NCBI RefSeq assembly: GCF_001194135.2 | Contig: NC_068989.1 | Span: 4,142,699 to 4,206,698, forward strand | Direction of reading: 5' to 3' | Length of the DNA stretch: 64,000 nucleotides | DNA from: Octopus bimaculoides | Taxonomy: Eukaryota | In this document: in pieces, positions 1 through 64,000 of the stretch | Layout: each line of letters begins with the position of its first letter | How positions within the stretch are numbered: position 1 is the first letter of the stretch | Notes under the pieces: generated by a model | Database searches by the model: none | Told to the model about the DNA's origin: nothing | What the model saw: only the letters and a program-made list of their open reading frames with translations | Made by a program: the position numbers and the translations under genes

Positions 1-13859: not shown

Positions 13860-14022
13860 TAAACCTGGGAAATTAGTTTTGCTAGTGGTAGAACAGTTGA
13901 GAGAACTGAGGCAACCTTAGATGAAATATTTTGCTTAAGAAAAAATTGCACCCCCACTCCGGAATCGAGATCACTCTCTTACGATTGGAAGTACAGCACT
14001 CTAACTACTAGATCACGCGCCT
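13860..14022 (-). mobile_element. tRNA-derived SINE 5' part
   Basis: Minus strand begins AGGCGCGTGATCTAGTAGTTAGAGTGCTGTAC...GATCTCGATTCCGG (A and B boxes); body resembles 43480-43739. Confidence 0.65.
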
Positions 14023-14030
14023 TTAACAAA

Positions 14031-14244
14031 TATTGTTTTCTACTGTAGGCAAAAGACCCGAAATTTTGGGGGAGGTGGCCAGTCGATTAGATCGACCCAG
14101 TACACAACTGATATTTAATTTATCGACCCCGAAAGGATGAAAGGCAACGTCGACCTCGGCGGAATTTGAACTCAGAACTCAAAGTCAGACGAAACGCCGT
14201 TAAGCATTTCGTCCAGCATGCTAACGGTTCTGCCAGCTCGCCGC
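14031..14244 (-). mobile_element. tRNA-derived SINE (Meta-like central domain), full length
   Basis: Minus strand: GCGGCGAGCTGGCAGAACCGTTAGC (A box), GAGTTCAAATTCC (B box), GCCTTTCATCCTTTCGGGGTCGATAAATTAA domain; several sister copies in the window. Confidence 0.9.
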
Positions 14245-14290
14245 GTTGCCTTTACCAAATATTAAGACATATCTGCAATTGATTTCAAGC

Positions 14291-14492
14291 TCTGGCACAA
14301 TTCCACAAATTTGGGAGGGGGGGGTAGTAAGTCAATTACATCGACCCCAATATTCAGCAGGTACTTATGTTTTAGACCCCGAACGGATCAATGGCAAAGT
14401 CGACTTCGGTAGATTTTGGACTCATTACGTAAAGGCGGACGAAATGCCGCAAAGCATTTCTCCCGGCATGCTAGTGATTCTGCCAGCTCGCC
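14291..14492 (-). mobile_element. tRNA-derived SINE (Meta-like), tandem second copy
   Basis: Same head (GGCGAGCTGGCAGAATCACTAGCATGCCGGG) and body as 14031-14244. Confidence 0.85.
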
Positions 14493-15260
14493 ATTTTAAG
14501 AATTGTTTGGAGACAAAAAGATAGCTATGGGCACGTGTTTCTTCCGTCTGGCGTCATCAGCGTTCACTCCAGCTGATACTAATTCATACACAAAAAGGAA
14601 TAGAAAGCATTTATATCCTAGTTTAATTTGCATAATTTAAACGAAGGTGAGACGCGACATATAATTGACAGTTGCTAATGGTATCAGAAGGGACAGCAAA
14701 GATGGATAAATGGTTTTCATTTAATTTGGGAGAGCAATGTTCTAACATGTCTCAGTATTAGCGGGTATGGCGTGGAAGAAAACGGAGATCAATATTTTCG
14801 ACATTCAAAATTCGTACATCCTTGCTAAACGAGGGTGCCTCTACATCCTTGCGTGATTTGCTAAAAGCAGTTGTCATGCTCAAATAACATTACCACTGAC
14901 TTAGGAAAGGATTCACGGAATATCGCGGCGTTGGATTCAGTGCGGATAGAAAAAAGAAACCGTTTTGGTCGTGGGTGGATTGGTTTCGACTAGAGTTAAC
15001 CTAGTGCAAAGCAACAGCGACTTCAGATTCGTTGAAGTATGTGTTCTAGTTACCAAGATATTATTCTAGCAATTATTCCCGGGGAAGGCTTTCATCCTTT
15101 TGGAGTCAATAAAATAACAACCACTCAAGTACTGCTCCTGTTGTAACCGACTATATTTACCACCCGTCCCCCACCCCACCAATTTATACTCTTGTGCCTA
15201 TGGTAGAAATCATTATGGAATAATAATGAGTTTTCAGTTTTCTGTTTGTAGCAATTTCCC

Positions 15261-15352
15261 TTCTTCTTCTTCTTCTTCTTCTTCTTCTTCTTCTTCTTCT
15301 TCTTCTTCTTCTTCTTCTTCTTCTTCTTCTTCTTCTTCTTCTTCTTCTTCTC
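15261..15352. repeat. (TTC)n microsatellite, about 30 units
   Basis: Directly visible. Confidence 0.95.
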
Positions 15353-16106
15353 CTTCACTAATGTGTGTGTTTGTGAAAGACACAAACATCACGTCATTTA
15401 ACTGCTCCATCCCTGACAAGCTAAGGCCATTTTCCTACGCCAGAAATCAATAGTTTAATTCGTTTGGGTGTGATCTATGGTTTAATACTGCCTCAATTAT
15501 TAGATTTTCTTTCATATGCAACTATTGATTTTCTACTTAAGCACAAGGATATATTCAGAAAGAAGGTATTTGAATACTGAATCGGACAATCTATTACCGT
15601 GGTTTGAAAAACAAAATTTAACCAATGGGGTTTCGACTCGGAATTTATAGGAGTGATAGGAACAAATGCTGTTTTATCGATTTTGAAGGAACGAATTGCA
15701 AAGCCAGCCTCATCACTATCTAAAAGCAGAATGTATAGGGAGCAATTATAAGTTTTTATATGGCATTCAAGTATAAAATTGAGGTAAAAATGATTTTTGG
15801 TAGCCCTACTGATACGATTCGAACAAATATATTTAATACTTGCCGGCAGATAGCCCTGATGATCACAGGGTTTCTACAACTAATTCTCGTTATCAATTAT
15901 AAATATTTCATTCTGATATTAATAACAGATATTGACAAGAAGGAGATGGAGGTAAACTCTAGACTATGATTTCATTCAAAATTAAATAAAAGTATTTCAA
16001 GACAAAGTTGTAGTATTCAACATAAGAAGGTATTTCCCCTCTGTTCGAGGTAACCGATGATAAATAACTCCAAGAATCAAATGAGCCCGAGTTTCTAAGA
16101 CACAAC

Positions 16107-16290
16107 TGAAAATAATGTGAGACAATGATTTTAACAGGAGGAACTTAGTCGCTAGCAGTGACTGATTACTTGACTAGTACTTTAGTTTATCGACCCCGAA
16201 AAGATAAAAGATGATATCCGGATTTGTACTCAAGAAAAAATTACGCAACGCCATTTTATTAATAATCTAACGATGCTACAACCTCGGCGC
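16107..16290 (-). mobile_element. Decayed Meta-like SINE with a distinctive 28-nt 3' extension
   Basis: Contains TTTATCGACCCCGAAAAGATAAAAG. Its left end, TGAAAATAATGTGAGACAATGATTTTAA, is identical to 29484-29511. Confidence 0.55.
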
Positions 16291-16317
16291 CTACATAATG
16301 ATTAATAATAGATGTAT

Positions 16318-16530
16318 TCCTTTCTACTCTAGGCACAAGACCTGAAATTTTAGAGGCTGGGGATAGTTGATTACATCGATCCGAGTGCAAAACTTGTACT
16401 TATTTCATCGACCTGGTAAGGGTGAAAGGCAGAGTGGACTTCGGCGGTATTTGAATTCAGAATGCAAAGGCAGACGATATCTGCAAAGCATTTTGTCCGA
16501 TGTGTTAACGATTCTGCCAGCTTGCAGCCT
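16318..16530 (-). mobile_element. tRNA-derived SINE (Meta-like), full length
   Basis: TTTCTACTCTAGGCACAAG tail, GGTGAAAGGCAGAGT domain, GTTAACGATTCTGCCAGCTTGC head. Confidence 0.85.
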
Positions 16531-17859
16531 TAATGCTAGATATAATGAGCCAATCAGCCCGAATTAGAAACAGAAGACGACAACTGACGGAATTTAACGA
16601 TGTTAGTTAAGTGTTGCTCTTGTCTTAAATAACTAAATTCCATAATATCTTTTGTAGGTCTTCTGAAACATATTTTACGAAATTAATATTCCATTTGAAT
16701 AATGACATACAAACTCAATCTCACATTTGTATATTTGTCTATATCTTCAATATGTATCTACCTATCTATCTATCCGTCTAACCGGTTAGCTACCTAGCTA
16801 TCAATCTGTCAATTTGTCAGTGTATCGGTCTCCTTAAATGTCTTTGTCTATCTAAATAGCTATTTATTCATCTACCTATCTTCCTCTTTACCATCACTCA
16901 ATCTATCTGTCCTCTTGCGTGTGTATGTATACGTATATATATATGTATATATATATATATATNNNNNNNNNNNNNNNNNNNNNNNNNNNNNNNNNNNNNN
17001 NNNNNNNNNNNNNNNNNNNNNNNNNNNNNNNNNNNNNNNNNNNNNNNNNNNNNNNNNNNNNNNNNNNNNNNNNNNNNNNNNNNNNNNNNNNNNNNNNNNN
17101 NNNNNNNNNNNNNNNNNNNNNNNNNNNNNNNNNNNNNNNNNNNNNNNNNNNNNNNNNNNNNNNNNNNNNNNNNNNNNNNNNNNNNNNNNNNNNNNNNNNN
17201 NNNNNNNNNNNNNNNNNNNNNNNNNNNNNNNNNNNNNNNNNNNNNNNNNNNNNNNNNNNNNNNNNNNNNNNNNNNNNNNNNNNNNNNNNNNNNNNNNNNN
17301 NNNNNNNNNNNNNNNNNNNNNNNNNNNNNNNNNNNNNNNNNNNNNNNNNNNNNNNNNNNNNNNNNNNNNNNNNNNNNNNNNNNNNNNNNNNNNNNNNNNN
17401 NNNNNNNNNNNNNNNNNNNNNNNNNNNNNNNNNNNNNNNNNNNNNNNNNNNNNNNNNNNNNNNNNNNNNNNNNNNNNNNNNNNNNNNNNNNNNNNNNNNN
17501 NNNNNNNNNNNNNNNNNNNNNNNNNNNNNNNNNNNNNNNNNNNNNNNNNNNNNNNNNNNNNNNNNNNNNNNNNNNNNNNNNNNNNNNNNNNNNNNNNNNN
17601 NNNNNNNNNNNNNNNNNNNNNNNNNNNNNNNNNNNNNNNNNNNNNNNNNNNNNNNNNNNNNNNNNNNNNNNNNNNNNNNNNNNNATTCATCTACCTATCT
17701 TCCTCTTTACCATCACTCAATCTATCTGTCCTCTTGCGTGTGTATGTATACGTATATATATATGTATATATATATAGGTAGGTAGGTAGGTAAAGAGGTA
17801 GTGTGCGTTTGCGTAATGGTGTACGAGAGTGTGTGCGTAGGTATGTATGTCTGTTTTTG

Positions 17860-18080
17860 TCTTTCTGTTTGTGTTTATGCTTCCGGTACCGTTTGGCAAC
17901 CGGTGTCAGTTAGTTTACGTCCCCGAAATATAGCCGTTTAGTATAAACAAATGCCGATAGAATGATTACCTGAGTTGAAATGAATACGTCCTAGGGGTCG
18001 ATTTATTCGATTGAATCCTCCAAAGCGGTGCTCCAGCATGGCCGCAGCCCAGTGAGTAAAACAAATAAAACATAAATGAT
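17860..18080 (+). mobile_element. CORE-type SINE 3' half
   Basis: TTTACGTCCCCG...CCGATAGAAT...GGGGTCGATTTATTCGA...GCGGTGCTCCAGCATGGCCGCAG, as at 46720-46925. Confidence 0.8.
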
Positions 18081-18383
18081 ATAAGCTCATAGAAATGAAA
18101 AAACAAAAACGTTCTCTCCGAGTGTGAATTGTGTGTGAGATGATGTTTGAGTTTCTGCTCACATTTCATCTATCACTCACATTGCCTGTTTGAGTTACAC
18201 TCTGCCATCTTAGACTGATTCCTCTTGTAACTTTATCACCTCGTTGTTTCTTATTTCACCTCTCAATGTTATGACTTATTGTCCTATAGAACCATCGAGT
18301 AAGATTACAGACACCTCATAGATTTAGATATTCTGTTGTATTAGATTAAGAAGGAAGTTGTTACCTACACACACACACACACA

Positions 18384-18421
<38 letters not shown>

Positions 18422-19529
18422 TATATACATATATATATATTTACACACACACACATGTATATGTATGTATGAATGAATATACACGACGGCTTGTAAACAT
18501 CTAAGAAACAAAAAAAAATCGATAACAGCGATGTTTTTTTTTTCTTCATCTTCCGTATCACGACTAAAGATTGTTGTTTCTCTATAGACAGAATTATTCA
18601 AACCTATATGCAACATTTTTTATTCACATACACTACCTCATACTCTCTCTCTCTCTTTCCATCTCTTCTCCCTCTCTCTTTCACTTTCTCTTTCACTCTC
18701 TCTCTCTCTCTCTCTCTCTCGCTCTCTCTCTCTCTCTATGTTTTCTCTTTTTACATTCTCTTTTTATGTCAAACTTTTGCTTGTATAAATTCTTTTCTTT
18801 CTCTCTTTCACTCTTTCTTTCTATAACTTACTCTTCTTTTTATCCTCCTCCTTCCCTCTCTTATTTTAGCCCTATCTTCCAATCATTATTTCTCTCACAA
18901 CTTTATTTTAATATCTCGTCGTCCATTAAATTACTCTTCTTTGCTTTCCTACTTTCACTTTCACTTTAAACATTATCTTTCCTTTTCTTTCTCACCCATT
19001 CCTCTCATTACACATAACACTCTCTCTCCCTCTCCCTCTCTACCTCCTTAACTCCCTCAGCCCGCACCTCCTCACTATCACATGTCTCTCTTTCTCTATC
19101 TTTCTTTAAAAAATATTTAATTCTCAATTTCCTTTCTTTTTCCCAGACATTATTCAAATTTTTGTACATTTTCCTTTCTTCTTTTCTCCGCCAAGTTTTT
19201 ATTCTCTTTTTTCTCGCACCCCTCTTCAACTACTTATTATTAGTAGTAATAATAGTACTCGTAGATATACTCGTATTACCTCTACGCTTCCTTTGTCTCA
19301 TCTATTGCTAAACGATCTGTTTGTCTTCTAGAGATCACATACCGTCTGTCTTTATTGTAAAATGTAGACAACTTAAATTTCCTTATGTTCCTATTAATAT
19401 TATCATTTTGGCAAGTGCCAACCAAAGAGAAACTGTGATTTCTTAACTTGCTAGAACTCCCTGAAATAAAGCTGCTATTTTCAAAACCAAAAAGGTTTTT
19501 TTTTAATTATATACTCCTAGATCTTCTTA

Positions 19530-19950
19530 CTCTTAGATTTTCCTGTACAGTTGGTACACCGGGTAACAAGACGCCTTCAGTCACTTTGGTGCTGATGCCA
19601 GTTTGCTTCAGATCTCTTTTGAAGATGGCGTACCATATCTTCGTTGGTTTACCACTTCTCTGTTATCCCTCTGTTTATGGCCGTCCAAATGGACTGGCTT
19701 GGAAGGAGATACTTTTAAGCGTAAGTTTGTCCAATCAAATTTGACTTGAGCTTACACAACCATAACATCAATAACTTCATTGATCTGAATATTATTAGGG
19801 TGCATAAATGGTAAAATGGAGAGAGAATGGAGTATGAAGCCCTGCGAGGTTTCCTTACTTCACTTAGTTCAAATACGCACAGTGGATAACATGTCCCTGG
19901 TAAGTGATATATTAAGATCTCCACTGGACAAAATGACCTCATATGAGCAA
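19530..19950 (-). mobile_element. RTE-clade LINE remnant (RT C-terminal region)
   Basis: Frameshifted minus-strand pieces EVRKPRRASYSIL...TLIIFRS and RSGKPTKIWYAIFKRDLKQTGIS resemble the RTE C-terminal R.RGRP..W...K.DL...GI motif. Confidence 0.5.
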
Positions 19951-20329
19951 CGGAGGAGTACTTCTCCCGGGGACTGACCTAAACAAGGTCTGAAAAGGGT
20001 GTATTTGTAAAAGGTTAGCAATGGCTCATGTAACAAGTTTCCCTTCTCACGCCATTGAATAGAAACGCTCATGTGTGACACATCTTGGTTCGAATACTGT
20101 CGCAGAGGAACACAGAACGTAAAAGTTTCAATCTTTGCAGGCATCATTAAAATATATACAACTCAAATAGTGAATGTGACTTAAAGATTTAAATGGTTGT
20201 AATCTTCTTCAATCTTTATGAGTTCGTTTGTGGACAAGATTAAAAATTATTACAGAGCAGTTGTTTGCATTACCTCTTGCAAAAGTGCTTTGAAACAAGT
20301 GATTGATTGATTATTCTATCCAGCACGAT

Positions 20330-20760
20330 AAATTATTCCCAAAATCTCCACCCGGGGCTCAATGCGTACCGCCATAAGATAGATGCTTCCATAGTCTTCG
20401 ATCGTTGGTAAGATCATTCTGGGAAACCATGTCAAGAGCTGTCCATGCTGTGATTCTATCTCTCTAGCTCTTACATTGCCGACCTCTGTTTCTCTTTCCA
20501 ATCGCTTTGTGTGGATAGGCAGTTTGTGTACTTTACTTTTCAACGACAATAGTGACTGATGATAATTTGGTTATTTGTCTCAGCTCTTCGGTTCTGACAT
20601 GGTCTGAGAGATTTGCGTTTGTTATAAAGTTGCATTACACGACACTCAATGACTTCCAGTTGACACATTCTCGCCCTTATTGTATCGATAGGAAGAGATT
20701 AACAAATCTAATGTGTTGTACAGATCTCAAGTATTATGTAATTTCTCTACTTCCGAAACA
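20330..20760 (-). mobile_element. RTE-clade LINE 3' remnant
   Basis: Minus strand reads LSDHVRTEELRQITKL...GKRNRGRQCKS*RDRITAWT...DRRLWKHL, the typical RTE/BovB C-terminus, with stop codons. Confidence 0.75.
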
Positions 20761-21603
20761 TGTATTATTAGTCAGTATTTCTTCCTGAGTTCACGGCAGA
20801 GATTGGTTTCATCATAGGTACTTAGGCTCAGTGAGAGATAATTGTACCAACAGTGATAGCCAGATTCCTGCTTCTGTTTAAGAAATTGATAGAAGTACGT
20901 TACACTGTGTAAACTGTGAATTTCTGAGATAGAAAGCATCAGTAGCAGTACCGAATACGATTCGAACTTCCAGTTTTATTGGCTCTTGTTAACGGTGACT
21001 TGTAACCGGAAGAATACTCTGTTGTATAAGAGGGTGTACAGTTACACTGCTCAAGGATTATACGTGCAATAAGAATATAAATGCCTATTTTTAAAAGGAA
21101 AGTTTGTCAAATGCATTTGTATAGTTTAAAATACGTTTGTCCAATGTGCGATGTAAAAGGTTTGTTGTTCGTAGTGGTGCCAGATCAGAATTGTAAAGTT
21201 ATACAGAATATCACAGTTCATACACGCGCTTTCTATTGTATAATCTTTGCTTTAGATCTGGTTTCGTTTGGTTTCTACAAATGCAGCAGATCAATCAAAA
21301 CTGATCGACAACGTTGTTCACTGCTGGAATGTAGAATTATCAGCAACAAAATCAGTGAATGTTTTATGATATTACGTCCCTTTACATTGTAAATTCAAAT
21401 CTTTGCATTGCATTCTTCAACAGCCTATAAAAGTAAAATACGTGTAAAATACGAGTCAAATTTGTTTTGACTTTAATCTAACGTCAAATTTAATTAAACC
21501 CTCACGCTGATACACGGGATTCAATTATACAATACATCGCAAAGCGTTACCTCCGCAACAATATTATTATTTGTTATCACTTAAGAAGCAGAATCATTTG
21601 TGC

Positions 21604-21780
21604 GTCGGACAAACTGATAAGCATTTCTTTGGGTTTTACGCTTCGAGTTCGAATATCGCCGAGGTCCAGTTTGTCTTACATCATTTTTCCGTCAATCAAA
21701 TAAGTACCAACTGAGCACTGTGATCGACTTGCTCCTCCCCTCAAAATTACTGGCCTGGGACCGTACAATTAGAAAGAATA
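21604..21780 (+). mobile_element. Decayed Meta-like SINE
   Basis: GAGTTCGAATATCGCCGAGGTC B box, AAATAAGTACCAACTGAGCACTG, AAAATTACTGGCC tail. Confidence 0.65.
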
Positions 21781-23055
21781 ATTTCTTGTCATTTAAGATG
21801 TTAGAATGGTAGAATTGTTAAGAAAGGTCAAATCCTGGCGTGGCTGATATTTTGTATAATTCTTGTCTCCCAGAGTCGATAAAATAAGCATCGACCAAGC
21901 AGTGGGTTGACCTAATAAATTGTACCCCTTCTCTTAAAGTTCATGGTTTTCTATATTTATTCCAATTCATTATCCCCTGTGAGCATAATAAAATACATTA
22001 AAAGTACGAAGATACAAGATTTCTCTACCAATAAATACCCTGTCTGCTTCGACCAGTTACAAGCGTCTGATAGCTTCAACAGAATACGAGGCTAGTGAAC
22101 CTTATTCTCAATCTCAACATTCTACTAATGCAACAATTCTCAGACGTTCAATAATTGCTAAAATATTGCATATAGCTGTATTACCATTCTCTCATAGTCG
22201 ACCCTTATCTCATTTTCAAGACAGACGTTTTCTCCTTATATTTTTCTACCATCATATCCTGCTTGGTTTTGTCAGAAATACTAATGCGAAATTTGTTTTC
22301 CTCGACGAGAATGTTTTAGTAGCCTATTCCATCCTTAAACTGAGAAATGTAAAAGCATTAGAAGAGAGAAAAGTAGTCATGTCCGAGAGAAGACATTAAA
22401 AAACCGACAGAAATTCTGATAGAAATTGTTTAGCTTTATTTTGCTTTTACTAACGTATTTTATGTTAGATTTCAATATATCGGTGATGAAAGGCAAATGT
22501 TGCGACACACTCGATCGACAAAAACCTCAATATGTTTCAGAAAACATTGAGAAACGAATTGAGGATTATTAAACCATTAACAAATTATTGATAAATAGAT
22601 AGGCGTCCCAAAACGTTGAGATTAATTTCAAATCTCTCACAAGAGATTAAAATAGATTACAACTCAAGCATTGCTTAAAATAGAGTAAAATACATGACTA
22701 GAATTATATGTTATTTCCTTCTATTTGATGGGTGAACTAAGATTGACCGATAAACACGGGTTTGCCAACGTATACATTGCAATGCAGACGGGCAAAGCGT
22801 AGTGAACTCGCAAATTTTATGCACTTTCCATGAATATCTCTGCAAATAATTATTAAACGATCAGTTTTAATTCATTAATCGTTTTAACTTTGCCTGATTA
22901 TACTTCAAATTGATAGTATCTGAGTCATTTTGGTATCGTAATTGTCTACCAATCACTTATATATTTTTACCCCAAACTAGTCAGGCTCTCTGCGACTCAT
23001 CTAAGTTTGACTGTGTACGGGCATATGTATGTGGGTGCATATGTGCAAGCATGCG

Positions 23056-23098
<43 letters not shown>

Positions 23099-23145
23099 GT
23101 ATATCTATCTATCTATATACATACATATATATATGTATATATATA

Positions 23146-23180
<35 letters not shown>

Positions 23181-24377
23181 NNNNNNNNNNNNNNNNNNNN
23201 NNNNNNNNNNNNNNNNNNNNNNNNNNNNNNNNNNNNNNNNNNNNNNNNNNNNNNNNNNNNNNNNNNNNNNNNNNNNNNNNNNNNNNNNNNNNNNNNNNNN
23301 NNNNNNNNNNNNNNNNNNNAGATATCATGTGATCGGTGAGCACTAAATCTCCTTTTGAAACTTAAAACCAGGGAAGTATTTCACATGTGAAACAGCAGAT
23401 GACTGCAGAACTCACCCCCGCCCACCTCGATAATGAAATTGATCAGGCGTTTGTGCATTTCACTTCCGGGGAAAGGGCAAACCTTCCGCTGAGATGGTTC
23501 CTTAATCATAATAATTATTTAACGTTTGCGTTTTATAGATACAAAAAAAATATGCTTTTGAGGTCGACCATAAAGTTTACACAGAATTAAATGTTCATAT
23601 TAACTAATGCTTCATTCTCTTTCAAGCCATTTTCAAATGCGTTCTCCTAAAATTCCTGGAGAGCAAGGCTCTCTCACTGGATGTTATATTTCCACATCAA
23701 CAATTAACCTGCCAATTTTCACCTTAATGACTTTTCCATTAATTACAAATAATTTCGATTATTTATAGGGATAACTTCAACACCTGTTGTGTATCTAAAA
23801 TCTGAAGGGTTTATTTTGTACTTAGCATGCATTAAACGTATTTTATGATGAAGAACGAACCAATCGTTTATATATACCAGTAAATATATTTGCAATACGC
23901 AAATTCATAAAATCGCAATACGCACATCTGGTTTGTCTTCCGTTTACATTTTCTGAGTTTTCTTTTTTTTATTTTTTGGCTTTTAAGCTGCAATGAGAGA
24001 AATAAACAATCGATCAAAAGAAAAAAGGAAAAAAAAAATATGAATGATAATATTAATGGGATTGTACCCAAAATACTGAAATTATAAATCCCAAAACCTG
24101 GAATATGTCCAAAGAGAGAAATCTTTAAATCCATAAATTAAGAATAAAACGGAAAAGAGTGAGCATCAGATGGGGAAAATCGATTTATCTTACTGTAGCA
24201 ATCAATCAGAAGACAAAAACCAAAACCAGATGTGGTGCAATGAAGTAGACCGAGATTTTCGTGAGGGTTTCGCAGTAAATTAGTGTCACTTTATATAGCT
24301 CAATCTAAATTTAGATATTCTGTTTTGTAATTTGGCTCGTGTGTTAGTCTGTTTTCTGTTTCTTTTCCCCCCGACAA

Positions 24378-24517
24378 GCATGGCTGCGGGGTTTAGGGGG
24401 CTGCTTTGCAATCACGTTGGCTTCGTTATGCGGCAACATGGGTAAGTCTCTTCTATTATGGTTTGTGAGTGAATTTGGTAGACGGAAACTGCTTGGAAAC
24501 CCGTTCTATGCATATAC

Positions 24518-24520
<3 letters not shown>
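24378..24520 (+). mobile_element. CORE-type SINE 5' part, decayed
   Basis: CATGGGTAAGTCTCTTCTATTAT...TTGTGAGTGAATTTGGTAGACGGAAACTG, as in the 53108-53490 copy. Confidence 0.65.
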
Positions 24521-24579
<59 letters not shown>

Positions 24580-25009
24580 NNNNNNNNNNNNNNNNNNNNN
24601 NNNNNNNNNNNNNNNNNNNNNNNNNNNNNNNNNNNNNNNNNNNNNNNNNNNNNNNNNNNNNNNNNNNNNNNNNNNNNNNNNNNNNNNNNNNNNNNNNNNN
24701 NNNNNNNNNNNNNNNNNNNNNNNNNNNNNNNNNNNNNNNNNNNNNNNNNNNNNNNNNNNNNNNNNNNNNNNNNNNNNNNNNNNNNNNNNNNNNNNNNNNN
24801 NNNNNNNNNNNNNNNNNNNNNNNNNNNNNNNNNNNNNNNNNNNNNNNNNNNNNNNNNNNNNNNNNNNNNNNNNNNNNNNNNNNNNNNNNNNNNNNNNNNN
24901 NNNNNNNNNNNNNNNNNNNNNNNNNNNNNNNNNNNNNNNNNNNNNNNNNNNNNNNNNNNNNNAGACAGACTGGCATAATTGGTAGAGCGGTAAACAACAG
25001 ATCTTACAC

Positions 25010-25223
25010 TAGGAGGGGGTGCTGAAAAGTTTGTGCTTCCAAAGGTTTGACGAAAGACCTGGCGAGAGGCCAAACTTTACGAGTTCTTTAACAGTACTTA
25101 GAAAAACGGAAGTAAAGGTGCAATAAGTGTGAGAATACGAGAGGGGAATATGTATTTTCATTTACCCCTCCTTCCTGTATTTTCATATACTCAACGCCAG
25201 GAACTTTTCGGCACCACGTCGTT
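25010..25223 (+). mobile_element. Mariner-derived MITE
   Basis: Imperfect TIRs GAGGGGGTGCTGAAAAGTT and GGAACTTTTCGGCACCACGTCG. The internal AAGTGTGAGAATACGAGAGGGGAATATGTA translates as KCENTRGEYV, like the mariner transposase C-terminal KC....GEYV. Confidence 0.7.
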
Positions 25224-25259
25224 TGACTCAGTCAAAGATCAAATTCTGCAGCGGTCGAT

Positions 25260-25450
25260 TTCATCCAACCATCCCTAAGGATTTGGATACAATAAGGGCA
25301 AAGGAAAATCTCGATCTGTTCGACTACATTTCTCGTTCTTTCAGAAATTATAATGTAGTTAATATTATTATGTATGTTTGGCCTGAAGTCGGTTTCTCCT
25401 TCAGAAGAGCCATGATGAATTCGATAAACGCATTCAAACCAGGCCAATTC
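25260..25450 (+). mobile_element. Probable RTE RT C-terminal remnant
   Basis: DTIRAKENLDLFD...IIMYVWPEV...RR resembles RTE (W)T.....LD.F....I....W. It shares GATACAATAAGGGC with the sense strand of the 20330-20760 RTE remnant. Confidence 0.35.
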
Positions 25451-25847
25451 TGTCTGGAGATATACATACATACATACATACATACATACATACATACGTA
25501 CGTACATACATACATACATATGGATGGGGGTAAGTATGTGTTAGATGAATATGAATGCATGCATATATGTACGTGTGTGCGTGTATGTCTGCGTATACAT
25601 ATATATATATATGTACACATATATTTGTATGTATATATATATATACATATACGTGTACATACATATGTGTGTGTGTATATATATATATATATATAGATGC
25701 ATGCATGTATACATATACCATGCCATGTATATGCATGCATATGCTTATCTCATTTTGCGTTTTTACGCGTATATACATGTTTGTGTGCGTTCATATTAAC
25801 GATATAGTCTTCTTTAACCCGTTCACTCTCCTTCTCTGTCTCACTTA

Positions 25848-25949
<102 letters not shown>

Positions 25950-26053
25950 TTCTGTCTCTTAATATACCCACATTCACGCGCATAACATATATAGATAAAT
26001 CTAGATATAATAGCCTCCTCTCACTCTCTCACTCACACACACTCTGTTTCATA

Positions 26054-26104
<51 letters not shown>

Positions 26105-26105
26105 T

Positions 26106-26146
<41 letters not shown>

Positions 26147-26174
26147 ACATACATACATACATACATACATGCAC

Positions 26175-26205
<31 letters not shown>

Positions 26206-26545
26206 AACACACATACATATACTTATAACAGCAGCTGTCGCGAAAGGAGTGAATGCGCTGTTAATGTCAATTCAATTAGCGCCTCAGGCGGTGATGTGCC
26301 TCGACTGCCGAGCAAATAAATGGATACTTAACTCCCACCAGACTGTCGATATGAATAAACAACAGACGAGCACATGGAAAAGTATGACGCTCTACTGATT
26401 CTGATCTTGAAACAACCATAGAACATTGAAGCGTTCCCACAACACCTTCCTAACAGAAATGACAACTTCCTTGAATATTATCCAACTGCTTCGCAAAAGG
26501 AGAAATATATTGGATGATATTGCTGTTTATGTTGCTATTGCTAGT

Positions 26546-26845
26546 GGAGGCGCAATGGCCCTGTGGTTAGGGCAGCGGACTCGTGGTCATAGGATCGCGG
26601 TTCCGATTCCCAGACCGGGCGCTGTGACTGTTTATTGAGCGAAAATACCTAAAGTCCTCGAGGCCCCGGCAGGGGATGGTGGCGGACCCTGCTGTACTCT
26701 TTCACCACAACTTTCTCTCACTCTTTCTTCCTGCTTCTGTTGTGCCTGTATTTCAAAGGGTCAGCCTTGTCACACTGTGTCACGCTGAATATCACCGAGA
26801 ACTACGTTAAGGGTACACGTGTCTGTGGAGTGCTCAGCCACTTGT
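26546..26845 (+). mobile_element. Young tRNA-derived SINE, truncated by a gap
   Basis: GGAGGCGCAATGGCCCTGTGGTTAGGGCAGCGGACTCG...GGTTCCGATTCCCAGACC tRNA head. The tail GTCACGCTGAA...CGTGTCTGTGGAGTG is shared with 46955-47221. Confidence 0.9.
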
Positions 26846-27599
26846 NNNNNNNNNNNNNNNNNNNNNNNNNNNNNNNNNNNNNNNNNNNNNNNNNNNNNNN
26901 NNNNNNNNNNNNNNNNNNNNNNNNNNNNNNNNNNNNNNNNNNNNNNNNNNNNNNNNNNNNNNNNNNNNNNNNNNNNNNNNNNNNNNNNNNNNNNNNNNNN
27001 NNNNNNNNNNNNNNNNNNNNNNNNNNNNNNNNNNNNNNNNNNNNNNNNNNNNNNNNNNNNNNNNNNNNNNNNNNNNNNNNNNNNNNNNNNNNNNNNNNNN
27101 NNNNNNNNNNNNNNNNNNNNNNNNNNNNNNNNNNNNNNNNNNNNNNNNNNNNNNNNNGGCCAAGATGACCACCCCAGCTTCAGAAAAATCAGCAAACCTG
27201 AAAGGCTTTGGTACCAAAGGTTCTGCAAAATCGACGTTGTATCTCTACCAGTAATACACGTGGGTTCAGCACAGTCAAGTTCATCAAATCTGCGATACAA
27301 AATTGGGAAACTGGTAATGCGCAGAGTGAATGAAAATCAATACTACTGTTAGATACAAATGAAATTACTATTTCGTGTCCTTGTTCTCATAAATTTGGCG
27401 ATGATGTAGAAGTGATGATGGCCACATTGGGGAATTAGTGATGTAGCAGTAGCCAGAGGGGAATGGTGTTCTGTGGTAGTAGTTTTGTGTGTTGTTGGTG
27501 TTTTTGTTCTTTAGCCACGGTCATTTAGAAATCGGTAGATATATGATCAGAGGCGCTCCAGATGTGACCATCTTTATACGAAAAATACATTAGACAGAC

Positions 27600-27642
<43 letters not shown>

Positions 27643-28161
27643 NNNNNNNNNNNNNNNNNNNNNNNNNNNNNNNNNNNNNNNNNNNNNNNNNNNNNNNNNN
27701 NNNNNNNNNNNNNNNNNNNNNNNNNNNNNNNNNNNNNNNNNNNNNNNNNNNNNNNNNNNNNNNNNNNNNNNNNNNNNNNNNNNNNNNNNNNNNNNNNNNN
27801 NNNNNNNNNNNNNNNNNNNNNNNNNNNNNNNNNNNNNNNNNNNNNNNNNNNNNNNNNNNNNNNNNNNNNNNNNNNNNNNNNNNNNNNNNNNNNNNNNNNN
27901 NNNNNNNNNNNNNNNNNNNNNNNNNNNNNNNNNNNNNNNNNNNNNNNNNNNNNNNNNNNNNNNNNNNNNNNNNNNNNNNNNNNNNNNNNNNNNNNNNNNN
28001 NNNNNNNNNNNNNNNNNNNNNNNNNNNNNNNNNNNNNNNNNNNNNNNNGATATAAGTGATCGTGGGCGGATTGGTCGGTTGGTAGAATCAAGCGGCGCTT
28101 CTAAGTATATTTGTAGTGGCAGGGACTTGAAAGTAAGCAGTAGCGGCAGCACGAGTTAGCG

Positions 28162-28164
<3 letters not shown>

Positions 28165-28227
<63 letters not shown>

Positions 28228-28320
28228 TACGGAAAAGAGCAATAACCTGCAGGAAGTCAAGAGTTGAAAACTGAATCTGCACCAACACCACCGCCAACAA
28301 CAACAACAACAACAACACTG

Positions 28321-28370
<50 letters not shown>

Positions 28371-28439
28371 CGTCATCACTAGCAGCAACAGCTGAAACAA
28401 AGGCAACAGCAGTAGCAATTAACCGCTTTAACTGTATTG

Positions 28440-28474
<35 letters not shown>

Positions 28475-28779
28475 GTCGTCGTCATCGTCGTCATTATCAT
28501 CATCATCAACAGCAGCAACAACAACAGCAGCCACGGCGACGGCAGCTACAACATGAGACACCTCTGCTAGAAGTACACCGACAACACAAGCAGCAGCAGC
28601 AGCAGCAGCAACGACGTCATCTGCAGCAGACACAATATCTTCAGCAGCAGCAGTAGCAGCAGCTACAGCGACATCTCCAAGGACAACTCCACATTTCTAA
28701 ACGGCAAATGTGTGGTAGTAGTTGTAGCACAGGCACAATCATTAGCACCATCATCATCATCATCATCATTAGCATAATG

Positions 28780-28821
<42 letters not shown>

Positions 28822-28870
28822 CAAATCCTAGCATCATCATCATCATCGGCATCATCGTCATCATCATTAT
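28165..28870. repeat. Compound trinucleotide cluster (CAG, TAG, CAA, GAT, CAT, AAT)
   Basis: Directly visible; source of several homopolymer pseudo-ORFs. Confidence 0.95.
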
Positions 28871-29470
28871 CATCATTTTCAGTATTATTGAGGTTGGCAA
28901 GTGTAGAGTAAGGTAAGACAGATTAGGTATGTACCTGGGTTAATATCGGGTAACGTGGGTTTAGGCAAAGAGAAATACGAAAGGTAATACAAGGGTATGA
29001 TGATTTAAATTGTGTTAAGGGGTATCTGGGGTAACATGGGGTAACGTATGTAAAGCAGTGGAAATTAACTTGGGTAAATGTAGGGTACGGTAAATCATGC
29101 TTGGTATGTAGCGTAACAGGGTGGAACGTAGCGGGGACGGAAATTACGTCAGGTAAGTCTAAAGTAAGATGCGGTTAATCATATTTGGTATGGGTAATAA
29201 GGTGTGAAAGTGATGGGTAAGGTAAGTTAGTTTAGAGTAAGTAATGTAACGTAGGGCAAGGTAAACTGAGGTGGAGAAGTCTCGAGTAAAAAGGTGTAAT
29301 TTAAAACAGGATAAGGTAAAGTGAGGTTGAATAGGAACAACAATATTTAGTAAGGTAGATTAAACGTTATTGATGGGTAGTAAAACAGGGTAGATATGGT
29401 AAGATAAAGGTAAATTAATGGAGGGAGGTAGGGTAATTTCGGGTATGGTAGGGTAATTTATGGTTTAGGA

Positions 29471-29851
29471 CATTGGTTCCCAATGAAAATAATGTGAGAC
29501 AATGATTTTAAATTTAGGTACAACACCGGTAAATTTAAGAGGAGAAGCTTAGTCGCTACAAATGACCGAGTACTTGACTTGTACAGTGGTTCCCAAAGTG
29601 GACGGTATTGCCCCTATGAGGGCAGGCGAAAGTTGAAGGAAAGTGTTGAAGAAAAGTGGAGTGATAATGGGGTAGCGATTCGTGTAAAAACAACAAATAA
29701 TGGGTTCATTAGGTTAAGTTTTATTTGTGAAATACAGTTGCTTTGAATTTGCTTCAGAAAGAGGTCTATGTTTGCGATGGTTAGTTGGGGCGCTAGGAAT
29801 GTGTAAGGGGTGTAAAGGGGGCGGCATCATCCAAAAGTTTGGGAACTACTG
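29471..29851. mobile_element. hAT-family MITE with a SINE nested in its left TIR
   Basis: TIRs CA(T/G)TGGTTCCCAA(A) and TTTGGGAACTACTG. 8-bp TSD GTTTAGGA (29463-29470) / GTTTAGGG (29852-29859). Confidence 0.8.
29484..29583 (-). mobile_element. 5'-truncated Meta-like SINE inserted in the hAT TIR
   Basis: Flanked by a 13-bp duplication, CATTGGTTCCCAA / CAGTGGTTCCCAA. Minus strand TACAAGTCAAGTACTCGGTC...GCGACTAAG matches the SINE 3' half. Confidence 0.65.
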
Positions 29852-30037
29852 GTTTAGGGTACTGTAAGGTATGGTAATACGGAAGAGTTAAAGAGAAGTA
29901 AATTAAAGTAATTTCGAAATGGATACGCTGGGTTACGTTAAGTTGAGATTTTGTAAATTAGAGCTAGCTAGGGCCGTATAATCTATGGCAGGGTCAGTTA
30001 AGTTGAGATAAACTAAGATAATATTTAAAGCAATCCT

Positions 30038-30244
30038 AAGGCAGCGAGGTGACACAATCATTAACATTCCGGACAAAATGCTTAGCAGCATTTCGTTTAT
30101 TTATATTCTGAGTTCAAATTCTACCGAGGCCGACTTTGCCTCTCGAGGTCACTAAAATAAGTACCAGTTGATCATTGGGGTTCGATGTAATCGACTTATC
30201 CTCTTCGCCAAAGTTGCTGGCCTTGTGCTGAAACTGAAATGAAT
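30038..30244 (+). mobile_element. tRNA-derived SINE (Meta-like), full length
   Basis: GGCAGCGAGGTGACACAATCATTAAC head, GAGTTCAAATTCT B box, AAAATAAGTACCAGTTG, GCTGGCCTTGTGC tail. Confidence 0.85.
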
Positions 30245-30956
30245 ATTCGTTAATATTAAGTAAGGTTGTATGTCATAGGATAATGCATGATAAATGAAGT
30301 TGAGGTAAGGCAAGTTCTGTCATCATTGGATTGTCATCAATAGAACTACATCAGCCGCTACGAGTTCCACCTACGCCACCGATACGTTTGAAGGGATTCT
30401 GCTTTTCTGATCTAAAAATTTCGACATAAGAAAATGCTGCATCGGAAGTGATGTTCGTTACAAAAAGAGGAACGTCAGCTGGAACAATAATTTCTACAAT
30501 GGTGTGTGTGTGTTTGAAATATAAGCAGCAGCAACAACGCCAACAGATATTAAAATAAAAATGAACGGCAAAACTACTACTACAACCATTACCAACAACA
30601 ACAACAAAATCAACAACAGCAATCAATGCAAATTTATGTACGTATATTGATGTTGGACTAAAATAACTACAGCAGAAGCTAAAGCAACAACAGTCAAAAC
30701 ATGAGCACTAGCAGCAACAGCAACAGCAGCAGCAGTAATTATATCTACAACAACAATAATGAAGAGAGAAAAAGAAAGATAATGCCGTAGGCAAATATAG
30801 CGGCAAAGAAAACAGAAAGAAACAAGATATGTTCTCTGGTTTAGGTAGAATTTCAGATGAATCAACTGTGTTTTGTGTAGGTTAAACAGGTCACTAACAG
30901 CTTGTAAAAGCCATAAATCCTCAACTGGTGTTTATGTTTACATATACATACATACA

Positions 30957-30987
<31 letters not shown>

Positions 30988-30989
30988 CG

Positions 30990-31020
<31 letters not shown>

Positions 31021-31031
31021 TAGATAGATAG

Positions 31032-31079
<48 letters not shown>

Positions 31080-31186
31080 GTATAAATGTATGTACATGTA
31101 CATGACTGTATATATGCATATACAAACATGTTTTATAAATATATTGTACACCATTTTAAAATACGATCACAAATGAAGTTTATAAT

Positions 31187-31265
31187 TTACTACAGCTGTT
31201 TCGTTAGAATGTTATTGATATATTTATAGATTATATCATAGCATAATTCCACCATCTTCAGGTAA
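31187..31265 (-). ncRNA. Type I hammerhead ribozyme with long stem II
   Basis: Minus strand: UUAC CUGAAGA U G...(UGAUAUA/UAUAUCA hairpin)...C GAAA CAGCUG UA GUAA. Stem I UUAC/GUAA, palindromic stem III ACAGCUGU, GUA triplet. Confidence 0.8.
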
Positions 31266-31347
31266 CACTTTAAACAAGCATAAACATGCAAGATAAAAGC
31301 ATTCAATGATGGTCTATCTTATCCAAGAAACAAAATTATATAAACTT

Positions 31348-31384
<37 letters not shown>

Positions 31385-31947
31385 GATTACACGCATACAC
31401 AAACACACAATTATGTATAAATTTGGATATAGTTGGTCAGCTGTATACCTGATTTGTATTCTCGAAGTTTATAATCGACAGTATTATATTACTGGTATTA
31501 CAAGTGTGTCTGACAAAAGGCAACGGAATATTTTGTCTCCGGCACTTTATATTCCGAGTTCAAATTTGGCTGTTTTACTGGTACTTTATTTTATCGATCC
31601 TGATGCCAAAACAAAATCGATCTCGGCGTTATTTGAATTCTCTGATCAAATATAACTGGGAAATACTGGTCTTTTGTTCAGGCCGGAATAATTAAAATGA
31701 TCTTACTCATTGACTAATATACATTCTTCGTGGGATAATTATTTCTAATTAACTTTTTAACGACCACTGCATGGGAAATGTTACTAATAATGCTATTAAA
31801 TACAGAAAATTATTAACTTCAGCAGACATTTATACGACTTTTCCGTTACTCTAACAACAACACTAAATTTAGCCGTTTACAACGGTGAGCTTAATATTTT
31901 TCTTGTAACTGGGCACAACGCCAAGTTGGAAAGGTTTTCGATGATGG

Positions 31948-31989
<42 letters not shown>

Positions 31990-32789
31990 CGATGATGATG
32001 ATGATAATGATGATGATGATGATGATGATGATGAAGAGGAGGAGGAAGGGAGAATAACCATGATGATGATGATGATGAAGAGAAGGAGGAAGGAGAAAAT
32101 AACCATGAAGAGGAGGAGGAAGAAGGGGAGGAGAAGAGGGATAACCATGAATATGATGATGATTATGACGATGATGGTGTTGATGATGATTATGATGCTA
32201 AAAATACTAAGAAATGTTGACGGAGATGAAGAGGAAGATGTGACGAGGATGATGACGATAATGTGAACGATAATAAATATGGCGACGAAGATGATGCAGA
32301 CGATGATGACAAACGAAAGGAAACTCCGGAAAAAGAGGAGCAGGAAAATAGTGACGATAACGTTGTTGATGATTATGATGATGATGATGATGATGACAAC
32401 GAAGATAATGATGATGACGATGACGATATAGTCGATTGAATTACCTCCAGTTACTTAATTGATCAACGCAGATATGGCAACACTAAACGATTTGATTATT
32501 TGCCAACCTAGCAACCGCCATTTATTTTCTCAATGAACTACCGAGAGGGGCCTTTGATAGAGACGGATGATAGTTTTAGACTGACCGTTAGCTTTGCTAG
32601 AAATAGCAGTTAAATTACCCGCAAATCACTCCACCCAAACATATTTATCTTTTTTTTAATTACATAAAAAGAAATATAACGTACATAAAACTAAATTAGA
32701 TCTGAAAATAAGATGGATCGGCCATGTCTAATATTTCTAATGTATTGACAATGTTGAGCCGGATTTAACAAAAATAGCAATGGATCCGG

Positions 32790-33100
32790 CAAGTAAGAAG
32801 ACTCTGCGGTTAAGAAGATGCTTTACGAAGATATGGTCTTAGGTTGAAACCAACTAATTTCTGCTGTTACCCGGGTTTACCAGGGATTGCGCAGTGAACT
32901 TGGTAGGCGGATATTGTGCAGAAGCTTATCGTATATGCATACATTATTTAGCCATTCGGCCCAAAGGACCGATAGAAACAGTACCAGACTTAAAAGAATA
33001 TGTACTGGATTCGATTTGTTGGACTACGCCCTTCCAGACGGTGTCCCATCGTGGCCGCGGTCCAATGAGCGACACCAGTAAAACACAGAAGACAAACGGT
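32790..33100 (+). mobile_element. Decayed CORE-type SINE
   Basis: GGACCGATAGAAACAGTACCAGACTTAAAAGAATATGTACTGGATTCGATTTGTT...CATCGTGGCCGCGGTCCAATGA tail. Confidence 0.55.
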
Positions 33101-33438
33101 ACAAGATGAAAGATAATCAATACCAAGCAACAGAATTCCGAATCGAAAAAAAAAAGAAAGCAAATGACTATATACTTCATATGAACGCCGGCACTTTACC
33201 GTTTTTCTTCATTGCAGGTTCCACTTCCTGTAAATTAATTAAATATTTAATACAAACCCAGAGGTTTCTTCTTAAACTCCAACGTTATTATTCATTATTT
33301 AGCTTTTGTTCTATAAGAACGCCCACATTGCATGTAATTCTTTTCTTTTTGTTTTGTTTCACTTTCAAAATCGATGCGAATTCCTGTTGCTGTTGCACAT
33401 CATTTTTTTTATTGATGTTGAGGTTATTATTATTATTA

Positions 33439-33481
<43 letters not shown>

Positions 33482-34378
33482 TATTATTATCATTATTATC
33501 ATAGTTGTTGTTGTTGTTGTTGTTAATATTATTATTATTGGTAGTAACAGTAGTTGTGGTAGTTTATGCCGTTGCTGCTGTAGTATAAACTGAAGTTTTG
33601 TGAATTTCTTTGCTGTTCCTTTATAAATAATTGTAGGAAAATACTCTATATGTATGTGTGTCTCTGTATGTGTGCGTGCGTATGCGCGCTTGGGTGTACA
33701 TACACACACACATATATGTATAAATATATATATTCATATATATATATACGTGTGCGTGTGTATGTGCATATATATAAATGTATTTATATATATAGATATC
33801 CATATATATAGATATGTCTGTATGTGGGCGTGTATACATATATATATATATATTACATATATTTTACACATACACACACATATATATATATGCGTGGGTG
33901 TGCATACATTTTTGGTGTTTTATTTATATATGTACGTACACAACTATGCTTATACATTTTCATATAGGTTTGTGCACTCTCTTGTATGAATGTTTGTGAG
34001 TGGAGTTTCCCTCCGTGTACATACACATGCATACCTGCACGCATATATGAAAGTTACCATGAATAAATACAGATATGTGCAAATATACGTACATAATACA
34101 TACACACATATTTAAACCTATATCTCTTGTGTCAAGAGTTATTTACTGTCTGCATCAAAGTCAAATGGGAGGGTAAAGTATAAGTAAAGCAAGTTTCATG
34201 TATAAAAATAACCATAGTGTAACTTTTTTGACCAGCCGCCATATTCAAATCGATCTTTTATTTTAATCTAATTTCCTCAGTATTCTTCTATAACTTTTCT
34301 CCCTTTATCCGCCCCCCACATTTTTCCATCATCCATCATCCAATATGTGTGTGTTTAAGGCATAGTAAAATCTCTTGT

Positions 34379-34520
34379 GAAGGCGCAAGGCTCGGTGTTT
34401 AAAACATCGGACACACAATCATGGGGTAGTGAGTTCGATTCCCGGACCGTTCTGTGTGTTGTAGTCCTGAGGAAGACTTTTTATTTCCTGTTGCTCCACT
34501 TCACTCGGCTGTAGAAATGA
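34379..34520 (+). mobile_element. tRNA-derived SINE 5' part
   Basis: GAAGGCGCAAGGCTCGGTGTTTAA head, GAGTTCGATTCCCGGACC B box, TTTATTTCCTGTTGCTCCACTTCACTCGGCTG body. Confidence 0.7.
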
Positions 34521-35222
34521 ACAGTCTTTGTGGAGTCACCCGTCAATAAGCAATACAAGTATATCATTTTTACGAGGTGAGCATGGGTCACATAGAATAA
34601 GTTGTACTATTACATAACCGTTGTTTATGTTGCAAGTGTGTCTATACCATTTATTGTTGAAACGATTGTAGCGAAGGAATAAATGTAATATCAACAACTC
34701 CATTCTTGGACCATTTAGACACACACATATATATATGTATATATATATATATATATATATTATATGTGTGTCTGTGTGCGTGTGTGTCTGTGTGCGTGCG
34801 TGTGTGTCAGTATGTCAGTGTGCATGTGTGTGTGTGTGTCAGTATGTCAGTGTGTGTGGACGTGGGTGTGTGCGTAAAATCTCTTTTTAATCAGTCAGGC
34901 GAATAGAGTTTGACAGCTGTCGTTTCTAATGATGACATGCAATGATGTATGAGGAGTCATTGTGATGTCGGGGTGTGTCGTGTGAGCAGCAGTGCAATCT
35001 TTTGTGTACATCAGTATGTGAGAGTGTCTGTGATTGCCCTGCGTTTGCGAGCATCACTACACGCATATGCACATATACACAAATGACGCATGGGTTCACA
35101 TGAAAATGTGTGTGATATTTATAAAAAAATGTGATTCTCTTAGGAGGTGATGAAGAAGCAAATTACAAATAATATTCCCAATATTTCGTTCTTGTCACGC
35201 GCTGTTTGTACGACTCCTTTAC

Positions 35223-35268
<46 letters not shown>

Positions 35269-35567
35269 NNNNNNNNNNNNNNNNNNNNNNNNNNNNNNNN
35301 NNNNNNNNNNNNNNNNNNNNNNNNNNNNNNNNNNNNNNNNNNNNNNNNNNNNNNNNNNNNNNNNNNNNNNNNNNNNNNNNNNNNNNNNNNNNNNNNNNNN
35401 NNNNNNNNNNNNNNNNNNNNNNNNNNNNNNNNNNNNNNNNNNNNNNNNNNNNNNNNNNNNNNNNNNNNNNNNNNNNNNNNNNNNNNNNNNNNNNNNNNNN
35501 NNNNNNNNNNNNNNNNNNNNNNNNNNNNNNNNNNNNNNNNNNNNNNNNNNNNNNNNNNNNNNNNNNN

Positions 35568-35621
<54 letters not shown>

Positions 35622-36601
35622 CACACAAGGGTACATATGCATAAATCAAACAGCAATCACACATATACAGCCCTATATAAACTATAATCGTATATACTTA
35701 TCTACAGGTACAGACACAAACATGTACACATACACACACACTCACACTCATACACACACATATATGTATGTATATGTATGTATATGTATATATATCCACG
35801 TATACAAATGCATTCATTAATACTTACATTCATAAAACACATACAGTAAATTTGTTTCGATTTTCATGTTAGGGACTGAGAATATGATGCAAGCTGACAT
35901 GTAATTTATAGTGGATGTAAGTTATACAACGATTGGCGCCCATTTGCTAATATGGTGTTTGACTCATTGTAAAATCTGATTACCGTTTACCGTATAACCA
36001 CTTTTTATTGATTCCATAACTATATTTCAAATGTATGTCTTTCTAATGTAATGAAGAATAGTAAAATACATATGCAATTTAGCATTACGTTGTAGTTGTT
36101 GTTGATTTGGTTTTTATAGGTACGCACAATTAAATCATCGTAACGCAACGATAATTTAGTTAATAATATGCGTAAATATATTTCTTGATTAATGGGCAGA
36201 GTAAACGGGACTTATGCAATATATACATACATACACACACACACACATATATNNNNNNNNNNNNNNNNNNNNNNNNNNNNNNNNNNNNNNNNNNNNNNNN
36301 NNNNNNNNNNNNNNNNNNNNNNNNNNNNNNNNNNNNNNNNNNNNNNNNNNNNNNNNNNNNNNNNNNNNNNNNNNNNNNNNNNNNNNNNNNNNNNNNNNNN
36401 NNNNNNNNNNNNNNNNNNNNNNNNNNNNNNNNNNNNNNNNNNNNNNNNNNNNNNNNNNNNNNNNNNNNNNNNNNNNNNNNNNNNNNNNNNNNNNNNNNNN
36501 NNNNNNNNNNNNNNNNNNNNNNNNNNNNNNNNNNNNNNNNNNNNNNNNNNNNNNNNNNNNNNNNNNNNNNNNNNNNNNNNNNNNCAAACACACACACACA
36601 A

Positions 36602-36632
<31 letters not shown>

Positions 36633-37480
36633 CATATACTCAATAATAAGAAGCTCAGTAAACACTACTGTTATTTTCAAGTTTCATGTAACACACTCGT
36701 GTTTCTGTAATCCCCATCAAGCAAATATCTCAATGCACGATCATTCCTTCCTCATCCCTAGTGTTGGGTTCTGACATTCTCTAGCAAAGTATATTCATAT
36801 TCATCACCTAATGGATAGAAATGTCAAACATCCTTATTCTCATTGCCATACTAGCGATAGATATTATGCCTTCGGTCTCGCTGCTATTTGGTAGTGTTAA
36901 CACGTCGATAACGATGATAATAGTTTCTCGTGTCCCTGATGGTTTTTTTGAATACGCTCCAAGTATCGTAGTTCAGATGTTCGTAACGCGAGAAGTTACA
37001 GAGGTCATGGTGTTAGTTTTTTATTTCTATTGCATTTATTTATTTGATTTTCTTGTCAGTAAGCTGTTCTTTATCTTGGTGGTTGTAACTGTGGCATTGG
37101 TTATCATAGATACTTCACTTGCATTTACCGTAATGATGGTTATGAATCGCAATGATGTATTTGATCAATGCTGGTTTTGATCTGGTGTAGCTGGAACTGT
37201 TTGTGTTCATATAAATGTGATCGTCGTGTTTACTGCGTAATTGAAATATCACACATATTGTATTATATTATTCTATTTTCTATCATGTATTATATTATAT
37301 AATATTGTTTTATGCTATATCGTATTATATCATATTGTATTATATTATATTATATTATATTATATCATATTATATCATTTTGCAGGAAAACACACAATCT
37401 AATTATTGTAATAAAATTATTATTTATTTGAAATGATTTAAACAAATTAATATGCTTTATTTTAAAATGAATTTAAAGTA

Positions 37481-37536
37481 TTTTCTCTTTTTCTTTTGCA
37501 GGTAAGTTTATATTTTTGCTGGTGAAATTGGTAAGA
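37481..37536 (+). promoter_or_regulatory. Juxtaposed 3'/5' splice-site motif (recursive-splice-site-like) with a 29-nt cryptic exon
   Basis: TTTTCTCTTTTTCTTTTGCAG|GTAAGT (AG at 37500-37501), and a second donor TG|GTAAGA at 37531. Confidence 0.45.
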
Positions 37537-37610
37537 TTGACTTCATTTTCTTTATATCATGTACGCGTATCGCTGTGTATTTACGGGTATGTGAATACGC
37601 GATTTAATGC

Positions 37611-37665
<55 letters not shown>

Positions 37666-38681
37666 AGTGCGCGCATTTTATCACTTTAAATTTCAAAATA
37701 TTTAAAAATAAAAACAAGCAACAATTAATCAATCAGCCATAACTGACATCCGAAACACAAATGAACATTTTTTTTATACATCAAATGCGGTTTCGTTATG
37801 CTGAGTGGGTCATCTACTCACATCNNNNNNNNNNNNNNNNNNNNNNNNNNNNNNNNNNNNNNNNNNNNNNNNNNNNNNNNNNNNNNNNNNNNNNNNNNNA
37901 GTTAAATATGAATTTCAAACTGAATAAAAGAATTAAGATATTTTGCGTATTCTTGACTTATAACAAATATATTGTACGTAAATTTCAAAAACGAAATCTT
38001 ATAAGGACCCTAAGTGTTATAAGGATTCTGGTTGAGAACCACTAGACTAGATGAACAGACAAAAACAAATCATCATCATTAGCTAGTTAGAACTCACGAA
38101 TTATAAACAAATGCCGTATTTATTTGTGTAAGTTGGGCTGTTTTATATTTGATGTTTACCAAAAAAAAAAAAAGAACTGCGGTGCCACGAATATACGTAG
38201 CAAAACTAAACCTATGAAAGGGAAACACTTCCTGCCAAAATTTTAAAACTAAATCAGAGGTACGGCTTTTATACATGCTCAACTTATATATGAGCAAATC
38301 TGGTTGTTGTTTTTTTTTAATGTCATTGATTTGGCCATATTATCTCAATAATTGAAGCGAGCTGCTCGACCAGCTACATACAGCAGTCATATCGTGCGCA
38401 TGCATGTGTGTTAGGTAAGATGAGAGAGTATTAGCAGATCTCTGGTTCTGGCTATTCATATTAATGATAACACCTTCTCAATTCAAATACTAAGCGGGTT
38501 GGACATGGTGTATTTAATTACAGATCATTAGATAGATTTTATATTATACAGAGAACTCAACACAAGAGTGCCATAAAATTATAGAATGCGTGAAACACAA
38601 AACTAATAGAAAGATTATCTAATACATTTGTGATGGTGTGTATGCATGTATCTGAGAGCATCTCTCTCTCTCACTCTGTAT

Positions 38682-38755
<74 letters not shown>

Positions 38756-39263
38756 AGGGTGTATGTGTATATATAAATATATGTGCGTATATATATGTAT
38801 ATATGTATATATATGTATACATGCATATACACACACATATATATTTAAATATATATAAACATATTCATGCATATATGTGTGTATATGTTTATATACACTT
38901 GCATAGATATATATTCATACACACAAGTATACAAAACACGCACACACACTCACTGAGCTACACACACATACACACAGATTCACATATTGATGCAAGTGAA
39001 TGAGGAGAAGTACATCAATATTCAATGTGATCGATAATGTTAATTGATTGATCATGAAAATTAGTAGCAATTTATCAGAGGTGTGATATCAGCAGAGCAG
39101 CTTGGAATTAATTGTTGATATAATTAAGTAAAAATATCGATATATTTCATTGCAACGAAAAACTCAATATGGCTTCATGCAATGAAAAGAAATAATCTTA
39201 TCTGCCGATCAGCATCACCCACCTGCATGTTCACGATGATGATGATCATCATCATAATTAACT

Positions 39264-39336
<73 letters not shown>

Positions 39337-39352
39337 GATAACAATAATAATA

Positions 39353-39437
<85 letters not shown>

Positions 39438-39439
<2 letters not shown>

Positions 39440-40495
39440 TCCTGATGCAATGCCAGGTAGTGGCTCTCATGGCTGATTGCAAGTGTTTTGTCTTGGTATG
39501 AAACATGGGCTATAGCAAATATCTGCTCAATACCACAGATTTGTTTCTCAGTTGTTTGACCTTAACCATTCCACCATGTTCCTTGGTGGCCGACGATATG
39601 TGCATCTCTGATCACGATCAGAAGTAGTGGGGGGAGGCATCACAGTTATATGTTGAGGAGAATTCTTTGGAGTTTGGATCATTCACCTTCGGAAACATGG
39701 ATGCATTGTTCAACATCCTTAAACAACTTGTCTTGGCAGGACACCCCCATGTGAGAGGTGGGCTGTTCCACTACTGATAAATAGGGGACAGACACAGCAA
39801 GCAGTGTCAGTCAGCGAGGTACGCTGTTTGGGCCAGGCACCCAAACGGCGAAAATACGTCGTCATAATGCGGGGTATATCAGTGGCGACAAAGATACATC
39901 CCACTGTATAACGATGTCGTTATAACAGTGGTAACGTGGTTACGAACGTTAGTAGGAGTTTCGAAATGGAACAACTACGGACAGTGAAAAATTTGAAGGA
40001 ACTGAACTACATACAGTGAATATTAATATAAACATTGTGAAAAATATATAAATTCTATTGAAAAAAGATTCTGAAGAAAAGCTGTCTGATAAACCTGGAA
40101 CTCTAACACAACTGAACTACACACAGTGAAAAATAATATTAATCCGTTTGAAGGATTTGAGTCAGGTCGCTACATCTCTGTAGCACTACCAGTAAACAAT
40201 GTAGACTACTACTACCTGCGGCATTCAGAAGCAAAAAAAATAACGTCGTGTGAAAAAAATCTCAAAGAGGGGAGGTGTTGTGGTGGACACCCCCAAGTGA
40301 GAAGTGGGCTGCTGCACTACTGATAAACAGTGGATAGACACAGCAAGCAGTGTCAGTCAGCGAGGTACGCTGTTCGAGTCAGTCACGCAGACGACGAAAA
40401 TACGTCGTCATAATGCGGGACAGATCACAACCCTTATTCGGGGACCTTTTGCGTGGAATGGGCTACACGAACTGAAGAAAAATTCTAACTGGATT
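39438..40495 (+). mobile_element. Retroelement UTR-like repeat, split by the TRIM insertion
   Basis: 39438-39728 and 40428-40495 are contiguous halves. The junction region (CAACCCTTATTC.GGGACCTTTT...AATTCTAACTGG) is the reverse complement of 59705-59770 in a second, uninterrupted copy. Confidence 0.7.
39729..40427 (+). mobile_element. TRIM: miniature non-autonomous LTR retroelement, Gypsy-like
   Basis: 5' LTR 39729-39881 and 3' LTR 40276-40427, both TG...CA and about 86% identical by hand alignment. PBS-like TGGCGACAAAGAT at 39883, PPT AAAGAGGGGAGG at 40264-40275, TSD CAACT/CAACC. Confidence 0.9.
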
Positions 40496-40547
40496 ACTAC
40501 TACTACTACTACTACTACAACTAATACTAATAATAATAATAATACTG

Positions 40548-40602
<55 letters not shown>

Positions 40603-41349
40603 CACTGCTGCTGCTACAAAAATGACAATAACAGAAATAACAACAGCAGTATATTGTTATTAGTAAGCAATTATGATATTCCACGTTATTGTTCTTATTC
40701 TTGCTGTTGTCTTATTTTACACTTATTATCTATGTTATTACAATATTCGTCATCAGTGACTTCTTTTACAACCACCAACTTCATTTGCAAAAACAGCAAA
40801 GCAGGTACCACTACCTGCGCCAGCATCGCACTCGTACTCACTGTTTACCATCGTCACCGTCACAATTATCACCTCCATTTCTTGACTTTCTATCTCATTA
40901 GCAAGCGAATTTTCTAAAACTTTTCCATTGATATTTATTAGCAGAAGCAATGCACAAATATGTGTATATCGATAATATGTATTAACTATACAACTACGTA
41001 AATATGTGTGTGTGTCTGTGTACGTGTGTGAGTGTCTGTGTGTGTGTGTGTGTGTAAGTGCGGGTGTGTATGTGTGTGAGCACATGTGTATGTCATTTAT
41101 ACATTTATATAGTTATATATATGCATATATATATATATATATATATATANNNNNNNNNNNNNNNNNNNNNNNNNNNNNNNNNNNNNNNNNNNNNNNNNNN
41201 NNNNNNNNNNNNNNNNNNNNNNNNNNNNNNNNNNNNNNNNNNNNNNNNNNNNNNNNNNNNNNNNNNNNNNNNNNNNNNNNNNNNNNNNNNNNNNNNNNNN
41301 NNNNNNNNNNNNNNNNNNNNNNNNNNNNNNNNNNNNNNNNNNNNNNNNN

Positions 41350-41429
<80 letters not shown>

Positions 41430-41494
41430 ACATGTATATATGTATATGCTTATATATACATATACGTATGTATATGTGCTGTTTATATACACAA

Positions 41495-41584
<90 letters not shown>

Positions 41585-42276
41585 GTACACATATGAATAG
41601 GCTTAGGAATATGTGTGTTTGTGAGTATGTATGTGTGTGTGTATCATGTGTCTTTTGATCGGTGTGAAAGAGGGCAATTGATTCGATCGTCAGTAAATTT
41701 AATATAAGACTCTGCCAGATTTAATCTCATAACAAATTCTATCACGCAAATATTGGTTTCGTATATTCCAAGTCTGAAAACACTTTTCATATATTCAGGC
41801 TCATTCCTATATTAATTTTGAATTGGTAACATGCCGTCATATGAAAACATTACCTGGCGGAATCAAGCACATTCACACACACACACACACATACACACAC
41901 GGACTTATATGAAATTTATGCAATAAAAGACTTCGTGGATTTCCACTGCAGATACGTATGGTCGATAGTGTCAGCCTGTTATATGTATGTATAAATTCAT
42001 GAATCGATGCAATACATATATGCATGTGTGTAAGTATGTAATCGGGTATATAAGCAAGACTGTAGACAGGTGGTTTTATGTTGGAACTCAGACCAATATA
42101 ATAGAAGAATTGGTTCATATTGACGTGGCTATGAATATATTGTTGATGAAGACCTACAAAAATATTGCCCAGGGACTTGAAACGGTAACAATAGCACAAA
42201 TACACATACGCGCATATATATATGCATATGTGTATGTATATGTACTGGTTATATACACAAATACATACACACACAA

Positions 42277-42335
<59 letters not shown>

Positions 42336-42438
42336 AACATATATTCACAGATAGGGATACTCACACAACGCACGCACACACAGGTAAGCCCGAACACAAT
42401 CATACGATGCACTCTCCAACATTAATTTATATGTACTC

Positions 42439-42475
<37 letters not shown>

Positions 42476-43039
42476 CATAGATGAATATGGGTTGTATGCA
42501 TGTGTATGTGTGTGTGGCGGGGGGGGGGCGTGTATGACTTTTCAAAAGCTGCATAGATCGAAAATCCTTAGTGTCTGTCCCTTCGTCTGAATAGATTGTT
42601 ATATCTATTGACTTCTTTTAATGGAGAAGCTACGTATTTTAAGTGTCAAACCACTCCCAGACATCTCGATTAAGTGAGGAGACCTTTCATGTAACTCAAA
42701 ACCACTTCGAGTAAATCACTTTCGTTGATGATTTTGTCTTCTTTTTTGTTTAGTTGGTGTAGTTTTCTTTAACCCTAGGTTTGCCATGAAGCAGCAGAAC
42801 CACGACCGAATTATATTCGAAATCTGATCCTCCAATATTTTGGCGAGTTACATTCCATCGTATGCCACTTACTCTTTCAAATTTTGTGGATCTAATTCGA
42901 GAGGGTTCGGTAGCTATTTTAGAAGGTCTCGCATACACGCTAAGAAACATTCATTTGGCTGTGTGCTCTTTAAGTTGAAACATAACTTTATCTTTCCATT
43001 TTCTCCACCCAGTTTTCTTGGGAGAGTAATGGAGGCAAA

Positions 43040-43200
43040 GCCCTAAGGCACCTTCTCTATAGGGCCCTGTCAAAAGCAACTGCAAGGACATTTTCCTGCT
43101 GGAAATAGATATTATTCGACCATTTCCATTTTGCTCTACCCCTTGGTCTCCTGGTTGGCTGCGCTTGAATTATCTGTCATCCAGTTCTTTCCGGCGGCAT
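43040..43200 (-). mobile_element. RTE LINE 3' remnant
   Basis: Minus strand MPPERTG*QIIQAQPTRRPRGRAKWKWSNNI...AVAFDRAL resembles the RTE C-terminal P.G.RPRGRP...W.D.I...DR..W. Confidence 0.65.
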
Positions 43201-43324
43201 TCTAATTACATACACCTGCGCCTACACTATGAAAAGGTGTAGGTGCAGGTGTATCATATCTGGAAGAACCGATTGAACAGCAAAAATTTGTGCGAATTTC
43301 ACGAAAGGTTTTCTCAAAGAAGGG

Positions 43325-43479
<155 letters not shown>

Positions 43480-43739
43480 CCTAGACATTACTTTCTAAAG
43501 ACCCAGGACTCCTAGGGCCGGTTGCCCGGTTTCCACGGCGTAAGAGCAACCGAGATCAAAACATTGCCACTTAACGAGATACCGGTCCATCACAGAGCTA
43601 CTCATTTCGAAGCTGAGTGAACTGAGGTAACATGAAATGAAATGTTCTGCAGAAGAACGCAAAGCACCACCCGCTCCGGAAATCGAAACGACTGTCTTGC
43701 AATCGTGAGTACAACACTTTGACCAATAAGCCACACGCT
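43480..43739 (-). mobile_element. tRNA-derived SINE with (GAT)n tail
   Basis: Minus-strand head AGCGTGTGGCTTATTGGTCAAAGTG...GTTTCGATTTCCGG; body and tail homologous to 62443-62687. Confidence 0.8.
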
Positions 43740-44320
43740 TTTATAGTAAAGGCTTACCTGGCTCTAAAAAGAACTACATGGAAAACTAAATTAACGACAT
43801 ATAGATCCGACCAGAGGAGCATATCTCACTTAACAATTACCGTGTGTTGGCACGGTCGAATGTTTAAGAGGTTTAGGTCTTCGCTCTTTGGCTGCTATTT
43901 CTAGTAGATCAATCGACTACGCTGAAGTTCCTTCCTCGGCTTGTGGTTTTGCCATTGCTTGTATCAGGGAAGCTCATAATTATCGATGAAGGAAATAAAA
44001 ATACCAACTTTTCAGTTGATTGATTGATACCCTAGTGACTTTCCCATCTGTCTACCACTCTCAGAACTTAATTTTAATATCCAAACTTAATTAGAAAATC
44101 GATAATTTTTAATCAATATAGCTATTTCCTTGTTTTTAATATAATTATATTATTTAACATAATAATTATGGCAATCACTACGTTATTTAATTCGACTGAA
44201 GGTGGGAAATAGTTAAAAGAGTAAAATAGGTTGTTTGCAGCTTCGTCGTTTCCTTTGAAATTATCACTTCAAATCCCACCAGGGTTGACTCCGCCCTTCA
44301 CCCCCCCACACGAAATTAAC

Positions 44321-44733
44321 CTTTTACCTTTTACTTGTTTCTATCATTGGACTACGACCATACTGGGGCATCGTCTTGATGGCTTTTAGTCGAACAGATC
44401 AACTTAAGTACTTATTTTCCAAGCCTGATGCTTATTCTATCGGTCGCTTTTGTTGAAACGCTTTGTGTACGAAGACGTACATAAACCAACACCGGTTGTC
44501 AAGCAGGAGCGGGGGGGGAACAATCATAAAAACACAAACACATACTCACACACAGACATATATGGGACAGGCTTCTACACAGTTTCTGTCTACTAAATTC
44601 CCTCACAACTCATTGATCGACTTATGGATGTAGTAGGCGTTTGTCCAGCATGGCGCATAATGGAACCGAACTCGCATCAATTTGATTGCGAAGCGACCTT
44701 CTTCTTTAACAGCACAACTAGACATGCGCCTAT
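44321..44733 (-). mobile_element. CORE-type SINE, full length, decayed
   Basis: Colinear with 53108-53490 from the CTTTTACTTGTTT tail to the CATGCGCCTAT head. Confidence 0.75.
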
Positions 44734-44860
44734 AGTGGCGAAAATGTTTCGCAGCATATCTTCCAGCTCCTTATGTTCTGAGTTCGAATCCCACCGAAAT
44801 CAGCTTTGACATTCATTTCTTTCGGTGGTTGACAAAATGAAATACCAGTGAAGTGCTGAA
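44734..44860 (+). mobile_element. Decayed Meta-like SINE, head-to-head with the preceding SINE
   Basis: TTCTGAGTTCGAATCCCACCGA B box, CATTTCTTTCGGTGGTTGACAAAATGAAATACCAGT. Confidence 0.6.
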
Positions 44861-46434
44861 AAATCGATGGCTTCTGAACTCAGATTTACTGACCTTGAAT
44901 GCCACAATGGACCGACAGTCTATTCAGTGGTGACATCGAGATTTCCATCACTTATTCGCCTTGGAAACTGAGTAACTACCATTGTAAGCCCTTGGGTTCA
45001 AGAAAAATGATTTAAATAACCTATAAGGTTTGCATTATTCAAGTAGGATTAACTAAATAAAGCATGTCAATATTTAAAACCTGCAGCATTTTGATATCGC
45101 TTTGTTCGCTCCGACGAGAGATTTGCATTATGTGATCAGCTACATGATTCTAAAATAACTGCAGCGCTCTGAAAGACAGATCCCCCATCGCGGATATTGT
45201 CGATAATCGAAAAACCGTCATCAACAGCTCATTATGTGTTAAGCAAGTGACTCAAGCCACTGAACTTACCACGATATCGTTGGAAACAATTAAAGATTTA
45301 ATGGATATGCTTTATGCTTTCTATAATCGATCCAAGTTACACATTCAATAGTTATTTATACGGAGGAAACTATAGCATGCTGTTTACTCGTCTATTACCT
45401 AGCAATACATCAAGAACGTCTTGAGAGATGTTATGTAAAGGGAATTGTGGGGAAAAAAGAGACAAAAACAAAAGACTTCTATTTCGAAATATTTTGTTTC
45501 AATTCCGCTTAATTTGTGTATGTGTAAGTACAAGTGTGTGTGTGTGTGTGTGTGCCTGCGTGTGTATGTCTGTGTATAGTATGCATGTATGTATGTTTTA
45601 ATGAAAGATCATTTCTCATATTGATATATATANNNNNNNNNNNNNNNNNNNNNNNNNNNNNNNNNNNNNNNNNNNNNNNNNNNNNNNNNNNNNNNNNNNN
45701 NNNNNNNNNNNNNNNNNNNNNNNNNNATATATATATATATATATACATATATATATGCATGTATGCATAAATATATATATATTCATACATATATATATAC
45801 ACACACACATATATATATACATACACACATATATATATACATACATATATATATATATATACACACATATATGCACATATGTATATATGTATATATCTGC
45901 ACATACATGAGTGTGTTTTTGTGTGTGTGTTCCTCTGTTTGTGTGCGTGTATGTGCGTGTGTATACGTATGCATACGTGTAAGTTTTAATGTATGCAAAT
46001 TTTCATACAAACACTCACTCAAGCACGTATGAATCGTTTATCGCTGAACTTAGACGGTCAGAAGAGGCTGGCAGTTAGACGCGTGTTCCATTGTAAATAT
46101 TCATTAGACAATATTTGTGGCTCCGTATACATTATCGCTACTGACATTTTCATGGCACGTTTATCATAAAAATTGTAACTATAACCAGATTAACGTTGTT
46201 AGTCCATCACGTTGCCATTTACAACTTTGTGTGCAGGAAAATATGGAACGAATTATTATAATGATTGTGTTTCTCTATAGAGAAACGATTCCCTAGGATA
46301 TCTACAAGTGCATCAGCTCTGAATCTGTACATACGGACAGTAAAATAGTAACATGGTTGCTTTGTTTTGTTTTATTTTCTGTTGAGACAATAGGTTCATG
46401 CGTTCATATACATCTATTATTAAATACATTTTTC

Positions 46435-46660
46435 ATCTTTTAATGGTTTCAGTCTTTGCAGAGTGACATGCTGGAACACTGCCTCAGAGGATCGCAGTCG
46501 AACAAATTTACCCTAGGACTTAATGCTTTTTTAAAAATATTTTGCTACTTATTGTATCCTTCTCGTTTGCCGAACCGCTAACGTTACGGAGACGCGAACA
46601 ATCCAACATCAAGTGTCAGCCAGTGATGTGGGGGGATAAAAACGTATATACAGTCATATC
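46435..46660 (-). mobile_element. CORE-type SINE 3' half
   Basis: GCCGAACCGCTAACGTTACGGAGACGC, CCCTAGGACTTA, CATGCTGGAACACTGCC. Confidence 0.75.
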
Positions 46661-46719
46661 TGTGTGTGTGGGGTGTGTGGGTGTGTGTGTGTGCGTGTGT
46701 GTGTGTTTGTATGTTTGTA

Positions 46720-46925
46720 TGTCTGCGTTTGTTCCCACAACATCGCTTGAAAACCGATGCTGGTGTGTTTACGTCCCCGTAACTTAGCGGTTCGGCAAAA
46801 CAGACCGATAGAATAAGTACTAAGATTACAAAGAGTAAGTCCCGGGGTCGATTAGCTCGACGAAAGGCGGTGCTGCAGCATGGCCGCAGTCAAATGACTG
46901 AATCAAGTAATAGAATAACAGAGTA
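46720..46925 (+). mobile_element. CORE-type SINE 3' half, well preserved
   Basis: CATCGCTTGAAAACCGATGCTGGTGTGTTTACGTCCCCGTAACTTAGCGGTTCGGCAAAA...GCAGCATGGCCGCAGTCAAATGACTGAA. Confidence 0.9.
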
Positions 46926-46954
46926 TATTAACGTACCCGTTTATTATATCTTGA

Positions 46955-47221
46955 TAGACGCGTGCCGTAGTGGTTAGGGTATTTGACACACGATTGTAAG
47001 ACACTTTATTTCACGTTGCACCCGTCCACCCATCTGACAAAAATGAGTTCTACCTTGTTACATTCTGTCACGCTGAAACTCCCTGAGAACCACGTAGACG
47101 ATATGCGTGTCTGTGGAGTGAGTCCTCGGCCACTCACACGTTAAGTTCACGTGAGAACAGGCTGTTTGATTGGTCGGATCAACAGAAATGCTCGGCATTG
47201 TAACCGACAGAGTACCAGTTT
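46955..47221 (+). mobile_element. tRNA-derived SINE with an internal deletion
   Basis: GCGTGCCGTAGTGGTTAGGGT A box with no B box; tail shared with 26546-26845. Confidence 0.8.
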
Positions 47222-48094
47222 ATTTTGATTCGATGCAAGACAGATTGCTTGTCACAACAGAACATCCGAAAGAAATGCCATGAAACGTTTGGTTAAGGTA
47301 CCGACGAAAATCCATTCAAATCTAAGAAAAAAGTATATTTTCTACAAATAATGATTTCTCGCTTACGAACACAATGCTATGTATAGTTGTAGANNNNNNN
47401 NNNATATATATATATATATATATATATAAACACACATATACACATGCATACATTTCGTCTACCGTATACTTGTCTGTATGGATATGCAGTTGTATTCCTA
47501 GCAGTCTGTATATTATCTACAAATGTATTGATCTGTATCTCTCTTTCACTTTCTCTCCCTTACTCTCCCCCCTCTCTCTCACTCATACATACTCTTGCTC
47601 TTTTTCTTTCTCTCTCAATTTTTTTTATCGACCTATTTTTTCCTGTTTTACACAATCCTACATACACTCTGCATATATTCCAGAATGAAAAAAACAAAAA
47701 ACAAAAGAAGAGACGCAATAATTGAAAAAAAATGCTCATATTAGCAAACACCAACAGCATCCACACTCATTGTCCACTCTCCACTCCAACTCGACTTCAC
47801 CCCACTCTACTCCACTCCAACTCGACTTCACCCCCACACCACTCCACTCCCATCCTAAAATCCAGCAAGACAACATTGGTCGATGTAAACCTGCAGTCGA
47901 CACATAATCCTGTTTATTTAGCACGGTTTATTAAGTTCTTACATTAACGCTTCAGCGATTAGAAAAGGGATTAAAGTACCGCGTGGATTAAGCTCGGATT
48001 AGAAGACGTTAGGGACTTTCTCTTAGTCACTCGGAAGGCAAAACTATAATAGCCGATACTACTACTGCTACTGCTGCTGCTGCTGCTAATGACG

Positions 48095-48098
48095 ATGA

Positions 48099-48158
<60 letters not shown>

Positions 48159-48331
48159 GGTGATGATGATGATGGTGATGATGATGATGGTGATGATGAT
48201 GGTGATGATGATGATGGTGATGATGATGATGATGATGATGATGGTGATGATGATGGTGATGATGATGAGGGGGAGGAGGAGAAAGAGAATGATATTAATA
48301 TTACCACTATAAGTATTATTATTATTATTAT

Positions 48332-48393
<62 letters not shown>

Positions 48394-48408
48394 ACATCAT
48401 CATCATCA

Positions 48409-48463
<55 letters not shown>

Positions 48464-48480
48464 CATTATTATTATTATTA
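48095..48480. repeat. Compound (GAT/GGT)-(ATT)-(AGT)-(CAT)-(ATT) microsatellite
   Basis: Directly visible. Confidence 0.95.
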
Positions 48481-49613
48481 AGTGCAGGTAGATTTGTTAT
48501 GGCGTCGAGCGTAAAACTTAGAGCCACATCTTCAAGCACTTTTTGTCCTGAGTTTTAAATCCTACAGAGGTCGATTTTGGTGTATTACTATATATGAATT
48601 GAGAGAAAAGCTAGTTCGCATTGCACTGACAGTCTCCGCCTTTCCAACTGCTTTCCTCTATTTATATAAACAGGAGGAGCCAGATAATGTGAAGTGCAGA
48701 CATTGCACAACATTCCTACTACTATTGCGTAATTATTTCGACGTGTTTTTGAAACATATGTGTGTTCTATAAAACATTAAATGGCGAACCCATTTTCCGC
48801 TTAAGATATTTATATCTATGTCTATATATATATATANNNNNNNNNNNNNNNNNNNNNNNNNNNNNNNNNNNNNNNNNNNNNNNNNNNNNNNNNNNNNNNN
48901 NNNNNNNNNNNNNNNNNNNNNNNNNNNNNNNNNNNNNNNNNNNNNNNNNNNNNNNNNNNNNNNNNNNNNNNNNNNNNNNNNNNNNNNNNNNNNNNNNNNN
49001 NNNNNNNNNNNNNNNNNNNNNNNNNNNNNNNNNNNNNNNNNNNNNNNNNNNNNNNNNNNNNNNNNNNNNNNNNNNNNNNNNNNNNNNNNNNNNNNNNNNN
49101 NNNNNNNNNNNNNNNNNNNNNNNNNNNNNNNNNNNNNNNNNNNNNNNNNNNNNNNNNNNNNNNNNNNNNNNNNNNNNNNNNNNNNNNNNNNNNNNNNNNN
49201 NNNNNNNNNNNNNNNNNNNNNNNNNNNNNNNNNNNNNNNNNNNNNNNNNNNNNNNNNNNNNNNNNNNNNNNNNNNNNNNNNNNNNNNNNNNNNNNNNNNN
49301 NNNNNNNNNNNNNNNNNNNNNNNNNNNNNNNNNNNNNNNNNNNNNNNNNNNNNNNNNNNNNNNNNNNNNNNNNNNNNNNNNNNNNNNNNNNNNNNNNNNN
49401 NNNNNNNNNNNNNNNNNNNNNNNNNNNNNNNNNNNNNNNNNNNNNNNNNNNNNNNNNNNNNNNNNNNNNNNNNNNNNNNNNNNNNNNNNNNNNNNNNNNN
49501 NNNNNNNNGGCGTTCGATAGCTGCTGACCTTGGCGAGAGAGACAAAAACCTGGCAATCTTATATCTTCTTTTCCAGTGAAATTCTTCACTGATATCGAAA
49601 AGGTGAAAACAAG

Positions 49614-49809
49614 CAATGTTAATTCTCTAAATGAAGTATTAACAGTAACTGCACGATAAAGTGTAGTATAAGCCAGCTGGAGGAGATGTCCTCCTGGGGC
49701 TAAAAGCAACAGTAACATCCACCCCTAGGGGTCAGCCACACTTAAGTGGCAATATACTACACTTTATCGTGCAGTTACTGTTAATACTTCATTTAGAGAA
49801 TTAACATTG
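49614..49809. repeat. Perfect 57-bp inverted repeat with a structured 82-nt spacer
   Basis: 49614-49670 is the exact reverse complement of 49753-49809 (checked base by base). Confidence 0.95.
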
Positions 49810-50175
49810 TTCTAAACGGGAATGCTGTTATGTTCATAATAAGTGTAAAACTAAAAATGTAATATGTAGATGTTTAGTTACATCAGAGAGAAAGGATTTC
49901 TTTTACATCGATGGAACATCATTAATTTTCAAGAGGAGACTAGCAAATCATTTGAGTTCATATAAAGACAACAAATAAAAGGTTCCAAACGAGTCTTAGC
50001 AAATTTAAATGGAAGTTAATCTGTACTGCAAGACCATACAAACTTCGAACCAATAGATGTAACGTGTTTAGAAGAATTTTACAGGAATTTCACATCCAAG
50101 GGTAATGTAATACATTCTAGACAAGAGAAGACATTGAGATATTTGCACATGAGGAAATTTTCATTAACGATGTAG
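49808..50175 (+). mobile_element. Penelope-like element GIY-YIG endonuclease remnant
   Basis: From 49808 the frame reads CSKRECCYVHNKCKTKNVICRCLVTSERKDFFYIDGTSLIFKRRLANHLSSYK*. Frameshifted pieces follow: SLSKFKWKL, ARPYKLRTNRCNV, LEE..., HMRKFSL. These match the PLE C.T.NVIY...YIG.T...FK.R..NH..S...LSK..W.L...C.LC..EK...RH..KF.L pattern. Confidence 0.8.
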
Positions 50176-50506
50176 GAATGAATGAATATCATTTAAACTA
50201 TACAAGGTTCTGAAATGATGGACTGAAAATGATTAGGCAATAAGGTCTTGAAATAGAGATTGTTCGCGTCTGACTTAACGGACAACTCTACATTATAGAA
50301 CGCAGAGTTTATAAAAGAAAATCATGAGACGGCCATCCCGTGGTATATCAAGTTAAAACCCTGAAGAGACTGCACCGTTTTATAGTAGGGCTGCAATTAC
50401 AACGATATCTAATTGGGCAATTGGTCTTAAAATGTGGTGATTACATAATTAAAGGTAATGCTGTTGCTATTTCGTAGTAATCCTTATCTTTTACATTACC
50501 TATATA

Positions 50507-50546
<40 letters not shown>

Positions 50547-50651
50547 GGTGTATATGTGTGTGTGCGTGTGTGCGTATGGCTTGATGGATGAATGTGATAA
50601 TTTTTCACATATTACCGAATCAATTTGGTACGCACCAAAGAGAAAAGATAT

Positions 50652-50654
<3 letters not shown>

Positions 50655-50724
<70 letters not shown>

Positions 50725-50783
50725 GAATAATACTAGAAGAAGAAGAAGAAGAAGAAGAAGAAGAAGAAGAAGAAGAAGAAGAG

Positions 50784-50838
<55 letters not shown>
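50655..50838. repeat. Compound (GTA)n-(GAA)n-(GA)n microsatellite
   Basis: Directly visible. Confidence 0.95.
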
Positions 50839-50840
<2 letters not shown>

Positions 50841-51004
50841 GGTGAAAGAAAAACGAAACTAGTGAAATTAATTGTGTAAAATCAAAGTAACGGTAAAGTA
50901 AGGGTTGCGAAGAAGGCCAAGAGGAATGAGCAGGGATGTAAGGAGAAGTTTATGAAATAAGAGTAAGCAGAAATTAAGTGTTCTGAGCGAAACTAAAATA
51001 CGAG

Positions 51005-51179
51005 TGACGTCAAAGGTAACCTCGATTTGAGAATATAATCTACGCCGCCATAATTTCGAAATGTTTGTAGATGTGTGTTTGTGTGAACGAGTGCGTATAT
51101 GAGAGTCTCTATCTGTCTGTCGGCGCGTTTAGACATGAAGAGATATGGCTACGATGCATGAAAGAAAACGGTGACGTCA
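51005..51179. promoter_or_regulatory. Pair of palindromic CRE sites (TGACGTCA) in a CpG-richer unique segment
   Basis: TGACGTCA at 51005-51012 and 51172-51179. Confidence 0.3.
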
Positions 51180-51580
51180 TACTTAATCTTTCGGTCTTCT
51201 TTGGCGCATGGCTGGCAGAGCGTGAAAAATCAGATTGCGAAAGATCACTTTCGGATTTTTTCTTTTACATTCTTCGCAGTTTATACTTATAACCTACAAT
51301 CGTATGTCATAAGTCATAAGTCATAAGTCATACTCGCATCTGGCATCTACCAATATCCGCTTAGTCGATTGATTGTAGACAATAAATCTGTTGATTGGAT
51401 CCGGACTTTGATTCTTCTATATTTATCTAAACACGATCAAAAATATTCTGTACAGCCCCTCCTATTACACACACACACACACACGCATACACACACGCAC
51501 ACACACACACATGTATATATAAACATACATACACAAACAAACACAAACATAAACACATGAATACATATATACAATAGATC

Positions 51581-51813
51581 AGGCGGTGTGCTGGCAGAAA
51601 TGTTAGCATGCCGGGCGAAATGCTTAGCGGTATTTCGTCTGTTTTTACGTTCTGAGTTCAAATTCCACCAAGGTCAACTTTGCCTTTCATCCTTTTGGTG
51701 TCGATTAAATAATTACCAGTTATGCACTGGGGGTCGATGTAATCGATTTAATCCCTTTGTCTGTCTTTTTTTGTTCCCTCTATGTTTAACACCCTGTGGG
51801 CAATAAATAGATT
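51581..51813 (+). mobile_element. tRNA-derived SINE (Meta-like) with an alternative tail
   Basis: GGCGGTGTGCTGGCAGAAATGTTAGC head, B box GAGTTCAAATTCC at 51654-51666, tail ATCCCTTTGTCTGTC...CCCTGTGGGCAATAAA. Confidence 0.9.
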
Positions 51814-51820
51814 AATATAT

Positions 51821-51883
<63 letters not shown>

Positions 51884-64000: not shown

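What the first reader, a model, noticed from the sequence alone, without database searches (positions are those of the whole stretch)
39729..40427. Complete 699-bp miniature LTR retrotransposon (TRIM) with every structural hallmark
Seen: 153- and 152-bp LTRs, each TG...CA, differing at about 20 positions with a 39-nt identical core. A TGG-initiated PBS-like site follows the 5' LTR, a polypurine tract precedes the 3' LTR, and there is a 5-bp TSD (CAACT/CAACC). The empty site can be reconstructed from a sister copy of the host repeat at about 59755-59770. The 394-bp interior has no coding capacity, apart from YYLRHSEAKK before the PPT, which recalls the LRRS.R tail of Gypsy pol. Known: TRIMs are common in plants and have been reported in only a few animal groups. 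Inference: a non-autonomous Gypsy-dependent family, possibly unannotated in cephalopods.
Basis: partly seen in the sequence, partly recalled or inferred. Interest (0 to 1): 0.8.

Follow-up and report, generated by a model that had tools for sequence, protein, structure and literature searches.

The report
Small non-coding LTR retrotransposon (TRIM-type) insertion
A 699-bp jumping-gene relic with two matching end repeats and no genes of its own is really there and fits the known class of miniature LTR retrotransposons, but only this one old copy could be examined, so it is an ordinary find.

Summary
Two direct repeats (39729-39881 and 40276-40427; 153 and 152 nt) both run TG...CA. They differ by 20 substitutions and 1 indel and share a 39-nt identical core. 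They enclose a 394-bp interior with no protein domain in any frame. A purine tract, AAAGAGGGGAGG, abuts the 3' repeat. One base after the 5' repeat lies TGGCGACA, the exact complement of the 3' end of Aplysia tRNA-Ser-GCT as published. The flanks are CAACT and CAACC. Removing the element plus one flank copy gives a gap-free 95-column alignment with a second copy of the host repeat at 59706-59800 (minus strand), so the unit arrived by insertion with a 5-bp target duplication.

Structurally this is a TRIM-type non-autonomous LTR retrotransposon, and it is old (LTR K2P distance 0.146).

Four claims are not supported or could not be tested:
- Dependence on Gypsy specifically.
- The "pol tail" peptide.
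- Membership of a multi-copy family of constant short length. There is no second copy or solo LTR in the window, and no accessible database holds the host genome.
- Cephalopod origin and catalogue status.

TRIMs are already known in animals, including bivalve molluscs, so interest is low to moderate.

The parts
39724..39728 (+). Left copy of the 5-bp target site duplication (CAACT)
   Evidence: It matches the right copy at 4 of 5 positions. The sister repeat has a single CAAAC here.
39729..39881 (+). 5' LTR, 153 nt, TG...CA
   Evidence: It is 86.8% identical to the 3' LTR. GC is 53.6% against 35.6% for the window.
39777..39783 (+). TATA-like ATAAATA in the 5' LTR (ATAAACA in the 3' LTR). Role inferred only.
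   Evidence: Read. It lies 31 nt upstream of the A of TCAGTC. This is an inference from generic Pol II core-promoter geometry and was not tested.
39789..39827 (+). 39-nt core identical in both LTRs. It contains Inr-like TCAGTC (39807-39812) and two 5-bp-stem palindromes (GACAC..GTGTC and CAGCG..CGCTG).
   Evidence: One search shows the run. One search shows that with random placement of the 20 mismatches a run of 39 or more arises in 3.4% of trials, and runs of >=39 and >=25 together in 0.26%.
39883..39890 (+). Primer-binding-site-like TGGCGACA, one base after the 5' LTR
   Evidence: It is unique in the window. It is the exact complement of 3'-accGCUGU-5' of Aplysia tRNA-Ser-GCT (PMC10886601 Fig. 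S2). Host tRNAs are unavailable, and the window contains no tRNA gene.
39882..40275 (+). Interior, 394 bp, non-coding, GC 36%. The A/T-rich middle carries 20-33-nt direct repeats (39973-39992, 40000-40032, 40110-40142).
   Evidence: no domains; internal repeats; composition.
39903..39929 (+). Hairpin (11-bp stem with one bulge) just 3' of the PBS, part of a strongly folding putative leader
   Evidence: The stretch 39809-40000 folds at -65 kcal/mol with z = -4.98, and none of 200 shuffles folds as well. A packaging or dimerisation role is inference.
40264..40275 (+). Polypurine tract AAAGAGGGGAGG abutting the 3' LTR
40276..40427 (+). 3' LTR, 152 nt, TG...CA
40428..40432 (+). Right copy of the target site duplication (CAACC)
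39694..39728 (+). Left part of the roughly 95-bp host repeat that was split by the insertion
40433..40492 (+). Right part of the host repeat
59706..59800 (-). Uninterrupted sister copy of the host repeat (the paralogous empty site). CAAAC at 59770-59766 corresponds to the TSD.
   Evidence: It is 83% identical to the reconstructed empty site, with JC distance 0.19.

Best explanation
This is one old, structurally complete copy of a terminal-repeat retrotransposon in miniature (TRIM-type non-autonomous LTR retrotransposon).

Proposed mechanism. A short Pol II transcript starts in the 5' LTR. The likely start is the Inr-like TCAGTC, 31 nt downstream of a TATA-like ATAAATA. That transcript was packaged in trans by the Gag/Pol of an unidentified autonomous LTR retrotransposon. 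Reverse transcription was primed by a host tRNA annealed to TGGCGACA (tRNA-Ser-GCT-like; tRNA-Arg types also end ...GUCGCCA, from memory). Plus-strand synthesis was primed from the AAAGAGGGGAGG tract. The resulting 699-bp double-stranded DNA, carrying two identical LTRs, was inserted by the helper's integrase into a pre-existing ~95-bp interspersed repeat and duplicated 5 bp of target. The two LTRs have since diverged by about 14%, so the copy is dead.

Shown: the anatomy, the insertion as a single unit with a 5-bp TSD, and the lack of coding capacity.

Inferred: trans-mobilisation as a short RNA (rather than later deletion), the identity of the primer tRNA, the promoter elements, and the helper superfamily, which is unknown.
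For: - LTR pair with exact TG/CA boundaries: 132 matches and 20 mismatches over 152 aligned positions, plus 1 indel.
- PPT flush against the 3' LTR.
- TGGCGACA one base after the 5' LTR, unique in the window, complementary to the 3' end of a mollusc tRNA-Ser-GCT (PMC10886601 Fig. S2). Published animal TRIM and Gypsy PBSs in the same figure show 8-12 nt of complementarity and 0-5 nt of spacing.
- TSD CAACT/CAACC and a junction-spanning alignment to an uninterrupted paralogue.
- No protein domain in six frames.
- No tRNA, 5S or hammerhead sequence in the LTRs.
- A strongly structured leader next to the PBS.
- Host-repeat copies are more diverged (JC 0.19) than the LTRs (0.145), which fits insertion after the repeat spread.
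- The interior keeps only PBS-side and PPT-side non-coding sequence. That is what a TRIM has, and random in-situ deletion breakpoints in a multi-kb element would rarely leave it (my reasoning).
Against: Only one copy exists in 64 kb, with no solo LTR and no second interior, so family status is not shown. No helper element with matching LTR, PBS or PPT is in the window. The PBS match is 8 nt to a gastropod tRNA, not to a tRNA of the host, and beyond the 8 nt the match degrades. No canonical AATAAA lies downstream of the proposed start site. The LTR termini share only TG/CA as an inverted repeat.
Confidence: 0.65

Rival explanations
1. It is a one-off internally deleted copy of an autonomous LTR retrotransposon (Gypsy, BEL or Copia). 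A full-length element inserted here and later lost its whole coding region through a deletion in place. It was never mobilised as a short element and is not a TRIM family.
For: There is a single copy in the window and no relatives in any searchable collection. The copy is old (K2P 0.146), which leaves ample time for deletions. The interior could be a 5' leader joined to a 3' untranslated stub.
Against: No gag or pol remnant survives in any frame. Both deletion breakpoints would have had to fall inside the short non-coding ends while sparing the PBS, the leader hairpins and the PPT. The interior shows no obvious junction. Its middle is an A/T-rich block with its own short repeats.
Confidence: 0.28
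2. It is not a retrotransposon. It is a local tandem duplication (1.28 copies of a 546-bp unit), or a partial tandem of a Penelope-like, retrozyme or DIRS-type element whose repeated ends mimic LTRs.
For: Two direct copies 546 bp apart are formally a partial tandem. Penelope-like elements and metazoan retrozymes do form such pseudo-LTRs (PMC8557442 and PMC7761336, seen as titles and abstracts).
Against: The whole 699-bp unit plus 5 bp is absent from the paralogous site, with a clean junction. The boundaries are exactly TG and CA. The PPT and the tRNA-complementary site sit exactly at the inner LTR edges. No hammerhead or other ribozyme is found even at E<=10. DIRS elements make no TSD (general knowledge).
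Confidence: 0.03
3. It is an assembly artefact: the two repeats are collapsed or duplicated reads in a gappy draft scaffold.
For: The window is 9% N, and it holds at least one perfect 92-nt duplication across a gap (16866-16957 and 17685-17776).
Against: There is no N inside or next to the element; the nearest gaps are at 37825-37899 and 41150-41349. The repeats differ at 20 positions plus an indel, whereas assembly duplicates are near-identical.
Confidence: 0.01

Closest known systems
TRIMs (terminal-repeat retrotransposons in miniature; first described in plants, later reported in Hymenoptera, taeniid cestodes and bivalves, as reviewed in PMC10886601)
   Same: Total length is under 1 kb. Terminal direct repeats of about 150 nt start TG and end CA. 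A PBS-like site and a PPT sit at the inner edges. The TSD is 5 bp and there is no coding capacity.
   Different: Only one copy was seen, so the family property is unproven. No sequence similarity to any described TRIM could be tested.
biv-TRIM of bivalve molluscs (PMC6934838)
   Same: It is a mollusc-lineage miniature LTR element with a G-rich PPT. The biv-TRIM PPT is GGGGAGA, and the tract here contains GGGGAG.
   Different: biv-TRIM has 202-218-bp repeats, a 77-80-bp interior and no identifiable canonical PBS. This element has 153-bp LTRs, a 394-bp interior and a TGG-type PBS candidate.
Helenus, Ajax and Cassandra (TRIMp3: TRIMs with a tRNA- or 5S-derived Pol III promoter in the LTR; PMC10886601)
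   Same: The overall TRIM architecture is shared. Two bivalve Helenus families (Helenus-3_PiIm and Helenus-6_PiIm) also carry TGGCGAC as a PBS, assigned to tRNA-Ser-GCT.
   Different: These LTRs contain no tRNA-like or 5S-like sequence (ARAGORN; Rfam at gathering score and at E<=10). Animal Helenus makes 4-bp TSDs, whereas this element made 5 bp.
LARDs and internally deleted LTR retrotransposons
   Same: They are non-coding LTR elements that depend on a helper.
   Different: LARDs are several kb long with long conserved interiors. This element is 699 bp.
Retrozymes and Penelope-like pseudo-LTR arrangements
   Same: They are short, non-coding, flanked by direct repeats, and occur in invertebrates.
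   Different: These families carry hammerhead ribozymes in the repeats. None is detectable here.

Membership tests
TRIM (miniature non-autonomous LTR retrotransposon) | Total length below about 1 kb with two terminal direct repeats of roughly 100-250 bp | tested here: met
   Total length 699 bp; LTRs of 153 and 152 nt at 86.8% identity.
TRIM (miniature non-autonomous LTR retrotransposon) | LTRs begin with TG and end with CA | tested here: met
   Both copies do so, and similarity stops exactly at these dinucleotides.
TRIM (miniature non-autonomous LTR retrotransposon) | Primer-binding site complementary to a host tRNA immediately 3' of the 5' LTR | tested here: inconclusive
   TGGCGACA lies one base after the LTR and is unique in the window. 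It is an exact 8-nt complement of the Aplysia tRNA-Ser-GCT 3' end (PMC10886601 Fig. S2). Host tRNAs are not available, and the window has no tRNA gene.
TRIM (miniature non-autonomous LTR retrotransposon) | Polypurine tract immediately 5' of the 3' LTR | tested here: met
   AAAGAGGGGAGG at 40264-40275.
TRIM (miniature non-autonomous LTR retrotransposon) | Target site duplication of 4-6 bp, showing integrase-mediated insertion | tested here: met
   CAACT/CAACC, and a junction-spanning alignment to an uninterrupted paralogue with a single CAAAC.
TRIM (miniature non-autonomous LTR retrotransposon) | No gag or pol coding capacity | tested here: met
   The longest ORF is 65 aa. No Pfam family is above its cut-off in six frames.
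TRIM (miniature non-autonomous LTR retrotransposon) | A multi-copy family of constant short length (with solo LTRs) mobilised in trans | not testable with these tools
   There is one copy in the window. The host genome is absent from the protein and DNA collections: 0 hits; no window ORF in the collection; only spurious tandem-repeat hits.
Gypsy-dependent non-autonomous element | LTR ends, PBS, PPT or interior sequence shared with an autonomous Gypsy element | not testable with these tools
   The window has no pol or gag remnant in stop-free segments of 85 aa or more and no other sequence matching the LTR profile. A 5-bp TSD is not specific to Gypsy. The claimed pol-tail peptide has no domain support.
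Helenus, Ajax and Cassandra (TRIMp3) | tRNA- or 5S rRNA-derived sequence inside the LTR | tested here: not met
   ARAGORN finds 0 genes. Rfam gives 0 hits at gathering score and no tRNA or 5S hit at E<=10 in 39400-40500.
Retrozyme / Penelope-like pseudo-LTR | Hammerhead ribozyme in the terminal repeats | tested here: not met
   No ribozyme family is found at E<=10.
biv-TRIM (bivalves) | Repeats of 202-218 bp, a 77-80-bp interior, and the conserved TGATCCCAAAGGAC segment (PMC6934838) | tested here: not met
   The dimensions differ (153 and 394 bp), and that segment is absent from the sequence read.

The most novel reading that the evidence does not exclude
This copy represents an uncatalogued, multi-copy TRIM family in a cephalopod genome. 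It would be the first TRIM described in that class, primed by tRNA-Ser-GCT. Its LTR core (the 39- and 25-nt blocks that stayed identical while the rest of the LTR took about 20 changes) would be kept by gene conversion or by host use as a promoter-like element.
Probability: 0.3. Interest if true: 0.35.

Novelty: new member of a known kind. Interest (0 to 1): 0.25.

Why it matters
If a genome-wide search confirms a family, it would extend TRIMs to another molluscan class and give cephalopod repeat libraries a properly classified entry. Such short elements usually end up as 'LTR/unknown' or are missed altogether. It would also provide a handle (shared PBS and PPT) for finding the helper element. 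This is incremental. TRIMs are established in plants, fungi and several animal phyla, including bivalve molluscs (PMC10886601, PMC6934838). This copy is old and inactive and lies in gene-poor, repeat-rich sequence.

Tried and rejected
1. Finding other copies through translated ORFs.
- The 61-aa minus-strand ORF covering LTR plus PBS found no candidate in the 5.8-billion protein set.
- Exact look-up of 10 window ORFs found none in the collection, so this genome's raw ORFs are simply not there.
- A full HMMER search of 1.84 billion representatives with the 60-aa plus-frame LTR translation gave three hits. All three are tandem-repeat proteins in which a weak ~20-aa resemblance is summed over repeats. 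I rejected them as spurious.

2. Exact-pattern DNA scans with the conserved LTR blocks found nothing. I ran two against metagenome contigs, one against viral contigs and one against prokaryote genome contigs.

3. Reaching host contigs through a multi-copy transposase. The decayed mariner fragment at about 57150-57560 gave one hit at 55% identity. That is too distant to lead to host DNA.

4. Looking inside the window. nhmmer profiles of the LTR, the interior and the host repeat found only the known pieces. A self-BLAST found no other LTR-like pair.

5. Coding and partner tests. Pfam on the element and on all stop-free segments of 85 aa or more found no retroelement domains.

6. Small-RNA content of the LTRs (Cassandra, Helenus, Ajax or retrozyme idea). 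ARAGORN and Rfam were negative.

7. Compensatory-change check of the 5' LTR hairpin CGCTGTTTGGG/CCCAAACGGCG against the 3' LTR, done by eye. The changes are not compensatory, so I make no claim of a conserved structure there.

8. Literature. Nothing on TRIMs in cephalopods turned up in the searchable library.

Full report
**What is in the sequence**

Reading 39400-40800 and running the repeat finder and a self-BLAST shows one strong direct repeat. It links 39739-39881 to 40285-40427, is 143 nt long without gaps, and is 88% identical.

A global alignment of the full units covers 39729-39881 (153 nt) and 40276-40427 (152 nt):
- 132 matches, 20 mismatches (12 transitions, 8 transversions) and one 1-nt indel.
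- 86.8% identity, K2P distance 0.146.
- A longest identical run of 39 nt.

Both units start TG and end CA. The 30 nt outside each boundary are unrelated, so the boundaries are sharp.

**Inner edges**

The 12 purines AAAGAGGGGAGG (40264-40275) lie immediately 5' of the second repeat. Only 0.6% of window positions are preceded by 12 purines, and 0.28% if simple runs are excluded.

One base 3' of the first repeat lies TGGCGACA (39883-39890). This is the only occurrence of that 8-mer on either strand of the 64 kb. It is the exact complement of 3'-accGCUGU-5', the end of Aplysia californica tRNA-Ser-GCT as printed in Fig. S2 of Kojima 2024 (PMC10886601). The same figure shows that accepted PBSs of animal TRIMs and Gypsy elements often have only 8-12 complementary bases and sit 0-5 nt from the LTR.

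Beyond the 8 nt the match degrades. tRNA-Arg species also end ...GUCGCCA, which I recall from memory and did not test. No host tRNA is available: the window has no tRNA gene. The PBS is therefore plausible and well placed, but the primer is not identified.

**Insertion**

The flanks are CAACT (39724-39728) and CAACC (40428-40432). The right flank continues into a sequence that recurs on the minus strand at 59718-59770.

I deleted the element and one flank copy and aligned the result to the reverse complement of the second site. This gives a 95-column alignment that crosses the junction without a gap. It covers 35 nt to the left and 60 nt to the right. The uninterrupted copy has a single CAAAC (59770-59766) where the locus has the duplicated pentamer.

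The 699-bp unit was therefore inserted as one piece into a pre-existing ~95-bp interspersed repeat, with a 5-bp target duplication. The single mismatch between the TSD copies is what about 14% LTR divergence predicts for 10 bases.

The two host-repeat copies are more diverged (83% identity, JC 0.19) than the LTRs. That fits insertion after the repeat had spread.

**Interior**

The 394 bp between the repeats are 36% G+C, against 52-54% in the LTRs and 35.6% in the window. They have no ORF above 65 aa.

Translated in six frames together with the LTRs, they match no Pfam family above its cut-off. No gag, protease, RT, RNase H, integrase or chromodomain appears even at E<=10.

The middle of the interior is A/T-rich and carries 20-33-nt direct repeats.

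The stretch from the putative start site through the PBS (39809-40000) folds much better than shuffled controls: -65 kcal/mol, z = -4.98. It includes an 11-bp hairpin directly 3' of the PBS. That is what one expects of a retroelement leader, but this is an inference.

**What it is not**

- It is not a Cassandra-, Ajax- or Helenus-type element, and not a retrozyme or Penelope-like pseudo-LTR. ARAGORN finds nothing. Rfam finds nothing at gathering score in the whole window. At E<=10 in 39400-40500 Rfam gives only four meaningless sub-threshold hits, with no tRNA, 5S or hammerhead.
- It is not an assembly duplicate. The nearest N gaps are 37825-37899 and 41150-41349, and the repeats differ at 21 positions.
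- A plain tandem duplication does not explain the TG/CA ends, the PPT, the tRNA-complementary site or the clean empty site.

**Mechanism**

The best reading is a TRIM-type non-autonomous LTR retrotransposon. A short transcript would start in the 5' LTR. ATAAATA at 39777-39783 lies 31 nt upstream of the A of TCAGTC at 39807-39812, which is the geometry of a TATA/Inr core promoter. This is my inference.

The transcript would then be packaged by a helper's Gag, reverse-transcribed from a tRNA primer and the PPT, and integrated by the helper's integrase.

What is shown: the anatomy, single-unit insertion with a TSD, and the absence of coding capacity. What is inferred: that the element was already short when it transposed, which tRNA primes it, and the promoter. 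The helper superfamily is unknown, because 5-bp TSDs occur in Gypsy, Copia and BEL.

**The open question**

I could not run that test.

- The window holds no second copy, solo LTR or related interior (nhmmer; self-BLAST).
- It holds no retroelement protein remnant in any stop-free segment of 85 aa or more.
- The host genome is not in any collection I could search:
  - no protein relatives of LTR-derived ORFs;
  - no window ORF in the protein collection;
  - no exact DNA matches in metagenome, viral or prokaryote contigs;
  - a decayed mariner fragment gave only a 55%-identity hit.

I put about 0.65 on a true TRIM and about 0.28 on a one-off deleted copy. My reason is that random breakpoints in a multi-kb element would rarely remove all coding sequence while sparing the PBS, the leader hairpins and the PPT.

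**Comparison and novelty**

TRIMs are known from plants and green algae. In animals they are known from Hymenoptera, taeniid cestodes and bivalves. Helenus occurs in six animal phyla, and Ajax in nemerteans (PMC10886601; PMC6934838).

biv-TRIM differs in dimensions (202-218-bp repeats, 77-80-bp interior) and lacks a canonical PBS. I found nothing on TRIMs in cephalopods in the searchable literature. Repbase and Dfam could not be consulted, and the host was not verified as a cephalopod.

At most this is a new member of a known kind. It is old: at an assumed 1-5 x 10^-9 substitutions per site per year, K = 0.146 gives very roughly 15-70 million years. Those rates are my assumption, not measured values.

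**An oddity**

The 20 LTR substitutions are clustered. They leave identical runs of 39 and 25 nt. Random placement gives a run of 39 or more in 3.4% of trials, and both runs together in 0.26%. The 39-nt block holds the Inr-like motif and two short palindromes. Partial gene conversion between the LTRs, uneven mutation, or constraint could each explain this, and one copy cannot decide among them.

Noticed in passing
window 39729-39881 vs 40276-40427: Substitutions between the two LTRs are clustered. Runs of 39 and 25 identical nt survive among 20 mismatches (P about 0.003 for both under random placement). The 39-nt block holds an Inr-like TCAGTC and two 5-bp-stem palindromes. Gene conversion or constraint could explain it; this remains unexplained.
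   Followed up: partly
window 16866-16957 and 17685-17776: Two 100% identical 92-nt direct copies flank the N gap at 16963-17684. This is most likely a scaffolding or gap-closing artefact of the draft assembly.
   Followed up: no
window about 57150-57560, minus strand: A decayed, frameshifted 3' half of a mariner-type transposase (...GKPILTLFSGLKGPMLKDYLEKGFTISSARY... / ...VLLLHDNAHPHPAAMTVEIFNQLGF), next to a microsatellite. The only database relative is a JGI protein named SETMAR with PF01359, at 55% identity.
   Followed up: partly
window 14031-14247, 14290-14491, 16315-16532, 30037-30253, 51583-51750: An interspersed repeat family of about 200 bp with at least five copies at 69-83% identity, two of them adjacent. 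It looks SINE-like but no tRNA head was detected by ARAGORN or Rfam. A second family lies at 17818-18083, 44321-44608, 46498-46928 and 53103-53375.
   Followed up: no
window 49614-49809 and 59935-60096: Two long imperfect palindromes (80-82% self-complementary). The second lies about 135 bp from the uninterrupted copy of the host repeat and shares 77% identity with 55187-55316. They could be MITE-like or foldback elements.
   Followed up: no
window 39694-39728 + 40433-40492, and 59706-59800 (minus strand): The ~95-bp 'host repeat' has only these two copies in the window, and its similarity ends abruptly on both sides. It was not identified. The locus copy is flanked by long (TAA)n and (TAC)n microsatellites.
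   Followed up: partly
window 40236-40252 vs 39861-39876: A short resemblance between the interior just upstream of the PPT (AAAATAACGTCGT) and the 3' part of the LTR (AAAATACGTCGT). It is too short to separate from chance.
   Followed up: no
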